DNA from: Candidatus Desulfatibia vada
GTDB taxonomy: Bacteria; Desulfobacterota; Desulfobacteria; Desulfobacterales; UBA11574
Length of the DNA stretch: 64,000 nt
Assembly: GCA_014383215.1 (NCBI GenBank)
Contig: JACNIG010000247.1
Span: forward strand, 4,786 to 68,785
Direction of reading: 5' to 3'
Shown here: piece after piece, positions 1-64,000 of the stretch
Layout: the number at the start of each line of letters is the position of its first letter
Numbering within the stretch: position 1 is the first letter of the stretch
Notes under the pieces: model-generated
Databases searched by the model: none
Told to the model about the DNA's origin: nothing
What the model saw: the letters and a program-made list of their open reading frames with translations, nothing else
Translations under genes and position numbers: made by a program

Positions 1-180
1 AGCAAACAGCAGTTTTAGTATCAGGCTATTGAATATGGTAATACCCAAATTTATGAACCACCGTTTCAATTTGGGAAGCGTGTTAGGTCGATACGGAATG
101 ATCAATTCAAAAAGCAGAAAAAAAACCAGCCCTCCGATGAACACCCCAAACCGTATCGATGCAATTTCTTCGACGGACAT
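1..180 (-). CDS. membrane protein, N-terminal 60 aa only (sterol desaturase / fatty-acid hydroxylase-like); gene runs off the window start
   Basis: My own reverse translation from the ATG at 180-178 gives MSVEEIASIRFGVFIGGLVFFLLFELIIPYRPNTLPKLKRWFINLGITIFNSLILKLLFA, open to base 1. It shows a TM helix followed by a P-x-R...RW-x-NL pattern typical of N-termini of that family. It is absent from the ORF track because it is truncated. Confidence 0.35.
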   Translation of the reverse strand, partial: MSVEEIASIRFGVFIGGLVFFLLFELIIPYRPNTLPKLKRWFINLGITIFNSLILKLLFA

Positions 181-290
181 GATGAATTTTCCAAAATTTT
201 ATTGAAGATTGAGCTGAAATATATCATATACCAGGAATGCAAGCCTGCGGTCAAACGATTACGCTCAAATGCTGCCCAAGAGGATAAGCC

Positions 291-989
291 TTGAACTCGC
301 CCGCCGATCCCAACGACCAGTGTGTCATTGTCTTTTTGAAAGTGCCCCAAAGGGTCCCGGTAAAAACAAGACTCTCCAGGTCGCTGGACCACGAGATCGT
401 CGTTAATTTATACAAAAACTTTGTATTAGACGTTCTTGGAATGCTGCAAGCCGGTCGACACACCGTTGTTATCGGCTTTTACCCTCCCCAAGCTCTGCAG
501 GAGATAACCTCATGGCTTGGCCGCGACCATGACTATCTACCGCAACAGGGAGATGATCTGGGCAAAAGGATGGAAAATGCCTTTGACAGTATTTTTCAAA
601 AGGGTTTTCGACAGGTGCTGCTTTTGGGAACCGATTTTCCGGATCTCCCCGGCAGCATTATTGATGAGGCCTTTGAAAGCTTGCATAAAAACGACGCCGT
701 CATCGGCCCGGCAGTTGACGGCGGATACTATTTGATAGGTTTCAATTCGCATTCCTTTTTGCCCGAGGTTTTTAACAAAATGCCCTGGGGATCAGATACC
801 GTATTTGAAAATACCATGACGGTTTTGGGATCAAACCGGTCCCGAATCCATGTTCTGCCGCAATGGCGCGATATTGATACCTACCAAAACCTTGAATTTT
901 TCATAAAAAGACACGCGGACAAGGGCTCGACAGCCTTAAATACCGCTGCATATCTGGCAGGTATCAAATTACATGCAATAAAACGATGA
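291..989 (+). CDS. DUF2064-family glycosyltransferase-like protein (TIGR04282-type, rSAM/selenodomain-associated transferase 1)
   Basis: 232-aa ORF with a TTG start preceded by AGAGGA. It carries the DUF2064 hallmarks VIVFLKVP..VKTRL, GDDLGKRM, LLGTDFPDL, GPAVDGGYYLIG and DIDT. The family subtype is assigned from memory and was not computed. Confidence 0.8.
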   Translation: MNSPADPNDQCVIVFLKVPQRVPVKTRLSRSLDHEIVVNLYKNFVLDVLGMLQAGRHTVVIGFYPPQALQEITSWLGRDHDYLPQQGDDLGKRMENAFDSIFQKGFRQVLLLGTDFPDLPGSIIDEAFESLHKNDAVIGPAVDGGYYLIGFNSHSFLPEVFNKMPWGSDTVFENTMTVLGSNRSRIHVLPQWRDIDTYQNLEFFIKRHADKGSTALNTAAYLAGIKLHAIKR

Positions 990-1672
990 AAAAACAGATT
1001 TCCATCATCATTCCCGTTTTCAATGAATCCCGAATCATCAATTCTACTATTGAACATCTTTATACCCTCGATTCTTCGGACACTGTTGAAATCATTGTCG
1101 TGGACGGGAGCCCACATGGGGAGACCATCAACACCGTAACCAACGCCGACGTCAAAAAGGTTCTCGGGGAAAAAAGCCGGGGACCTCAGATGAACCAGGG
1201 GGCCGCTTTAGCCAACGGCGATGTGGTACTCTTTTTACATGCCGACACCCTGCTGAGCCATGATGCTCTGGATCAAATCTTCACGGCAACCAAACAGCAC
1301 GATATCGTGGGCGGCGCGTTTGACCTGGGTATCCAGTCTGAAAAAAATATTTTTAGATTGATTGCAAAAGTGGCATCCATCCGTTCCCGCCTCACCAGAA
1401 TCCCATACGGCGACCAGGCAATTTTTCTTAAAAAACAATTTTTCGATCACATCGGTGGATTCAAGGATATCCCCATTATGGAAGATGTGGAGTTGATGCA
1501 AAGAGTAAAAAAGACCGGCAAAAAAATAAAATTTATCTCACGCAGAGTTCAAACTGACTCACGTCGGTGGGAAAAAGAAGGGATCGTATATTGTACACTG
1601 AGAAACTGGTCCATAAGAACCTTGTACTTATTGGGAGTGCCGCCGGAGAAGCTCAAGAAATTCTATTCTTAA
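986..1672 (+). CDS. family 2 glycosyltransferase (TIGR04283-type partner of the DUF2064 protein)
   Basis: 228-aa ORF whose start overlaps the upstream stop (ATGA). It has the GT2 motifs ISIIIPVFNE, IIVVDGSP and FLHADT, then PYGDQAIF and MEDVEL. Confidence 0.8.
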   Translation: MKKQISIIIPVFNESRIINSTIEHLYTLDSSDTVEIIVVDGSPHGETINTVTNADVKKVLGEKSRGPQMNQGAALANGDVVLFLHADTLLSHDALDQIFTATKQHDIVGGAFDLGIQSEKNIFRLIAKVASIRSRLTRIPYGDQAIFLKKQFFDHIGGFKDIPIMEDVELMQRVKKTGKKIKFISRRVQTDSRRWEKEGIVYCTLRNWSIRTLYLLGVPPEKLKKFYS

Positions 1673-1805
1673 AATTTTCGGACCAGCCGAGATCTCTCAA
1701 AGATCACCCAACCCGGAGCCAAGACTAATCGCGTTTGATACCCAATACGTATCAATGGCATAAAAGTGTTTTATTGCACCTTACCTATATATTGGATTTT
1801 TCAAT

Positions 1806-1835
1806 ATAAAAAGCAGGGCCATCGCTGAACCCTGC
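1806..1835 (-). terminator. rho-independent terminator downstream of HU
   Basis: On the minus strand, GCAGGG-11 nt-CCCTGC is followed by TTTTTAT, about 30 nt after the HU stop. Confidence 0.6.
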
Positions 1836-1862
1836 CTATCGAGCTTACCTACGAACAAATAA

Positions 1863-2132
1863 TTATTTCACAGCTTCCTTCAAAGCCTTTCCTGCAACAA
1901 ACTTTGGCACCTTACTTGCCGCAATATCTATCTCTTCTCCTGTCTGAGGATTTCTGCCTTTACGAGCTTTTCTTTTCGCCACCTTGAATGTGCCGAATCC
2001 AACCAATGATACAGAGTCTCCATTCTCTAATGCCTTGGTAATGCTTGAAAGAACACAGTCCACGACTGCCTGAGCATCCTTTTTGGTTTTTACAACCTTG
2101 GAAACTTCGTTGATTAAATCTCCTTTGTTCAT
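1863..2132 (-). CDS. hup: HU-family DNA-binding protein
   Basis: The ORF track gives 106 aa. The real start is probably [10 protein letters not shown] at 2132, with AAGGAG 7 nt upstream. The sequence is typical HU: [19 protein letters not shown]. Confidence 0.92.
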
Positions 2133-2163
2133 GTTTTTTCTCCTTTTCATTCGGTTTCTATGC

Positions 2164-2316
2164 TTATAGAGTTTCTCCTTCATTCTGGGACTGATTTGGA
2201 TTATCTTCGGCTTTTATAGTCTTTTTATCCAGTTTGTGTTGTCTTTTTTGATCTTTCTTTTCTTTCCTTACTAATTCTTTCTCACGCTTTTTAAATGAAC
2301 CACGTGATTTCGCCAT
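2164..2316 (-). CDS. possible small lysine-rich protein (50 aa), below the ORF-track cutoff
   Basis: My own translation is [50 protein letters not shown]. The ATG at 2316 abuts the IS target duplication, and the reconstructed pre-insertion sequence places GAGGTGA 5 nt upstream of it. I recognise no homology. Confidence 0.3.
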
Positions 2317-2325
2317 ACTGTCACC
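2317..2325. repeat. 9-bp target-site duplication (left) of the IS256-family element
   Basis: ACTGTCACC lies directly outside the left IS end and is repeated identically at 3721-3729. Confidence 0.75.
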
Positions 2326-3720
2326 GAGTTATTGTCAAATGTTGTGTATGGCATTAGGCGGCGATCCGTTTTTCAATAATGCCGTCAACAAACTTTATTC
2401 CTCTGATTACTTCTCCAAGGCGCTCAGAATGGTGCAATCTGTTCCATCTTTTCTGAGCACAGCGACATAGCTGGAATGCCATGGTTAATACAGTTAAAGA
2501 TGAAAAACAGCTCCTGACCTTGTTCGTTCTCAGCCGGACGGTAGAAAACGTTGATTCTATCGGATTGGTCGTCCGAATATGTATCCAGTGTTCTGCCGGA
2601 AAATCGTAAAAAGTTAAAAGTACATCTCGGTCCTTTTGTAAACAGGCAGTGGCCTTGGGATATTTAGCCTCATAGGTCTGGGTAAACGCATCAAAATTAT
2701 GCTCGGCTTCAGCCTTGTTATCTGCCATCCAGATTTGATGTAATTTCTCTTTTGCCTTAGCCTGAAGGCTCTTTGGCAATTTATTTAAAACATTGGCCGT
2801 TTTGTGAACCCAGCATCTTTGCCAACGGGTTGTGTCGTATACCTTTGACAGAGCTTTCCAGAAGCCCAAAGAACCATCCCCAACGGCCAACTCTGGAGGC
2901 GTATGTAGCCCTCTGCGTTTTAGGTCGACAAGTACCTCAAGCCAGGACTGCTCGCTTTCCCGGAAGCCGCCTTCAATAGCGATCAGCTCTTTATGACCTT
3001 TATCTGTGGCACCGATAATGACCAGAAGGCATTGACGGTCATCCATGCGGACATTGCAGTATATTCCATCGACCCAGAAATAAACATAGCGCTTCTTTGA
3101 AAGATCACGCTGCTGCCACTTAACATATTCATCCTGCCAAACCGTCTTGAGCCGGCTGATGGTTGAAGCAGATAGACCCGGCGCATCTTTACCTAACAGT
3201 GCAGCCAGGGCATCGGTAAAATCTCCGGTGGAGATTCCTTTTAAATACAGCCATGGCAGGAAAGTCTCGATACTTTTGGTTTTCCTTAAATACGGCGGCA
3301 AAATGGATGAAGTGAACCTAACTCTGTCGTTGAGCGAATCAGGTTGCCGATCTCGAATACGAGGAGCCCTTACCGGAATCTGACCAATACCTGTTTGGAT
3401 CTCACGTTCCGGGAGATAGCCATTTCGTACAATTCGCTGACATCCTTTGTCATCCGATATGTCTTTGTATTGGCTTAAAAAAGTTTCTATTTCTGCTTCT
3501 AAAGCGGCGGATAAAAGGCGCCGGGCTCCTTGTCGTAAAATATCTGTAATGGGGTCATCGACAAATGGTTCTGGCTTTTTTAAATCGATTACATTATCTT
3601 TGGCCATGGTGGTGTTATCCTTTCATTTTGGTAGTTCAAAATGCCGAGCTGTTGCTTGCAAAACAATCGCTCGGAGGATACACCACCTAATCCCTTAAAC
3701 ACAACTTTTGATCATATCTC
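2326..3720 (-). mobile_element. IS256-family insertion sequence (~1395 bp), apparently intact
   Basis: It contains a single mutator-type transposase ORF. The imperfect terminal inverted repeats are GAGTTATTGTCAAATGTTGTGTATGG (left) and the reverse complement of the right end, GAGATATGATCAAAAGTTGTGTTTAAGG. It is flanked by the 9-bp direct repeat ACTGTCACC. Confidence 0.85.
2354..3607 (-). CDS. IS256-family (mutator-type) transposase
   Basis: 417 aa. The sequence is typical of IS256 transposases: ...YLPEREIQTGIG.., WVDGIY.., LLVIIGA...G.KE, RCWVHKTANVL, NPIES.F. Confidence 0.93.
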   Translation of the reverse strand: MAKDNVIDLKKPEPFVDDPITDILRQGARRLLSAALEAEIETFLSQYKDISDDKGCQRIVRNGYLPEREIQTGIGQIPVRAPRIRDRQPDSLNDRVRFTSSILPPYLRKTKSIETFLPWLYLKGISTGDFTDALAALLGKDAPGLSASTISRLKTVWQDEYVKWQQRDLSKKRYVYFWVDGIYCNVRMDDRQCLLVIIGATDKGHKELIAIEGGFRESEQSWLEVLVDLKRRGLHTPPELAVGDGSLGFWKALSKVYDTTRWQRCWVHKTANVLNKLPKSLQAKAKEKLHQIWMADNKAEAEHNFDAFTQTYEAKYPKATACLQKDRDVLLTFYDFPAEHWIHIRTTNPIESTFSTVRLRTNKVRSCFSSLTVLTMAFQLCRCAQKRWNRLHHSERLGEVIRGIKFVDGIIEKRIAA

Positions 3721-3729
3721 ACTGTCACC
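3721..3729. repeat. 9-bp target-site duplication (right) of the IS256-family element
   Basis: ACTGTCACC lies immediately outside the right IS end. Confidence 0.75.
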
Positions 3730-3764
3730 TCGTAGGCCGTTATTCTTGATAGTGATGAAAAGAA

Positions 3765-3799
3765 AAGGGCATTCCCTCAATATTAGAAGGAATGCCCTT
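3765..3799 (-). terminator. terminator hairpin downstream of csp
   Basis: AAGGGCATTCC-13 nt-GGAATGCCCTT has T-rich runs on both strands and lies about 20 nt after the csp stop. Confidence 0.6.
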
Positions 3800-3817
3800 T
3801 TTACTCAGAACATAAGG

Positions 3818-4018
3818 TTAAATCACAGTGACATTTGCAGCGGCAGGACCTTTTTGTCCTTGCTCTATATCAAAGGAAACTCGGTCGCCTTCATTGAGGG
3901 ATTTAAAACCGTCTGCATTGATTGCTGAATGATGAACAAACACATCCGGCCCGTCTTCCTGCTCAATGAAACCAAAACCCTTGCCGCTGTTAAACCATTT
4001 TACAATTCCATTCGCCAT
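3818..4018 (-). CDS. cold-shock protein (CspA family)
   Basis: 66 aa: [18 protein letters not shown]...DVFVHHSAI. The RNP1 and RNP2 motifs are present, and a long upstream leader is typical of csp genes. Confidence 0.95.
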
Positions 4019-4448
4019 AATGACATCCTCCTTTCAAAAATTTCTCATAGTTCCAAACTGAAGGTTGCCACTTGGGCAAATGAGTCTTGCCTTTAGAACG
4101 AAACCGGCCCGCCAATTAAGAACGGATCTTTATTGATTGGACAGATGATAACCTTTCTTTGGGACAAAAGCAAGCTAAAGCTAAGCATCGATTTTTTAAA
4201 AAAACGGAATATTTGGATTAGTTCACATCCACCATCCAAGGGGATGGTCATAGCTTGATCCGAGATTTTAAGCCGCCACAAAATCTTGAGTAGGCTGAAT
4301 CTGTAAAACCAGGCCTTCAAGTGAACATACTCATTCAGCCTTGTGCAAACCATGGTTGAAGAGCTGCGAAAAGAGGCCAAAGCATAAAATCTAAGAAGGC
4401 ACGACCTATAGCAGAACACCCCCTTTTATCGGTAGGGGCAATATTGCA

Positions 4449-4679
4449 CTAATCTATAATCTCTATGACAGCATGTTTTTTTACCTTGCCGGAAGCAGCG
4501 TTTAATATAGTCCGTATGGCTTGAACATTCCTGCCCTTTTTCCCGATAACCTTCCCAATATCCTCTTTAGCCACTTTAAGTTCTAATACCGAAACATGTT
4601 CACCCTTTATTTCTGAAATCTCTACCTGTTCAGGATTATCAACTATTGCTTGTACAATGCGCTTGATCAGGTCTTTCAT
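4449..4679 (-). CDS. KH-domain RNA-binding protein (YlqC/UPF0109-like)
   Basis: 76 aa, containing ...LELKVAKEDIGKVIGKKGRNVQAIRTIL with the GxxG KH motif. Confidence 0.85.
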   Translation of the reverse strand: MKDLIKRIVQAIVDNPEQVEISEIKGEHVSVLELKVAKEDIGKVIGKKGRNVQAIRTILNAASGKVKKHAVIEIID

Positions 4680-5001
4680 AGCTCTATCTCTTTTGTTGGC
4701 TGTGAAGAATCACAAAAATTAAGGGTAAAAAGTTCCTCTCAATTCTCCCGTGGTTTCTTCTCTAAATTTAAGATACCAAAAGAAAATCAATACATCAACA
4801 TCATTACTAAGGCTTACATGAAAGCATAAGGATATTTGGGTTTGCTAAATATATGAAAGGCTATTGAAACATTGTCCGGAAACACAACATCTTGAATCAG
4901 AAAAGGTCGGATTGGGATATGTTCTGGCAATGGTTGAACTCCGCTATCAATCGGAAAAAATAACGACATCTCTCTCCTTAATATTATAAATTTATAACGG
5001 G

Positions 5002-7143
5002 TCAGCCGCGCATCCAAGCGTGATACCGCTCCACCCAGCTAAGGAGTTTTTCCGGTGCATTGGCTTTCTTCCATTGGCCGGCGGCAAATTTGTTGGCTTC
5101 CGCCAAGGTGGGATAGATATGAATGGTCCCCAGGATTTTATTCAAGCCCAACCCGTTTTTCATGGCAAGGATATATTCCGCGATGATGTCGCTGGCATGC
5201 GTCCCGACAATAGTAACACCCAAGATTTTATCGGTGCCGGGTTTTGTCAATACCTTTACCAGACCGTGATCTTCAGAATCGGCAATAGCCCGGTCCAGAT
5301 CGTCGATACCGTAGGTTGTGACCTCATAGTCCGTGTTGGTTTCCTTGGCTTCCAGTTCATTTAAACCGACACGGGCAACCTCGGGATCCGTGTATGTGGC
5401 CCAGGGAATGACGCGGTAATCGGCCCTGAACGATTTGAATCTTCCAAACAAGGCGTTTACCGAAGCATACCATGCCTGGTGGGCGGCGGTGTGTGTAAAC
5501 TGATAGGGTCCGGCAACATCGCCGGCGCAAAAAATGTTGGGATAATTCGTTCTAAGAAATTCATCGGTCTCTATGGTACCGTTGCGCTCTATCGCAACCC
5601 CCAGCTCTTCCAGACCAAAGCCTTTGGTATTGGCTACACGACCAACGGCAACCAGAATTTCGTCAAATTCAACAGAAACATCCTCTCCGTTATAATCGCA
5701 GATCAGGGTTTTTTGATCGCCGTCAACCCGCACCTCCTTGGCGCGATGATTGGTAAGCACACGCACGCCTTCCTGCTCAAATTTATTTTTCACAAGTTCG
5801 GAGATTTCTTCATCTTCGCGCAACAGGATGCGGGGTGCCATCTCGACCTGGGAAACCTGTGCACCTAAGCGGGCAAAAGCCTGGGAAAGCTCGCAACCAA
5901 TGGGCCCGCCGCCTAAAACAACGAGCCGTCCGGGGAGTTTGCGAAGCTGCCAGACATTGTCGGAAGTCAGGTATTCGATTTTATCCAGCCCCGCAATGGG
6001 GGGAACAAAGGGGCGCGCGCCGGTAGCAACAACGATATTGCGGGTAGTAATAACCTTGCCGTTCACTTCGACGGTATAGGGTGAAGTGACCATGGCTTCA
6101 CCCTGGATGCAATCCACACCAAGTTCGGTATAACGCTCCACAGAATCGTGAGGTTCAATTTTTTTAATGATCCTCTGAACCCTCTCCATGACATCGGCAA
6201 AGTCAAATTCAATTTCACCGCGTTTAAAACCAAATTCGGCCGACCGCCTGGCATACGATAACATTTTTGCGGATCTAAGCAGTGCTTTGCTCGGTACGCA
6301 GCCGGTATTCAGGCAGTCACCCCCCATTTTGTGCTTTTCGATCAAAGCCACTTTGGCCTTTACTGCCGCTGCAATGTATGCCGTCACCAGTCCCGCCGAT
6401 CCCGCGCCGATGACTACAAGATTGTAGTCGAATTTTTGCGGGCGGGTATAGTTGGCCAATACCTGGCGTGCTTTTATAAAGGCTACAAGCTTTTTGGCTA
6501 CCAGGGGAAAAATGCCAAGCAGCACAAAAGATAACAAAATTTCGAAAGAAAGAATCCCCTTGAGCGACTCGATCTTTACTAACTGAGTGCCGGCATTGAC
6601 ATATACGAAAGTGCCGGGGAGCATACCTACCTGACTTACAATGTAAAACATAACCGTACGGATGGGGGTCAGTCCCATTACAAGATTAATGACAAAAAAC
6701 GGAAAAATAGGCACCAACCGCAATGTAAAAAGATAAAACGGCCCGTCCTTTGTAAACCTCTCGTTAACCGCTTTGAGCTTATCACCGAATTTATTTTGGA
6801 CATAATCTCTCAGCAGGAATCGGGATACCAAAAAGGCTAAGGTTGCGCCGATGGAACTTGCAAAAGAAACCATAAGCAGCCCTGTCCAGATGCCAAAAAG
6901 GGCTCCTCCTGCCAATGACATTACGGTGGCACCCGGCAGGGACAAGGCCGTGACCGCAATATACATGGCCATATAGCCACCCACCGTCAGCGCCTGATTA
7001 TTAGCATAGTAATTTTCAAACACTTGCTGTTGGGACTTCAAATGCGTTAAGGTAAGGTATTGCTGCAGGTCGAATGCATAGAAAAGGTATGCCAGCAGGA
7101 CAATCGCCAATAAAAGAATAATTTTTGACCATTTGGGTTTCAT
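5002..7143 (-). CDS. fusion of a TVP38/TMEM64 (DedA/SNARE-associated) membrane domain with an FAD-dependent pyridine nucleotide-disulfide oxidoreductase
   Basis: The ORF track gives 744 aa; the likely start is MKPKWSK at 7143. The N-terminal ~230 aa are multi-TM. These are followed by VVIGAGSAG, the redox-active GGDCLNTGCVPSK, VLGGGPIGCE and a C-terminal dimerisation domain. Confidence 0.85.
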   Translation of the reverse strand: MKPKWSKIILLLAIVLLAYLFYAFDLQQYLTLTHLKSQQQVFENYYANNQALTVGGYMAMYIAVTALSLPGATVMSLAGGALFGIWTGLLMVSFASSIGATLAFLVSRFLLRDYVQNKFGDKLKAVNERFTKDGPFYLFTLRLVPIFPFFVINLVMGLTPIRTVMFYIVSQVGMLPGTFVYVNAGTQLVKIESLKGILSFEILLSFVLLGIFPLVAKKLVAFIKARQVLANYTRPQKFDYNLVVIGAGSAGLVTAYIAAAVKAKVALIEKHKMGGDCLNTGCVPSKALLRSAKMLSYARRSAEFGFKRGEIEFDFADVMERVQRIIKKIEPHDSVERYTELGVDCIQGEAMVTSPYTVEVNGKVITTRNIVVATGARPFVPPIAGLDKIEYLTSDNVWQLRKLPGRLVVLGGGPIGCELSQAFARLGAQVSQVEMAPRILLREDEEISELVKNKFEQEGVRVLTNHRAKEVRVDGDQKTLICDYNGEDVSVEFDEILVAVGRVANTKGFGLEELGVAIERNGTIETDEFLRTNYPNIFCAGDVAGPYQFTHTAAHQAWYASVNALFGRFKSFRADYRVIPWATYTDPEVARVGLNELEAKETNTDYEVTTYGIDDLDRAIADSEDHGLVKVLTKPGTDKILGVTIVGTHASDIIAEYILAMKNGLGLNKILGTIHIYPTLAEANKFAAGQWKKANAPEKLLSWVERYHAWMRG

Positions 7144-7375
7144 ATCAACACCTGTATACCATTGTATGCTCTTTTTCTTACAATATAATAAGGCTTCACT
7201 GATAAGCAACCAGCCCGCATTTATCATAAAGGGCATTAAACAAAAAAGAAATTTTTATTTTTTACAAAACAATCAATAATGTATGCTATATTCTGGAAAA
7301 AGCAATGCTCGGCATTTAGCAGTAGTTTAAATATAATTATCGTTTAGATAATACCTTGTGAAATCAGGTGTTTTC

Positions 7376-8278
7376 ATGACCGCTCAAGTGGAGCACAAAA
7401 AAAACAGTTTTTTTCTAAGGAGCTTGTTGTGGGCTTTAGTGGCAGTTTATACCCTGGTGCTTCCCCATGTAATTTTGATCTATACTGCCATTGCAAAGCA
7501 CTTTTCGTCCGAAAATGCCGGAAAAGTTTCCATCGCATTAATTGTTCTGCTGGGAATCGCTTATTTTCTCGCGGTTCTGGTCTTGAAAAAGGGTATAAAA
7601 GCCCTGGCACTATTAGTTCCCTGTGCCATCATCGTTTGGGTTTTTATTTCCATAGAATCCAACCCGAACAAATATATCCACATCCCCGAATATATAATTA
7701 TGACGTGGCTTCTATTTGAAGTCCTTGCGCTTGATTACAAGGATAAAGGCATATTTTTCCTTGTTTTTATTTGCGCTGCTTTGCTGGGTATTGTTGATGA
7801 AATGATGCAAGGGATTATCCCGAACCGGCATTACGGCTGGCAGGATATGATCATGAACTCTGCCGCCGCCCTTATGGGGATCTTTACCCTTGCCGGCCTG
7901 AGAAAGGCACCGACGGGTGACTGGGCCTGGACCGGCGGTCTAAAAGAATTCAAGCCGGCACTGGGAATTATGGTCTTCGGAGCTGCGGGGGCCGTTTTGA
8001 CGTGTGTGTATCTGTTCGATGTTAAGGCCCTGGCCTTTCGGAACGTTTATCCCTTCTGGCTGCTGGGCTGGAACGGCCTGTTCCTAATCACAGGCTCAGT
8101 CGCTATTTTTTTTCAAAAGCGTCTTTATAAACCGATCAATCCCGGCAACGATGAGGATTCAAACCCTTACGATCAAGCAATGACGGCCCGCCTCTGGATT
8201 TTGTGCCCGCTTGTCATCCTTATCATTATACACACCTTGGTGCTCCTGACGGCTGTTGCGGGGCTACCGTTTAACTGA
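7376..8278 (+). CDS. VanZ-like integral membrane protein
   Basis: The track ORF starts at a GTG at 7358. An ATG at 7376 (MTAQVEHKK) has AGGTG upstream. The protein is multi-TM and carries the VanZ-like segment LLGIVDEMMQGIIPNRHYGWQDMIMNSAAALMG. Confidence 0.6.
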   Translation: MTAQVEHKKNSFFLRSLLWALVAVYTLVLPHVILIYTAIAKHFSSENAGKVSIALIVLLGIAYFLAVLVLKKGIKALALLVPCAIIVWVFISIESNPNKYIHIPEYIIMTWLLFEVLALDYKDKGIFFLVFICAALLGIVDEMMQGIIPNRHYGWQDMIMNSAAALMGIFTLAGLRKAPTGDWAWTGGLKEFKPALGIMVFGAAGAVLTCVYLFDVKALAFRNVYPFWLLGWNGLFLITGSVAIFFQKRLYKPINPGNDEDSNPYDQAMTARLWILCPLVILIIIHTLVLLTAVAGLPFN

Positions 8279-8281
8279 TAC

Positions 8282-8542
8282 CTAAAACCTGCATAAACTG
8301 TTCTTTAAAAGAAATTTCGATAGCAATAAAGTTGTCTTATTTTTCCTTATTTTTTTTCTCTTAGGTTTAGTTAACAGGCAATCACGATAAGAACTGACTC
8401 GGACATCGATGGAAGGCAGCTGTTTGGATTTAAAACCCATGGCCCTGCAGCCATGAGGAAAGTTTTTGTCCCAGGTGACATAGTAATGCCGGCATTTATG
8501 GCAGTCTATCTTTTTTGGCATTTTCTGAATACGATAACTCAC
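8282..8542 (-). CDS. small Cys-containing hypothetical protein
   Basis: 86 aa with CHKCRHYYVTWDKNFPHGCRAMGFKS. This resembles a small conserved family of unknown function. The start may instead be MPKK at 8521. Confidence 0.45.
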   Translation of the reverse strand: MSYRIQKMPKKIDCHKCRHYYVTWDKNFPHGCRAMGFKSKQLPSIDVRVSSYRDCLLTKPKRKKIRKNKTTLLLSKFLLKNSLCRF

Positions 8543-8967
8543 CGCCCATTCGCTTTGCTCATTAGAGCCGCAGAGAACGCAGAGTTTATCTATTTTATTG
8601 CGTCTTTGCGGTGAAAATTAAAAACGCAATCCGATTATGAAGCACCTACCCTATCACCAGTCACGATGTTCTGATTTTACCTTAATAGGGTTAGGTATCA
8701 TCAGCTTCAAAATCAGTATTCCGGATATAAAAACAAATTGAACCAGGCCCTGAAGCCTCACAAAGTCAAGAGGTATTTCCATTTGTTGTCTTCTCCTTCC
8801 GTGTAATACGTCGCAACACCCGCAGTCCCGCTTCTCGCTGTTGAGACGCTTGATATTATATCGGTAATTATGGAAAAAACTTAACCGCAATTTCTTGCCA
8901 AACTATTTTAAATTCTTTTTGGCAAATTCCGTCTAGATGTTTTGGATGGGCTGAATCGGCGGAGAGC

Positions 8968-10314
8968 TTAGTGTTTCTTTTTCTTCAAAGCATACATATC
9001 CATATCGGCTCGGCGCAGAATGTCCTCAGGACCTTCGCCGGCTACGGCCTGTGCAAAGCCGGCGCTTACAGCCACTTTGATATCTCCGCTACTACGGGAA
9101 TAAAAACGTTTTTTTCTGAAATTTTCTTCAAATTTCATGATTCTTTCCCGGGCCATTTCTTCACCCAGTCCTTCAACGACAACAGCGAACTCATCGCCTC
9201 CAAATCTTGCGATGCAATCATTTTTGCGAAAGGTTGTTTGCAGACACTGAGCTATTTTTTGCAAAACTTTATCTCCTGACAGATGCCCAAAGGTGTCATT
9301 GATATTTTTAAAATCATCTACATCAAAAAGCACTATTGAAAATAGTTTGCCGCCTTCATCGAAAGTTTTTAGAGCACTCTTTACCCTCAAATCAAAAGTA
9401 TTACGGTTGGAAAGACCGGTGAGGCCGTCTATTGTAGCCGCCGTTTGAAAATATTTGGCCTTTTGGGTCATTGCGCCGGCTTCCCGTTCCGCCACAACGA
9501 TCCTTTTTCTAAGTCTGTTAATATTTTTCTTGGATTTTCGAATCCTTTGCATTTCTTTCTTTTTTCTTAGCGAAATAAGATTTTTTATTTTCGCCAGTTT
9601 TTCAACAACAGCGCTCTTTATCTCCTCAATGGTTGCATGTATATTAAAAGAGTCGACTATTGATCCTACTTTATCGTGGATCGTTATCTCAAACTGCTCA
9701 ATCTCTTTTTGCCTGACATCTTCATCAAATTCGCTCGTCAAATCCTTTTCCAGTTTTTTGACATGATCTAAAAGTGCAAGTAACGTATTGTTTATATACC
9801 TGAAGTCTTCCGCGATCTTGACCTTCAGATTTTTAATAAAACTCAAAAAGTCAACCGTGGCATCCTCCAGTTCAGCCTGGGTTATATCGGCATGGCAGTC
9901 TATTTGAATCGAGTCGGCAGTTGCTTTCAACTCACTGCTCAGCGGATAAAAATCATCAAGAAGAGCAACTGTAATTCTTTTTACAATTCTGCATACCCCC
10001 AGCAGGCTCTCCTTTAATCCATCCAGCTGCACTATGCCTTCTTCATCAAATCCTCTGGAGGTCTCCATTGTAAAAACCTTGCTTCTAAGCTTGCCAATTT
10101 CCTTCTCAATCAGATCCACTGGTAAAGCTTTGTCGGTGTTCACACTTTTTTTGATGGCTTGAAACTCTTCTGCAAATTCCTCATGGGTTGCCATCACCAT
10201 ACCAAACGAATTAATAATTTTTAAAAGGCACTCTTTTTCCTGATTGCTTTCCTGCTCTAATTTATAAAAATCTTGCTTTAATCGCTCTATCTCGGCGGAT
10301 TGATCTTTATCCAT
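8968..10314 (-). CDS. diguanylate cyclase (GGDEF) with a long N-terminal coiled-coil region
   Basis: The likely start is MDKDQS at 10314, with AGAGGTGA upstream. The C-terminal GGDEF domain shows DGLTGLSNR, DVDDFKNIND and RFGGDEFAVV. Confidence 0.9.
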   Translation of the reverse strand: MDKDQSAEIERLKQDFYKLEQESNQEKECLLKIINSFGMVMATHEEFAEEFQAIKKSVNTDKALPVDLIEKEIGKLRSKVFTMETSRGFDEEGIVQLDGLKESLLGVCRIVKRITVALLDDFYPLSSELKATADSIQIDCHADITQAELEDATVDFLSFIKNLKVKIAEDFRYINNTLLALLDHVKKLEKDLTSEFDEDVRQKEIEQFEITIHDKVGSIVDSFNIHATIEEIKSAVVEKLAKIKNLISLRKKKEMQRIRKSKKNINRLRKRIVVAEREAGAMTQKAKYFQTAATIDGLTGLSNRNTFDLRVKSALKTFDEGGKLFSIVLFDVDDFKNINDTFGHLSGDKVLQKIAQCLQTTFRKNDCIARFGGDEFAVVVEGLGEEMARERIMKFEENFRKKRFYSRSSGDIKVAVSAGFAQAVAGEGPEDILRRADMDMYALKKKKH

Positions 10315-10540
10315 AAGTTCACCTCTAACGGCTTTTCCAAAATTATAAGTAAATCCTGAAGATTTTGTTAATCCTGTCGAAATAAATGCAAAAACCATGC
10401 AAATTTGGCCAAGCGGATGTGAAAAAAGAGGATGTCAATATATTTCAAATAGATAGATGAAATATACAAATCGTCTAGATGTGATTATGATGATGAATAT
10501 TTGACAATTATGCTGGATTTTTTGGCACAATTAGAGTGCT

Positions 10541-11019
10541 TTACCAGTTTTCGTCCGTATCACCGGAAGGCGTTTGTTGTTCTAGAAGGAATGTGAATTT
10601 ATGAATATGGATCATGATTTCATCACCGCTTTTGAGTTTAATAGGTGAATACGGTACGATTTTTTTGCCGTTGAGGTAGGTTTTATTTTTGCTCCTCTGA
10701 TCTGCCAGGTAAAAAAAACCATCCTGATATTCAATGGTAGCATGCAGACTCGAAACGGTCTCTTCGGGGATGGCAACATCATTGCTTGAGTCCCGGCCGA
10801 TCTTTATTTCGTAACGACCTCCCGGGTTAGGAATTGCGGGTCATTTTTTTGCATGCTGCCGGAATTATCTATAACCAGGGCAATATCGAATTCTTGCAGT
10901 ACGGGGCGGGACTCAGGCTGTGCACCTTCTTTTTTAGCTTCGACCTGAGCGTAACTACCAAATAACGCTGCCAGCAAAATCAAAGCAAACCCAAAGAAGG
11001 CCGTAATCGACTTTTTCAT
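10541..11019 (-). pseudogene. remnant of a secreted VWA-domain / FHA-domain protein (internal deletion plus frameshift)
   Basis: The 71-aa ORF consists of a signal peptide plus the start of a VWA domain (DIALVIDNSGSMQKNDPQFL) and then stops. In another frame, with no start codon, it continues directly into an FHA domain: GRYEIKIGRDSSNDVAIPEETVSSLHATIEYQDGFFYLADQRSKNKTYLNGKKI...W* (my own translation; stop at 10541). Confidence 0.65.
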
Positions 11020-11082
11020 ATTAGATACACTCCCGTATCATGCCCTTACAAGCCCCGAAAACGGGCAACCAAAAAAAAACCA

Positions 11083-11197
11083 CCAAGGCACAAAGACACA
11101 AATATCAGTGATCAGTTGTCGGTTATCGGTAGTCAGTTTTCCCTTACTGATAACTTCTCACTGATGACTGTTCACTCGTGATTGTCTTGGTGTCTTA
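11083..11197. repeat. imperfect palindrome built from degenerate short words (CCAAGGCAC / AAAGACAC / CAGTGATCAG...)
   Basis: The left arm is CCAAGGCACAAAGACACAAATATCAGTGATCAGTTGTCGG.... The right arm is ...CTGATGACTGTTCACTCGTGATTGTCTTGGTGTCTT. The word set is shared with 39463-39635 and 40383-40459. Confidence 0.6.
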
Positions 11198-11297
11198 ACG
11201 GCAATGAAAAAAAATTTGCTGCAAAAAAGTAAACATTTTACAACCAGGAGACTAATTCCCTGAATATTGCGAGATTGTCTGTGTAAGATTCGGGCAT

Positions 11298-11669
11298 TTA
11301 CTTTTTTACCGCCAATAACTCCTGCTGAGATTGAGAATCCTGAGATGTAATGCAATTTACCTGAGCGTTTAAAACCCCCCCGGCTTCCACGACAAAATCT
11401 TTACAGACTACTTTACCCGAACAGTTTCCGGTAGAAAGGATAATCAATTCCTTTGAAGCTCTGATCTCTCCTTCAAACGTTCCGCCAATGGTCATACTGG
11501 AAGCTTTTGTATCTGCAAAAACCTTCCCTTCCTCGGCAATAATTACGGTTTCCCCGATAAGCGTCCCCTTGACAACCCCTTTTATCACCAGCTTACCTTT
11601 GCTGGAAATAGTACCGTCAACCGTCAACTCTTTGTCAATGATGGAAAAGTCTTTGGATTTATTTTTCAT
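11298..11669 (-). CDS. bactofilin (polymer-forming cytoskeletal protein, DUF583)
   Basis: 123 aa with the repetitive beta-helix pattern ...VDGTISSKGKLVIKGVVKGTLIGETVIIAEEGKVFADTKASSMTIGGTFEGEI... Confidence 0.85.
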   Translation of the reverse strand: MKNKSKDFSIIDKELTVDGTISSKGKLVIKGVVKGTLIGETVIIAEEGKVFADTKASSMTIGGTFEGEIRASKELIILSTGNCSGKVVCKDFVVEAGGVLNAQVNCITSQDSQSQQELLAVKK

Positions 11670-13503
11670 TATGCGTCTCCCGCGAACAATTTAAAGTAAC
11701 TGAACCGAGGAATATTTTATCACGCTCAATTTCCAGGCGATAACTACATGATGCTTTGTCTGCATCGCTGTTTGCTATGTTGTTTATCGCCATAGGCTTG
11801 CCAATATCTACAGGCCGCCTAACAGCATCGGAACCGGCGATAAAGGCCTTTACGCCCGCATTCCGAACAACATTAGTACTTATATCAAACAGCTTCAAAG
11901 GCGTATCCACATCCACCAAAGCCGTGTCACCGGGAGTCAAACCGCGCAGCTCGCCGTTTTCCGTCCCTATAACGACGTATTTCAGAACCGGGTCTTCAAG
12001 ATCAAAGAATAGTTTTCCGATGATATCACCATTATTTTCAACGATCATTTGATAATACTTCCCTCTTTTCCCCAAAGAATAGCTTTTCCACAAATCTCGG
12101 CCTGTATTGATGACATATCCACGATCCTCACCGGTGTTATTGTCAGGAGCTCCCACATACCCCTTAAGATTAACTATCATTTCGGAAGGATTGCCAATAT
12201 CTGAAATTACGTCAACAATTTCAACTTTGTCACCTTTTACGAGCTTGACGTGCTCTTCATTTTCAAAGATACGTTCATCGCCGTTAATTTTGATCTTATA
12301 TAAAAGTATGCCCGAGCCTGTTTTTTTTTGATCTGATACGGCGGCTTCAGCGACTAATTTCTTCCCGCCGCCTATTATTTTTATATTGATGCTGCCGCAT
12401 GCATAGTAATCTTTGCGCACAATAATTTTTGTGGGTTTTGTGATAGAGATTTTCTTACGTATATCGCTTACGGTTCCGTAACCGGCAATATCGGCAGTCA
12501 GTCCGCGCTTATAGTTGGACTCAATATGAGATATCATAATCGTATCACCGGCCTCGATCGACAGTGGCTGCCCGTCCTTGACTACCACGGGCAGAGAATC
12601 GTTGATCGAAATGACCAGATAGTTGAGTACCGGACGCTCAAGCTTAATTCCCGGTGTTTCGGGTACAATCCCCAATCTATCCATAAAGGCATTGATGGTA
12701 AGATTATGATGGCGAATCTTTTGCTCCATGGAAAGAGATTTGCTGCTTTCAATTCCAAAAGCCGGAATTCCATATGTATATAAAGCATAATATGTGGCGG
12801 ATTTTCGTTGTTCTTTATGCAGGGAACTGACTTCCTGTGTTCTGTGGTTGTTGAAATGAAAATGGTTGCGGGGATTTTTTATTTTTTTATTGATCTCCTG
12901 ACTGACAAACCTTGCCATTTCGCCCAGATGGATCGTTTTCCCGGTTTTAGGATCCACATAAGTATCGACGTCTGCAATAATCGACTGGCCATACCTTTTC
13001 GGGTTTCTATGGGGTCCTTCCCATTTTGCGGAATAAAAACCGGAACCTTCATGCAAATTAAGCAGGCAATCACTCTCACTGATCAGCTTTTTTAGAATTG
13101 CAACAATTTCGGTTTCATAGTTGCTTTTGGGATCTTCGCCGAATTTCCGATTCATATCTTCATTTATCTTGCGACGCTTGGCCACTATGGATCGAAAGTT
13201 GGCTCTGGGTACGACAATAAGATTCCCTTTCGCCAGACTGGTATCGGCATAATGATCAACGGAAAGGTATCCCCCCGGCTCATCTCCCTGGATCCCGCCG
13301 ATAAGCAGCAGCGTTTTCCCGGGTTCTTTACCGTAGATTCTATATACGTTAAGTTCATAATCCGTACCTTCAAAAAAAGCGGTGTGTATCCTTTTCTGGG
13401 CACGGACAGAACCCGGCAGAATAAAAACAAGTGCAATCACAAAAATAATTGCTCCGGCTTTGACGTGCACGGCAAATCCGGCTCTGTTGACAGTTGGAAA
13501 CAC
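11659..13503 (-). CDS. Csd4/Pgp1-like (peptidase M99 / M14-related) metallocarboxypeptidase with a large C-terminal extension
   Basis: 614 aa with a signal/TM anchor. The catalytic-domain motifs are LLLIGGIQGDEPGG (Q-x-x-E instead of H-x-x-E, as I recall for Csd4), VVPRAN and LLNLHEGSGFY. Its 3' end overlaps the bactofilin start by 11 nt. Confidence 0.7.
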   Translation of the reverse strand: MFPTVNRAGFAVHVKAGAIIFVIALVFILPGSVRAQKRIHTAFFEGTDYELNVYRIYGKEPGKTLLLIGGIQGDEPGGYLSVDHYADTSLAKGNLIVVPRANFRSIVAKRRKINEDMNRKFGEDPKSNYETEIVAILKKLISESDCLLNLHEGSGFYSAKWEGPHRNPKRYGQSIIADVDTYVDPKTGKTIHLGEMARFVSQEINKKIKNPRNHFHFNNHRTQEVSSLHKEQRKSATYYALYTYGIPAFGIESSKSLSMEQKIRHHNLTINAFMDRLGIVPETPGIKLERPVLNYLVISINDSLPVVVKDGQPLSIEAGDTIMISHIESNYKRGLTADIAGYGTVSDIRKKISITKPTKIIVRKDYYACGSINIKIIGGGKKLVAEAAVSDQKKTGSGILLYKIKINGDERIFENEEHVKLVKGDKVEIVDVISDIGNPSEMIVNLKGYVGAPDNNTGEDRGYVINTGRDLWKSYSLGKRGKYYQMIVENNGDIIGKLFFDLEDPVLKYVVIGTENGELRGLTPGDTALVDVDTPLKLFDISTNVVRNAGVKAFIAGSDAVRRPVDIGKPMAINNIANSDADKASCSYRLEIERDKIFLGSVTLNCSRETHNEK

Positions 13504-13513
13504 TATTTTATCC

Positions 13514-14458
13514 TTATCCTTCCGTCGGTTCAGGAGGCGTTACTTGAACTGTTATGGGAATTTCACTCTCCAACAACAGCTTTCCATCTGCGTTATAAAT
13601 AAATATCGTTACATATTGAAAACGTTTCGGGTCACCCGAGTATTTGTGCTGAAATTTCACGGTTTTAAAACGGGCAATTGAAAAATATTGCCCCCTGCGG
13701 ATCCGGGAAGGCTTCCCTGATACAAAAGAGACAGACGGAATTGCAAACCATTGTTTCCGGTCATCCCTATCAATTTTTAATACCACAAAGGCATGCCCTG
13801 AAATCGTTTCTGTGTTCTGATCGGATTTTCTGAGTTTAAACGTTACCTTCAAGTTATTGGCTTCTAATGTATTCAAAACCATCAAATCTTCAATACTGAT
13901 CATTTGCGGTTCTGCATCCGGCATGCTTGGTTCGGAAATATCCTGTTCATCCCCTACAACCGCTGCAATTGCAGCCTCTTTTTCAGGCGGAACTTCTTTT
14001 ACGGTTTCAACAACTTTTTTAATATCCGGCGCTGGGGGTTTAATAGCTGCAGAAACGTATTTATCTTTAGACAGGTCCGTCTTTTTTTCAGTTGTTTTTT
14101 CTTCTGTCTCGATCCGGTCGGCTTTAATCTTCGCTTCAGCCAAGACCATACGAACCATAAGGAGTTCCTTTTCATCCTGCAGAGACTTTACCTTCTGTCG
14201 TGAAACTCCCAAAGCGTTTATCAGGCTCCTATTTTCTTCAGCTTCGCTGCTGTACAGAAAATAAAGACCCACCGCTAAAGCAACCACAATGAAAACCGCA
14301 AAAGTGAGTGTAATCGCAAGTCCTTTAAAGCGCTTGACCGGAATTACTTTTCCACGATCTCCTACGAACAAAAGGGTCCAGCGGCCGGCCCTCTTTTTTG
14401 GTTTCGGTACGGCGATCCCGTTTAACTCTTTTACCCGGTTTCCCGAAAGATGTTTCAT
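13514..14458 (-). CDS. hypothetical single-pass membrane protein with coiled-coil and acidic linker
   Basis: 314 aa with one TM (LTFAVFIVVALAVGLYFLY), a coiled-coil stretch and an unassigned C-terminal ~110-aa domain. Its stop lies 10 nt upstream of the carboxypeptidase start. Confidence 0.6.
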   Translation of the reverse strand: MKHLSGNRVKELNGIAVPKPKKRAGRWTLLFVGDRGKVIPVKRFKGLAITLTFAVFIVVALAVGLYFLYSSEAEENRSLINALGVSRQKVKSLQDEKELLMVRMVLAEAKIKADRIETEEKTTEKKTDLSKDKYVSAAIKPPAPDIKKVVETVKEVPPEKEAAIAAVVGDEQDISEPSMPDAEPQMISIEDLMVLNTLEANNLKVTFKLRKSDQNTETISGHAFVVLKIDRDDRKQWFAIPSVSFVSGKPSRIRRGQYFSIARFKTVKFQHKYSGDPKRFQYVTIFIYNADGKLLLESEIPITVQVTPPEPTEG

Positions 14459-14562
14459 AGGCTGTATTCTCTTATATGTTTGTTTAACATATCAATGTGT
14501 TAAGTTCAACAATCATAAACCCAGAATATATTTAGAAATTCTAAATCTAAGATATGCTTGAA

Positions 14563-14960
14563 CTAATTGGACAATATCAAGTGAACAGCATCTCCTTTTA
14601 CAGCTCCCAAATAGCGTCGGGCACTACCGCAATTCACGGCGATCTCCAGATATCCGGAGCTGCCGATTATGGCCATAGGGCTCTGGAGGCTTGCACTTTC
14701 ATAATTTAAAGACAATCCGTTAATTTTACTCTGTCCGATCGCGACTTGAAGCTTTTTGCTTTTGCCGGCATTTATAAAAGCCGCAAGACAATCTGAATCA
14801 ATAAATGATAAAGGCCGCCTGGCACAGGTCATGGGGATCAACGTGGTGAGTGATATCGATAATCACGGCATCCGGGTTTACTGACAGGATAACGCCCTTC
14901 ATGAGACCCACATATGTGTCTTTAAGGCCAAAATCTGTTAAGAGTGTAATAGTCGACATG
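14563..14960 (-). pseudogene. remnant of SAM hydroxide adenosyltransferase (DUF62) gene, with internal deletion and frameshift
   Basis: My own translation from the ATG at 14960 gives MSTITLLTDFGLKDTYVGLMKGVILSVNPDAVIIDITHHVDPHDLCQAAFIIY*, the family N-terminus. The 92-aa track ORF in another frame ends ...GSSGYLEIAVNCGSARRYLGAVKGDAVHLIL, the family C-terminus. About 140 central residues are missing. Confidence 0.65.
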
Positions 14961-14962
14961 GT

Positions 14963-16006
14963 TCAGTGAAATATTTTTTGCTGAATACTGTGCCCCAAGT
15001 GACGATACGCTGCATCCGATGCCTTTCTACCTGAAGATGTTCTTATGACCATTCCGATTTTCAAAAGATAGGGTTCAACCACATCTACCAGCGTATCAGA
15101 CTCTTCCTGAAGAGTGGCGGCAATAGCTTCGATGCCAACCGGACCGCCTTTATAAAACTCGATAATTGTTTGCAGATAGCGACGGTCAAAATTCGTGAGC
15201 CCTTTTTCATCAACCCCTTCCAGGGACAATGCTTCCGTAACTGTTCTTTTGATAATGACTCCGTCTGCCCGCACCTGGGCATAATCCCGCACCCGTTTGA
15301 GAAGCCTGTTGACTATCCTGGGTGTTCCTCGGGATCGCTTTGAAAGCTCGGCGGCGCTTTCATCATCTATCTCAACGTTAAGCAACATCGCCGAACGCCT
15401 GATGATTTTTACCAGCTCTTCTTCACTGTAAAAATCAAGGTTCCTGAAAATGCCAAATCGATCCCGCAGGGGCGCCGACAAGAGCCCTACCCGGGTAGTA
15501 GCCCCGGCAAGCGTAAATCGATTCAGGCGGTATTTGTGACTGCGGGCATACATCCCCTTATCGAAGACAAAATCAACGGCAAAATCCTCCATGGCAGGAT
15601 AAAGAAACTCTTCCACCGTCTTTGGTATGCGGTGGACCTCGTCGATAAAAAGAATATCTCCATCTTCAAGATGTGTAAGGATGCCGATCAGATCTCCGCC
15701 CTTTTCAAGGGCAGGTCCGGAAGTTGAGGTAAGATTTCCTCCCATTTCATTGGCGATTATATGCGCCAGGGTTGTTTTCCCCAGACCTGGCGGGCCGTGT
15801 AAAAGAATATGGTCTATCGGTTCTTGGCGCTGCTTGGCCGCCTCAATAGCAATTTGAAGGGTTTCCACAACCTCAGACTGGCCGACATAGTCTGCGAATT
15901 TTTCTGGTCGCAGGGACAGAATTGCCGGTTTCCGGTCGTCCGGCAGGCATGCCCCGGTCAGTACACCCTGCTTATTAAAAGAATCTAATAGGATATCGTC
16001 TGTCAT
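14963..16006 (-). CDS. ruvB: Holliday junction branch migration helicase RuvB
   Basis: 347 aa with [20 protein letters not shown] and the typical RuvB C-terminal winged helix. Confidence 0.97.
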
Positions 16007-16015
16007 AATATGTCT

Positions 16016-16627
16016 TTATTTCTCGCTCCGATATACTTCTTCAAAAAGTTCTTCAGAAGTAGTAATCGCACTATTACGTTGCATGGCTGCGGCAATCATC
16101 CGCTTTGCATCGCTGACTCTATAGCCCAACTGACCGACAAGTACATCCATGACCTGTTTGGCAGCATCCTCCTCTACCGGCATCTTTGCTTTCTCCGCTT
16201 TGCGGATTAATGCAAACTTGTCCATCTTACCTTCAAGGGTGGCTATTATTTTGCGAGCAGTCCGTTCACCGATTCCTTTTAATTGCTTTAGCTTTTGTAC
16301 ATCTTTGGCCTCTATGGCCCTGGCAATCTCGCGCACAGAAATATCCAGGGCCTTAACCGCCTTCATGGCGCCAATGGCTTCTACCGAAATAAAATGTTGA
16401 AAGAATTCTTTCTCGACTTCAAGATTAAAACCGATCAGTACCGGCTTGGGTTGGCGCTCGGTCTGCTGGTGAAAAATATAAAGAGATATCTTTTCGCCAA
16501 TAGATTTTGTTCGCAAGGTCTCCATCACAAAGACGGGCAGTAAAACCTCATATCCAACCTGGTTGGCCAACAGGAGTATCCTGTCTCCCTCCTTTTTCAA
16601 CAATGTGCCTTCAAGGTAACCGATCAT
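16016..16627 (-). CDS. ruvA: Holliday junction DNA-binding protein RuvA
   Basis: 203 aa: MIGYLEGTL..., with the HhH motifs ...LKQLKGIGERTARKI. Confidence 0.95.
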   Translation of the reverse strand: MIGYLEGTLLKKEGDRILLLANQVGYEVLLPVFVMETLRTKSIGEKISLYIFHQQTERQPKPVLIGFNLEVEKEFFQHFISVEAIGAMKAVKALDISVREIARAIEAKDVQKLKQLKGIGERTARKIIATLEGKMDKFALIRKAEKAKMPVEEDAAKQVMDVLVGQLGYRVSDAKRMIAAAMQRNSAITTSEELFEEVYRSEK

Positions 16628-17109
16628 TATCTTTTTTTAAAACGAAACAGGCCCAAAAGCGCTAAACCCATAGCATCGGAAGCATGGTAAGGCCGAATAG
16701 GTGTTTGCAGTTTTAATAAATGCCGCACAGCCTTTTCAAGCTGCTTTTTGCTGGCATTGCCGTTTCCCGTCAATATCTGCTTGGCCTCGCGTACGGGTAC
16801 TTCGGCAACCGGTACGTTAGTCTTACACCCGGCAAGCAGAACAACACCGCTAACCTTCCCTAAGGTAATGCCTGCCTTTGGAAATTTTTCAACGGAAAAA
16901 ACGTCTTCAACTACCATGAGATCCGGCTTTGTATCCTCCAAAACCCGTATTAGTCTTGAATAAATCTGTTCAAGGCGATGTGGCAAAGATATATTGCTCG
17001 AAGTATTAATACTGCCGTAGGAAAAGCCATCTATCTTAAGCCCGCCTCCCCTGACGATTCCAAAACCAGTAGCAGCCAACCCTGGATCTATTCCGACAAT
17101 CGTTACCAT
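16627..17109 (-). CDS. ruvC: crossover junction endodeoxyribonuclease RuvC
   Basis: 160 aa: IVGIDPGLAATGFGIV..., MVVEDVF, ASKKQ, ...HASDAMGLAL. Confidence 0.95.
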   Translation of the reverse strand: MVTIVGIDPGLAATGFGIVRGGGLKIDGFSYGSINTSSNISLPHRLEQIYSRLIRVLEDTKPDLMVVEDVFSVEKFPKAGITLGKVSGVVLLAGCKTNVPVAEVPVREAKQILTGNGNASKKQLEKAVRHLLKLQTPIRPYHASDAMGLALLGLFRFKKR

Positions 17110-17126
17110 CCTAAACTCTTATTTCC

Positions 17127-17196
17127 GGATACTGGATACTGCATACTGGATACTCGATACTCGATACTGGATACTCGATACTCGATACCGGATACT
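17127..17196. repeat. tandem heptanucleotide repeat, 10 copies of (G/C)GATACT
   Basis: The copies read ggatact ggatact gcatact ggatact cgatact cgatact ggatact cgatact cgatacc ggatact. The repeat starts 18 nt upstream of the ruvC start codon. Confidence 0.9.
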
Positions 17197-17225
17197 AAAT
17201 AACTCAGTAGTCGGGAAGTTTTTTT

Positions 17226-17462
17226 CCATAATGCTTGGAAAATTAGCGAAATGGATGATCAGATTTTAAAGCGTGTGCTGTTTGAGTATATTAAGGATCG
17301 TTAGAAAGAACAGACGTATTGCCAAAAGCTGCCATGGCAAGCGATCACCAGTCGTTTTACAAAATAATTAATATTATTGCAAAAGCTTCTGTTCTTTCTT
17401 TACGAACCTTTATATACGAGTTCATACGGTTTAAAATATGATTATCCATTGAGCGGTCTTGC
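17226..17462 (+). repeat. ~237-bp long-hairpin repeat element, copy 1 (MITE-like or structured-RNA family)
   Basis: About 90% identical to the copies at 24463-24699 and 27764-27999. Its ~65-nt arms are GCG(A/C)AATGGATGATCAGATTTTAAAGCGTGTG...TTAGAAAGAACAG and CTGTTCTTTCTTTACGA...CGGTTTAAAAT(A/C)TGATTATCCATTG(A/C)GC. It is nested in an outer inverted repeat, CTCAGTAGTCGGGAAGTTTTT (17203-17223) paired with AAAAACTCCCCGACTACTCAAA (17466-17487). Confidence 0.85.
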
Positions 17463-17499
17463 AGCAAAAACTCCCCGACTACTCAAATAACTTTACATT

Positions 17500-18366
17500 T
17501 TAAGGCTTTAACCTTTTTAATTTTTGTTTTGCGATCTTGGCTTCATTCGATTCTGGATATTTTTTTACCAGTTCCGTTAGAATCAGACGGGTGTTAGCTT
17601 GGTCGCCAAGGCTGGAAAAGGCAAAACCCTGCTTGAGGAGAGAGGCCGGAACTTTATTTCCTTTTGGATATTTTTCTATGACCTTCTGGTATTCTAATAT
17701 GGCTTTTTCATACCACTTTTCACGATAATAGGTTTCCCCAAGCCAAAATTGAGCATTATCAGCCTGGGGTGATTGCGGATATAATTGCAGCAACTGTTGA
17801 AACTCTTCCCGGGCTGTTTCAAAATCACTTTGAGCAAAAGCCTGCTTGGCCGACTTGTAAATTTTGCCTGCTGAAAGTTCTTCTTTAGAAGGAATGTCTG
17901 ATGTTGTCTGGGGCTCTTTTTCAAGTTTTAATTCAGATTTTGTTGTTTCAAGATTAAGGTACAGTTCTATATGTACAATCCGATCCATATTTGCGCTTAT
18001 CATCTGCTCAATTCGATCCAGTTGTTTTTTTTGTTTGCCTTTTGAATCTTCAAAAGCCTTAATTTTCTGTTTGAGCAGATATTCCGTTTCTTCCAGCTTC
18101 CCCCATAATACGCGGATCTCTCCTCTGAGCTGATCAATCAATACATTTTGGCCGGCAGATCGTTCTCTTAGATCCTCCCCGTTTTTAATGTATTCATCAA
18201 TACGCGAATCAAACTGCAGACTCCGTTGTTCTGTCGCGGCGCTACGCTCCTCGACCACAGACAGGCGATTGTCAAGGGTTAGAATATCCTGCTGACCTGC
18301 ACACCCCGGCAGTATTATCATCCCTAATAAAGCAAAAACAATGATTTGAAATGCACGTTGATTCAT
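17500..18366 (-). CDS. ybgF: tol-pal system protein YbgF/CpoB
   Basis: 288 aa with a signal/lipobox, an N-terminal coiled coil and C-terminal TPR repeats (FWLGETYY..., YPKGNKVPASLLK). It is the last gene of the tol-pal cluster. Confidence 0.9.
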   Translation of the reverse strand: MNQRAFQIIVFALLGMIILPGCAGQQDILTLDNRLSVVEERSAATEQRSLQFDSRIDEYIKNGEDLRERSAGQNVLIDQLRGEIRVLWGKLEETEYLLKQKIKAFEDSKGKQKKQLDRIEQMISANMDRIVHIELYLNLETTKSELKLEKEPQTTSDIPSKEELSAGKIYKSAKQAFAQSDFETAREEFQQLLQLYPQSPQADNAQFWLGETYYREKWYEKAILEYQKVIEKYPKGNKVPASLLKQGFAFSSLGDQANTRLILTELVKKYPESNEAKIAKQKLKRLKP

Positions 18367-18392
18367 TGTATTTACACCGTCGGTGTTTTACC

Positions 18393-18422
18393 AAAAAACA
18401 GCCCGCCGTAAAAGGCGGGCTG
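18393..18422 (-). terminator. hairpin plus T-run between pal and ybgF
   Basis: On the minus strand, CAGCCCGCC-6 nt-GGCGGGCTG is followed by TTTTTT. Confidence 0.5.
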
Positions 18423-18513
18423 TTGGCTAACTGCAGACAAGCGGCAGCCTGTCAGCCGCTTGCCGATTTTCAAGACCTTTTATAAGCCATTAAGGAAATC
18501 CAGTAAAAAGGTC

Positions 18514-19077
18514 CTATTCAAGCGTGAAATGCGCCCGTCTGTTTTTTGCCCAGGATTCTTCATTGGAACCATAATCTGCCGGGCGTTCTTCGCCGTAACT
18601 GATAGTGTTAAGCCTTGACCCGTAAATACCAAGATCCATCAAATAGGATTTGGCACTGTTGGCTCGCCGATCACCCAGAGCAAGGTTGTATTCGTTGGTA
18701 CCGCGCTCATCACAGTGTCCCTCAATAGTCACTTGAGCATTTTGATTTTTCTGCAGCCATGCCGCTTTCCACCTCAAAATTTCCTGTGCCTCCGGCAGTA
18801 GATTTGATCTGTCAAATTCAAAGTGGATGTCTTCATTCAAAAACCTGTTTTGGGCAGCCATCATCTTACGTCTTGCTTCTTCCTGCAAACGTTCTTCTTC
18901 CATTCTCCGCTGCCTTTCCGTCTGTTCAGCCTCGCGGGCCTTGATGCGCGCCTCTTCCTCTGCCTGTTGTTGTAAGGCAGTTTCATCCTTGACAGTCTTT
19001 TTTGCACACGAAACCGTAAACAGCAATCCAGGGATTACAAATAACAGGGCCAAAATTATCCACAATTTTTTTCGCAT
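18514..19077 (-). CDS. pal: peptidoglycan-associated lipoprotein Pal (OmpA-like domain)
   Basis: 187 aa with the lipobox LFTVSC and the OmpA-like segment IEGHCDERGTNEYNLALGDRRA. Confidence 0.93.
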   Translation of the reverse strand: MRKKLWIILALLFVIPGLLFTVSCAKKTVKDETALQQQAEEEARIKAREAEQTERQRRMEEERLQEEARRKMMAAQNRFLNEDIHFEFDRSNLLPEAQEILRWKAAWLQKNQNAQVTIEGHCDERGTNEYNLALGDRRANSAKSYLMDLGIYGSRLNTISYGEERPADYGSNEESWAKNRRAHFTLE

Positions 19078-19105
19078 TTTTACCTCCTTTTAAAGATATA
19101 GTACC

Positions 19106-20428
19106 TTATTTATTTATAATTCTTGGTGACCATTTTGGTTCTGTCTGCTTACCCGGCAATGTAAATAACCGCCGTTGGTCAGTTCCATAAGCAGTCATAA
19201 CATAGATTCTTGAGGGTCCTTCCCGAGTTGAACCAAAGGCAATCAGGCTTCCGTCCGGAGACCACGTCGGCGATTCGTTGCCCCCTTCATTGTGTGTCAA
19301 TTGAACCGGATCATCGCCGTCAACACCTATTACCCAGATATTACTCCGACCGTTGTCCATACCCGAATACGCTATCTTGTCCCCTTTGGGAGACCAGCTT
19401 GGCTGTGTATTGTAATGCCCTATAAACGTTAATCTTTCAGCCTGGCCGGATTCTATATTTTGGATATAAATCTGAGGGGTACCCGACCTATTGGAAACAA
19501 AGGCCATTTTTTTGCCATCCGGGGACCAGGTCGGTGAAACATCAATTCCCCAAGTATATGTTAATCTTTTAATAATTTTTCCGGTTCCGGTCAACAGATA
19601 AATTTCCTGGTCGCCCGAAAATGAAAGGGTAGCAGCTAATTCAAATTTGCCCGGAACCCAGCTAGGGGTTGTATTAATGCCCTTTTTAGCAATAACAGCG
19701 CCTCGCTTTTCTTTCAAGTTTTTTATATAAAGATCCGGGTTGCCGTTGATATATGAGGTGTAAGCGATCCATTCTCTGTCCGACGACCAAGCCGGTGTAA
19801 TAGTTATGCTTTTTGTATCTGTTACTTGTCTGGAATTATAACCGTCAAAATCGCAAATGTAAACTTCCTTGTTCCCCGAACCAGTGGAAACAAAAGCGAT
19901 TTCGCTGTCAAAAAACCCTCTGTCACCGGTTAAAAAAAATATCACTTCACTGCAAAAACGGCGTACCATTTTACGCTGATCTTTAAGCCATCCCTTGTAT
20001 CTTTTGCCCACCAACAGTTTTTCTTCAAAAGTGTCGTACAGTCTAAGCTCCATTTCAACCAGATTATCAATAACCAGAATTTGGCCGGTGACTAAAAGCT
20101 CTGCACCGATACCGGTCCAGTTATGGAAGTTAACCACTGAATAGATAGTGTCGGATTGCGGGTCAACAAGAAAGGCTTCACGGTCAAGCATCTTAAAATA
20201 ACCGGTAAATTCCAAAGTCTCGGAGAGTAAATCAGATGCCTGTCGTGCTACATGTGCTGCAGTTTTGTCAGGTGACGTGTTCTTGAATACAGGCACAGCA
20301 ATTGGAATTTTTCTTAAAAAAGGATTGGTAATATCAATATAATCATACTCTGCTCGGCATACTGCCGGGGCAATAATAATGGACACGATTGTGATTAAAA
20401 AAACTGTTTTAAGGCGTAATACTGTCAT
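19106..20428 (-). CDS. tolB: Tol-Pal system beta-propeller protein TolB
   Basis: 440 aa with repeated P(A/S)WSPDG blades and a TolB N-terminal domain. Confidence 0.95.
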   Translation of the reverse strand: MTVLRLKTVFLITIVSIIIAPAVCRAEYDYIDITNPFLRKIPIAVPVFKNTSPDKTAAHVARQASDLLSETLEFTGYFKMLDREAFLVDPQSDTIYSVVNFHNWTGIGAELLVTGQILVIDNLVEMELRLYDTFEEKLLVGKRYKGWLKDQRKMVRRFCSEVIFFLTGDRGFFDSEIAFVSTGSGNKEVYICDFDGYNSRQVTDTKSITITPAWSSDREWIAYTSYINGNPDLYIKNLKEKRGAVIAKKGINTTPSWVPGKFELAATLSFSGDQEIYLLTGTGKIIKRLTYTWGIDVSPTWSPDGKKMAFVSNRSGTPQIYIQNIESGQAERLTFIGHYNTQPSWSPKGDKIAYSGMDNGRSNIWVIGVDGDDPVQLTHNEGGNESPTWSPDGSLIAFGSTREGPSRIYVMTAYGTDQRRLFTLPGKQTEPKWSPRIINK

Positions 20429-20552
20429 CAGTCACCCTATTTGGAAAGAGATCTTTGAAACGGGAAAAAGTTTTTTTGCCAATACCCCTCAAGGCCGTCA
20501 GGCCGCTCTTCAAACAATGTGCTCCTCAAGCGCAGCACTCCATCCGTACTAC

Positions 20553-21410
20553 TTACTTTACTCCCTTGGGCGTAAATCTCAAGCCGACTATCACAGACGG
20601 CTTTGTAATCCCCGGCGGATGTGGGCGTACCGGATTCGATTTGAGGACAGCCTTTTTGGCAGAATCGTCCAAATAGTTGTTCCCTGACCTTTTATCAAAC
20701 CAGATATCTTTGATCTCACCGTTGGGCATTATTTTAAACGCCAGTTTAACTTCAAGATCAGTTCGTCCACCGGCCAGCGACTCCGAAAATGCCCAGTTTT
20801 TATTAACCTGATAGGCAACTTCAATCCGGTAAATATCAATCAACTCCAACATCTTTTTACTGCCGTATTCGGAAGCACCCGGCATTGCCGGCCCCTTTCC
20901 TTGTAAGGCTTGATGCTTTTGTTTATCCAGCTCCACGGTCTTTTGGACTTTATCTTTCAAACGATCAAGCGCTTGGGTAATCTGATCGGGCCGGGCTTGT
21001 TCAACTTTCTTTTCAAGTCTTGTTATGGCACGCTTAACCATCTGCGAAGACTTGAAGGTCTCTTTTTTGAGCGACTTTTTGGTTTTATTCTTTGGCTCCA
21101 CAGAAACAGCTTTTGACGGCTCCTGATAAGCTTCTGAATCATTTTTAGGCAAAATTTTGGAAGCCTGTAACGTTTTTTGGGTTTGAAGCGGCAACTGCCT
21201 AAGCGGCGCCGGTATCTTTTCCTGGGCGGGCAATGTAACCATGCTGACATTTATCACCGAAAGCGTAGGCATTCTCTCCATTTTAAAGTCGGGGGCAAAG
21301 ATCAAAATCCCGAAAAAAACGACATGGCATATGCTTGAAAGTGAAAAAAATATCAAGAATGTACGGGAATTATTCCCTATTCCTTGATGCCAATATACTT
21401 GAGAGTGCAT
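20553..21410 (-). CDS. tolA: TolA/TonB-family cell-envelope protein
   Basis: 285 aa with an N-terminal TM, a Lys/Gln-rich linker and a TonB_C-like C-terminus. It sits between tolR and tolB. Confidence 0.8.
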   Translation of the reverse strand: MHSQVYWHQGIGNNSRTFLIFFSLSSICHVVFFGILIFAPDFKMERMPTLSVINVSMVTLPAQEKIPAPLRQLPLQTQKTLQASKILPKNDSEAYQEPSKAVSVEPKNKTKKSLKKETFKSSQMVKRAITRLEKKVEQARPDQITQALDRLKDKVQKTVELDKQKHQALQGKGPAMPGASEYGSKKMLELIDIYRIEVAYQVNKNWAFSESLAGGRTDLEVKLAFKIMPNGEIKDIWFDKRSGNNYLDDSAKKAVLKSNPVRPHPPGITKPSVIVGLRFTPKGVK

Positions 21411-21412
21411 TT

Positions 21413-21838
21413 TTACTTCTCGCCCTTATCCTCGTGGCCGAGCGGCTCGGTTATCATGCCCAGTTTTTCGACTCCAGCCCCTTTTATCTCGGACATAACA
21501 CGGACCACGACACCATATGCAATATCTTTATCCGCCCGCAGAAAAACTTCCCGATCCTCACGGCTTTCAAAAATTTTCCTCAATTTCTCCTTAAGAAAAT
21601 CAAACTCAACCTGATAGTCGTTGATATATACCTGGTTCTGCTTATTGATTGTGATGATCAGATGCTCTTTCTGGGGAATAAGCTGCTCAGATTTCGTTTC
21701 CGGCAAAGCAACGTCTACCCCCTGCATCATCATTGGCGCCGTAACCATAAAAATAATCAACAGTACCAGCATGACATCTACAAACGGTGTTACGTTGATA
21801 TCGGACATCAGGCGGTCACTGCTGCTCTCAAACGCCAT
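21413..21838 (-). CDS. tolR: biopolymer transporter TolR (ExbD family)
   Basis: 141 aa: [20 protein letters not shown]... Confidence 0.92.
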
Positions 21839-22575
21839 TAATCACCACCCTTTCCATTTAAGATGTCCCGTTCAATAATATTTAAAAAATCGGCTGAAAA
21901 ATTTTGCAATTCAGCCTCGAACGTCCTTATTTTATGCATAAAATGATTAAAGGCGATCACCGCCGGTATTGCGGCTGCCAACCCGGCGGCAGTTGCAATA
22001 AGCGCTTCGGAAATGCCGGGAGCCACCACGGCAAGGCTGGCGGAACCTTTAAGCCCGATACCATGAAAAGAATTCATAATACCCCATACGGTCCCGAATA
22101 AACCGATAAAAGGTGTTGTATTGCCGGTTGTTGCCAGGAAAGGAACCATCTGGGTCATCTTAGTTGTTTCCTCATTTGTTGCCCGGCGCAAGGCTCGTTT
22201 TATATTATCGGTCCCGGCAAATCTTGAACTTAAAGAGGGATTTTCCGGGACCGATGATTGCGGCGGTTGCGATGTGGCCAACGCGCTGGATGAACTTAAT
22301 TTTTTAAGTTCTGCATATCCAACGCGAAAAACCCTGGCAATGGGACTCCCTCGAAGCTGCTTGGCTTTCGCAAAAGCATCGGAGAGATCCCTGCTTTTCC
22401 AGAAAAAATCCGTAAAAATTGCTGATTCTGTATATGCCCGTTTTATATACTGATATTTCATGATCATAATCGCCCATGACGTGATGGAAAAAAAGAGCAG
22501 CAGTATCAGTACAAACTGAACCATCAACCCGGCGTTCATAACAATGTTGATTAAATCCATGTCCACAGGAATCAT
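21838..22575 (-). CDS. tolQ: proton-channel protein TolQ (MotA/TolQ/ExbB family)
   Basis: 245 aa: ...[21 protein letters not shown]..., [15 protein letters not shown]. Confidence 0.93.
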
Positions 22576-22837
22576 AATAACTCCGGTTTAAGTGCAATGT
22601 ATTAATTATTTTTTTTAAACACCTGCGAGTCTAAAACATACTTCAATAACAGGTAGTTTTAAATATAAAAGCGTATATGAACCCGGATAGAGTGTCAAGG
22701 AATTTGGTTGCTCTTGACATTGCTTGTAATTATTGTTTTGTTTTATACTCAGCCTGTCGAGAAACGTAAAGAACCCTGGCCAAGAGGACCAGGCCTTGGT
22801 TTGCCCCTGAAAGGGGCTGTTTCCTGCAAATTGAACA

Positions 22838-22965
22838 AGTGCGAAGTGACTAAAGTGCGCTAAAGTGCCTAAAGTTATGGTGTCGCTCCGCTCCGCTGGT
22901 TTTATATAATTGACAGAATTCCTTAACTTTAGCTCACTTTAGTTCACTTCAAACTTTAGGCACTT
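22838..22965. repeat. word-built imperfect palindrome (CTAAAGTG words)
   Basis: The left arm is AAGTGCGAAGTGACTAAAGTGCGCTAAAGTGCCTAAAGTT. The right arm is AACTTTAGCTCACTTTAGTTCACTTCAAACTTTAGGCACTT. Confidence 0.7.
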
Positions 22966-23085
22966 TTAAGGTTTTCGGAAGAGCCAGGTATCTCTGACCC
23001 GTCCCATAGGACTAGTTTTTTCAGAACATAATAAAAACAGCTCTCGGAATATCGGGTCCAGATGGCAGGCGGAAAGGGATAATGT

Positions 23086-23640
23086 ATGAAAAACATCGCC
23101 AACCTTCTGTTTAAAGCCAAAATTTTAAAAAATATCCCCAGGTCGGGCTATCATTTTCTGGGCGTGGGAAAGGAATCAGTTGCTGAACATTCATTTGGCA
23201 CTGCCTTTATTGCTTATGTCATTTCTCAAATAGAGCCTGATGTCAATGCCTTGAGACTGATAAGTATGTGCCTGGTGCATGATCTTACCGAGGCCAAAAT
23301 CGGTGACCTGAACTATGTCCAAAAAAAATACGTAACCGCCGACGAAAACAAAGCCTTGGCAGATATAACCGCTAATCTCCCGTTTGGGTCTGATCTTGCC
23401 GATCTTATCACAGAATTTAATGAAGGCCTCTCCCTGGAAGCCAAGCTTGCGCGGGATGCGGATCATCTCGCTTTTATTTTAGAACTAAAAACTTTGGCGG
23501 ACATCGGCTACAATCCGCCAAACAAGTGGCTCCCTTTTGCGTTGAAGCGTCTGCAAACAAAAACCGGTAAAGCTCTGGCGCAAAATATCATGGAAACAAG
23601 CTGGGATGCCTGGTGGCTCGAAAATTACGTAGATAGTTAA
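23086..23640 (+). CDS. HD-domain phosphohydrolase (YfbR-like)
   Basis: 184 aa: ESVAEHSF..., LVHDLTEAKIGD, RDADHL. Confidence 0.85.
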   Translation: MKNIANLLFKAKILKNIPRSGYHFLGVGKESVAEHSFGTAFIAYVISQIEPDVNALRLISMCLVHDLTEAKIGDLNYVQKKYVTADENKALADITANLPFGSDLADLITEFNEGLSLEAKLARDADHLAFILELKTLADIGYNPPNKWLPFALKRLQTKTGKALAQNIMETSWDAWWLENYVDS

Positions 23641-23777
23641 AAGTGATATTTTCATAAAAAGTGAAGAATCTATCTGTTGTGTAATATTGCATTTTTATGT
23701 ACTAAATGTCATCGTTTTACATTTCACGTTTCACTTTTTACAAATTTATCAAAAGTAAATCCAAAATATCGGAGGAA

Positions 23778-24422
23778 ATGATGAATTGGCTGATAAACAC
23801 CCTGGGAACTTCCATCGGAAAAAAGCTGATGATGGCCATAACCGGCCTCTGTTTCTGCTGCTTTTTGATTATTCACCTTGCCGGCAATCTAACTCTATAC
23901 GGCGGCAAAGATCTTTTTAACGCTTACGCCGAGCACCTGCATTCATTGGGACCGCTTCTTACTATATCTTCATGGATCCTTTTGACCCTGGCGATCATCC
24001 ATGTATTGACAGGTGCAATACTCTTTTATCAAAATTATAGATCAAGGCCGGTCGGATATGCTGTCAAAAAAAGAGCCGGTGGCCGCAGCCTGGGGTCGGC
24101 AACCATGCCGTACACCGGTTTTGTTCTGTTTGCATTTATCATTTTTCACCTGGTCAATTTTCATTTTACGGATAAAACCAACACGACCATCTATCAAATT
24201 GTCGCCGGTGCATTTGCAGACCCGGTCTATGTTTTCATATATATTGCCGCCATGATCGTTGCGGCAATTCATGTCAGCCATGGATTCTGGAGTGCTTTTC
24301 AGACCATCGGGGCCAATCATCCCAAATACATGCCCATTATCGCAGCAGTTAGTATCGTCTTTGCCTTGATTGTCGGAATCGGCTTTGGGTTTATTCCCAT
24401 TTACTTTACGCTTATCTTGTAA
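23778..24422 (+). CDS. sdhC: succinate dehydrogenase / fumarate reductase cytochrome b subunit
   Basis: The track ORF starts at 23706; MMNWLINTLG at 23778 is more plausible. The protein has five TM helices with conserved His residues and lies upstream of sdhA and sdhB. Confidence 0.85.
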   Translation: MMNWLINTLGTSIGKKLMMAITGLCFCCFLIIHLAGNLTLYGGKDLFNAYAEHLHSLGPLLTISSWILLTLAIIHVLTGAILFYQNYRSRPVGYAVKKRAGGRSLGSATMPYTGFVLFAFIIFHLVNFHFTDKTNTTIYQIVAGAFADPVYVFIYIAAMIVAAIHVSHGFWSAFQTIGANHPKYMPIIAAVSIVFALIVGIGFGFIPIYFTLIL

Positions 24423-24462
24423 AAATGAACTTCTCAGCAAATTCAGCAATCGGGGAGTTTTT

Positions 24463-24699
24463 ATCATAAATGTGTATGAATTAGCGCAATGGATGATCAG
24501 ATTTTAAAGCGTGTGCTGTTTGAGTGTATTAAGGATCGTTAGAGAGAACAGACGTATTGTGGAAATCTATCATCGCAAGAGATCACCGGTGGGTAAACAA
24601 ACCAATAGATTTTATTGTGAAGGCCTCTGTTCTTTCTTTACAAGCCTTTATATACGAGTTCACACGGTTTAAAATATGATTATCCATTGAGCGGCTTAA
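24463..24699 (+). repeat. ~237-bp long-hairpin repeat element, copy 2, inside the sdhC-sdhA spacer
   Basis: It is in the same orientation as copies 1 and 3 with near-identical arms. The left flank CGGGGAGTTTTT resembles the left flank of copy 1. Confidence 0.85.
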
Positions 24700-24786
24700 C
24701 ATCGACTCGCCCAACAACTTATTGAGAAATAACGTATTAATTAAACAATAGTTTGCAGTTTCAGCTCTGTTGCGAAAGGAAAAAAT

Positions 24787-26700
24787 ATGAAGCTTAATGC
24801 CAACATTCCCGGGGGACCGCTTGCTGAAAAGTGGGATCGACACCGTTTCGAACTTAAACTTGTTAATCCGGCCAACAAAAAAAAGTTTAACATCATCGTC
24901 GTCGGTACAGGGCTTGCGGGCGGCAGCGCCTCTGCATCCCTTGCCGAACTGGGCTACCGGGTCAAAACTTTTTGCATTCAGGACAGCCCACGGCGCGCTC
25001 ACAGCATTGCCGCCCAGGGAGGAATTAACGCCGCTAAAAATTACACTAATGAAGGCGACAGCATCCAGCGCCTTTTTTACGACACCATTAAAGGCGGTGA
25101 TTTCAGGGCCAGGGAGGCCAATGTCTATCGCCTGGCCCAGATAAGCAACAATATTATCGATCAATGCGTTGCCCAGGGGGTCCCCTTTGCCCGTGATTAC
25201 GGAGGACTGCTTGCCAACCGCAGTTTTGGCGGATCCCAGGTATCCCGGACGTTTTACGCCCGGGGACAGACCGGCCAACAACTCCTGCTGGGTGTTTACA
25301 GCGCTTTATCAAGACAGATTGCCGCCGGAAATATAGAAATGTTTGCCCGCCGTGAAATGCTGGATCTTGTTGTTGTAAATGGTCAGGCCAGGGGCATTGT
25401 CGTCCGCAATCTGATTACCGGCCAAATCGAACGTTTTGCCGCCGATGCCGTGGTGCTGGCCACCGGGGGCTATGGCAATGTGTTCTATCTGTCCACCAAT
25501 GCCATGGCATCCAATGTCAGCGCTACCTATCGGGCTTACAAACGCGGCGCTTTTTTCGCCAATCCCTGTTTCACCCAAATTCATCCAACCTGTATTCCCG
25601 TGCACGGGACCTATCAATCCAAACTGACATTGATGAGTGAAAGCTTAAGAAACGACGGCCGGGTCTGGGTACCGAAAACTCCCGGGGACAAACGCCCGCC
25701 CGGTCAGATTCCCAAGTCTGAAAGAGATTATTACCTGGAAAATAGATACCCGAGTTTCGGCAACCTGGTCCCGCGGGATGTGGCTTCGCGCAATGCCAAG
25801 GTCCAGTGCGACATGGGAAAAGGGGTGGGTGAAACCGGCCTGGCGGTTTATTTAGACTTTGAAGATGCCATCAAAAAGGATGGAGAAGCCGTCATTGCCC
25901 AAAAATACGGCAACCTTTTTCAGATGTATGCAAAGATCACCGGCTCCAACCCTTATAAAGAGCCCATGATGATCTACCCGGCGATTCATTACGCCATGGG
26001 GGGACTGTGGGTCGACTATAATCTTATGAGCACCATTCCGGGACTCTTTGTCCTTGGTGAAGCCAATTTCTCAGACCACGGCGCCAACCGTCTAGGTGCC
26101 AGCGCTCTGATGCAGGGATTGGCAGACGGCTATTTCATCATCCCATATACCATCGGCGGTTACCTTGCCGGCACGGCCCTGCCGGAAGTTACAACCGATC
26201 ATGCGGCCTTCGAATCTGTATCCGAGGAAGTTACAAACCTCGTCAACAAGCTGCTGGCCATAAACGGCAGTCGAACCGTTGATGATTTTCAAAGACAGCT
26301 TGGCAACATTCTCTGGGAGTACTGCGGAATGTCAAGAAACGAAGAAGGACTGTTAAAAGCGCAAAAACTTATCCAAGAACTGCGCGCAGAATTCTGGCAA
26401 AACGTAATTGTTCCGGGCTCTGACAAAGATTTTAATCAGAGTCTTGAGCGGGCCGGACGAGCCGCCGATTTTCTTGAGTTTGCCGAGTTGATGGTCATCG
26501 ACGCATACAGCCGCAAGGAATCCTGCGGCTGTCACTTAAACGAAGCCTATCAAACCGAGGACAACGAAGCCTTGCGTGACGATGAAAATTACAGTTACGT
26601 TGCTGCCTGGGAGTTTGCAGGAGATGACAAAGCACCGCATCTTAACAAGGAACCGCTTAACTTTGAAAACGTCGAATTAACCCAAAGGAGTTACAAGTGA
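24787..26700 (+). CDS. sdhA: succinate dehydrogenase / fumarate reductase flavoprotein subunit
   Basis: 637 aa: [27 protein letters not shown] (FAD-binding His), HYAMGGL. Confidence 0.96.
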
Positions 26701-27461
26701 TAAAAACCATCAATATTACACTAAAAGTCTGGCGCCAAAAGAGTTCCGACGTAAAGGGCGGTTTTGAATCCTATCATGCCACAAATATTTCCACCGACAT
26801 GTCCTTTTTAGAGATGCTCGATGTCGTCAACGAACAGTTGACCCTTAACGGCAAAGATCCGATTGCTTTTGATCATGACTGCCGGGAAGGCATCTGCGGG
26901 ATGTGCGGAGCCGTTGCCAACGGTCGCGCCCACGGTTCTGAAAAGGGAACAACCCTGTGCCAGCTTCATATGCGGCATTTTTCGGACCGGGACACCATTG
27001 TCGTCGAACCCTGGCGGTCAAGAGCGTTCAAGCTCATTAAAGATCTGGTGGTTGATCGCAGTGCCTTTGATAAAATTATTCAGGCCGGCGGATATGTTTC
27101 CGTCAATACCGGTGCGGCACCGGAAGCCAACACCATCCCCGTGCCCCAGGAAATAGCCGAAAAAGCAATGGATGCCGCGGCCTGTATCGGTTGCGGAGCA
27201 TGTGTTGCCTCCTGCCCTAACGCTGCGGCCATGCTTTTCGTCGGCGCCAAGATATCTCAACTTGCTCTGCTCCCCCAGGGAAAACCGGAAGCAGCCCAAC
27301 GTGCATTGTCCATGGTCAGGGCCATGGATGCACTCAATTTTGGAAACTGCACCAACGAAAGAGAATGCGAAGCAGAATGTCCCAAGGAGATATCAATTAC
27401 CAATATCGCCCGCATGAACCGCGAATTTATCAAGGCGGGGTTTATCTCAGCCATTAAATAG
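26697..27461 (+). CDS. sdhB: succinate dehydrogenase / fumarate reductase iron-sulfur subunit
   Basis: 254 aa with three Cys clusters: [22 protein letters not shown] and [12 protein letters not shown]. It overlaps the sdhA stop. Confidence 0.95.
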
Positions 27462-27487
27462 GAGTTGTCAAAATAGCATTCCGTTGC

Positions 27488-27682
27488 CGCCGCCGGATAA
27501 TTTCGTTTAGATCGGCAAGAACTCGCAAATAAAAGCGCGTAAAAGCGAACATGGCTATGGTTTTAAGAATATAGTGCCGTAATATGATTTTGTTCCCAAT
27601 GGAGGCACTTCGCTGATGTTCGCTTTAACGCGCTCTAAGTTGCTCAGACAGCTTCCCGACCTAAACGAAATCATCCGGCGGC
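27488..27682. repeat. ~195-bp long imperfect palindrome
   Basis: The left arm is CCGCCGGATAATTTCGTTTAGATCGGCAAGAACTCGCAAATAAAAGCGCGTAAAAGCGAACA. The right arm is TGTTCGCTTTAACGCGCTCTAAGTTGCTCAGACAGCTTCCCGACCTAAACGAAATCATCCGGCGG. Confidence 0.8.
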
Positions 27683-27763
27683 TTGCTAAAAACATGAACC
27701 CAAGTAACTCAATCGGAACATATTTATGACAACCGCTATACTTCAGCAGTAAGTAAGTATTTT

Positions 27764-27999
27764 ACATAATGATTTGTGAAGCAGCGCAATGGATGATCAG
27801 ATTTTAAAGCGTGTGCTGTTTGAGTGTATTAAGGATCGTTAGAAAGAACAGACGTATTGCCAAAATCTATCATCGCAAGAGATCACCCGCCGTTTATCCA
27901 ACCACTTAATATTATAACAATAAATTCTGTTCTTTTTTACGAGCCTTTATATACGAGTTCACACGGTTTAAAATCTGATTATCCATTGCGCGGTCTTAC
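27764..27999 (+). repeat. ~237-bp long-hairpin repeat element, copy 3
   Basis: Same family and orientation as copies 1 and 2. My base-by-base pairing of the arms shows mostly Watson-Crick pairs plus three G-U pairs when read as plus-strand RNA. Confidence 0.85.
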
Positions 28000-28013
28000 G
28001 GCGAAAATGCTCG

Positions 28014-28389
28014 ACCCCTGAATTTATTAACTCAAGTTTCGCAACCTCTATCATAAATAAATAAGAGGTCTGATTGGTATCTGCAGGCAAATGATGACTG
28101 TATTACGGAGGTCCTGTTGTTTTCGTAAAGGGCGATATGCCGGTCGGATACGAAAATGCTGCCCGTGGCCCGATATTTGGGATGGCTTCCGCGACTTCTC
28201 ATGATATATCAAAGCATTACACCATCCCAAATATCAGGCCACATCGCCATAGTGATATTCATATCGCCCTTTACGAAAATGACAGGACCGGAGTCAATCG
28301 GCGACAATGCTGCACTCTTTAAACTGTAAATAGTATCGCTGCCATCATAGTTTCGCGACTTTTTAGGGGTGCGAAACTTGAGTTATTAA
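28014..28389. repeat. nested palindrome (outer arms ~28014-28046 / 28366-28389; inner hairpin 28110-28289)
   Basis: The outer arms are TTAACTCAAGTTTCGCA and TGCGAAACTTGAGTTATTAA. The inner arms are GGTCCTGTTGTTTTCGTAAAGGGCGATATG and CATATCGCCCTTTACGAAAATGACAGGACC. Confidence 0.8.
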
Positions 28390-28418
28390 GTTTAAACAGA
28401 TTCTCCTATATCTGTGAC

Positions 28419-28895
28419 TTAGTCGTCACATACCTTCCAATAGGGCTTCTCGGCTTCCCAGCTATCCATAATTTCCGCCGGAGGGCGAACCACCACCGCC
28501 TTGCATTCGGCGGTGAGCGTCCCGTCAGGAAGGCGGATCTCACCGGCAACCTTGGCCCGGTTTGCACTCTGCTTGATCACCCGGCCGGTCGCCGTCAGCG
28601 GTGTGTCGGTTGGGGTCGGGCGGCGAAACAAGACCTCCAGTTTCAACGCAACCATCAGTGCATCTTGGCCGGACTTGAGCATGACCGCCCGCCCGGAGGT
28701 CTCATCCAGAATGGCTGCAACAATACCGCCATGAACAACCCCGGGATAGCCGTTAAAATGCTCGGGAACCGTTACCGTAGCCCGAACTTGCTGAGCCTCG
28801 TGATCTTCGTACCAGCTCATCTTTAGCGAAATATCATTTTCACGTCCACACACAAAACAAGTTCGCGAGCTTGCCTGTTTCTTCATATTACGCAT
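28419..28895 (-). CDS. PaaI-family hotdog-fold thioesterase
   Basis: 158 aa with N-terminal CFVCG and the hotdog core VVHGGIVAAILDETSG. Confidence 0.8.
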   Translation of the reverse strand: MRNMKKQASSRTCFVCGRENDISLKMSWYEDHEAQQVRATVTVPEHFNGYPGVVHGGIVAAILDETSGRAVMLKSGQDALMVALKLEVLFRRPTPTDTPLTATGRVIKQSANRAKVAGEIRLPDGTLTAECKAVVVRPPAEIMDSWEAEKPYWKVCDD

Positions 28896-28920
28896 CTCTT
28901 TCCTACTAACAGTTCATTGA

Positions 28921-28981
28921 AACCTAAAACCTAAATCTTAAAACCCAAAACGTGATGAATTCGATTTTTTACGAATTCATC
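28921..28981. repeat. tandem 7-nt words (AAACCTA-like, x4) followed by a GATGAATTCG-loop-CGAATTCATC hairpin
   Basis: The words read aacctaa aacctaa atcttaa aacccaa. They are followed by gtGATGAATTCGatttttTACGAATTCATC, a perfect 10-bp stem at 28954-28981. Confidence 0.75.
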
Positions 28982-29317
28982 AATCTTGACATATATACTT
29001 TGGATACAGCAATGGCAAGTCTGATAGAAAACAATTTGAGCCAATTCTATTCGAAGAGTCTTGTCATTAGAAAAAGTTACATGTCGGCCTAAATCGTCAA
29101 AAAAATAGTCATACGGCGTCAATTTACTGCCGATGATGAAAGACTCTCTAAAGTCTGCAACAGCAGGCAGTCCCGCCGAGCAGGATCACCATGTCAAAGA
29201 TCGCCCAATTTGTATTACGCTCACCACCCCCTATCTCCATAAAAGCAGGAAGTTAAAACGCTTTCTTGCCTTTCCGGATTCAATCGGGGGACAAGGTGGC
29301 AACAGGGGCAAACAATG

Positions 29318-29332
29318 TGGCACGTTTTTTGA
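29318..29332 (+). promoter_or_regulatory. candidate sigma-54 (-24/-12) promoter
   Basis: TGGCAC-GTTTT-TTGA compares with the consensus TGGCAC-N5-TTGC(A/T). It lies about 250 nt upstream of the HTH gene that heads the che cluster. Confidence 0.3.
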
Positions 29333-29380
29333 AAGTAAATCATTTCAGGCGATTTACGACATTGTTGTTTTGCAGTATGC

Positions 29381-29529
29381 GTTCACAGGTTCAGTGTTCA
29401 ACGTTCAGGGTTACCTTTCCGTTGGGTTCACAAAATAAGAGTTTACCACTGCCCGACCGGCGGCAGGCGAGGCTCAGGGTTGTCTTTATTCGTTGAACCT
29501 CTGAACCCTGAACCTTTGAACCCGTGAAC
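29381..29529. repeat. word-built hairpin (GTTCAGG / TGAACC words) in the che-cluster leader
   Basis: The left arm is GTTCACAGGTTCAGTGTTCAACGTTCAGGGTT. The right arm is GTTGAACCTCTGAACCCTGAACCTTTGAACCCGTGAAC. Confidence 0.75.
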
Positions 29530-29580
29530 GGTTACAAAATTTTATTTTTTGCGAATTCATCACAATTAAAGGAGTTGAAT

Positions 29581-29754
29581 ATGATCAAAGAGCGTCTATT
29601 GTCTGTCGAAGAAATATGTCAATACCTTGGCCTCAGCCGAGACACGGTCTACAAGTGGATCGAGACCAAGGGGCTGCCAGCCTACCGCCTTGGACGTCTC
29701 TGGAAGTTTAAAAAGAAAGATGTTGATAAATGGCTTGAGCAAAACGCAAGCTAA
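29581..29754 (+). CDS. excisionase-family helix-turn-helix DNA-binding protein
   Basis: The likely start is MIKERLLSVEEICQYLGLSRDTVYKWIETKGLPAYRLGRLWKF. The track ORF starts earlier, at 29524. Confidence 0.75.
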   Translation: MIKERLLSVEEICQYLGLSRDTVYKWIETKGLPAYRLGRLWKFKKKDVDKWLEQNAS

Positions 29755-29833
29755 CCGCTCGCGCGCGCTTGAACGTAACCTCAACATGGCAAATTGTTCA
29801 AGACGTTAAACCATTAGGAAACAAGAGGCTCCA

Positions 29834-30133
29834 ATGACAAAAACAAGGGAAAAACCGGCGAAAAAAATTATCAAACCCGGCAAAGATATCACCGCCCCCA
29901 AAGCAGATAGCTTAAAGAAAAAACTGCATAAAACAACGGCACAGGGTACTGTGAACCTCACTTTAGACTTTGCAGGGGTAAAGAAAATCGACCCTGTGGG
30001 TTTGAGCGTCATCATTGCCGCTCACAACACGCTAAAGAACGCTGGTGGGAAATTGACACTGAAAAACGTTTCAGATGAGTTTTTAAACTTGTTTGGAACC
30101 ATACAGCTGGATCAACATTTTGAACTTCAATAG
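29834..30133 (+). CDS. STAS-domain protein (anti-sigma-factor-antagonist-like)
   Basis: 99 aa: ...LTLDFAGVKKIDPVGLSVIIAAHNTLKNAGGKLTLKNVSDEFLNLF. The usual phospho-Ser position (D-S-S-G) reads D-P-V-G. Confidence 0.8.
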   Translation: MTKTREKPAKKIIKPGKDITAPKADSLKKKLHKTTAQGTVNLTLDFAGVKKIDPVGLSVIIAAHNTLKNAGGKLTLKNVSDEFLNLFGTIQLDQHFELQ

Positions 30134-30243
30134 CAGGCAAATGCAACACGCAAAATCCCTTACAGTCGAACCCTGCCAAAGCGGGACCGTTACGCCACAG
30201 CGAAATTGCAGGAATTTTCAAGTCGATTCAAATAGGAGTCAAC

Positions 30244-33200
30244 ATGAGTATAGAAAATGACGACGACACCATACAGATTTTTATCCAAGAGTCTTTAGAA
30301 CACCTGGCCAATATTGAAAATGACTTTTTAGCCATTGAAGGAGCCGGAGTGAATTTAGACAAAGAACTGATCAACAAAGTATATCGCACCGCTCATTCCA
30401 TTAAAGGGGGGGCTGGTTTTATGGGGCTTACCAATATAAAAAACCTGACCCATGAAATGGAAAATATTCTGGGCAAGTTTAGAAGTAGCGAACTAACCCC
30501 CGATCCGGGAAGCATCAACATTCTGCTACTGGCCTCCGATACCCTCAGGGATCTGATCAACAATATCAATACCAGTAATGAAGTCGACATATCTGAACAC
30601 ATTGAAGCCTTGAGTGCCATCAACAAAGCTTCGCTGCTTGAAGAAGAAAAAACGCCTGCCTTTGAAATGATTGACATTACGTTTCCTGATGGGAAACACG
30701 GCCTTACCGTGGCCGCAGACGAAATTTCAAGTTCCTGGAAAGAAGGAAAATATATTTGCCTGCTCGAAATAGACTTAATTCAAGACGTTCATCTGAAAGG
30801 CAAAACGCCTCAGGGTTTTTTGGATGAAATTCAAGAATGCGGTGAGATTCTGGGCCGCCGGCTAGATGTAGACGCCGTTGGGGCCCTGGACCAGGAAGGC
30901 CTGCCCGATCAGTTGCCCTTGATAGCTCTTTTCGCCACGGTCCTGCAACCAAATGATATAAATGCACTGCTTGAGATCAATGAACAATCCATTTACGAAC
31001 TTGCTGACGACATGAGCGTAAAATCTGTAGAACAAAAAGTTTTAGAAGAATCTCTTGAATCTGCAACAGAAGAGGCCATGACAACTGCAAAAGATGATTT
31101 CATTGAAGAAACTCAAGAACAATCATCTGTTCTGACAGAATCCTCATTCCAAAAAGCCGGTGTGGAAACTCAGCAGCAAAAGAAATCAGTAGCCGTCGAG
31201 TCGAGTCTCAGAGTCAACATAAGCCTGCTCGATTCGCTCATGACGCTGGCAGGCGAACTGGTATTGTGTCGCAACCAACTAATCCAGTCAATAAGCTCAA
31301 ACGAACACCATACCCCGGAAATTGCAATTCAGAGGATAGATCTGATCACCTCTGAACTGCAAGAGGCCATCATGCTGACCCGGATGCAGTCTATCGGAAA
31401 TGTTTTCAATAAATTCCCTCGTGTGGTACGCAATTTGGCCAGGAACCTGGACAAGCAGGTAGAGTTATCCCTGGAAGGCAAAGAGGTTGAGCTGGATAAA
31501 ACTATTATAGAAGCCATCGGTGACCCACTGACCCACCTGGTTCGAAATGCCGTGGATCACGGTATCGAAATGCCTGATGACCGTCGGAAGGCGGGAAAAG
31601 ATACCAGCGGCAGAATTTTTTTAAAAGCATACCACGAAGCAGGACAGGTCAATGTCGCCATCTCCGACGACGGCAAGGGGCTTGATGGCAACAAATTGGC
31701 GATAGCGGCCGTGGCCAAGGGCCTGATAACTGACGATCAGGCCAAAATGATGTCGGAAAAAGAAAAGATAAATCTGATTTTTATGCCCGGCTTTTCCACC
31801 GCGGAAAAAGTGACCGATGTCTCTGGCCGTGGAGTTGGCATGGATGTTGTCAAGACCAATCTGGACAAACTGGGCGGGGTTGTGGACATTGACTCTGAAC
31901 TCGGGAAGGGAACAACGATTCGGATAAAGCTTCCTCTGACATTGGCCATTATCCCCTGTCAAATCATTGTTACCGGAGGAGAGCGTTATGCCATCCCCCA
32001 GGTCAATCTGGAAGAACTGATCAGAATTCCTGCCGGCCAGGTCAAAGATAAAATAGAGATGGTCGGAGATGCTGAAGTCGTCAGGTTGCGCGGGGATCTT
32101 CTTCCCCTGATACACCTTGCTGATACTATCAATGTTGAACGCACTTATTTCGACTCTGATAAGCAAGAGTTGAAAAGCGACCGGCGGGATAGTATCGCCG
32201 ACCGAAGATCTCATAAGAGCCCCCTATTTGACGAAGATCAACCCAAAACTAAAGACTCGAAACTCGAAATCCAAAACCCGCAACACCAGGCTCGCAGCCC
32301 GCAAGACCGGCGCTATCATGCTGCCAGTGCACTCCACATCGTAGTCGTTACTACAGGTGCCATGAAATACGGATTGGTCGTCGACAGGCTGAATGATTCC
32401 GAAGAAATCGTCGTCAAACCGCTGGGACGTCATCTCAAGCACTGTAAGGGATACGCCGGAGCCACCATTATGGGTGACGGCCGTGTGGCAATTATACTGG
32501 ATGTGGGCAATATAGCGAGGATGGCAGGACTGATTTCCCTGGAAGGTACTGACAGGGCCGTGAAAGTTTCCAAGGAAACCGATGATGCCGCCATCAAGGC
32601 AAACAAAGACAAGCAGTCCCTGCTGGTATTTAGAAGCGCTGAAAACGAACAATTTGCCGTTGCTTTAAACCTGGTAGAGCGTATAGAGAAGATCAAAAAA
32701 ACAGCCATCGAAGAAGTGGGCGGCAAACGGGTAATGCAATATCGCGGCAGAAGTCTTCCTTTGTTTGCCATTGATGAAGTCGCTCAGGTCAAACCACTTG
32801 CGAATAAAGAAGACCTTTTGGTCATTGTTTTTACTCTTGTCGATAAAGAAATCGGTCTTTTGGCCATGGGCCCTGTGGACGCTACAGAAATATCCGCTGA
32901 AGTTGACGGCAGCACCCTCAAACAGCCGGGTATTTTAGGTTCTGTCATTATCGGCAACCACACCACCTTATTGGTAGACATCTTCGGCTTTGTTCAGGCT
33001 CTGAATCCGGAATGGTTTTCCGGACACAAGATGGTTACGACACTCGACGGCGAGGCACCCACCGTTTTATATGCAGAGGACTCCAATTTTTTCCGCAACC
33101 AGATTAAGGATTTCATTGAAGATGTAGGCTACAACGTTATCGCGGCCGAAGACGGAATGATCGCCTGGAATCTACTCCAGGAGCATGGGGAGAAAGTAGC

Positions 33201-33426
33201 CTTGGTAATCACGGACATCGAGATGCCCAATCTTAACGGCTACGACCTTACCGCCAAAATCAGACATGACAATCGCTTTTCCGGACTGCCGATTATAGCC
33301 GTAACCTCTATGGCGGGAGATGAAGAAATTGCTAAAGGAAAAGCAGTCGGAGTTAATGAATATCAGATCAAGCTGGACAAGGAGAAACTAATCGGCAGCC
33401 TCCATCATTATCTGCAAAGCAAATAG
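30244..33426 (+). CDS. cheA: hybrid chemotaxis histidine kinase CheA (Hpt, dimerisation, HATPase, two CheW-like domains, receiver)
   Basis: 1060 aa. The elements are Hpt (RTAHSIKGGAGFMG), the dimerisation segment SLRVNISLLDSLMTLAGELV, the N/G boxes HLVRNAVDHGIE, DDGKGLD and GRGVGMDVV, two CheW-like segments, and a C-terminal REC (VLYAEDS...ITDIEMPNLNG). Confidence 0.93.
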   Translation: MSIENDDDTIQIFIQESLEHLANIENDFLAIEGAGVNLDKELINKVYRTAHSIKGGAGFMGLTNIKNLTHEMENILGKFRSSELTPDPGSINILLLASDTLRDLINNINTSNEVDISEHIEALSAINKASLLEEEKTPAFEMIDITFPDGKHGLTVAADEISSSWKEGKYICLLEIDLIQDVHLKGKTPQGFLDEIQECGEILGRRLDVDAVGALDQEGLPDQLPLIALFATVLQPNDINALLEINEQSIYELADDMSVKSVEQKVLEESLESATEEAMTTAKDDFIEETQEQSSVLTESSFQKAGVETQQQKKSVAVESSLRVNISLLDSLMTLAGELVLCRNQLIQSISSNEHHTPEIAIQRIDLITSELQEAIMLTRMQSIGNVFNKFPRVVRNLARNLDKQVELSLEGKEVELDKTIIEAIGDPLTHLVRNAVDHGIEMPDDRRKAGKDTSGRIFLKAYHEAGQVNVAISDDGKGLDGNKLAIAAVAKGLITDDQAKMMSEKEKINLIFMPGFSTAEKVTDVSGRGVGMDVVKTNLDKLGGVVDIDSELGKGTTIRIKLPLTLAIIPCQIIVTGGERYAIPQVNLEELIRIPAGQVKDKIEMVGDAEVVRLRGDLLPLIHLADTINVERTYFDSDKQELKSDRRDSIADRRSHKSPLFDEDQPKTKDSKLEIQNPQHQARSPQDRRYHAASALHIVVVTTGAMKYGLVVDRLNDSEEIVVKPLGRHLKHCKGYAGATIMGDGRVAIILDVGNIARMAGLISLEGTDRAVKVSKETDDAAIKANKDKQSLLVFRSAENEQFAVALNLVERIEKIKKTAIEEVGGKRVMQYRGRSLPLFAIDEVAQVKPLANKEDLLVIVFTLVDKEIGLLAMGPVDATEISAEVDGSTLKQPGILGSVIIGNHTTLLVDIFGFVQALNPEWFSGHKMVTTLDGEAPTVLYAEDSNFFRNQIKDFIEDVGYNVIAAEDGMIAWNLLQEHGEKVALVITDIEMPNLNGYDLTAKIRHDNRFSGLPIIAVTSMAGDEEIAKGKAVGVNEYQIKLDKEKLIGSLHHYLQSK

Positions 33427-33546
33427 CTGCTGGTTAGGAAACATCGACGCGCATATTCGGCAGAGAATGCTGTCCCAGAAGGAAATCGCAGGAAATTTTA
33501 AAATATAAAAATTGATTAATACAAAAGGCAAGAAGGAGGATTTGAT

Positions 33547-35319
33547 ATGTTTAAAATCCGGAGCATCAAGGCAAAACTGCTGGCCTCAGTGGCCGCCATG
33601 GTAGTTGTATTGGTAACGGCTTTTCTGGTGAAAAGCTATCAAGAGAAAACCTCAGGCATCATGAAATACAAATATTCGGCCCTTGAATTACACTTCCAGA
33701 ATATACAAAGTCTTATCAAAGGGGCGGAAATCGGAGACTGGATGGAAGAAGTTCTGCTCTCAAAGAGAAAGGACGGCTATGACAGCGCCTTAATCGTACC
33801 CGACGGTGCCGGCTTTAAAATCGCGGCAAAAACTAATACTGTGGACATCCTGTCCGGCAATGACACTCTTCTCAAGCGGGTGCTACAGACCGGTCAAGCC
33901 ACAACACAGCGCCTGCACCAAAACGGCAAAGACATTTTGACATTTTTCGGGCCTGTGCAAGATTCTGCCGGCAAGCATGGGATTGCCGCCGCACTCCTTG
34001 ATATCAGCACGGACATGGCTCAATTCCGCAAGTCGCTATTTGTGTCTATTGCCGCCGGCCTGTGTATTATCTTTATTTATTGCGGCATACTGTACTTTTT
34101 AGTAGACCGGCTGGTCAATAAACCGATTAAAAGTACCTATGATACCATCAGATTAATGGTAATGGAAGGTGACCTGACCAAACGCATTCCCATGCAGAAA
34201 GTCAATTGTTCACAAATGCGAAACTGTAAACATACCGATTGTCCCAGCCACGGTAAAACAGGCAGCTGCTGGCAGGAGGTCGGCTCCAATACACCCGGTG
34301 AGATCCAGTGCAGGTGCATCACTGCGGGCGAGTTTAAATCCTGCATCAATTGCTCCGTCGCCCAGAGTGTGCTGCGCGATGAACTTGACAAATTGGCCGC
34401 CTGGGTCAACACATTCATAACCCAGGTTGCCAGAATTATAAAAAATATCGCCGATCACGCCGAAACCTTGGATACTTCCTCCATCGATTTATCCAGCCTT
34501 TCCGGACAGATGTCGCAAGGGACCGAAAATATGTCCCACAAATCGAAAACTGTAGCCGCGGCAGCCGAAGAGATGAGTTCCAACATGAACTCTGTAGCTG
34601 TCGCCATGGAACAAGCCGCCACTAATATTAACATGATGGCTACAGCCTCTGAAGAGATGACCGCCACCATAAATGAAATTGCTCAAAATTCCGAGAAGGC
34701 CCGCGCCATAACCGGTGAAGCGGTCACACAGTCTAAGGCTGCATCTGACCAAATAGAACAATTTGGCAAGGCTGCCCTTGAAATAGATGAGGTCACCGAA
34801 GGAATTCGTGATATTTCAGAACAGGTTAATCTGCTGGCTCTCAATGCTACTATCGAAGCGGCACGGGCCGGAGAGGCCGGTAAAGGTTTTGCGGTTGTAG
34901 CTCAGGAGATAAAGGATCTTGCCAGACAAACAGCTGATGCGACTAATAAAGCAGATGAGAAGCTTAAATGGATACAATCCAGGTCCGCTGATTCGGCCGA
35001 GAATGTGAAGGCTATCACCAAGGTAATTGATGAAGTCAACGAAATTGTAAGCACCATTGCAACGGCAGTGGAAGAACAGTCAGTAACTACAAAGGAGATT
35101 GCCGGCAACGTGTCCCAGGCATCCATGGGAATTCAGGAAGTCAACGAGAACGTTGCCCAAAGTTCCACCGTTGCCACTGAGGTTGCAAAAGATATTGCCG
35201 AAGTCAATCAATCAGCCGCTGAAATGTCCAACAGCAGTTCTCAGGTAAATATGAGTTCGGAAGATTTATCTAAACTTGCAGAACAGCTCAATAAAATGGC
35301 TCATAAGTTTAAAGTATAA
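33547..35319 (+). CDS. methyl-accepting chemotaxis protein with a Cys-rich insertion in the HAMP connector
   Basis: 590 aa with two TM segments, a periplasmic ~130-aa domain, a HAMP domain split by an 8-Cys segment (aa 221-269), and a conserved signalling hairpin ([35 protein letters not shown]). Confidence 0.92.
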
Positions 35320-35382
35320 ATCGTTGCACGATTTTATAGGGCGCGGCTTCGCCGTTTAACAAAGGAAATTGAGGCAACAACC

Positions 35383-35841
35383 ATGGTAGAGATATCAGCA
35401 ACTCAAACCGACAACCAGAACATAGATATTGCCACTTTCTATGTGGGTAATGCTCTCTGCGGGATTGACATACTAAATATTCAGGAAATTAATAAGCTCA
35501 TAGAAATGACCAAAGTGCCCCAGGCGCCTGAGTATGTCTTGGGCATTCTGAATCTGCGAGGACAAATAGTGACCATTATCGACCTTGGCACCAAGCTTGA
35601 TCTCTCTGGAACCAAGTTGAGCGATAAAACGCGTAATATTATTGTTAATTCAAAAGGAGAATCCATCGGCTTACTGGTGGAGCGCATCGGTGATGTGGTC
35701 AGAGTTAACAGTGCACAATTGGAACCGCCGCCGGCCAATATCGGTAGTGTTCAGGGTAAATTTTTTAAAGGCGTATTCAAAACTCAAAACCATTTGATTG
35801 GAATTCTGGATGTTGAAGAGATTCTCGAAGAAGAACATTAG
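35383..35841 (+). CDS. cheW: chemotaxis coupling protein CheW
   Basis: 152 aa: ...FYVGNALCGIDILNIQEI..., GILNLRGQIVTIIDL. Confidence 0.93.
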   Translation: MVEISATQTDNQNIDIATFYVGNALCGIDILNIQEINKLIEMTKVPQAPEYVLGILNLRGQIVTIIDLGTKLDLSGTKLSDKTRNIIVNSKGESIGLLVERIGDVVRVNSAQLEPPPANIGSVQGKFFKGVFKTQNHLIGILDVEEILEEEH

Positions 35842-35861
35842 TTTAGTCTTTTGTCACTGGT

Positions 35862-35927
35862 CATTGGGTATTGGAGCGCTCTTTTTTACAACTGACGAAT
35901 GACACATGACAACTAGCGAATGACACA
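35862..35927. repeat. word-built hairpin between cheW and cheB
   Basis: TGTCACTGGTCATTGGGTATTGG pairs with CAACTGACGAATGACACATGACAACTAGCGAATGACACA. The right arm runs up to the cheB ATG. Confidence 0.6.
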
Positions 35928-37048
35928 TGCAACATGACAAACCCCTAAGAGTATTGATAGTAGACGACACCGTGATCTACCGCAAAATCGTAAGTGACGT
36001 CCTGGCGGAATTACCCCATGTGGAGGCAGTGGGCACTGCTCATAATGGAAAGACCGCCATAATCAAGATTGCCTCTCTGAAACCGGACCTTTTGACCCTC
36101 GATATCGAAATGCCGGAAATGAATGGGCTTGAAGTCCTGGCTCATATAAAAACAGCAGCACCGCATGTGGGGGCAATAGTGCTCAGTACGCTCACCCATA
36201 AAAGTGGTGAGCTGACCATGAAAGCGCTGGAACTGGGAGCTTTTGATTTTATCCCCAAACCGCAAGAAGGCAGCATCTCTGAAAATACCGCAGCCATAAA
36301 AAGCACCATTGCTCCTATGATCAAGGCCTTTGCACGCCACAAAGAGATAAAGAGTATTCTTTGCCAAGGCAAAATCCTTGCCTCTGCCGCCGAATCGGAC
36401 GCAAAAAGACCACAGGACTCCGCAAAAATTGTCCAGCGTATGAGTACGATCACAGGCCGTAAAAGAGGAAACTCAGAGGTCGTGGCCATCGGCATTTCTA
36501 CGGGAGGGCCTAATGCTCTGGCACAGATGATGCCCAAACTTCCAGCAAAACTGGGAGCGCCCATATTAATTGTCCAGCATATGCCCCCTGTTTTCACACG
36601 GTCTCTCGCCGTAAGCCTGAACGCCAAATGTTCCCTTGAAGTCCGAGAAGCGGTTGACGGTGAGCCCCTTAGGCCCGATACCGCCCTTATAGCGCCCGGC
36701 GGAAAACAGATGAAGGTTGTGGCTGCGGCTGACGGCAAATCCAGGATCATCAGAATAACAGACGACCCCCCGGAAAACAGCTGCAAGCCTTCAGTCGACT
36801 ATCTAATGCGATCCATAGCTCATCACTATATGGACCGGGCAACAGGGGTTATTATGACCGGCATGGGCTCGGACGGTCTGCTTGGGTTGAAATTGATGAA
36901 ACGCAACGGTGCGACTATTCTGGCACAGGACGAATCAACCTGCGTGGTTTACGGTATGCCCAAAGAACCAATTGAAGCCGGTATCGTTGATGTTATTGCA
37001 CCACTGGATAAGATTGCAGAAGAAATCGTGAGAACTGTAGGTCGTTAG
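35927..37048 (+). CDS. cheB: protein-glutamate methylesterase/glutaminase CheB
   Basis: 373 aa with REC (VLIVDD...LDIEMPEMNG) and a methylesterase domain (GISTGGP, QHMPP, GMGSDG). Confidence 0.95.
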   Translation: MQHDKPLRVLIVDDTVIYRKIVSDVLAELPHVEAVGTAHNGKTAIIKIASLKPDLLTLDIEMPEMNGLEVLAHIKTAAPHVGAIVLSTLTHKSGELTMKALELGAFDFIPKPQEGSISENTAAIKSTIAPMIKAFARHKEIKSILCQGKILASAAESDAKRPQDSAKIVQRMSTITGRKRGNSEVVAIGISTGGPNALAQMMPKLPAKLGAPILIVQHMPPVFTRSLAVSLNAKCSLEVREAVDGEPLRPDTALIAPGGKQMKVVAAADGKSRIIRITDDPPENSCKPSVDYLMRSIAHHYMDRATGVIMTGMGSDGLLGLKLMKRNGATILAQDESTCVVYGMPKEPIEAGIVDVIAPLDKIAEEIVRTVGR

Positions 37049-37294
37049 TCACTGGTCGCTTGTCATTAGCCACTTGCTTGCCCCGTTGAATTCCAGCGCC
37101 AGCTGGACTATTCAACTGGGGTCATTGGTCATTGGATAACTGATAACTGATCACTTTTTACTTTTCACTGTTTCCGGGTCATTGGTAAAGATAAAAGCTG
37201 AAAACATGAAAATAAGAGATGTACAGGGGAAATGACGAATGGCAAATGACGAACGACGAATGACAAGTGACAAATGACGAATGACAAGTGACAA
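37049..37294. repeat. 246-nt cheB-cheR spacer made of nested word-built palindromes (TGACAA / CATTGG words)
   Basis: TAGTCACTGGTCGCTTGTCATTAGCCACTTG pairs with GACGAATGACAAGTGACAAATGACGAATGACAAGTGACAAATG. The inner sequence is GGTCATTGGTCATTGGATAACTGATAACTGATCAC. Confidence 0.7.
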
Positions 37295-38137
37295 ATGAAA
37301 AAGATCACCCCCGATGAAGTTAAAATCATCGCTAAATATATACACGATATATCCGGTATTTTTTTGGATCAGAGCAAAGCTTATCTTTTGGAAACCAGGC
37401 TGGATAGCCTCGTTAAAGAAAACGGCTGTTCATCATTCTCCGAGCTTTATCATCAGGCCAAAGCAGACGGCACCAAATCAATAGAAAGAAAAATTATCGA
37501 CGCCATTTCCACTAATGAAACCATGTTTTTTCGTGATACCAGTCCCTTTGATGTGCTGCAGCACAAAATTCTGCCTGATCTTATTGACATACGTTCTGCC
37601 AACTCTTCCAGTTTTTTGCCGCCCCAAATCCGTATCTGGAGTGCGGCCTGCTCCACCGGCCAAGAAGTATACAGCATTGCCATGGTATTGAAAGAACTCC
37701 TGCCAGATCTCAATAAATACAACATTACATTATTGGGCACAGACATATCTGATGCCGCAATTTCCCAATCCAGCTACGGCTCATACAACAAGTTTGAAAT
37801 TGAACGCGGCCTTCCACCGGAAAAATTAGTCAGATATTTTTCTCGTAATGGCGATAACTGGAAGATTAAAGATGATATCAGAGCCATGGTGAAATTTAGC
37901 AAACTGAACCTTCTGATGCCCTTAAACGGTCTGGGCAAGTTTGACATTGTATTTTGCAGAAATGTAGCCATTTACTTCACCGCAGAGGATAGAAAAAAAC
38001 TCTTCAATAAAATCGCCGACATATTGGAACCTAACGGATATCTGATTATAGGCTCAACCGAATCCTTGACCGACATTTGCCCCCGCTTTGAGCCCAAAAG
38101 ATCCATAAGATCCATATTTTACCAGTTGAAGGGGTGA
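37295..38137 (+). CDS. cheR: chemotaxis protein methyltransferase CheR
   Basis: 280 aa: ETMFFRD, IWSAACSTGQEVYSIA, VFCRNVAIYF. Confidence 0.95.
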   Translation: MKKITPDEVKIIAKYIHDISGIFLDQSKAYLLETRLDSLVKENGCSSFSELYHQAKADGTKSIERKIIDAISTNETMFFRDTSPFDVLQHKILPDLIDIRSANSSSFLPPQIRIWSAACSTGQEVYSIAMVLKELLPDLNKYNITLLGTDISDAAISQSSYGSYNKFEIERGLPPEKLVRYFSRNGDNWKIKDDIRAMVKFSKLNLLMPLNGLGKFDIVFCRNVAIYFTAEDRKKLFNKIADILEPNGYLIIGSTESLTDICPRFEPKRSIRSIFYQLKG

Positions 38138-38292
38138 AGAAGAGTAAAAAGACTTCATTGATTGTATTTAATTTCAACATATTATTGGCTTGTTGGCCCG
38201 GACCCCTTCATCTCAGGCAAACCTATTATCAGCGAGATTAAAAAGGACAACTTGACTGAAGTACCAAAAGTGTCTTATATCGATAGATACTT

Positions 38293-39384
38293 ATGAACAG
38301 CTTTATTACTTTTTTTGATAGATTCCATACAACTTTCGGTGCAGTGCCACCCTATCTTCAGGTTCTCCTAAAGGCCTTGTTTGCCGTCGCCGGCTCGTTT
38401 ATTGCGTGGTTCATTCTAAAACGGATCCTTGCCTCTTTTAGAGAAAAAACCAAAAATCAAGCATTTATCCAAATAAACACCCAAATTTATAATCTGATTG
38501 AAAAGGCGATTTTCTACGGGCTCATCATTGTAGCCGGTACGTATCTGATCAGACTTTTCGATGTTTTAATTTTGGGAAAAATCTTTCATGCCTTTCTGAT
38601 TATCCTCCTGGCAGCACCCTTAAATGATTTTATGTTAATCGTGCTGGCGTATCTGGAGAAGAAGGTAGCAGACCAGACCACAACCAAGATTGATAATATA
38701 ATTTTCGACCTGCTGCAAAAATTTTTGGGCGCCATCATTTATGCCACCGCCATTGTCCTGGCTCTGGACATACTGGGGGTTAATGTTATGCCCTTTATTG
38801 CCGGGGCCGGAGTTGCCGGCATTGCCGTCGGTTTTGCCGCCAAAGATACCCTGTCAAACATTATCGCCGGAATATTGCTGATTATCGACCGACCTTTTGA
38901 AATCGGAGACCGCATCGAAGTCTGGAGTGCGCCTGCCGGCAGCGCCACCTGGGGAGATGTTTTAGATATCGGCTTGCGGGCAACAAAGATCAAAACTACG
39001 GACAACATTGTCATCATCATCCCCAACAATGAGATCATGAAGCGGGACATCGTCAATTATACTATTATTTCATCAAAAATCAGAGTGCGGATAAATATCG
39101 GCATTGCATATGACGCGGATATTGAAAAAGCCAAGCGTTTAATAATATCCGTGGCTGATTCGGCCGACTGGATTTCAAAGGACCCGGCGCCCAGAGTGAT
39201 GGTCAGAAATTTCGGGGATTCATCGGTAGATCTTCAATTGAGAGTATGGATTAATGATGCCCGCAAACGCATGGACACGATTTCCTACATAACAGACAAG
39301 GTAAAGACAACCTTCGATCAAAATAAAATTGAAATTCCCTATCCTAAAAGAGACATAACCATTACTAACAAAGAAACCACTTGA
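38293..39384 (+). CDS. mechanosensitive ion channel (MscS family)
   Basis: 363 aa with multiple TM segments and the MscS core ...IIAGILLIIDRPFEIGDRIEV. Confidence 0.9.
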   Translation: MNSFITFFDRFHTTFGAVPPYLQVLLKALFAVAGSFIAWFILKRILASFREKTKNQAFIQINTQIYNLIEKAIFYGLIIVAGTYLIRLFDVLILGKIFHAFLIILLAAPLNDFMLIVLAYLEKKVADQTTTKIDNIIFDLLQKFLGAIIYATAIVLALDILGVNVMPFIAGAGVAGIAVGFAAKDTLSNIIAGILLIIDRPFEIGDRIEVWSAPAGSATWGDVLDIGLRATKIKTTDNIVIIIPNNEIMKRDIVNYTIISSKIRVRINIGIAYDADIEKAKRLIISVADSADWISKDPAPRVMVRNFGDSSVDLQLRVWINDARKRMDTISYITDKVKTTFDQNKIEIPYPKRDITITNKETT

Positions 39385-39462
39385 TTTAATAGATGTTTGG
39401 AGGTAATTATAGCCGATTTCTTTTTAAAACTCGGGAACACTCCTTAATTTTTTGTAACAGCT

Positions 39463-39635
39463 CAGCCACTAAGGCACAAAGACACAAAGAAGGGGTGTGA
39501 ATTATAAACCTTAATGATTGCAGTTCAGTTTTATTGGTTAAATTGGTTTGGTTGGTTAACAAATAAAACCAATAAAACCAATCGGACAATTTAAATTGAT
39601 ATTATAATCTTAGAGCCTTGGTGGCTTGGTGGCTG
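39463..39635. repeat. nested word-built palindrome upstream of the HTH-EIIA gene
   Basis: The outer arms are CAGCCACTAAGGCACAAAGACACAAAG and GAGCCTTGGTGGCTTGGTGGCTG. The inner arms are TTTTATTGGTTAAATTGGTTTGGTTGGTT and AACCAATAAAACCAATCGG. Confidence 0.7.
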
Positions 39636-39660
39636 AACTATTGCAATTTTTTTTAGTATT

Positions 39661-40350
39661 ATGAAACTGACTATCAAAGAAGTCGCAAAGTGTCTTAAAC
39701 TTCCGTTAAGTACTGTAGAACGCTGGATCCGCCAGGGTAGAATACCTATCCAAAAAAGCGGCAACAACCTGACATTCACCGATTCGGCCATAGAAAAATG
39801 GGCGGCATCCCATAACCTGCCTTTTACCAAGCCCCAAAAAGATCGAGCCCCGCAGGAGGGTTCCGGGCTGGAAAACCTCCTTCCGGTGATGAAACGTGGC
39901 GGTGTGTTCCGCAATGTTCAGGGAGACGATGTGCCGGTAGTCCTGCAGTGCGCTGTTAACAAGATGACGGCCTTGTCTGCATCGGTCAAAATCCGGTTGT
40001 ATGAACGGCTGCTTGAAAGAGAACACCTTACTTCCACCGGTATCGGCAAAGGGGTGGCCATTCCCCATCCCCACGACCCACTTGCGGATATCATCGACAA
40101 GCCTTTAATCGCCACTTGTTTTCTTGAAAAACCGATAGACTTCGCCGCAATCGACGACAAGCCGGTGTTTGTCATGTTCATCCTGATAAGCCCGACAATA
40201 AAGCTTCATCTGCATCTGCTTTCAAGGCTTTCTTATTGTGTTCGCGACAACGCCTTTGTGGAATTTTTGAAAACATCTTCTGACTCAGATGCTTTTTTTT
40301 CAAAAATAGCTGATTTTGAAAAACAACTCGATAAAGCCGATCATTATTAG
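39661..40350 (+). CDS. fusion of an excisionase-type HTH domain and a PTS EIIA(Ntr)/PtsN-like domain
   Basis: 229 aa. The N-terminus is MKLTIKEVAKCLKLPLSTVERWIRQGRIPI. The C-terminal EIIA has the phospho-His motif TSTGIGKGVAIPHP. Confidence 0.85.
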   Translation: MKLTIKEVAKCLKLPLSTVERWIRQGRIPIQKSGNNLTFTDSAIEKWAASHNLPFTKPQKDRAPQEGSGLENLLPVMKRGGVFRNVQGDDVPVVLQCAVNKMTALSASVKIRLYERLLEREHLTSTGIGKGVAIPHPHDPLADIIDKPLIATCFLEKPIDFAAIDDKPVFVMFILISPTIKLHLHLLSRLSYCVRDNAFVEFLKTSSDSDAFFSKIADFEKQLDKADHY

Positions 40351-40382
40351 TTTTTATTGTAAATTTTGGACTTTTTTTAATT

Positions 40383-40459
40383 GCCACTAAGACACCAAGG
40401 CACGAAGAAAGAATATTAAATATACTTTTTATGTCTTTGTGTCTTCGTGCCTTGGTGGC
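40383..40459. repeat. word-built hairpin downstream of the HTH-EIIA gene
   Basis: GCCACTAAGACACCAAGGCACGAAGAAAG pairs with CTTTGTGTCTTCGTGCCTTGGTGGC. It uses the same word set as 39463-39635 and 11083-11197. Confidence 0.75.
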
Positions 40460-40520
40460 ATATTTTTTGGGTCCGGTTTGTCCGCCTCCGGCGGGTTGAT
40501 CCGGGTTAGGTCTTGGCAAT

Positions 40521-42245
40521 ATGCGCATTTTTCAATCGTGGCGCTATCCTGCAAGCTGGTCTATCTTTCGCATGGACGATCGTCTCCTGCTTGTAATAAT
40601 GGCCGTTATTGTCGGCAGCTGCAGCGGGGTGGCAGCAGTGGCGCTGAACCGGGCACTGGTTGCCATGTTCGAATGGCTGCATCATTTTCGCGATCACTGG
40701 TGGGCATTCACGCTCCCGGCTGTCGGCGCCGCTCTCTCTGCGCTGTTTTTGGATAAGATCGTCAAAGAAGGAGCGGGACACGGTGTTCCGGAAGTTATCT
40801 ACAGTGTATCCCGCTATGGCGGACTTTTACGATTGCGCTCAAGTATTTCAAGGCTGATATCAAGCTGTCTTACCATCGGCAGTGGAGGATCAGCCGGCCC
40901 TGAGGCTCCGGTGGTTATGAGCGGGGCTTCCATCGGCTCCAATATAGCAAAGTTTTTCTCTTTGAACGACCGCCAGCGGGTAACCCTTGTCGGTTGCGGC
41001 GCTGCCGGTGCTATATCCGCCATCTTCAACGCCCCCATTGCCGGAATGGTATTTGCGATTGAAGTGATCCTGGGTGAGTGGAAAGCTCTGCATATCATCC
41101 CGATTGCCATAGCATCCGTGACCGGAACTGAAATCAGCCGAACCCTGCAGGGCAACCAAATCGCCTTCAGCCATCGGAAATTCAGCATAGACTTTACAGA
41201 TATTTTGGCCTGTATCGGACTGGCCGTTCTGGCAGCCGCCGCATCTATTTTGCTGACTCGACTGCTAAGGTCCATGCATTCAATCTCAGGCAGGGTTCCG
41301 GCACCGGTATGGGTACGGGCCGCTATCGGCGGTTGCGCGGTCGGCATTGTCGGAATCTTTTTACCGGTCGTAATGGGTGAAGGCTACCATTGGATCCGAA
41401 TCATGAGCGAAGGTGCCCTTGCAAAGGGACTCGCATTTGTGGCCCTTGCCGCCCTTGCCAAGATCGTCGCCACCTCCTTGACGCTTGGTTGGGGAGGCTC
41501 CGGCGGGATATTTGCCCCCTGCCTGGTTATCGGCAGCCTGGTAGGAGTCACCTATCACCATGGTCTTGCTTTGCTGTGGCCGTCGGTATCATGGGTCAAT
41601 GAAGGCTGCTTTGCCTTGCTGGGAATGGCAGGCCTCATCAGCGGTATCCTCCAGGCCCCGCTTACCGGAATTTTCCTGATTGTCGAAATTACCGGCGGCT
41701 ACGAAGTTATTCTGCCGCTAATTATCGTCTCGGCAATATCAACGACCCTCTGTCACTGGATTGAACCGGCATCCTTTTACCTCAAGGATCTTGTTGATCT
41801 CGGGCATCTTCTCAGGCCGGGGACCGATGCCCGGGTGTTGTCTGATATGACCGTGCGTGAGCTTCTTGAAAAGGACTGCATCACCGTTAAACAAAACATG
41901 CTGCTGCGGGAATTTGTCAATATTGTACAGCAATCGCGCCGAAATTACTTTCCGGTTGAAAACGAAGCGAACGGTCATTTCTTGGGCATTATCCATTTGG
42001 ACGATATTCGACCGTACCTTTTCAATCCGGTCATGTATGATACCGTATTAATAGGGCAAATTATGGATACTAATGTTGAAGTCGTGCATCCGGACGACGA
42101 TCTGTCCGAAATTCTAAGTCGTATGGATGAACAGCACCTGTTTTCCATGCCGGTGGTTGCCAACAATCGCTTTATTGGGCTGATTTCCAAGGCGACCCTA
42201 CTGGATAAATATCGCAAAGAACTAATGGTTCAGACAGGCCTATAA
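40521..42245 (+). CDS. ClC-family chloride channel / H+-Cl- antiporter with C-terminal CBS pair
   Basis: 574 aa: GSGGSAGPEAP, GGIFAPCL, GLISGILQAPLTG, then two CBS motifs. The start could instead be MDDRLL at 40572. Confidence 0.9.
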   Translation: MRIFQSWRYPASWSIFRMDDRLLLVIMAVIVGSCSGVAAVALNRALVAMFEWLHHFRDHWWAFTLPAVGAALSALFLDKIVKEGAGHGVPEVIYSVSRYGGLLRLRSSISRLISSCLTIGSGGSAGPEAPVVMSGASIGSNIAKFFSLNDRQRVTLVGCGAAGAISAIFNAPIAGMVFAIEVILGEWKALHIIPIAIASVTGTEISRTLQGNQIAFSHRKFSIDFTDILACIGLAVLAAAASILLTRLLRSMHSISGRVPAPVWVRAAIGGCAVGIVGIFLPVVMGEGYHWIRIMSEGALAKGLAFVALAALAKIVATSLTLGWGGSGGIFAPCLVIGSLVGVTYHHGLALLWPSVSWVNEGCFALLGMAGLISGILQAPLTGIFLIVEITGGYEVILPLIIVSAISTTLCHWIEPASFYLKDLVDLGHLLRPGTDARVLSDMTVRELLEKDCITVKQNMLLREFVNIVQQSRRNYFPVENEANGHFLGIIHLDDIRPYLFNPVMYDTVLIGQIMDTNVEVVHPDDDLSEILSRMDEQHLFSMPVVANNRFIGLISKATLLDKYRKELMVQTGL

Positions 42246-42367
42246 AATCGCTGCCCGACTTTATACAACCAAAGAACAAAGCATGCTGCAAAAAACCACA
42301 TTTTATGGTATTATGATATTGTAAATTGTCACGTTGTCACGCGCCTAATAGTAGAGAGGAGACGCTA

Positions 42368-43195
42368 ATGGACAAACAACTATTTCATATTTTTAGAAAT
42401 AATCCTCTGGGAAGAGAAACCTTGCTGCAATCGCTTTATTTTTGCAAAACCGCAGGTGCTTCTCCGGTGATTTATATCCCCAGCCATACCAAATTTTTAA
42501 TGTATTTTGAAAACGATGTGGTTCAGATCGATCTGGACGGCTCCTATCTCACATCACCGGCAACGGCCAAGAGGCACGCAGCCGAACTGGCAGAGCAGGC
42601 CGGCATCGAACCGAGATTTTTGGACCCAAAGCATTTCACGGCCTCTACCCTGCCGGATATTCAGACGAATTTTGATTTCATGTGCTGTCCCCGCAGCATC
42701 AGCGATCTGTCTTCAAAAATCGGGCTGGGCTACATCGGTCCCAGGGTAAGACGTATTGTGAAGTCCGCCCGCTTTCCCGTTCTGATTACCAGCCCGGTCT
42801 ATAAGGAATGGAAAAGCATAGCATCCTTCTTCGGTGGATCGGCCAATGCCGTCAACGCCCTCAAGCTGGGCTTACGGCTCAGTCGAATTTCCGGCCTGCC
42901 GCTGGATGTTTTCACCCATATAGAGAGAAGATCACGTGAAGCATACGAAAAGGTGATAGAAACAGAAAACCTTAAAGAAGAAGTGGACCGCTATGTCAAC
43001 AAATGGCATTTTTTTGAAAGCGGTGTGTTTGAAGAAAACCTCTATCAAGTTCCCCATGATTCTCTTGTGACCCTGGGCGCTTATGGTCACGGTCTGATCA
43101 AAAGTATCTTTTTTGGCAGCAAAATGGAACAGATTCAGTCCACCATTACCAACAACTTTTTGATTGTAGGACCTAACTACACGGCAGCTAAGTAG
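42368..43195 (+). CDS. tandem universal-stress-protein-like (adenine-nucleotide alpha-hydrolase fold) protein
   Basis: The likely start is MDKQLF. The C-terminus LGAYGHGLIKSIFFGSKMEQIQSTITNNFLIVGP matches the USP G-x2-G-x9-GS signature. The N-terminal half is degenerate. Confidence 0.5.
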   Translation: MDKQLFHIFRNNPLGRETLLQSLYFCKTAGASPVIYIPSHTKFLMYFENDVVQIDLDGSYLTSPATAKRHAAELAEQAGIEPRFLDPKHFTASTLPDIQTNFDFMCCPRSISDLSSKIGLGYIGPRVRRIVKSARFPVLITSPVYKEWKSIASFFGGSANAVNALKLGLRLSRISGLPLDVFTHIERRSREAYEKVIETENLKEEVDRYVNKWHFFESGVFEENLYQVPHDSLVTLGAYGHGLIKSIFFGSKMEQIQSTITNNFLIVGPNYTAAK

Positions 43196-43217
43196 TGTCC
43201 ATCCATAAATGGAAGCA

Positions 43218-44171
43218 CTACTTGGCCAATTTGCCGTTTTTCCAGACTTCTTCCTGGGATTCGCCGCTCGCCCAGGTATACACTCCACGGCCGTGTTTCT
43301 TATTATTCACATAGGACCCTTCCCATTTGTCGCCATTTTTAAAAAAATAGGTGCCCCGACCTTGCTTTTTATCGTTTTGCCACTGCCCTGTGAATTTGTT
43401 GCCGCTTGTAAAAAAAGAAGTGCCCTCCCCGTGCATATTGCCATTTTCCCATTGCCCTACATATTTTTCACCATCTGCATATATATAGGTACCTTGACCG
43501 TGTTTTTTATCTTCGTGCCACTGGCCGACATAGTTATCACCATTTTTGAAGGATAGCGTGCCCTGCCCGTGCTTTTTACCGTTTTTCACATACCCTTCGT
43601 ACCTGGAATTTATACCTTCTATGACTTTGTATTGCAGATCTTTAAGCTTCTCTTTTAAAGGCATTTCAGTTTTCAGCACATCAGACACTGCAATTTTACC
43701 GGATGGTATTTCTTGGTTGGGGGGAGCGGCAGCAACAGCAGCCAGCGGTACAGCCGGCGACACTTTCCGGGCCTTCGTAACTTCACCAGTACCTGACGGT
43801 ATAATCTGCGGCGCCTCCTGGGCAGCAACATCATCATCAGGGCCTCGCGGCAGGGTTGCTTTTGAACTCGCCAGCATTTTGCCGTTTGTCATATCAATCA
43901 ATTTGGCGTGTATCTCGACAAGTTCATCAGCTGTAACAGTAGTTCCGGTAACAAGAAAACCCTTGCCGAAATTCTCCACAAGCTTTTGCTCCCATAGGCC
44001 TTGTCTGTAAAAAATTTCATCTGCATTGGAAGACGCCTCTATTTCAAAAGGTTTTATACTTCTCCAATTCAGTATCACGACGTTGCTTTTGCCAGAATAT
44101 CTGTCGCGGATATTTCCAAAAAATCTGCCCGTTACTTTTTCACTGCGCTTGCTCGGTTGTTTCGAGTTCAC
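43218..44171 (-). CDS. MORN-repeat protein
   Basis: 317 aa. The C-terminal ~150 aa contain 6-7 MORN repeats ([45 protein letters not shown]...). The N-terminal ~110-aa domain is unassigned, and an Ala/Pro linker joins the two. Confidence 0.8.
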
Positions 44172-44202
44172 ATCGAAAAACGATTGCTGTCAAAAAAAGA
44201 AT

Positions 44203-44234
44203 AAAAAAACCCCATTTAGCCAAGTTCAATGGGG
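44203..44234 (-). terminator. rho-independent terminator downstream of murI
   Basis: On the minus strand, CCCCATT-11 nt-AATGGGG is followed by TTTTTTT. Confidence 0.6.
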
Positions 44235-44334
44235 TGGTTGCGTGTTGCGCGTTACGCCTTGCGCATTTTAAATGATGTATAACCATATTTTGGCTTCGGC
44301 CTGTCCTGCTTTCGGAGCCTGTCCGGGTTGGGGA

Positions 44335-45120
44335 TTACAACATTATCTGTTCAAGGTGAACGTTTCTTTTGAGTGTGGTCTTGGCTGTCTTTTCAAACTG
44401 ATCGGTTATATCTGAAACAAAAAGCCTGAACTTGCCGTTTCTGCTTAACAGGTTATCGACTTCAATATGCCCTGCCAAAAAATCTTTAATTTTGGCGGCA
44501 ACGGCAATGGAAGAGTCTATTACGGATACCCTTTTACCGATTTTTCTTTGGATTGTTTTTTTTAGGAGGGGATAGTGAGTGCAACCCAAAATAAGCGTAT
44601 CTATCTGCCGGACTTTTAGAGGATGCAGATATTTTTTGATGATCATCACGGTTTCGGGCTTCTGCATCCACCCTTCTTCCACCAGTGGTACAAGCAGAGG
44701 ACAGGCAGCCGAATAGACCTTGGCATCCGGGTTGATTGCCTTGATCTTTTTCTCATAAATCCCGCTTTTTATCGTGGCACGCGTTCCGATAACACCAATA
44801 TTAAACTTTCGTGAAGTTTGCAGCGACATGTCCACCGCAGGTGTAATAACTTCAAATATAGGAACATCAAATTCTGCCGACACCCTTTCTGCAGCCACGC
44901 TTGAAGCGGTGTTGCATGCCATCACTATTATTTTGGCGCCCTGATTCATTAAAAAATCAGTGTTTTCTAATGCATATCTAATGACGGTCTCGGGGCTCTT
45001 GCTGCCATAGGGTGTCCGGGCAGTATCTCCAAAATAGAGAATGTCGTAGCCGGAAAGCTGCTCCATTATTGATCTTACGACTGTAAGTCCGCCGATTCCT
45101 GAGTCAAATATCCCAATCAT
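44335..45120 (-). CDS. murI: glutamate racemase
   Basis: 261 aa: IGIFDSGIGGLTV, MACNTAS, LGCTHYPLL. Confidence 0.95.
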   Translation of the reverse strand: MIGIFDSGIGGLTVVRSIMEQLSGYDILYFGDTARTPYGSKSPETVIRYALENTDFLMNQGAKIIVMACNTASSVAAERVSAEFDVPIFEVITPAVDMSLQTSRKFNIGVIGTRATIKSGIYEKKIKAINPDAKVYSAACPLLVPLVEEGWMQKPETVMIIKKYLHPLKVRQIDTLILGCTHYPLLKKTIQRKIGKRVSVIDSSIAVAAKIKDFLAGHIEVDNLLSRNGKFRLFVSDITDQFEKTAKTTLKRNVHLEQIML

Positions 45121-45161
45121 ATAATAATTTTAGGTTCTTTTCCAATTTAGTTGGAGAAGAG

Positions 45162-45314
45162 GGTCCAAGGGTTCAAGGGGCCGAGGGGTCAAGTGTTTGC
45201 TTTCAAACGATTTTATCATCGTTTTAGTATTTTTTCAACTTCTGCTATTAAGGCATGGATATTTTAAAGTATTTCACTCGAACCCTTGAATCCTTGGACC
45301 CTTGAATCCTTTGG
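45162..45314. repeat. word-built hairpin (TCAAGGG words)
   Basis: The left arm is GGTCCAAGGGTTCAAGGGGCCGAGGGGTCAAGTG. The right arm is CACTCGAACCCTTGAATCCTTGGACCCTTGAATCCTTTGG. Confidence 0.8.
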
Positions 45315-45347
45315 ATCACTCCGACTCTTTTGGAGATGATCCAAATT

Positions 45348-45758
45348 TTATTGCTTAAGATTTGCAACTGCTTGACCCACGCATTCTTTGATTACACTGT
45401 CAGGCACATCCGTATGAATGCCCGGGCATGATGCAGCCATGATCTGCCAGTTGCCGATGTCAACCAAAACGCTATCGATAAAAGGCCATGCCTTGCACAT
45501 GCGGGGCTTAACCGGATGAATCGTGCAAAGCCCGTCCCAGAAAATACAATAAACATCATTGCCCTGGGCCAGAACCGGCTTACCACCGGACATCCTACAG
45601 TAATCCTTAACAAAACAAACGGGATCCGCACCTAAATAATCGGCTATGATTATAATTTCCTCCTCGGTTACAAAAGTCCCCCCATATCCTTTACAGCAAT
45701 CACCGCATTGTACGCATTTAAAAATATCTTCAGGTTTCATAATCTCGTAAAAAGTCAC
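45348..45758 (-). CDS. YkgJ-family cysteine-cluster protein (UPF0153)
   Basis: 136 aa: CVQCGDCCKGYGG ... CIFWDGLCTIHPVKPRMCKAWPF. Confidence 0.8.
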   Translation of the reverse strand: MTFYEIMKPEDIFKCVQCGDCCKGYGGTFVTEEEIIIIADYLGADPVCFVKDYCRMSGGKPVLAQGNDVYCIFWDGLCTIHPVKPRMCKAWPFIDSVLVDIGNWQIMAASCPGIHTDVPDSVIKECVGQAVANLKQ

Positions 45759-45830
45759 GCATTCAACTTTACATAGGTTAAACGCGATGGTCTCGTAAAA
45801 AGTAAAATGTTTGATTTTTTACGAGAGTAT

Positions 45831-45949
45831 TTTGTATTTGGTGTTTAGTGTTTGGTTATTTAACAAGTTGGTATATCGCATATATTTGAAACAAAACACT
45901 AAATACTAAATACCAAACACCTTATGAATTCGACTTTTTACGAATTCAT
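45831..45949. repeat. word-built hairpin (AAATACT words) immediately followed by an ATGAATTCG-loop-CGAATTCAT hairpin
   Basis: TTTGTATTTGGTGTTTAGTGTTTGGTTATTT pairs with AAACAAAACACTAAATACTAAATACCAAACACC. It is followed by TTATGAATTCGACTTTTTACGAATTCATC, which abuts or overlaps the recR stop codon. Confidence 0.8.
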
Positions 45950-46548
45950 CAAATGTTGTGTCTGGTCTCCAGAGCTCTTTTCAAAGTAACCGCATCCACA
46001 TATTTCAGGTCCCCTCCCATGGGTACGCCTGATGCTATGCGCGTCACTTTGACGTTGCAACTTTCAAGACATTCGGCAAGATAAGATGCCGTCGCCTCCC
46101 CTTCAACATTTGTGCTGGTGGCAAGTATAACCTCTTGGACCTTGCCGGCCTCTACTCTTGATATAAGCTCTTTGATTCTGATATGCTCCGGTCCAACACC
46201 GTTCATTGGAGAAAGTACGCCCTGAAGGACATGATACCGTCCTTTGAAAGAACCTGCTTTTTCAACTGCAACCATATCGGCAATCTGTTCCACAACACAT
46301 AAAACGCTTGAAGTTCGGGTCGGGTCACTGCAAATACCACAGACATCGGCTGCACTCAGTGCAAAGCACTTTAAGCATATTCTGACTTTATCTTTGACCT
46401 CCAAGATGCTGCGTGCAAATTGTTCGGCTTCTTTTTGCGTTGCACGCATTACATGCATTGCAAGACGTTCGGCCGTCTTTTGTCCGACTCCCGGAAGCTT
46501 TGAAAAATTTTGTATTAATTGCAAAACCGGTAAAGGATAGTGGCTCAT
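45949..46548 (-). CDS. recR: recombination protein RecR
   Basis: 199 aa with the HhH segment LPGVGQKTAERLA, the zinc finger CLKC...CGIC, and a Toprim domain. Confidence 0.96.
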   Translation of the reverse strand: MSHYPLPVLQLIQNFSKLPGVGQKTAERLAMHVMRATQKEAEQFARSILEVKDKVRICLKCFALSAADVCGICSDPTRTSSVLCVVEQIADMVAVEKAGSFKGRYHVLQGVLSPMNGVGPEHIRIKELISRVEAGKVQEVILATSTNVEGEATASYLAECLESCNVKVTRIASGVPMGGDLKYVDAVTLKRALETRHNI

Positions 46549-46552
46549 ATCT

Positions 46553-46864
46553 TTACATCAGTCCCGGAATATTCAGACCGCCGGTCAGTTTGCTCATCTC
46601 TTGTGTGACCATTTCCTGAGATTTCAGTAAGGCGTCATTTACGGCCGCAAGAATAAGGTCCTGAAGCATCTCCACATCATCAGGATCAACAACTTCCTTT
46701 TCAATCTGAATGGATATTATTTGTTGTTTTCCGCTGGCCACAACTTTAACCATACCACCGCCGGAAGTTGTTTCAATCGTCTTTGCAGCCATTTCTTCCT
46801 GCAGTCGCTGCATCTTGGCTTGCAGCTTCTGGGCCTGCTTCATTACATTTCCCATACCTTTCAT
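46553..46864 (-). CDS. ybaB: YbaB/EbfC-family nucleoid-associated protein
   Basis: 103 aa: ...[17 protein letters not shown]... It occupies the conserved dnaX-ybaB-recR position. Confidence 0.93.
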
Positions 46865-46874
46865 TTAAAGCCCC

Positions 46875-48536
46875 CTATAAAATTTTTACGTCTACAACCT
46901 TGCCGTTGAAAATCTCGACTGCATCAGCAACCAGATGATGTCCCAAAGCCTCTTTTTCCATACTCTCCGCCAGACTTTTTTCGCGCTGATTTTCAGCGCT
47001 CGAGTTTTGTTTGGCTGTTATCCGCACATCCATCTCTTTTCCGAAAAAGTCGTTGCATACTTTTTTTATTATGGCCACGTTTTTTTGCCGCCGGATCATA
47101 CTGATGTTAAAACCATTGCCGCTGACTTCGATTTCCAGGCTTTGGTCCGTGAGGTTCTTTAAAACAGCATTTTTCAGATTTGCCGCCAGGGAAGGATGTT
47201 TTTCTGATAATATTGAGAAAATTTTCTGCCAGATTTCATCAATCTTTTGGTTAACATCAAAAGTAGCCGCCGCATAAGGTGCTGTGTGTTCGGCTGTAGC
47301 CTCGGCCTCGCTCAACGTCCCCTTTGAACCCGTTGAGGCGCCACGATTTACGGGCTCTGGTTCGATATCGCTATCCACAGGCCGGGTTTCATAAATATCT
47401 TTGCGCAGATTATCAAGCTTTGCTATAAGTTCATCGATCGGCAGGGCCGGTTTGATTTGATGCAGCCTCATAAATATCATCTCCATCGCCAGTTTCGGCT
47501 GAGATAAATATCCCAAAGTCGTCTCTTCCGTAAAGAGCAGGTCAAAAACCTGGTTCAAAAATGCCCCGGGAACATCTTTGACCTGTTCAATCATCAGATT
47601 AATCTCGTGAGCAGGGATATCCACAAGTTTGCTGGCCTTTTCCCCCAATTTAACGACAACCAGGTTTCTGAAATGCTCAACCAGATCGGCATACAGTTTT
47701 TTCATGTCATAGCCGCTGCTGTATAGCTCATCCACTATCTCAAGAACCTGAGCGATATCCCCGCCTAATAGGGCCGCCGCAAGATCAAATATAGTCTTCC
47801 GGTCTACCACGCCCAGTATGTCCAGTATCTGCTGATTAGTTATTGTCCCTGCCGTAGTGGACATCACCAGGTCAAGGAGGCTCAAGGCATCTCTCATGCT
47901 TCCGGCGCCCTGGCGTGCCAACAATCCCAAGCTCTCCGCGTCGATATCAACACCTTCCTTTATGCAGATCGCCTCTAAGTGCCTGATAATAGATTCAACG
48001 TCGATAAGCTTGAAATCGTGCCGCTGGCAACGGGAAAGAATTGTTATCGGAATTTTGTGAGGTTCGGTAGTAGCAAAAATAAACATCACATGTGACGGAG
48101 GCTCTTCCAGAGTTTTTAGCAGCGCGTTAAATGCGGCCATGCTGAGCATGTGGACTTCATCAATGATATATATCTTGTAAAGGCTGTAGGCCGGGGAATA
48201 TTTTACATTTTCACGCAGTTCCCTGATCTGATCAACGCTGTTGTTTGAGGCGCCGTCAATTTCAAATACATCCATACTGCGTCCTGCGGTTATCTCCCGG
48301 CAGGATCTACATTCATTGCATGGCACTGAAGCAGGGCCGACTTCACAATTCATGGCCTTTGCCATTATACGGGCAACCGTTGTCTTGCCGGTACCTCTGG
48401 GCCCTGAAAAAAGGATGGCATGGGCAACTCGATCTGTTGATATGGCATTGGTCAACGTTCGGGAAACATGATCTTGTTTGACAACTTGATCAAAAGTCTG
48501 GGGACGGTATTTGCGTGCCAGGACAAGATAGGACAT
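46875..48536 (-). CDS. dnaX: DNA polymerase III subunits gamma/tau
   Basis: 553 aa: ARKYRPQTF, FSGPRGTGKTT, CNECRSCREI, IIDEVHML. Confidence 0.96.
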   Translation of the reverse strand: MSYLVLARKYRPQTFDQVVKQDHVSRTLTNAISTDRVAHAILFSGPRGTGKTTVARIMAKAMNCEVGPASVPCNECRSCREITAGRSMDVFEIDGASNNSVDQIRELRENVKYSPAYSLYKIYIIDEVHMLSMAAFNALLKTLEEPPSHVMFIFATTEPHKIPITILSRCQRHDFKLIDVESIIRHLEAICIKEGVDIDAESLGLLARQGAGSMRDALSLLDLVMSTTAGTITNQQILDILGVVDRKTIFDLAAALLGGDIAQVLEIVDELYSSGYDMKKLYADLVEHFRNLVVVKLGEKASKLVDIPAHEINLMIEQVKDVPGAFLNQVFDLLFTEETTLGYLSQPKLAMEMIFMRLHQIKPALPIDELIAKLDNLRKDIYETRPVDSDIEPEPVNRGASTGSKGTLSEAEATAEHTAPYAAATFDVNQKIDEIWQKIFSILSEKHPSLAANLKNAVLKNLTDQSLEIEVSGNGFNISMIRRQKNVAIIKKVCNDFFGKEMDVRITAKQNSSAENQREKSLAESMEKEALGHHLVADAVEIFNGKVVDVKIL

Positions 48537-48628
48537 ATAGACACTTCTCGCTTAATAGATCAGATTTGAGAAAAAACTCCCCGAATGCTCAATTAATTAC
48601 GTTTTAAGAGCGGCGCAGCCGCGTTATA

Positions 48629-48650
48629 CAAAATCGCTAAACGATTTTAT
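48629..48650. repeat. AAAATCG-loop-CGATTTT small hairpin (REP-like family), copy 1
   Basis: CAAAATCGCTAAACGATTTTAT lies immediately 3' of tRNA-Ser(GGA). Confidence 0.75.
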
Positions 48651-48739
48651 GGCGGAGAGAGAGGGATTCGAACCCTCGGTACCTTTACAGCACACACGAT
48701 TTCCAGTCGTGCTCCTTCGGCCAGCTCGGACATCTCTCC
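48650..48739 (-). tRNA. tRNA-Ser (anticodon GGA)
   Basis: Read by hand on the minus strand: GGAGAGATGTCCGAGCTGGCCGAAGGAGCACGACTGGAAATCGTG...long variable arm...GGTTCGAATCCCTCTCTCTCCGCCA. The anticodon loop is CT-GGA-AA, and CCA is encoded. Confidence 0.9.
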
Positions 48740-48743
48740 GCTT

Positions 48744-48797
48744 ATAAAATCGCAAAGCGATTTTGTAATTGCCAATAAAATCGCTAAACGATTTTAT
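48744..48797. repeat. two more AAAATCG-loop-CGATTTT hairpins between the two tRNA-Ser genes
   Basis: ATAAAATCGCAAAGCGATTTTGT (48744-48766) and ATAAAATCGCTAAACGATTTTAT (48775-48797). Confidence 0.75.
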
Positions 48798-48886
48798 TGG
48801 CGGAGAGGGCGAGATTCGAACTCGCGGAGGCAATTAACCTCAACAGTTTTCGAGACTGCCGCCTTAGACCACTCGGCCACCTCTCC
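48798..48886 (-). tRNA. tRNA-Ser (anticodon CGA)
   Basis: On the minus strand: GGAGAGGTGGCCGAGTGGTCTAAGGCGGCAGTCTCGAAAACTGT...long variable arm...GAGTTCGAATCTCGCCCTCTCCGCCA. The anticodon loop is CT-CGA-AA. Confidence 0.9.
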
Positions 48887-49016
48887 CAAACCATGTAAGT
48901 TGTCAATAGTGTTAAATCCAATATACCGCTTTAATATTTTCTGTCAACGATCTTGTCGGCAAACTTTTTAAACAGATTTCAGGATTTCCCTTGAACAACA
49001 TCATGCTTTATAGTAA

Positions 49017-49039
49017 TAAAATCGCTTCATGATTTTATA
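49017..49039. repeat. AAAATCG-loop-CGATTTT hairpin, copy 4
   Basis: ATAAAATCGCTTCATGATTTTAT is followed by a second small hairpin, CGCCCGCCTAGGCGGACG. Confidence 0.7.
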
Positions 49040-49105
49040 TAACGCCCGCCTAGGCGGACGCAAAAATAAATTGTTGAATTTGCAACTTTTTAATAGATTA
49101 ATGGA

Positions 49106-49311
49106 GGCAGCAGGTGATGAAAATTGGAAACGGGTGACTGTTTGAACACATTAGTGAGTCTTTAGAAAAAACAGCGGTTCGCTAACTTCTTCATTTTATT
49201 ATAGGCATAACGATTTAAAATTATTGCCATATTGATTAACCAACCCTGTTTTTTCTTTAGACTCACTTTTGCGTGAGTTTCAGCCGTTTTTAAATTTTAT
49301 TATCTGCTGCC
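49106..49311 (+). repeat. ~206-bp long hairpin, a distant relative of the 237-bp element
   Basis: The left arm is GGCAGCAGGTGATGAAAATTGGAAACGGGTGACTGTTTGAACACATTAGTGAGTCTTTAGAAAAAACAG. The right arm is CTGTTTTTTCTTTAGACTCACTTTTGCGTGAGTTTCAGCCGTTTTTAAATTTTATTATCTGCTGCC. It shares the GTG.CTGTTTGA...TTAGAAA.AACAG core with the 237-bp family. Confidence 0.7.
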
Positions 49312-49367
49312 GGGTTAGCGCAACAGAACTTGTTGACTACATTTCTAAGAGTTAGAAGGAATCAACC

Positions 49368-50702
49368 ATGGCAGAAATTATCCCTTTCAGAGGACTTCTC
49401 TATAATACGGATAAAATCAAAAATCTTGCAGATATCATAGCCCCTCCCTTTGATGTAATCTCAGAAGAAGAGCAGGAAAATTATCACCGTATCCATCAAC
49501 AAAATATGATTTGGCTGACCCTTGGCCGCACAACTGAGAACGACACAAGCGACAACAATCGTTACACAAGAGCGGCTGACTATTTAAAAACGTGGCTCTC
49601 AGAGAATATCCTGCTACAGGACGAAATACCGGCATTTTATTTAACCGCGCACCAATTTCCGCATGCAAACAAAACCGTCACCCGCTACGGCCTGATCGCA
49701 CTGGTAGGTCTGGTACCTTTCGAAGAAGGCGTAGTCCTGCCCCATGAAAAAACATTCTCCAAGATTAAAGCTGAAAGACTTGAACTCATAAAAGCATGCC
49801 AGGCCAATCTCAGCCCGATATTTTCTTTGTATTCCGATAAAGAAAACCGGATCATGAAAGCATTGCTGACCTCTGTTGCCAACAAACTTCCGGATGCAGA
49901 TTTTATTGACCACAATGGTCAGCAGCACAGCCTCTGGCGCATAACCGATCAGACAATCCACCGCCATGTTTCCGATGCCATGCAGAATAAACGTCTTTTT
50001 ATCGCTGACGGGCACCATCGCTACGAAACAGCCCTGCAATACAAAAAATGGCTGGCAGAGAACACTCCCGATTTCAACGGTACTCATCCGGCCAACTACG
50101 TCATGATGTATCTTTGCGGCATGGAGGACCCCGGAGTCGTCGTCCTGCCGGCCCACCGTATGCTGAATGAGGTTCCGGCTGCGACCAGAGCGTCTCTGAT
50201 TTCAAAAGCCTCTGATTTTTTTGATATCACCACAATACCCTATAAAGGGGAGCAGCGTAAAAAAAACCGGACTGAACTTTTAGCGTTACTTGAATCAAAT
50301 ACCTTAAAAAACTGCCTGGGGATTTTTATGAAAGACTGCCCGGAGCTTTACCTGTTGACACTAAAACCAAACGTTATGGAACAGATGTTCGGCGATGAGC
50401 TTGCAGATTCACTCAGAAATATCGATGTGACGGTGTTAACGCGCCTTCTTTTTATGGAGATCTTAGGTTTTGATCAGGCCAGACTCGATAATGAAAAACT
50501 GATTGCCTACACCAGGCTGGCAGAAGAAGCCATTGATTTGGTTGAGGAGGGCAAACACGATATAACCTTTATTCTGAACCCTACAAAAATTGAGCAAGTC
50601 CGGCATATTGCCGCCGAAGGCCTGATTATGCCGCGCAAAGCCACCTATTTTTATCCAAAAGTAATCACCGGCCAGGTCCTGAACCGATTGACGAACAATT
50701 AA
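49368..50702 (+). CDS. DUF1015-family protein
   Basis: 444 aa: MAEIIPFRGLLYN..., IADGHHRYETAL, and the C-terminal MPRKATYFYPK, all typical of DUF1015. Confidence 0.85.
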   Translation: MAEIIPFRGLLYNTDKIKNLADIIAPPFDVISEEEQENYHRIHQQNMIWLTLGRTTENDTSDNNRYTRAADYLKTWLSENILLQDEIPAFYLTAHQFPHANKTVTRYGLIALVGLVPFEEGVVLPHEKTFSKIKAERLELIKACQANLSPIFSLYSDKENRIMKALLTSVANKLPDADFIDHNGQQHSLWRITDQTIHRHVSDAMQNKRLFIADGHHRYETALQYKKWLAENTPDFNGTHPANYVMMYLCGMEDPGVVVLPAHRMLNEVPAATRASLISKASDFFDITTIPYKGEQRKKNRTELLALLESNTLKNCLGIFMKDCPELYLLTLKPNVMEQMFGDELADSLRNIDVTVLTRLLFMEILGFDQARLDNEKLIAYTRLAEEAIDLVEEGKHDITFILNPTKIEQVRHIAAEGLIMPRKATYFYPKVITGQVLNRLTNN

Positions 50703-50742
50703 TAGTTAACAATTAATTGTTAATTGATAACTATTAAGAACT

Positions 50743-51480
50743 TTAGGGCATGAACATCTTTTGCACTTCCTCGGTATATGATCCGTCTTCTTTATAAATG
50801 ATTAAAGGAGGACCGATTTTTACCCCCGGGCGCCCTCCTTTGCTCCCTGCCACTAAAATCAGTTTCGCTTCAGTATTTGTGTTTGAATGGATCGTTCGCA
50901 TAAATTTGGGCTCAATAGCGGCATTGCGCATTTGCGAAAGAATATCCGTTATGCGCTCAGCCGGATAAACTGTAATAAAGCGTCCCGCAGGAGGCAGCAT
51001 GCGACTGGCGGTTTCAACGACATCAAAAAGGGTGGCCTTAATTTCATGCCGGGCAATTGCCCGCTGCCGGTTAGGATTTATTCTTCCTGATTCTGCCTTC
51101 CTGAAAGGGGGATTACTTATTACCAGATCCACCGGCCCGGAAATCGTATCAGATTGCAACGTTTTCATATCCATACAAAGAATTGAAATCTGATCCCCCA
51201 TATTATTTTCTTCAACATTAAGGGCTGCAAGCTCTGCCAGTTGCGGCTGCACCTCAATTCCATATACTTTTATTGCCGGATGACGATATGCCAGTATCAT
51301 GGGAATTATACCGCACCCTGTACCCAGATCCAGAACCTTATCTTCGGGACGCAACTTGGCATGGCCGGCAATTAAAACAGCATCAATGGAAAAGCGATAG
51401 CCGCTGCGATGCTGCTTGACTTGAATACGGCCGTTAAAAAAAGCATCTTTAGTCAAAGAATCCATACTACACCGGTCCAA
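50743..51480 (-). CDS. SAM-dependent methyltransferase, tRNA1(Val) m6A37 (YfiC/TrmN6)-like
   Basis: 245 aa: QHRSGYRFSIDAVLIA, VLDLGTGCGII, ISNPPF. Confidence 0.75.
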   Translation of the reverse strand: MDRCSMDSLTKDAFFNGRIQVKQHRSGYRFSIDAVLIAGHAKLRPEDKVLDLGTGCGIIPMILAYRHPAIKVYGIEVQPQLAELAALNVEENNMGDQISILCMDMKTLQSDTISGPVDLVISNPPFRKAESGRINPNRQRAIARHEIKATLFDVVETASRMLPPAGRFITVYPAERITDILSQMRNAAIEPKFMRTIHSNTNTEAKLILVAGSKGGRPGVKIGPPLIIYKEDGSYTEEVQKMFMP

Positions 51481-51793
51481 CCTTGAATTTTATTTCTTCG
51501 ACCAGAACTTTGCCCAACACCTCGTTGACTTTTGCTATGATATCGCTTTTTAAAAATTGCAGTTCATGGGCCCAGGCTGAACTGGTTACATTCACTAAAA
51601 GCAACTTCCCCTTAAAAGCCTCCGGCCGGGCATTTTTAGCGATATTCTCTCCGACGGCACGATCCCAAAGATTCCAGATCTGAGCCAGGCCTTCATCGGC
51701 CTCATGGCGGTAGGACCGCAGGACATTGCCGATAACATTTCCGATCTGTGTAAATTCTTTAACGTTTTTTCTTCTTTTCATAACCTTACCCAA
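51467..51793 (-). CDS. DUF721 (DciA-like) protein
   Basis: 108 aa: ...IWNLWDRAVGENIAKNARPEAFKGKLLLVNVTSSAWAHELQFLKSDII. Confidence 0.75.
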   Translation of the reverse strand: MGKVMKRRKNVKEFTQIGNVIGNVLRSYRHEADEGLAQIWNLWDRAVGENIAKNARPEAFKGKLLLVNVTSSAWAHELQFLKSDIIAKVNEVLGKVLVEEIKFKVGPV

Positions 51794-51859
51794 GCGCGTC
51801 GAAACCGAACGATATTTGCCACAAAGGATATTATTACCCTAATTGAGTTAAAACTCAAT

Positions 51860-51998
51860 GTGTCAGTTGTTCGTTGTCCGTTGTCAGTTGTAAATCTAAC
51901 TCGGTTTATCCGGCGTTATGATAACGCTTTGGCTGAAGATTTATAAATCAAGTCTTTAATTCCTCTAAATTAGCTACGGACAACAGACAACGGACATC
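51860..51998. repeat. word-built hairpin (GTTGTC / GACAAC words)
   Basis: The left arm is GTGTCAGTTGTTCGTTGTCCGTTGTCAGTTGT. The right arm is CTACGGACAACAGACAACGGACATC. Confidence 0.75.
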
Positions 51999-52142
51999 AA
52001 GCATTTTTCTTCATGGACTATAAAGCAACGGGCCTATTGTCAAGAAAAACCAGGCAGCCTATATTTCAAACTTTTGCTTTTTGCTTGACTTGCATGGTTT
52101 GGTGACATAATTTATTTAAGCTAATGATTCGTACAACTAATT

Positions 52143-52165
52143 GTAAAATCGCTTCACGATTCTAT
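52143..52165. repeat. AAAATCG-loop-CGATT(C)T hairpin, copy 5 (slightly degenerate)
   Basis: GTAAAATCGCTTCACGATTCTAT. Confidence 0.6.
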
Positions 52166-52215
52166 ATAACATTCCGTTTAACGAGACTTAAACTTAAAAT
52201 TTACAGGATTAAAAC

Positions 52216-53250
52216 ATGAGCTGGGATTGGGAAAAACTTAAAGAGCAGCAACAACGCAAGGACGGAGGCGGCATTCCTCCTCAATTTCATGATTTTTTTG
52301 AAAAATTCAAGCAGCTCAAATTGCCGGGCGGTCCGCTGTTGATTCTACTTCTTATTATTCTTTTTTTCGGTAGTTCAACATTTTATACGGTCGACGTTGA
52401 CGCCGTTGGTGTTGTTCAGCGTTTTGGCAAATTTGTCCGTACCACTCAGCCCGGTCTAAATTTCAAGTTGCCTGCTGGAATTGAAAAAGTTACCAAGGTT
52501 AAGGTTCGCCGTGTTTACAAGGAAGAATTCGGTTTCCGCTCCGACCGCCAAGAAGGGCGTACACAGTCTTTATCCGGCAGTGAAACTTCCAGCGTATCTC
52601 TGATGCTGACCGGTGACTTGAATGTGGCCCTGGTGCCCTGGATCGTCCAGTACCGGATTAATGATCCTTACAACTTTATGTTTAAAGTTGCGGACGTTCG
52701 GCGACTGCTGGTTGATATGTCGGAAGCGGCCATGCGCCTGGTTGTGGGCGACCGCAGCATCAATGAGGTTATCAGCAAGCGGGAAGAAATCGCCGTTGAA
52801 GCCAGAAATGTTTTGCAAGCAGAACTGGACAATGCCGAATCCGGCATCCATATCGTCACCATTGAGATGAAAAAGACCAATGTTCCCGAACCGGTGCAGC
52901 CGTCATTTAATGAAGTCAACCAGGCCATCCAGGAGAAGGAAAAAATGATCTATCAGGCCCAGGAGGACTACAATAAAGCGATCCCGGCCGCCCGGGGAGA
53001 GGCCGACAGGACCGTCAAAGCCGCGGAAGGCTATGCCCTTGACCGCATCAACCGGGCGAAGGGTGATGCTTCCAGATTTGATGCTATCTTTAAAGAATAC
53101 GCAAAGGCCAAGGACGTTACCAGACGGCGCCTGTATCTTGAAATGCTGAAAGAACTTTTCCCCAAGCTTGGGGATAAATATATCGTAGATCATGATCAGA
53201 AGAACCTTTTACCACTGCTTAACCTCGGAAGACAAAACGGTATAAAATAA
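52216..53250 (+). CDS. hflK: FtsH protease modulator HflK (SPFH/band 7)
   Basis: 344 aa with one TM and an SPFH domain (VVQRFGKF...PGLNFKLP). It is followed by hflC with a stop/start overlap. Confidence 0.92.
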   Translation: MSWDWEKLKEQQQRKDGGGIPPQFHDFFEKFKQLKLPGGPLLILLLIILFFGSSTFYTVDVDAVGVVQRFGKFVRTTQPGLNFKLPAGIEKVTKVKVRRVYKEEFGFRSDRQEGRTQSLSGSETSSVSLMLTGDLNVALVPWIVQYRINDPYNFMFKVADVRRLLVDMSEAAMRLVVGDRSINEVISKREEIAVEARNVLQAELDNAESGIHIVTIEMKKTNVPEPVQPSFNEVNQAIQEKEKMIYQAQEDYNKAIPAARGEADRTVKAAEGYALDRINRAKGDASRFDAIFKEYAKAKDVTRRRLYLEMLKELFPKLGDKYIVDHDQKNLLPLLNLGRQNGIK

Positions 53251-54185
53251 TGAAATTTAAAGGTGTTTTATTAATTGTTGCAGCAGCTGTCATTGCCCTC
53301 GTCTATTTCTCCGCCTATGTGGTGGATGAAACCGAACAGGTGGTTGTGACCCAATTCGGGAAAGTAGTGGGCACGCCCAAGTATGCCTCCGGCCTGTATT
53401 TTAAACTTCCCTTTATTCAGGATGCGACCTATTTCCCTAAAAATCTTCAGCTATGGGACGGTGACCCCGGACAGATCCCCACCCTGGATAAAACCTATCT
53501 CTGGGTCGACACCTTTGCCCGCTGGAAAATTGTCGATCCTGTTAAATTTTTTCAGACTGTCAATAATACCGTCAGTGCCCAGGGACGGCTTGATGATATT
53601 ATCGATCCTGCGGTTAGAAACTTGATCACCGAAAACCGGCTGATTGAAGCGGTGCGCCAGACCAACCGGGGCATGGATACTTTTGAGCACGGTATTGAAG
53701 AAGCTAAAGATGTAAAATCGTTTCATATTACCATCGGCAGAGAAAAAATTACCAAGCAGATCCTGGAACAGGCCCAGCCCAAACTGTCAAAATTCGGCAT
53801 TGAAGTGGTCGACGTGAAGATCAAACGCATTAATTATGTCGAGCAGGTCAGAGATTCGGTTTACGGACGCATGATCGCCGAACGCAAACAGATTGCAGAA
53901 AAATTTCGATCCGAAGGTAAAGGTGAGGCCCGCAAGATATTAGGTGATAAAGAAAAAGAATTGAAACAAATCACCTCCGAAGCCTACCGCAAAGCCCAAA
54001 CGTTAAAAGGTACAGCCGATGCCGAGGCGACCAAATTATACGCGGATTCCTATGGCGTCGATCCTGATTTTTACTCGTTTATCAAAACGCTTGAAATATA
54101 CAGTGAAACCCTTGACAAGGACAGTTCGTTAGTGATTTCAACGGACTCGGAGTTCTTTAAATATCTTAAAGGGTATGCCCCATAG
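53250..54185 (+). CDS. hflC: FtsH protease modulator HflC (SPFH/band 7)
   Basis: 311 aa: VVTQFGKVVGTP...GLYFKLPFIQ... Confidence 0.92.
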   Translation: MKFKGVLLIVAAAVIALVYFSAYVVDETEQVVVTQFGKVVGTPKYASGLYFKLPFIQDATYFPKNLQLWDGDPGQIPTLDKTYLWVDTFARWKIVDPVKFFQTVNNTVSAQGRLDDIIDPAVRNLITENRLIEAVRQTNRGMDTFEHGIEEAKDVKSFHITIGREKITKQILEQAQPKLSKFGIEVVDVKIKRINYVEQVRDSVYGRMIAERKQIAEKFRSEGKGEARKILGDKEKELKQITSEAYRKAQTLKGTADAEATKLYADSYGVDPDFYSFIKTLEIYSETLDKDSSLVISTDSEFFKYLKGYAP

Positions 54186-54192
54186 GATAGAA

Positions 54193-54235
54193 AAGCACCA
54201 AGACCGCTTAAAGCGGAATTGGTGCTTCTTTATAT
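54193..54235 (+). terminator. terminator hairpin after hflC
   Basis: AGCACCAA-17 nt (itself containing GCTTAAAGC)-TTGGTGCT is followed by TCTTTAT. Confidence 0.5.
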
Positions 54236-54510
54236 TTAAGAAAAGCGAACCAAACGGCAATAGCGAGCGTACTCCCCTGACCGCCATGGCGGGATTGCGG
54301 GGAGCTTTAGGTATTATTTGCCCTTTCTTCTTTGATGGCGTGTACGAGCTAAAAGTTTTCTGTGTTTATGTTTTCTCATTTTTTTTCTTCGTTTTTTAAC
54401 CACACTACCCAACAGATCACCCCCACTTTTGTTTTATTTTTAACCAATTTAAACAATAAGAGTAATTTTCTACATGATTCAAATTTGTTTGTCTACAGTT
54501 TTTTTTAAAA

Positions 54511-55056
54511 ATGGCCATGGAAAACCTTGAAACTTTCAACGCAGATCAGATTGCCATCGTTAACAACGGCGTTGCCATGTCTGAAGAACTTGTGAGCAAT
54601 TTCTACAAAATGTCCGCCAGTCAGTGGCTTAGCCGCAGATACGATATTAAAACCTTGGCAGACCTCAACCCCGCAGAGACCGTTTGCGGACCCTTTGCTC
54701 AGGTTATCCGTTATCAAGGGCAGCGCAAAGATGCATCTTTAAGTTCCGCAGCATACGATTTTTACAAAATTTGTCTCCAGGACCATGCTATCCTGGCAGC
54801 AATCGCCCAATCACCGGGCATTAAACTTTTACCGTTTATTCTCTACATCGTAACCCATGAATTAATTCATATAGTCAGATTCAGCAAATTCCTTCAAGGC
54901 TTTGATGCTTCTCAAAATGAAATAGCGGCGGAAGAGACGCGTGTTCATGAAATAACGCGTGAAATTCTCGGCCCGGTTGGCATTCCCGGATTGGACAACG
55001 TATTGATATTTTATAGCAAATGGCGTCAGCCGATTGACGACTTGAACATTTCATAA
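54511..55056 (+). CDS. hypothetical protein with an HExxH motif
   Basis: 181 aa with no family I recognise. It contains ILYIVTHELIHIVRF, a possible zinc metallopeptidase motif. Confidence 0.5.
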   Translation: MAMENLETFNADQIAIVNNGVAMSEELVSNFYKMSASQWLSRRYDIKTLADLNPAETVCGPFAQVIRYQGQRKDASLSSAAYDFYKICLQDHAILAAIAQSPGIKLLPFILYIVTHELIHIVRFSKFLQGFDASQNEIAAEETRVHEITREILGPVGIPGLDNVLIFYSKWRQPIDDLNIS

Positions 55057-55092
55057 AAATAAAATCGCGTTACGATTTTATTTTTATGAAAT
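55046..55092. repeat. perfect 21-bp-arm palindrome containing AAAATCG-loop-CGATTTT (copy 6)
   Basis: CATTTCATAAAAATAAAATCG-CGTTA-CGATTTTATTTTTATGAAATG overlaps the stop codon of the upstream gene. Confidence 0.8.
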
Positions 55093-55206
55093 GTCCGCCT
55101 GGGCATTGACAATACTTAAACATTGAATATATTAGATAAGATTCTAAAAAGCTGCCTGGCAAAGTTTATTAGTATCAATTTTTTGGAAACAGGAGACCCT
55201 TAACAG

Positions 55207-55536
55207 ATGCCCATTTACGAATACGAATGCATGCAATGCGGAAAAATCGATGAAGTTATTCAGAAATTTCACGAAAAACCACTAAAAAAATGCAACCATT
55301 GTTCCGGGAAGCTGCAAAAACTTATTTCCCATAGCAGTTTTCATCTCAAAGGGACAGGATGGTATGTAACCGACTATGCCGGCAAATCAGGAAGCCCTCC
55401 CACTACTCAAGAGACGTCGGCTAAAGCATCATCGACAGATACAAGCAAATCAGAAAGCAGTACATCATCGACAGATACAAGCAAATCAAACAGCAGTGAA
55501 ACTAAAACGGAGAAATCTGCCGATAAAACTTCATAA
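55207..55536 (+). CDS. FmdB-family zinc-ribbon protein with Ser/Thr-rich tail
   Basis: 109 aa: MPIYEYECMQCG...CNHCSG.., followed by the tandem STDTSKSESS / STDTSKSNSS. Confidence 0.85.
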   Translation: MPIYEYECMQCGKIDEVIQKFHEKPLKKCNHCSGKLQKLISHSSFHLKGTGWYVTDYAGKSGSPPTTQETSAKASSTDTSKSESSTSSTDTSKSNSSETKTEKSADKTS

Positions 55537-55737
55537 TATGCCGGCACCCCTTGCCGACTTTAACGCTCTGCATACCTTCCGGGCGTATTAGACAATAAGA
55601 AGCGGCTCTAAATAGTGCCCATCCAGGCTGATAACGACAGATACACATGGTTTTATTGGAAAAATCAAAAAATTTCCCCAAACCCCTTTACAAACAAAAA
55701 TGTGTGATTATTTTTGCTAAGTTACAACTTCAGTGTG

Positions 55738-55763
55738 CTGGAAAATTAAGGCCTTCCCCATCC
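55738..55763 (+). promoter_or_regulatory. possible sigma-32-type heat-shock promoter upstream of groES
   Basis: CTGGAA-12 nt-CCCCATCC compares with the consensus CTTGAA-13/14 nt-CCCCATnT. It lies about 85 nt upstream of groES. I saw no CIRCE inverted repeat. Confidence 0.3.
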
Positions 55764-55845
55764 GTTTCCGGCAATATCAAAGAAAACAAATTGAAGTTCT
55801 ATAACAACGTTTCTAATGATCTAATGTAAAAGGAGAATTTGAAAA

Positions 55846-56136
55846 ATGAAACTTAGACCTTTGAATGACCGAATTTTGGTAAAACGCGTTGAGGAGAAAG
55901 AAGTAACCAAGGGAGGAATCATTATCCCGGACACTGCTAAGGAAAAGCCGGCCGAAGGTAAAGTCGTTGCGATTGGAAACGGCAAATTGGGCAAAGACGG
56001 CAAGCGAATCCCGCTTACACTCAAAGTTGGTGATCGGATTCTATTCGGAAAATATGGTGGAGCGGAGATAAATCTTGATGGCGAAGAATATCTGATCATG
56101 AATGAAGGCGAAGTTCTTGGCGTTATCGAAAAATAA
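55846..56136 (+). CDS. groES: co-chaperonin GroES
   Basis: 96 aa: [14 protein letters not shown]...[13 protein letters not shown]. Confidence 0.97.
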
Positions 56137-56156
56137 AAAAAATAAACGGAGGATAG

Positions 56157-57821
<1,665 letters not shown>

Positions 57822-57850
57822 CCATGCCCATTTGATATTGTTTATCAAAA

Positions 57851-57885
57851 GCCTTCATGCTTTTCAGCATGGAGGCTTTTTTTTT
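57851..57885 (+). terminator. rho-independent terminator after groEL
   Basis: GCCTTCATGCT-TTTC-AGCATGGAGGC is followed by a T9 run. Confidence 0.8.
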
Positions 57886-57987
57886 GCCCGAATTTTTCGT
57901 ACTAATATCCAGATAGCTTAATTATTGGAAAGCTTGACAAAAATTGCTAAACAGGATAATTATTTATAAATAGCTGCGTTTCTAACA

Positions 57988-59052
57988 ATGATTAAAAAAT
58001 TGGGGGTTCAGATGTTTTGCAATCATATTTTCCGGGTGTTTACGTGTTTGATTATTTTTTGCGTTATGATCTTTTTCCCGTTTCATCTTGCGGCACAGCA
58101 AACCACCACGACAGTGGAGCATGAGGCCGGTTTTTACTATACCGTTCAAAAAAACGACACACTCTGGGACCTTTCACAGCGTTTTTCCGATTCTCCATGG
58201 CTATGGCCTGATTTATGGAAGGAAAACGACCAGATACTGAATCCCCACCGAATATATCCAGGCATGCGCATTCGCCTCTTTCATCAAACGGGAGTCGAAA
58301 GCTATGTTGCCAAAACTGATGAAAAGAAGCCGCTCCCTCAAGAAGAGCCGGAGCCGCCCAAAGAACTGCCCTATTACTACTATTCACCCATCGACAGAAT
58401 TGGATTTGTCAGCAAAACACCTGTCACTCCCCACGGTTACATCTTTAAAGTAAAAGATGGTAAAACCATGGTCGGTACCGGGGATCTGGTTTACATCATG
58501 CAACAGAACGACACGCCGTATGCATTGGGAGGCAAATACACCGTATATCGAACATTTGACCCCCTGACCGACAAAAAGACAAAGGCGCGCATAGGAGACC
58601 AGCATTATCTGACAGGTGTCGTCGAAATCATCAAAAAAGAACCCCGTTTTGCCATAGCCAAAGTAATACGATCCTTTCGCGACATTAAAATCAATGATCT
58701 TTTGATGCCATATAAAAAAAGGGATCCAAAAATAATCCTGACTGCAAGCCAGCCGGGGCTCAACGGAAGAATCCTTTTAACTGAAGAACACGATAGCATT
58801 ATGGCCACCAATACGGTAGCATTCATCAACAGGGGGCAGGAAGACGGGGTAGAAAAAGGACAGTCTTATAATATATATTACCAGGAAAAGGAGAAAATCG
58901 GTCAAAAGAAAAAACAAGATATTCTCCTGACACCGGTGACTTACGGTACGCTGCTGATTCTTCACACCGAACCGACAACTTCAACGGTGATTATAACCAA
59001 CTCGGAACAGACGGTGTACCCCGGCGCAATCTTTGGCAGTCCAACCGAATAA
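57988..59052 (+). CDS. LysM-domain peptidoglycan-binding protein
   Basis: 354 aa with a signal/TM and a LysM domain (YTVQKNDTLWDLSQRFSDSPWLWPDLWKENDQILNPHRIYPGMRI). Confidence 0.8.
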   Translation: MIKKLGVQMFCNHIFRVFTCLIIFCVMIFFPFHLAAQQTTTTVEHEAGFYYTVQKNDTLWDLSQRFSDSPWLWPDLWKENDQILNPHRIYPGMRIRLFHQTGVESYVAKTDEKKPLPQEEPEPPKELPYYYYSPIDRIGFVSKTPVTPHGYIFKVKDGKTMVGTGDLVYIMQQNDTPYALGGKYTVYRTFDPLTDKKTKARIGDQHYLTGVVEIIKKEPRFAIAKVIRSFRDIKINDLLMPYKKRDPKIILTASQPGLNGRILLTEEHDSIMATNTVAFINRGQEDGVEKGQSYNIYYQEKEKIGQKKKQDILLTPVTYGTLLILHTEPTTSTVIITNSEQTVYPGAIFGSPTE

Positions 59053-59056
59053 AATA

Positions 59057-59079
59057 TAAAATCGCTTCGCGATTTTATG
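59057..59079. repeat. AAAATCG-loop-CGATTTT hairpin, copy 7
   Basis: ATAAAATCGCTTCGCGATTTTAT is followed by GTTCGCCTTCGGCGAAC. Confidence 0.75.
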
Positions 59080-59107
59080 AAACGTTCGCCTTCGGCGAAC
59101 TCGAAAA

Positions 59108-59144
59108 AAAAGGAGAATCGGCTTAACCCGATTCTCCTTTTTTC
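59108..59144 (+). terminator. bidirectional-looking terminator hairpin
   Basis: The A-run is followed by AAGGAGAATCG-8 nt-CGATTCTCCTT and then TTTTT. Confidence 0.6.
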
Positions 59145-59217
59145 ATTTGACTGATTCGTTCGTATTTTTAGTAAGCCGTCGGATGGTTTCGTTTAGGTAG
59201 GGAAGTGGATAACCTGT

Positions 59218-59329
59218 ATTTCCCATGAGCAGAGCGGTTCAGGAACAAGGCATTTCAGGCCGAAGACGTAGTATTTTTACTTCGAGGGCTGAATAACACA
59301 GTTCCTGGACCGCTCTGCTTATGGGAAAT
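59218..59329. repeat. 112-nt hairpin with 29-bp outer stem
   Basis: ATTTCCCATGAGCAGAGCGGTTCAGGAAC pairs with GTTCCTGGACCGCTCTGCTTATGGGAAAT. That gives 27 Watson-Crick pairs plus 2 G-U pairs, and the G-U pairs form only in the plus-strand reading. The hairpin ends 6 nt from the pilB stop. Confidence 0.8.
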
Positions 59330-59334
59330 GTGAA

Positions 59335-61173
59335 TCAGGCTTGTTCCCAGGTTACTCTGAGCACCTCCTGGTAAGTAGTAATTCCCTTCAACAGCTTCTC
59401 GATTGCATTTTTCCTGAGGGTGACCATACCCTCTGCGATGGCCTTGCGGGTAATCTTGGCGATATCGACATCAGCGGCCGTTAGTTCCTTTAAGGAGTCT
59501 GTGTACGGGAGAACCTCATAGATGCCGGACCTGCCCCGATAACCGGTATTGCGACAGCGTATGCACCCCTCTCCTTGATAAAGAGTTAATCGACCTTTTT
59601 TGCCCACATTCAGCCCCATGTTGACCAACTCTTCCGCATCGATTTCAAAGGATTCTTTGCAAAACTTGCAAATCACTCGAACCAGTCGCTGGGCCATAAT
59701 ACCCACCAATGTGGCTTGAATCATAAATGCAGGAGTCCCCAGATCCAAAAGCCGGGTGACCACGGAGGGCGCATCGTTGGTATGCAGCGTAGATAACACC
59801 AAGTGCCCCGTCAATGCCGCCTGGATGGCGCTTGCCGCCGTTTCCAGATCACGCATTTCCCCGATCATGATAATATCCGGATCCTGACGCAAAATCGTCC
59901 TGGTGATCGTTGCGAAAGTAATACCTACCGCCGGCTGTACCGCGATCTGGTTAAACTCTTCGTTAACCATTTCAATGGGGTCTTCTATGGTCGTAATGTT
60001 GATTTCAGGGGTTGAAAGAGTTTTGAGCGTCGAGTATAGAGTTGTCGATTTGCCGCTGCCGGTAGGGCCGCAGACCAGCGCCATTCCATGGGGCATTCTA
60101 ATAAATTGATTGTAACGCTCCAAATCCGCGGGGGTGAAGCCCAGCCCGCGCAAGTCCTGGAAAAGGATATCCGGGTCCATGAGCCTCATCACCATCTTCT
60201 CCCCAAACGCCACCGGAACCGTGGAAACCCGAATCTCGGCTTCCACACCGCCTTTATCGGTCTTGATCCTTCCGTCCTGAGGCCTGCGTTTTTCCGCCAT
60301 GTCCAGCCTGGACAGGGCCTTTATCCGGCTGATGATGGCGTTGTGAACTTTTTTGGGAAGCTTATAAACCAGGTGCAGAACGCCGTCAATCCGCATCCTC
60401 ACCTGAACTTCATCCCGCTTGGGCTCGATATGGATATCACTGGCCTTCTGGTCAAAGGCGTAGACAAGCAGGTGGTTGACGGCATTCACAATATGCTGGT
60501 CATTGGGCGGGAGCTCATCGGCCGATTTTAATTTAACATACTGTTCCAGGTTACCGAGATCGACTCCCCTGGTGGCGAACATGTCCTCTGCCATGGAAAT
60601 GGAGCGCTTGAAGCCGAAAAACTCATCGATGGACTTGATAATATCGGTTTTGGAACTGACAACCGTCTTGACCTTCAACTGGGTAACACGCGTAATGTCT
60701 TCAACGACCTCAACATTAAAGGGGTTGGAGGTAGCCACGGTCAGGCATCCATCGCTGATATCGATAGGCAGAACCAGGTGTCGCATGGCAAAGGTACGCG
60801 GAATGGTGGTAGTCACGACGTTGAGGTCCAGTTTGAGTGGATCGATCTTTTTGTACGCAATCTTCCATTTTTTGGCAAGGGTCTGGAAAATGATTTCTTC
60901 ATCCAGCGGCCAGGCACGGTTATCGGCCCTGCTCAACTCAAGGGAAACAATAACATCCACAATGGTGATGGGGTTGATTATCTTAAACTCGGTACGCGAG
61001 GAAGCCAGGCGCTGGGCCCGCTGTCGCTCCAGCTTCTCACGGACGGCATCCTTTCTCCTGTAAATCTTCTTTACCTCGGCATCTGTCACCAGACCGCTTT
61101 CCAGAAGGGTTTGGCATACATTTTCCACGGAAAAGGGATTGCCTGAATCATTTTTTTTCTTTGCAGGTTTCAT
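59335..61173 (-). CDS. pilB: GspE/PilB-family secretion ATPase (type IV pilus assembly ATPase-like)
   Basis: 612 aa with a GspE_N domain, the Walker A motif CGPTGSGKST, the Asp/His boxes and the tetracysteine C..C...C..C. Confidence 0.88.
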   Translation of the reverse strand: MKPAKKKNDSGNPFSVENVCQTLLESGLVTDAEVKKIYRRKDAVREKLERQRAQRLASSRTEFKIINPITIVDVIVSLELSRADNRAWPLDEEIIFQTLAKKWKIAYKKIDPLKLDLNVVTTTIPRTFAMRHLVLPIDISDGCLTVATSNPFNVEVVEDITRVTQLKVKTVVSSKTDIIKSIDEFFGFKRSISMAEDMFATRGVDLGNLEQYVKLKSADELPPNDQHIVNAVNHLLVYAFDQKASDIHIEPKRDEVQVRMRIDGVLHLVYKLPKKVHNAIISRIKALSRLDMAEKRRPQDGRIKTDKGGVEAEIRVSTVPVAFGEKMVMRLMDPDILFQDLRGLGFTPADLERYNQFIRMPHGMALVCGPTGSGKSTTLYSTLKTLSTPEINITTIEDPIEMVNEEFNQIAVQPAVGITFATITRTILRQDPDIIMIGEMRDLETAASAIQAALTGHLVLSTLHTNDAPSVVTRLLDLGTPAFMIQATLVGIMAQRLVRVICKFCKESFEIDAEELVNMGLNVGKKGRLTLYQGEGCIRCRNTGYRGRSGIYEVLPYTDSLKELTAADVDIAKITRKAIAEGMVTLRKNAIEKLLKGITTYQEVLRVTWEQA

Positions 61174-61340
61174 ATATTAAGTATAAAGTACACTTTGTGC
61201 ATTTTGTGGCAAAAAATTTTATAACACCATGTGATGCCTTTATGGAAAAGATACTTGATGCTGGTTTCAGGATACTGGATTACAGTTTGTCCGAATTCGG
61301 ATATTTGATTATATAGAAATGAGGGGGTGGTGTCAATTGT

Positions 61341-61368
61341 GATGAATCCTATTTTTTACGGATTCATC
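61341..61368. repeat. GATGAATCC-loop-GGATTCATC hairpin (variant of the GATGAATTCG family)
   Basis: GATGAATCCTATTTTTTACGGATTCATC overlaps the stop codon of the DsbA-like gene. Confidence 0.7.
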
Positions 61369-62224
61369 AATTAGGTGTTTTCTCGATTTTTTCCAATTCT
61401 TTATCGATAAGATCCTGAAATCCTTTAAGGGTCCGGCTCCTCAATTGTTTGCCGTTGATAAAGACAGTAGGGGTGCCTCGAACTCCTGCCGCGGTACCGT
61501 CCTGCACGTCCTGCCTGATCCTTGACAATATCCCGGGATCGGCCATCTGCTTTTCGAATTCAGCGGTTTTATAGCCCAGCTCCCGGGCGATATCTTTGAT
61601 TTTTTGATCATTGATATGATTGAAATCGGCAAAAAGCCGGTCGTGAAATTCCCAGAATTTTCCCTGGACATCGGCCGCCAGGGCACCCATGGCGGCCTTG
61701 GCGGCATATTGGTGGTTGCGCAGTGGAAAGTTTTTAAAAACAAGCTTCACTTTTTCAGGATTGTTCTTGAGCACCTGCTCAAACAGCGGCACAAGCAGCG
61801 CGCAGTACTTTCACTGAAAATCGCTGAAAACAGCGATCACCACGGGTGCATCCGCCGGTCCTTTAAACGGAGAGTTGGAGGTGTCGATCTTTTGGATAAA
61901 ATCGATCACCAGGATGTCAATGGTCTGGTTGTTCCGGCTCTTGAGCAGCAGCATGTCCTCTTGTGGACCGACTTTTATTTGATCGATATGCTTGCCGACT
62001 ACGATTTTGTCTTGCAGCTTACCGTCCGCCGCATAGATCAATATCTCGCCGGTCTCGGTAAGTACAAAAATTTGCTTTCCATCCGCAGAAACAGCAACAT
62101 CAACCGGCGGCTTATTCATTTTTATCGTTTTTTGGATATCCCATTCAACAACAGCAAAGCTGCCGGCAACAAAAATCGAAACGATCAATATTGACAGCAG
62201 GCATACGGCTATTATTCGTTTCAT
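61367..62224 (-). CDS. secreted DsbA-like thiol:disulfide oxidoreductase, probable selenoprotein (in-frame TGA at 61811-61813 read as Sec; U-x-x-C centre)
   Basis: Track ORFs 61811..62224 and 61367..61792 are in the same frame, separated by one TGA and six sense codons. The read-through junction is VVIAVFSDFQ-U-KYCALLVPLFEQ, so the TGA sits at the first Cys position of the thioredoxin-fold CxxC. A signal peptide is present, and the C-terminal half is DsbA-like (FKNFPL, RGTPTVFING). Confidence 0.7.
61767..61798 (-). promoter_or_regulatory. candidate bacterial SECIS region downstream of the in-frame UGA
   Basis: The mRNA reads UGA AAG UAC UGC GCG CUG CUU GUG CCG CUG UUU GAG CAG GUG CUC AAG. 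Two alternative stem-loops are possible: CUGCU-14 nt-AGCAG, and UUGAGC-AGGU-GCUCAA (a 6-bp stem with a G-containing loop). Confidence 0.4.
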
Positions 62225-62527
62225 GCTGTAACCTTCTTTACCAAAATCAAGCTATAACCCTCAACCCGGACATACCGGAAAAGAAAAAGACCCCTTATCA
62301 CGAAAGCACGAAAGCGGAATTTTCGCCTCGCTGCAACAAGCAGCGGGGAATTCAAATTTATATTGGTTTTCAGGATTCCTTTCCGACTCAGTACTGGGTT
62401 ATTCAAAAGGTCCTTCCGGCACACTGAAACGGTTGTCCGGTTTGCCCGTTTACCGTGTTTTACACGGGCCTGGCGAACGTCTTTACCAGAGATCGGCTTG
62501 TTCAGATCATCCGGCATTATAATCAGA

Positions 62528-62875
62528 TCAATACAAACTTTTGACCTTTATTTCCAAGCAAAGGGGATCCTGATACGACCTCAACTTGAACTTAATTTCG
62601 GCTTCACAGGGTATGAAAAGCTCGAACAGATCTATCGCTTTCCCGTCCAAATCCCAAATCACGGTCTGGTCGGTAACAACAAAACGGCGCTCGACGACAA
62701 AAATAGCATCATCGCCTTTTTCCAGGATTTTAACTGTGCTGGATATTATCATATCAGGAGGCGCGGGCACGTTTTCGGCACAGACCGTATCAGGCACCGA
62801 AATCAACAAAAATAATATAATAGACGCCCCCAGGGCAATCAGTCTGAAACCGTATCGTCTTAGACTTTTATGCAT
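62528..62875 (-). CDS. small secreted hypothetical protein
   Basis: 115 aa with a signal peptide (LIALGASIILFLLISVPDTVCA). A strong GGGAGGG lies 5 nt upstream of the ATG, directly downstream of the pilY1-like gene. Confidence 0.6.
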   Translation of the reverse strand: MHKSLRRYGFRLIALGASIILFLLISVPDTVCAENVPAPPDMIISSTVKILEKGDDAIFVVERRFVVTDQTVIWDLDGKAIDLFELFIPCEAEIKFKLRSYQDPLCLEIKVKSLY

Positions 62876-62886
62876 TTATACCCTCC

Positions 62887-64000
62887 CTATTTTTCCTGCC
62901 AGGATCTCAGGCCACTTTTGATATTAAATGCCGGCGAGAGACTTTCGGAAACAATGCTGCCGGTGCTCTGCTGGATGAATCCTCTGGCTCCTTCTTCCGC
63001 CCCGGCATGCACCCCCAGGCTTGATGCTTTACCTTCACCTATACTAATTTTGTCAACAACCTTTGTACGGCTCTCCCCGCCAAGCGACTTGGTTTCGGTC
63101 CCGTTATCACTGAATACCGCCGTAGAATAGGCTGTACCGGTTTCATAATAGACGCCATAGAGATAACTGTCTCCACCGTATGCGCAGGTATCGCTATTGG
63201 GCACAAACGATGGTACAAAAACAATCCCACCCAGTATCGTCGGTTTGACTATGATGCGCTCCCCGCCTGTCATTTCTTTTATCCAGCCGTCTGTGCCTCT
63301 GGACGCGGTTATCAGGTTGTCCCATGATCCGCCCCCGCCTCCGCCTGTGTAAGTACTTCCATTCTCAAAGACGAGACCCGTATCGGTAACTTCAATGTCG
63401 GTGGCGTCCAGAAGGTCGGAATGAGCCAATGTTTTTGTGTTGCTGTAGCTGTGATAATAAACAGGGCTAGATGACTCGTACAGACCCTTGTTGAAAAACG
63501 GATCTTTTATGCCAAAAAAATACTCGGTGTCCGTGCTGTTCTTATCGTCTTCATTAAAATAACGGCCGGTCCCGCCGTATATCCATGCGTTTTCCAGTTC
63601 ATCCACACTTAATGCAAGGGATCCGGTTACCGGTCGGGTGACATCAAAAAGCTCGGAAAACTGCCACGGATTAACCGCATCTTTGGGATTATCCGAATAT
63701 TTGGCAACATCGGTTCCATCATAAACGTTAAGGCTGTCAGCCCAGGGAACATTTATCTTGAATACCTTGCCTAGCCAGTTGCTGCCGGATTTATAAGTCT
63801 CGCCGAAATAAATGGAGTCAACATTGAAATTCAGATTCTTGTCCAGGGAAACCGGCGAGTTCATAAAGGCATTGCTATCGCCGGTTGTAAAGAGCCAGTC
63901 ATTGCCCCCTGTGTCCTGGTATGGATCGCCTGTCTCTAAATCAACCACATAGACGTGACCGGTCTGGCCGCTTTCACCTGTGCAGCCACTGGGCCCGGAA
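62887..64000 (-). CDS. PilY1-like type IV pilus-associated protein, C-terminal part (gene continues past window end)
   Basis: The frame stays open upstream of the track's GTG at 63948 (...GHVYVVDLETGDPY). The C-terminal region is beta-propeller-like (TILGGIVFVPSFVPNSDTCAYGGDSYLYGVYYETGTAY). Confidence 0.65.
   Translation of the reverse strand, partial: SGPSGCTGESGQTGHVYVVDLETGDPYQDTGGNDWLFTTGDSNAFMNSPVSLDKNLNFNVDSIYFGETYKSGSNWLGKVFKINVPWADSLNVYDGTDVAKYSDNPKDAVNPWQFSELFDVTRPVTGSLALSVDELENAWIYGGTGRYFNEDDKNSTDTEYFFGIKDPFFNKGLYESSSPVYYHSYSNTKTLAHSDLLDATDIEVTDTGLVFENGSTYTGGGGGGSWDNLITASRGTDGWIKEMTGGERIIVKPTILGGIVFVPSFVPNSDTCAYGGDSYLYGVYYETGTAYSTAVFSDNGTETKSLGGESRTKVVDKISIGEGKASSLGVHAGAEEGARGFIQQSTGSIVSESLSPAFNIKSGLRSWQEK

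Follow-up and report, generated by a model that had tools for sequence, protein, structure and literature searches.

A superfamily of miniature transposons with a shared, strand-favouring hairpin core in Desulfobacterales

Repeat copies and their settings in the window

The window, the whole 64-kb stretch of DNA analysed here, has a G+C content of approximately 45% and a gene content typical of Desulfobacterales. A repeat search of the window identified three direct copies of one element in a single orientation (17241-17456, 24479-24694 and 27779-27994), as had been recorded in the sequence-only reading of this DNA. The three copies are surrounded by unrelated flanks, and all window copies are intergenic. 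Identity between the copies, estimated at ~90% in that reading, was found to be high but slightly lower: 85.9%, 86.4% and 88.3% in pairwise comparisons over the limits first drawn. A 25-nt arm motif occurs six times in the window, once per arm in each copy, against no occurrence in 100 shuffles.

The three copies belong to a family named F1, and members of other families (F2 and a relative of F4) lie in the same DNA. In total, the 64 kb contain five full members of the superfamily described below, one F2 remnant and one solo end. The features are the following:

16627-17109, minus strand: ruvC, neighbour of copy 1
17197-17204, no strand: left target-site duplication of copy 1, AAATAACT (sequence; alignment of 22 full copies)
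17205-17484, plus strand: copy 1, full-length F1 MITE of 280 bp (nhmmer 338 bits; edges from the 22-copy alignment)
17205-17224, plus strand: left terminal inverted repeat of copy 1, CAGTAGTCGGGAAGTTTTTT
17244-17457, plus strand: core hairpin of copy 1, with left arm, variable centre (~17313-17385) and right arm (folds; superfamily covariation)
17465-17484, minus strand: right terminal inverted repeat of copy 1, reverse complement GAGTAGTCGGGGAGTTTTTG
17485-17492, no strand: right target-site duplication of copy 1, AAATAACT (sequence)
17500-18366, minus strand: ybgF/cpoB, neighbour of copy 1
24427-24733, plus strand: copy 2 (F1-type limits 24444-24720)
27459-27740, minus strand: F2 family member (165 bits; termini TATAGC..., stems different from F1, same core architecture)
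27744-28020, plus strand: copy 3, downstream of sdhB (degenerate termini)
48571-48590, plus strand: solo right-end remnant of an F1 terminal repeat, AAAAAACTCCCCGAATGCTC
49082-49340, plus strand: diverged superfamily member, nearest F4 (102 bits; comparison with the F4 consensus; approximate boundaries)
59150-59204, plus strand: 5' remnant of an F2 element

Copy 1 is located between ybgF/cpoB and ruvC, antisense to both genes, and the internal loops of its core are CTGTTTGAG on the left and GAGTT on the right. Copy 2 is located inside the sdhCAB operon in the sense direction, between the sdhC stop codon at 24422 and the sdhA ATG at 24787. The outer termini of copy 2, GAACTTCTCAGCAAATT and AACTTATTGAGAAATAAC, resemble the repeats of family F4 and are flanked by GTAAAAAT and GTATTAAT, which match at 6 of 8 positions. 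This resemblance suggests that the F1 and F4 ends may be related.

Copy 3 has no recognisable target-site duplication and is abutted, across a gap of 3 nt, by the F2 member, whose terminus includes the TAG stop codon of sdhB (27459-27461). No target-site duplication was seen at the element 49082-49340. The F2 remnant is interrupted by a different palindrome (59218-59329); the orthologous site in locus L150 holds a full F2 copy.

Ends, target-site duplications and orthologous sites of the F1 element

Species-representative genomes were scanned with a degenerate arm motif. The scan found 41 genome loci, many of them at contig ends, nearly all in MAGs of Desulfobacterales/Thermodesulfobacteriota together with one single-cell genome. 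Loci L006, L014 and L028 of the first scan were rejected as chance matches within coding regions. A profile built from the three window copies matched 46 places, 22 of them at full length, the forward matches scoring approximately 300 bits and the reverse ones approximately 70 bits; at least 20 loci were found in MAG JAQYVG alone. A profile search of relatives, aimed at copy number, boundaries and target-site duplications, had been proposed as a check together with the original reading. F1 copies are dispersed over several genomes in various orientations and with unrelated flanks. Further copies, numbering in the dozens, come from MAGs of Desulfobacterales and from metagenomes of sediments, and the element is widespread among marine sulfate reducers. 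No match was obtained in plasmid records by BLAST, and the superfamily pattern described below matched viral contigs only once, indicating that the element is not phage-associated.

The boundaries of the element were set by aligning the 22 full-length F1 copies with their flanks. The alignment showed sharp edges and defined a unit of 275-301 bp, mostly 276-280 bp, which starts with (C/G)AGCAGTCGGGGAGTTTT and ends with AAAACTCCCCGAC(C/T)(C/G)CTC. Imperfect terminal inverted repeats of approximately 20 bp, (C/G)AGCAGTCGGGGAGTTTT, mark the two ends in most of these copies. The extent of ~237 bp given previously is thus too short, the full unit being approximately 280 bp, and the 20-bp inverted repeat which had been noticed around copy 1 and taken as an extra feature is the terminal inverted repeat of the family.

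Perfect 8-bp direct repeats were found directly outside the ends of six F1 copies:

window copy 1: AAATAACT
L021: ATATATTT
L041: AACTAGTT
L011: AATTAGAT
L031: AGCTATCT
L012: AAATATTT

In five further F1 copies the duplications match at 6-7 of 8 positions. The consensus of the F1 duplications is the palindromic ANNTANNT, and the targets are AT-rich and intergenic. Copies 2 and 3 of the window have eroded or degenerate termini and no recognisable duplication, and truncated right halves of F1 elements also exist.

With its 275-301 bp, the F1 element is small and carries no transposase gene. Its sole reading frame, located in the left arm, has 17 codons and, as read by eye, is interrupted in F2. 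A coding role for this 17-aa frame (47 aa in one diverged copy) was rejected, since F2 has an in-frame stop in the same register; this agrees with the earlier observation that no ORF is conserved across the copies.

The sites occupied by copies 1 and 2 were compared with orthologous sites. In three relatives, whose YbgF proteins are 90%, 85% and 80% identical to that of the window, the ruvC ATG follows directly after the ybgF stop codon, whereas the window spacer has 390 nt, made up of a 7-nt tandem array, a duplication, copy 1 and the second duplication. The spacer between sdhC and sdhA has 364 nt and contains copy 2 in the window; in a syntenic relative, whose SdhC is 83% identical, it has only 18 nt, including a ribosome-binding site. 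In a third genome (84% identical), an F1-like element has inserted independently elsewhere in this spacer. The window spacers also contain other lineage-specific DNA, and the orthologous comparison therefore shows a missing spacer and not a bare pre-insertion target. Contigs of the same species retrieved by a RuvC look-up were all filled or broken at the element. Two further pairs of loci (L038 and L129; L025 and L105) differ by presence and absence of the element, their intergenic DNA being too diverged for junctions at base level.

The empty sites, together with the duplications, establish the mobility of the element and rule out local segmental duplication. These results identify the repeat as a non-autonomous DNA transposon (MITE) of approximately 280 bp without coding capacity. 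They bear out one of the two interpretations offered originally, namely a MITE-like element, through the terminal inverted repeats, the six perfect 8-bp duplications, the dispersed copies and the empty sites at copies 1 and 2. Of the circumstances which had been listed as refuting the original reading, local segmental duplication, the absence of any other copies in the genome and a match to a named element were not found to apply.

An autonomous partner or transposase was searched for in approximately 1 Mb of loci; none was found adjoining the copies or between distant pairs of terminal repeats. Matches to the terminal repeats outside the known copies were only remnants. Inverted pairs of terminal repeats 0.45-6 kb apart occurred in four cases, and the three with ORFs listed were rejected as autonomous partners, as they enclose housekeeping or toxin-antitoxin genes. 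When all ORFs with 150 aa or more, taken from 160 loci, were clustered, only common paralogues appeared and no recurrent transposase-like cluster.

A shared hairpin core in families with different ends

The profile gave two weak matches in the window, at 27492-27650 (minus strand) and 49109-49323, which correspond to elements with the size and architecture of F1 but with other stem sequences. A right-arm pattern was defined from the positions that these elements have in common. This pattern had five matches in the window, with none expected, and at least 119 metagenome loci. These loci fall into at least nine multi-copy families, in addition to singletons; about a dozen singletons of the metagenome scan were discarded because of weak folds. 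A complementary left arm was located 134-147 nt upstream from the right arm in nearly all families, and this constant arm spacing indicates a constant element size.

The families other than F1 have terminal repeats of their own, 20-30 bp long. The terminal repeats are:

F1: (C/G)AGCAGTCGGGG
F2: TATAGC...
F3 and F5: GTAACAYTTTAGC
F4: GTAACWTCTCAATAA
F6: GCAATTCTAATTATGG
F9: CGGGCCTATCCC

Duplications of 8 bp were found in all five families with readable ends (F1, F3, F4, F5 and F9), while F2 showed no recognisable target-site duplications. All families share an imperfect hairpin core of approximately 215 nt, and the conserved motifs lie at a variable distance, 28-48 nt, from the termini. The elements form one superfamily, which comprises at least nine families that have the core in common and differ in their terminal repeats.

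Each window copy folds into the long imperfect hairpin which the sequence-only reading had described from the letters. For copy 1 with its flanks, the plus strand folded at -103.2 kcal/mol (z = -9.4) and the minus strand at -94.7 kcal/mol; the values for copy 3 were -91.1 kcal/mol (z = -8.3) and -85.0 kcal/mol. In the fold of copy 1 the hairpin has approximately 95 bp per arm. In the centres of the copies the 5' half is conserved and the 3' half varies, again as described.

A total of 65 non-redundant superfamily cores were aligned with MAFFT and analysed by RNAalifold. The consensus structure has 43 pairs, 32 of which show compensatory changes. Paired cells amounted to 92.1%, compared with 72.0% in column shuffles (0 of 500 reached the observed value) and 32-46% when the partners were slid by 1-3 columns; the covariation score was 0.583, compared with 0.235 after shuffling and ~0.12 after sliding. 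Covariation alone does not separate an RNA from a DNA palindrome, and correction between the arms by template switching can also give covariation in a DNA palindrome.

The left internal loop, CTGTYTGAG, is near-invariant, even though it lies outside the search pattern; the right loop, GAGTT, is near-invariant as well. As read from the alignments, two U·U positions recur across families (AUUAG / CUUAU and GUUAA / UUUAC), as does a G·U in GGAUGAU / AUUAUCC.

The two strands of the core are not equivalent. The plus strand folds better in 87 of 96 distinct instances, by a mean of 9.7 kcal/mol and in almost every family, and the alignment has 236 cells with G·T against 41 with A·C. Among the pair sites of the F1 core, 17 have G·T variants and 4 have A·C variants, whereas in the F1 terminal repeats A·C is as frequent as G·T. 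The bias was modest for rare F1 variants, with G·T to A·C ratios of 18/10 in core pairs, 17/15 in the centre and 15/13 in the termini. It had been proposed, from copy 3 paired base by base, that the G-U pairs favour the plus strand. In copy 3 alone this polarity is unclear (4 G·U pairs in the plus fold and 5 in the minus fold; 6/1 in copy 1 and 9/5 in copy 2), but across the family and the superfamily it is strong. A hairpin of single-stranded DNA would give the same excess of G·T over A·C as an RNA.

Divergence from the consensus was measured on 30 distinct F1 copies:

left-arm segment that no search pattern had used: 3.3%
rest of the arms: 3.3-5.1%
centre: 17.3%
outer (terminal-repeat) regions: 15-17%

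The F1 arms thus diverge four to five times less than either the centre or the termini. Two orthologous pairs were informative: in the first the core was 95.0% identical and the mostly coding flanks 94.9% and 90.8%; in the second the values were 97.2% for the core and 95.5% and 87.2% for the mostly coding flanks. The low divergence of the arms and the conservation of the orthologous cores indicate that the hairpin arms, and not the ends, are the most constrained part of the element, which is unusual for a MITE.

Across families, 87 flanking genes are on the opposite strand to the element and 53 on the same strand; by context, 23 elements were tandem-antisense, 14 tandem-sense, 8 convergent and 6 divergent. 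The GC skew of the flanks, taken on the plus strand of the element, was negative in 53 of 75 loci. The gene-orientation and GC-skew biases are confounded with each other. As a consequence of these biases, it is usually the weaker, minus-strand hairpin that is present in read-through mRNAs and in the lagging-strand template. Either a preference in the orientation of insertion or selection acting against the stronger hairpin in such settings could account for this.

Neither promoters nor terminators were detected above the shuffle background in the elements scanned. A TTTATA-N17-TAAAAT site recurs in the F1 right arm and is not conserved in the other families. An Rfam scan of the whole window at gathering thresholds returned only two tRNAs, and a permissive scan of copy 1 gave noise, with a plant miRNA hairpin as the best match (E = 0.17).

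Readings of the core and comparison with known elements

The explanation that best accounts for the findings as a whole, with a probability of roughly 0.8, is that of a MITE which would be moved in trans and whose core would be selected as a single-stranded hairpin of the plus strand. A DDE-type transposase supplied in trans would make staggered cuts of 8 bp and move the F1 element, while the core would be kept by selection on its folded plus strand. Two observations run against this model of movement, namely that no partner was found and that F2 has no recognisable duplications.

The conserved, strand-favouring core hints at a role either as RNA or as single-stranded DNA. Acting as RNA, it would form a stable stem-loop within host transcripts, such as that of sdhC-sdhA, or in a transcript of its own. 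We prefer this reading, at roughly even odds; its precedents are bcr1 with its compensatory changes at the RNA level and ERIC with its effects on mRNA decay (PMC3184786), and in such a role the element would be similar to bcr1, ERIC and Correia repeats. The suggestion of a family of structured RNAs, made from the sequence alone, stands as a candidate: the covariation, the conserved loops and the wobble bias speak for it, whereas the lack of an Rfam match, a promoter or a terminator speaks against it. An RNA role is also opposed by the more frequent antisense position of the elements relative to their neighbours and by the modest bias of the rare F1 variants.

A further step, which we regard as possible but doubtful, would be to see the ~215-nt core as a functional, strand-specific module of structured RNA (or single-stranded DNA) riding on MITEs, that is, as a mobile structured-RNA gene. 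Miniature transposons whose terminal repeats are unrelated would carry such a module, or would have re-equipped it time and again, and it would spread through the Desulfobacterales in this way. The loops CUGUYUGAG / GAGUU, with the conserved G·U and U·U positions, would be its candidate protein-binding site.

A serious rival to the RNA role, which we nevertheless consider unlikely, is that the core acts as single-stranded DNA: with its plus strand folded while the element is replicated or transposed, it would serve the propagation of the element and not the host, and the fold could join the two ends or be recognised by the transposition machinery. The presence of the conserved features in the consensuses of families with different terminal repeats fits a requirement of propagation, and the failure to find promoters and terminators is in line with it. 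In DNA hairpins, too, G·T is the mismatch best tolerated. The orientation bias by GC skew (53 of 75) is at least as strong as the bias by gene orientation, with which, however, it is confounded. Against this reading, target-site duplications are not known from single-strand (HUH) transposons, whereas the elements here produce duplications of 8 bp. Moreover, a core needed for movement only would be expected to decay uniformly in resident copies, whose arms are instead four to five times more conserved than the termini.

It is less probable still that the elements are purely selfish foldback DNA without any single-strand function, their strand asymmetry being inherited from a common ancestor and their arms being long subterminal transposase-binding regions kept alike by template switching or gene conversion. 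Long hairpins without known function are common in MITEs (PMC3184786, PMC10969869), covariation alone fits palindromic DNA equally, and the wobble bias within the family is weak. The conserved mismatches make a purely neutral foldback less likely, as the same asymmetric loops and the same U·U and G·U positions persist in at least nine families with rewritten stems, while correction of a palindrome would erase mismatches and not keep them. The prevalence of G·T over A·C (236 to 41) and the greater stability of the plus strand (87 of 96) also argue against it, as does the distance between motifs and termini, which varies over 28-48 nt, unlike that of fixed protein-binding sites at transposon ends.

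Immobile chromosomal genes for structured ncRNA, or local segmental duplications, would suit the strong structure, the covariation and the three window copies in one orientation within 11 kb, but are very improbable and, as sole explanation, are refuted by the target-site duplications and the empty sites in related genomes, with the unrelated flanks of the three copies, the terminal repeats, the dispersal of copies over many genomes and orientations, the truncated and solo-end remnants and the lack of an Rfam match also standing against them.

Should the hairpin work as RNA, as in the reading we prefer, abundant marine sulfate reducers would harbour a mobile and widespread RNA that regulates or binds protein; should it work as single-stranded DNA, a pathway of transposition which nevertheless makes 8-bp duplications would have an unusual requirement. 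In practical terms, the copies at contig ends indicate that the elements break metagenome assemblies of Desulfobacterales. Elements also sit inside operons (sdhCAB, tol-pal/ruv); their annotation accounts for unusually long spacers, and binning and scaffolding could benefit from it.

Among described elements, the palindromic elements derived from IS200/IS605 (PATE) and REP/RAYT were ruled out by the terminal repeats, the 8-bp duplications and the arms of ~95 bp, compared with ~35 nt. IS66 elements have terminal repeats of 20-30 bp starting with GTAAGCG and direct repeats of 8 bp (PMC11946415). Families F3, F4 and F5 resemble them in starting with GTAAC or GTATT and in having 8-bp duplications, a likeness that spans only four bases and the duplication length, whereas F1 ends with (C/G)AG and not with GTAA. 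In the surroundings of the copies no gene for an IS66 transposase was seen. IS66 may thus be a lead to a partner that mobilises the families with GTAAC ends, though not F1. The IS1595 family combines a constant 8-bp duplication with diverse ends, and one of its subgroups may resemble the F9 end.

ERIC of the Enterobacteriaceae and Correia (NEMIS) elements of Neisseria are co-transcribed with their neighbours, and ERIC creates an RNase E site (PMC3184786). Like the elements described here they are imperfect palindromic intergenic MITEs, and their orientation affects the fate of the mRNA; they differ in size (~104-157 bp), in their TA-type target motifs and in the lack of sequence similarity. 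For neither of them are we aware of a deep superfamily in which the stems are rewritten while non-canonical pairs are kept.

In the Bacillus cereus group, bcr1 (Økstad 2004; Klevan 2007; Kristoffersen 2011) is a repeat of ~155 bp with 5-bp duplications, whose secondary structure is kept by compensatory base changes that were read as acting at the RNA level (PMC3184786). It shares with the window element its nature of a mobile non-autonomous repeat with target duplications and offers the best precedent for selection on the RNA fold of a MITE. It differs in size, in the length of its duplications, in belonging to the Firmicutes and in its demonstrated transcription.

The closest described element is Chunjie, a MITE from Geobacter uraniireducens Rf4 (Chen et al. 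2008). Chunjie is an A+T-rich element of 178-235 bp (PMC3184786, PMC10969869) with terminal repeats of ~21 bp, a hairpin of -98 to -130 kcal/mol and 9-bp direct repeats (PMC3184786). The likeness extends to a host of the former Deltaproteobacteria, a stable hairpin, similar terminal repeats and a copy inside an intact operon, as for copy 2 in sdhCAB; the direct repeats differ, being 9 bp there and 8 bp here, and the comparison is one of descriptions and not of sequences. We know of no report that places Chunjie in a superfamily whose members have a core in common but differ in their termini.

We found no description of MITEs in Desulfobacterales in the literature searched. The usual definition of a MITE rests on its ends; in these elements the ends change from family to family, and the internal hairpin with its non-canonical pairs is the most conserved, strand-specific part. 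The elements are of a known kind, the MITEs, and the variant, to our knowledge not described before, is a deep superfamily in which an internal, strand-specific hairpin is more conserved than the interchangeable ends.

Operon spacers with and without copy 1

Within the ybgF-ruvC spacer, copy 1 (an F1 copy of the MITE superfamily, 17205-17484) is directly adjoined by a tandem array of 7-nt units. Since the entire spacer is absent in relatives, the array is lineage-specific as well. Long spacers also occur in these operons in relatives that lack copy 1. The array and these spacers are located as follows:

Window 17127-17196: ten 7-nt units in tandem (GGATACT / CGATACT), with a higher-order period of 21
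L175 3461-3785: long spacer in a relative without copy 1
L178 3410-3742: long spacer in a relative without copy 1
L177 965-1501: long spacer in a relative without copy 1

Comparison of these three loci gave a ruvA-ruvB spacer of 324-332 nt and a pal-ybgF spacer of 536 nt. No superfamily element was found inside these long spacers of L175, L178 and L177. The long spacer of L175 contains a 26-nt inverted repeat, which suggests that other insertions have occurred into the same operons in relatives without copy 1.

Structural variants of the families and possible exchange at an F2 site

In F1, a 20-22-nt insertion (TTTATCCGCCTTTGGCGTGA) in the right arm defines a subfamily (L003, L023, L025 and L032); it falls precisely within the conserved internal loop GAGTT of the core hairpin and forms a small extra hairpin. 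The short F3 variants (L055, L089, L094, L109, L112 and L132) are internally deleted "mini" versions: the distance from the right-arm motif upstream to its arm partner is only 49 nt, versus about 144 nt, and the ends and the 8-bp target-site duplications are retained.

At one orthologous site of L146 and L043 the flanks are 90-95% identical, whereas the resident F2 cores, which belong to different subfamilies, share only 80.6%. This difference suggests that the resident element was replaced or converted, or that independent insertions took place at the same site.

In the window, the F2 5' remnant (59150-59204, plus strand) follows one palindrome and is interrupted by another; the orthologous site in L150 carries an intact F2 copy.

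Window 59106-59143: perfect bidirectional terminator-like hairpin, AAAAAAGGAGAATCGG...CCGATTCTCCTTTTTT, preceding the remnant
Window 59218-59329: different palindrome with 44-nt arms, interrupting the remnant

Neighbours of the elements and other dispersed repeats

The F2 element (27459-27740, minus strand) includes the sdhB TAG stop codon (27459-27461) among its terminal bases and therefore abuts or overlaps the gene end. Further repeats and neighbouring genes were:

Window 28110-28289: nested long palindrome, unrelated, separated from the upstream copy 3 (F1) by about 90 nt
Window 28917-28983 and 45886-45952: D2, a further dispersed repeat, with 79% identity
Window 48630-49045 and about 59060: small hairpin, AAAATCGCTAAACGATTTTAT or a variant of it, in several copies
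L025 1670-2265: small antitoxin-like ORF (73 aa) and PIN-like ORF (130 aa)

Complementarity in the palindrome near copy 3 reaches 93% in the 30-nt arms and 95% in the inner 21-nt arms, and this structure may represent another hairpin repeat family. In D2, short repeats of the AAACC/TAAA type precede a hairpin (GATGAATTCG...CGAATTCATC); a related copy, at about 5960-6010 of L038, adjoins an F1 element of another genome. Copies of the small hairpin flank two tRNA genes (48653-48886) and recur elsewhere.

The two L025 ORFs are preceded by a match resembling a terminal repeat (1109-1122) and followed by a 5'-truncated F1 copy (2887-3021), an arrangement of putative genes that is probably a coincidence.

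Follow-up and report, generated by a model that had tools for sequence, protein, structure and literature searches.

An in-frame UGA in a two-domain DsbA-like gene of Candidatus Desulfatibia vada is probably a selenocysteine codon

Does the TGA at 61811-61813 on the minus strand of this locus end a gene, or does it specify selenocysteine within one? In the window, by which is meant the whole 64-kb stretch of DNA analysed here, two minus-strand open reading frames (ORFs) share a common frame: the first (61811..62224, 137 aa, ATG start) is terminated by this TGA, and the second (61367..61792, 141 aa) begins at a GTG after only six further sense codons (K Y C A L L). A sequence-only reading had already proposed that the two ORFs were halves of one selenoprotein gene, and its account of the TGA, the shared frame and the six intervening codons matches both the ORF coordinates and the read-through translation, in which the junction, ...VIAVFSDFQ-[TGA]-KYCALLVPLFEQVLK..., is identical to the one it gave. 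Read through, 61367-62224 contains neither frameshifts nor extra stops and comprises 285 codons plus a stop, the true stop being the TGA at 61367-61369 on the minus strand, after which comes a second in-frame TGA. The selenocysteine reading of TGA 61811-61813 is strongly supported, and we put at roughly 0.9 the probability that one gene occupies 61367-62224 on the minus strand, its product being a Sec-exported (periplasmic) selenoprotein of 285 residues. By the combined evidence of read-through, homologue alignment and Pfam this product is a two-domain, secreted thiol-disulfide oxidoreductase of the UxxC type; that selenocysteine is actually inserted we infer.

Two trivial explanations for the TGA can be set aside at the outset. 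Because a 137-aa ORF of identical sequence, ending at the same TGA, is present on 23 contigs, and the six contigs listed come from six different samples, the codon is not a sequencing error. Nor is TGA a reassigned codon, since 11 of the 44 good ORFs in the window terminate with it as an ordinary stop. A scan of the 64-kb window for other gene pairs joined by an in-frame TGA turned up none that was convincing.

Whether Cys or TGA occupies this codon in related genes, and whether conservation continues across it, are the comparisons that the sequence-only reading had called for, and both come out in favor of read-through. The search found 476 homologues, the best of which are ~285 aa long, span both halves of the read-through protein and align with it end to end at 43-63% identity. 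The TGA falls on the column of the first Cys of the CxxC motif, a column in which 28 of 29 aligned homologues have Cys and the remaining one has Ser; the second Cys does not vary among the same 29. The proposal that TGA replaces the nucleophilic first Cys to give a U-K-Y-C center is borne out by this alignment, and the Sec codon (61811..61813, minus strand) would encode residue 138, the first residue of that redox motif. Among 43 two-domain orthologues from representative genomes of other species the codon is TGA in 26, TGC or TGT in 17, and TAA or TAG in none; more widely, TGA stands at the same position in 29 of 79 related loci of other species (26 two-domain and 3 single-domain), again with no TAA or TAG, and in a neighbor-joining tree the Sec and Cys forms are interleaved. 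The two comparative hallmarks of a bacterial selenoprotein are thus both present: a Sec/Cys pair, for which the Cys form is supplied by 17 two-domain orthologues and by numerous remoter homologues, and homologues elsewhere with TGA at the same codon, here the 26 two-domain and 3 single-domain loci. Against the closest relative, an 82%-identical Sec form (L007), dN/dS is 0.071/0.413 (~0.17) downstream of the TGA and 0.126/0.367 upstream of it, and the stretch past the TGA is thus under purifying selection.

On the selenocysteine reading, a ribosome reaching the UGA at 61811-61813 would insert selenocysteine and not terminate, and the recoding signal would be an mRNA structure within the coding sequence just downstream. 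Stem-loops 15-45 nt downstream of the UGA had been claimed for this locus, and they are real, being two hairpins at +12..+25 and +28..+45. The more distant of these, hairpin 2 (61766..61783, minus strand; UUUGAGC-AGGU-GCUCAAG), is the likely SelB-binding SECIS on the strength of covariation, Sec specificity and the bSECIS criteria; its 7-bp stem joins arms at 61777-61783 and 61766-61772 around a 4-nt loop at 61773-61776, and it begins 27 nt past the UGA, with 34 nt between UGA and loop. All 26 two-domain Sec loci carry it with six or all seven of the pairs formed, AGGU or AGUU as the loop and a mean dG of -10.4, against a mean of 3.1 of 7 pairs and a dG of -3.0 in the 17 Cys loci, only one of which reaches six pairs. 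Across the alignment, pairing holds in 94% of cells, two-sided changes occur in 5 of the 7 pairs, none of 500 shuffles reaches the covariation score, and RNAalifold selects this helix. The window copy keeps all 7 pairs and the loop, and with a dG of -7.7 kcal/mol for the hairpin alone it is the weakest of the family.

Published models of the bacterial SECIS specify a loop of 3-9 nt, a stem of 4-16 bp, a G at loop position 1 or 2 followed by G/U, a distance of 16-37 nt from the UGA and an MFE of -7.5 kcal/mol or lower (PMC13188914). Hairpin 2 passes all 4 of the bSECIS criteria applied, its 34 nt lying near the upper end of the range and its energy passing only narrowly (-7.7 vs -7.5). The suggested check of the region with a SECIS predictor or covariance model gave a divided result: the published criteria are satisfied by a covarying hairpin that occurs in TGA forms only, but Rfam models give no SECIS match, neither in a scan of the whole window at gathering thresholds nor in a permissive scan of 61700-61850, whose sole match was a chance S6-S18 leader (E = 0.45). 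Folding of the single sequence is similarly uninformative. The 77 nt after the UGA, folded alone, do not exceed shuffled sequence in stability (z = 0.36). Left unconstrained, the 60 nt from the UGA onward have another structure as their MFE fold (-15.7 vs -11.9), with a pair probability for hairpin 2 of ~0.54 in the window; when the first 14 nt are occluded, on the assumption that the UGA is positioned in the ribosomal A site, the lowest energy belongs to the two-hairpin form. The SECIS signal is visible only when loci are compared.

Hairpin 1 (61786..61799, minus strand; GCUGC-UUGU-GCCGC) appears to be an accessory element. It starts 11 nt after the UGA and in the window forms 4 of 5 pairs, with one U-C mismatch. 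Two-sided changes are seen in 4 of its 5 pairs, and pairing in a fixed register covers only 57.5% of cells because two registers exist; it was therefore assessed by folding energy, which over columns 10-30 averages -8.1 in the 26 Sec loci and -2.1 in the 17 Cys loci (Mann-Whitney p = 3.6e-7). Hairpin 1 is more variable than hairpin 2 and nearer the UGA, and it is likewise specific to Sec forms, so that the signal for recoding seems to consist of a pair of hairpins instead of one. Lying between the UGA and hairpin 2, it probably sets spacing or slows the ribosome, and the AGGU-looped hairpin 2 would be the likely docking site for SelB:GTP:Sec-tRNA(Sec); hairpin 1 is a candidate SelB site as well, because it occupies the position of the E. 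coli SECIS and hairpin 2 lies 34 nt away. With the E. coli fdhF-type SECIS and the bSECISearch model the signal shares a stem-loop in the coding sequence right after the UGA and a small apical loop with G then G/U, and the AGGU loop of hairpin 2 is one that we take to resemble the fdhF loop. It differs in having two tandem Sec-specific hairpins where those have one and, relative to the bSECISearch model, in the distance of its conserved hairpin from the UGA, which at 34 nt approaches the upper limit; nor does it match any Rfam family.

An alternative grants that this is an intact selenoprotein gene by descent and holds that its UGA now mostly terminates translation or is decoded by a near-cognate tRNA (Cys/Trp), whether because the machinery has been lost, selenium is scarce or the SECIS has weakened, leaving a main product that is truncated or selenium-free. 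Sec insertion in bacteria is generally inefficient, the SECIS hairpin of the window is the weakest of its family and competes with an alternative fold, and the 64-kb window is devoid of sel genes. There ARAGORN detected two tRNA-Ser but no tRNA-Sec, and when ~40 of the window ORFs were compared with NCBIfam and Pfam, none matched selA, selB or selD; because the window contains none of selA, selB, selC and selD, Sec decoding in the genome is something we infer. This alternative is nonetheless improbable. The downstream half is under purifying selection relative to the 82%-identical Sec-form relative, the window copy preserves the loop of the hairpin together with all 7 pairs, and occlusion of the first 14 nt makes the two-hairpin form the minimum-energy fold. 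The lineage, moreover, is selenoprotein-rich: Desulfobacterota are among the bacteria richest in selenoprotein genes (PMC13326102; PMC1976440).

A pseudogene, that is, a DsbA-like gene in which a nonsense change from TGC or TGT to TGA has left the downstream part to decay, is very improbable and, as far as sequence comparison can tell, already contradicted. TGC and TGT are indeed one base from TGA, standard gene callers split the locus, and the Sec machinery is absent from the 64-kb window; yet decay would have to be reconciled with TGA at this codon in 26 of 43 orthologues of different species and TAA or TAG in none, with a dN/dS after the TGA (~0.17) that is below the value before it, with a locus free of frameshifts or further stops, and with a covarying hairpin tied to TGA and missing in Cys forms. 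Least credible of all are two genes, one for a secreted 137-aa beta-propeller-fragment protein and one for a cytoplasmic truncated DsbA-like protein starting at GTG 61792, since, for all that public assemblies call both ORFs and databases hold many ~137-aa entries, the Cys-form homologues are single in-frame polypeptides, the 141-aa ORF is without signal peptide, first beta strand and redox-motif nucleophile, and 89 of 105 short entries stop right before the redox position, as truncation at a Sec codon gives. That the second ORF alone would be deprived of signal peptide and active site had been anticipated, and it does indeed lack the signal peptide along with the first redox residue.

Taken as one selenoprotein, the gene product begins with a signal peptide, residues 1-24 (MKRIIAVCLLSILIVSIFVAGSFA / VVEW; 62153..62224, minus strand), which is read from the sequence with a putative cleavage site. 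It resembles a signal peptidase I site without a lipobox; models place an N-terminal helix at residues 2-19, and the hydrophobic N-terminus is kept in the aligned homologues. A lipoprotein was considered and rejected, Cys8 being too early and no lipobox being present. The following domain, residues ~26-115 (61880..62149, minus strand), which the sequence-only reading left unassigned, can be assigned as a two-blade, seven-stranded fragment of a YVTN-type beta-propeller. In the AlphaFold model of the 137-aa ORF it has a pLDDT of 90-96; its Foldseek matches are beta-propellers only, at modest E-values (1e-4 to 1e-3), and include designed self-assembling 2- and 3-blade fragments (6r5z, 8pr9, 6tjb). 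A family profile matches the YVTN surface-layer protein 1l0q over residues 27-105 (E = 1e-11), and phmmer finds giant multi-repeat proteins with 6-11 matched stretches each; Pfam and NCBIfam matches to the domain all fall below cutoffs. The repeats are of YVTN type, and with ~two blades the domain is a fragment and not a full propeller. A propeller with blades missing should not be stable by itself, and the fragment therefore probably assembles with its own copies to give a closed propeller; the enzyme would then be an oligomer, and the domain, by analogy, suggests a new mode of oligomerization for DsbA-like enzymes.

The second domain, residues ~116-275 (61400..61879, minus strand), is a DsbA-like thioredoxin-fold domain with a helical insert and a cis-Pro loop at G250-T251-P252. 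With U replaced by C for scoring, the read-through protein exceeds the curated cutoffs of both PF13462 Thioredoxin_4 (87.3 bits vs 23.2) and PF01323 DSBA (73.8 vs 25.6), which places it among DsbA-like thioredoxin-fold oxidoreductases. PDB profiles match 3gyk (9e-28) and BdbD 3eu3 (4e-22), and further the actinobacterial DsbA 4pwo and ScsC (4gxz, 4xvw, 6nen). The structural model is that of a Cys homologue 63% identical to the window protein (P0001), not of the window protein itself; it has a pLDDT of 94.6, places the motif immediately before the helix formed by model residues 137-152 and gives target-normalized Foldseek TM-scores of 0.85 to 3gyk and 0.83 to BdbD. In that model the thioredoxin fold, the helical insertion, a CxxC at the start of helix 1 and the cis-Pro loop are all found, and in the homologue alignment T251-P252 is conserved and P252 invariant. 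As judged from sequence and model, the catalytic domain is of the DsbA/BdbD/ScsC type, with a predicted U-K-Y-C center and Sec as the putative attacking residue. By analogy with ScsC, BcfH and alpha-DsbA2, the enzyme is more likely to reduce or reshuffle the disulfides of envelope proteins than to serve as a primary oxidase.

The surroundings of the gene offer a hint as to substrates. Since in the window genome and in L007 it sits among type IV pilus genes, including a PilY1-like gene and one for an MshE/PilB-type ATPase, pilus proteins are candidate substrates of the window enzyme. Clustering of neighbors across 45 loci shows this context, beyond the window, in L007 only, the other orthologues lying between tig-clpP-clpX and phoH-ybeY, and no neighbor resembling DsbB, VKOR or DsbD was seen in the same clustering; a conserved redox partner or a conserved pilus link was rejected.

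How far, then, is the protein new? DsbA-like selenoproteins with a UxxC motif have been known since 2005 and are catalogued, including in Deltaproteobacteria (PMC1088965, PMC1794560, PMC1976440), so that the precedent named in the sequence-only reading is real. With the 'DsbA-like protein form 1' of those catalogues (PF01323; Zhang, Gladyshev; review PMC13188914) the window protein shares the DsbA-like fold, Sec in place of the first Cys of CxxC, a SECIS hairpin just past the UGA with G in a small apical loop, occurrence in Deltaproteobacteria, many Cys homologues and routine mis-annotation. It differs in that the original Sargasso Sea family was placed in COG2761 whereas the window protein scores best on PF13462 (the BdbD/ScsC branch), and in its N-terminal beta-propeller fragment, which the catalogues consulted leave unmentioned. 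The Rcas_1661 thioredoxin-like (seleno)lipoprotein family NF041057, the 'DsbG-like' protein of the review, has a related UxxC/CxxC catalytic domain (E = 3e-20, residues 119-275), but the N-terminal region of the window protein is different and has no lipobox; membership was rejected at 72.7 bits, where 190 are required, and the alignment is confined to the C-terminal part of the profile (positions 82-246 of 247). Membership in DsbC or DsbG was likewise rejected (DsbG 20.9 bits vs 124, DsbC 18.8 vs 215), alignment to these profiles being limited to short stretches near the active site.

In sequence and in structure the catalytic domain is matched best by BdbD of B. subtilis (3eu3), Silicibacter 3gyk and actinobacterial DsbA/MdbA/TsdA; they share the thioredoxin fold, helical insert and Thr-cisPro loop, but have Cys instead of Sec and no propeller domain. 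An extra N-terminal domain before the DsbA-like domain is a feature common to the window protein and to ScsC (Proteus, Caulobacter), Wolbachia alpha-DsbA2 and Salmonella BcfH (4xvw, 7rgv, 6eez, 7jve). The N-terminal modules of these proteins are alpha-helical trimerization stalks, and BcfH is encoded in a fimbrial operon, as the window gene adjoins pilus genes. A helical stalk of this type is not found in the window protein, whose N-terminal domain is all-beta with seven strands, similar as the catalytic domains are; the three also use Cys, and the window protein is a putative oligomer, whereas ScsC, alpha-DsbA2 and BcfH are reported to be homotrimeric disulfide isomerases (PMC5524982, PMC8900818, PMC6450060).

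The implications for annotation extend beyond this locus. Two ORFs that would pass as 'hypothetical' and 'thioredoxin-domain' proteins are one selenoprotein gene, and the same likely applies to most members of the subfamily in public databases: among the best 150 cluster representatives matching the N-terminal domain, the exact ending D/E-F/Y-Q/E is found in 89 of 105 short proteins, which is the hallmark of gene calls cut short at the UGA. Mis-annotation by standard pipelines had been predicted, and the locus is indeed split in two; because no NCBIfam model reaches its curated cutoff, pipelines that use NCBIfam are unlikely to call the Sec codon. The window protein is probably a further UxxC DsbA-like selenoprotein belonging to a two-domain subfamily that is undescribed and mostly truncated in databases. 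With ~40% of orthologues now in the Cys form, the subfamily lends itself naturally to comparing Sec with Cys; its paired loci of the two forms are a clean training set for models of the bacterial SECIS, and they raise the testable question of two-hairpin recoding signals.

A bolder proposal, which we offer tentatively and consider somewhat doubtful, is that these genes define an undescribed subfamily of two-domain periplasmic selenoenzymes built on a self-assembling two-blade propeller hub and controlled by a two-part Sec signal of variable and AGGU hairpins. If so, the hub might be, for example, a trimer with 6 blades or a tetramer with 8, and the array of several Sec DsbA-like domains around it would be a new construction for an oligomeric disulfide isomerase or reductase; the signal would combine a variable hairpin at the ribosome entrance with a conserved AGGU-looped one at a distance of 34 nt from the UGA, and Sec would be the commoner and probably ancestral state in a subfamily most of whose public entries are truncated halves. 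Current knowledge is not overturned by the window selenoprotein. What it would contribute to the redox toolkit of the envelope in anaerobic Desulfobacterota is a secreted disulfide enzyme that depends on Sec.

A genuine selenocysteine (Sec) codon at window 61811-61813 (-), lying within a single gene, is very probably the correct reading of this locus, and its probability is put at about 0.9. Two ORFs, one of 137 aa that starts at ATG and terminates at this TGA (61811..62224 (-)) and one of 141 aa that starts at GTG (61367..61792 (-)), share a frame and are separated by six sense codons between TGA and GTG (K-Y-C-A-L-L), as the sequence-only reading had described; read through, the junction is ...APVVIAVFSDFQ-[TGA]-KYCALLVPLFEQVLKNNPEKVKLVFKNFPL... 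in a frame of 285 codons. The TGA is not a read error, since the 137-aa ORF recurs, identical and ending at the same TGA, on 23 contigs, the six shown coming from six different samples. Nor is UGA reassigned to sense, given that it terminates 11 of the 44 good ORFs of the window. The selenoprotein gene itself ends in a tandem TGA-TGA (61364-61369 (-)), and the one codon therefore means Sec at 61811-61813 and stop at the gene's end.

Conservation across the TGA is extensive. The read-through product, given Cys in place of Sec, scores 87.3 bits against Pfam Thioredoxin_4 (cutoff 23.2) and 73.8 bits against DSBA (cutoff 25.6). A search of a large protein collection returned 476 homologues; the best match it at 43-63% identity, run to about 285 aa and span both halves. 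An alignment of 29 homologues is conserved straight through the junction: the TGA column coincides with the first Cys of the CxxC motif, which 28 sequences have and one replaces by Ser, and the second Cys is invariant. One genome per species was also scanned, giving 80 related loci at which the redox codon was mapped: it is TGA in 26 and TGC or TGT in 17 of the 43 two-domain orthologues, TGA in 3 and TGC or TGT in 33 of the 36 single-domain relatives mapped, and TAA or TAG in none of either group. Most of the two-domain orthologues come from Desulfobacterota, in the Desulfobacterales, Desulfobulbia and Desulfuromonadia lineages; one record bears the label Nitrospirota and another Pseudomonadota. 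Of the three single-domain TGA loci, L051 belongs to Acidobacteriota, L063 to Myxococcota and L065 to Phycisphaerae. A neighbour-joining tree intermingles the Sec and Cys forms, which implies repeated switches between them. The closest relative, locus L007, is 82% identical to the window gene and also carries TGA; between the two, dN/dS amounts to 0.126/0.367 in the part preceding the TGA and 0.071/0.413 in the part following it, which shows that the second part is translated in frame and under selection. The comparative data, together with the hairpins, thus support the Sec interpretation first proposed from sequence. Two full-length homologues, P0045 (DFQSAAC) and P0165 (DFQAPAC), lack the nucleophile and are presumably not normal redox catalysts. 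In four Myxococcota loci (L057, L059, L073, L085) a single frame encodes a tandem pair of DsbA-like CxxC motifs; matches are similarly long in L063 and L083, and the one copy mapped in L063 has TGA at the redox position.

The recoding signal seems to comprise two hairpins. The farther one, hairpin 2, 27 nt past the UGA, has a 7-bp stem and a 4-nt loop in every two-domain Sec locus (26/26; consensus CUCGAGC-AGGU-GCUCGAG) and reads UUUGAGC-AGGU-GCUCAAG in the window (61766-61783 (-)). All 26 Sec loci form at least 6 of the 7 pairs (mean 6.65, mean dG -10.4 kcal/mol, loop AGGU or AGUU in all), versus one of the 17 two-domain Cys loci (mean 3.1 pairs, -3.0 kcal/mol, loop varied). It is no by-product of protein sequence, since the Cys forms frequently encode the identical peptide, L-E/D-Q-V-L-E. 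Across a 24-sequence alignment, pairing extends to 94% of cells and five of the seven pairs show changes on both sides (such as GAG/CUC to CAG/CUG and GAGC/GCUC to GACC/GGUC), values reached by none of 500 shuffles; pairing falls to 33-47% when the partners are shifted by 1-3 columns, and RNAalifold selects the same helix. The bacterial SECIS model (PMC13188914) has four criteria: a loop of 3-9 nt on a stem of 4-16 bp; G as the first or second loop base, as a rule with G or U after it; 16-37 nt from UGA to loop; and an MFE of -7.5 kcal/mol or lower. The window hairpin agrees with all four (4 nt on 7 bp, AGGU, 34 nt), its MFE of -7.7 kcal/mol only narrowly, and Rfam holds no family matching the window's hairpins. 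On its near-invariant loop and its fit to this model, hairpin 2 is the likely SelB site.

Hairpin 1 (61786-61799 (-)) begins 7-11 nt past the UGA, is variable in sequence with two registers, and has a U-C mismatch in the window. It too is Sec-specific (mean dG -8.1 vs -2.1 in Cys forms; Mann-Whitney p = 3.6e-7) and shows covariation at synonymous sites, such as that of Arg AGG/CGG with Pro CCU/CCG; its role is probably accessory, in spacing or in pausing. The unconstrained minimum-energy fold of the window sequence is a competing structure (-15.7 vs -11.9 for the two-hairpin form), but with the first 14 nt occluded, the state assumed when the ribosome's A site holds the UGA, the minimum shifts to the two-hairpin form. 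In the single-domain Sec relatives L051, L063 and L065 the AGGU hairpin is absent and the sole hairpin lies at the nearer position, about 12-30 nt past the TGA (GGGUCG-GUC-CGACCC in L065, with one pair fewer in the others), so related genes seem to use different SECIS solutions. The 64-kb window contains no selA, selB, selD or tRNA-Sec; the machinery is expected in the source genome because Desulfobacteria and Desulfobulbia are among the bacteria richest in selenoprotein genes, with 39-63 per listed organism (PMC13326102; PMC1976440). At 48650-48886 (-) two tRNA-Ser genes stand in tandem, one with anticodon GGA and one with CGA.

The protein begins with a putative signal peptide (residues 1-24, MKRIIAVCLLSILIVSIFVAGSFA / VVEW) that has no lipobox. 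The N-terminal domain (about 26-115), previously unassigned, is all-beta with seven strands (pLDDT 90-96) and can now be placed among beta-propellers, the only Foldseek matches, which include designed 2-/3-blade fragments that form closed propellers (6r5z, 8pr9, 6tjb); the family profile matches the YVTN propeller 1l0q at E = 1e-11, and phmmer finds giant proteins carrying 6-11 repeats of the unit. As two blades cannot close a propeller, self-assembly into an oligomer would be the natural expectation. The catalytic domain (about 116-275) has a thioredoxin fold of the DsbA type, into which a helical segment is inserted, and its Thr-Pro loop is conserved. Its redox motif is U-K-Y-C in the window and in the three relatives nearest to it, and U-P-Y-C or U-P-H-C in most remaining Sec forms. 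Its closest matches are 3gyk, BdbD, actinobacterial DsbA/MdbA/TsdA, ScsC, alpha-DsbA2 and BcfH, the last a trimeric disulfide isomerase rather than an oxidase. The secreted enzyme is predicted to catalyse envelope thiol-disulfide exchange. PmScsC, CcScsC and alpha-DsbA2, which add an oligomerisation domain to a DsbA-like domain, are described as trimeric disulfide isomerases and not oxidases (PMC5524982, PMC8900818, PMC6450060). This analogy and the anaerobic lineage would favour a reductase or isomerase role.

The gene is flanked by a PilY1-like gene and a 115-aa ORF on one side and an MshE/PilB-type ATPase gene (59335-61173) on the other, an arrangement similar in L007. More distant orthologues have tig-clpP-clpX on one side and phoH-ybeY on the other, and the orthologue neighbourhoods show no linked redox partner, so a pilus-specific role is at most local to the window's lineage. 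A promoter that fits the sigma-70 consensus at 12/12 positions (TTGACA, 17 nt, TATAAT) lies at 61308-61336 (-), between the selenoprotein stop and the ATPase gene, which may thus have its own strong promoter and not be co-transcribed. Upstream, a 98-aa ORF (62221-62517 (-)), which some public assemblies annotate as a gene, overlaps the selenoprotein start codon by 4 nt and occupies a gap of about 300 nt; it is probably spurious, having no family match and occurring only in contigs identical to the window, and the gap may represent a regulatory region or a long leader. Elsewhere, an IS256-family transposase (2354-3607 (-), 323 bits) adjoins a pair of arsenosugar-biosynthesis-type glycosyltransferases (291-1672), a 744-aa MerA- or dihydrolipoyl-dehydrogenase-like FAD-dependent pyridine-nucleotide-disulfide oxidoreductase (5002-7236 (-)) is extended at its N-terminus by about 265 unassigned aa, and adjacent ORFs of 614 and 314 aa (11659-14458 (-)) have no NCBIfam match at E <= 1e-6.

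UxxC selenoproteins are a known kind, described as 'DsbA-like', 'DsbG-like' or 'thiol:disulfide interchange' in 2005-2007 and in a 2026 review (PMC1088965, PMC1794560, PMC1976440; PMC13188914), and these catalogues of DsbA-like selenoproteins make no mention of the propeller-fragment domain. The window protein is arguably a new subfamily, and the two-hairpin recoding signal and the oligomeric propeller could each turn out to be new. The scan returned one curated NCBIfam model for a DsbA-/DsbG-type selenoprotein, NF041057, membership of which was rejected (72.7 bits, cutoff 190). Among the best 150 cluster representatives matching the N-terminal domain, 105 are short and only 13 full-length, and 89 of the 105 end exactly in D/E-F/Y-Q/E, the signature of truncation at the UGA; most of the two-domain subfamily therefore uses Sec, and most of it is wrongly split in public databases. 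The locus and its relatives are thus useful both for correcting annotation and as a clean set for comparing Sec with Cys forms and their SECIS elements.
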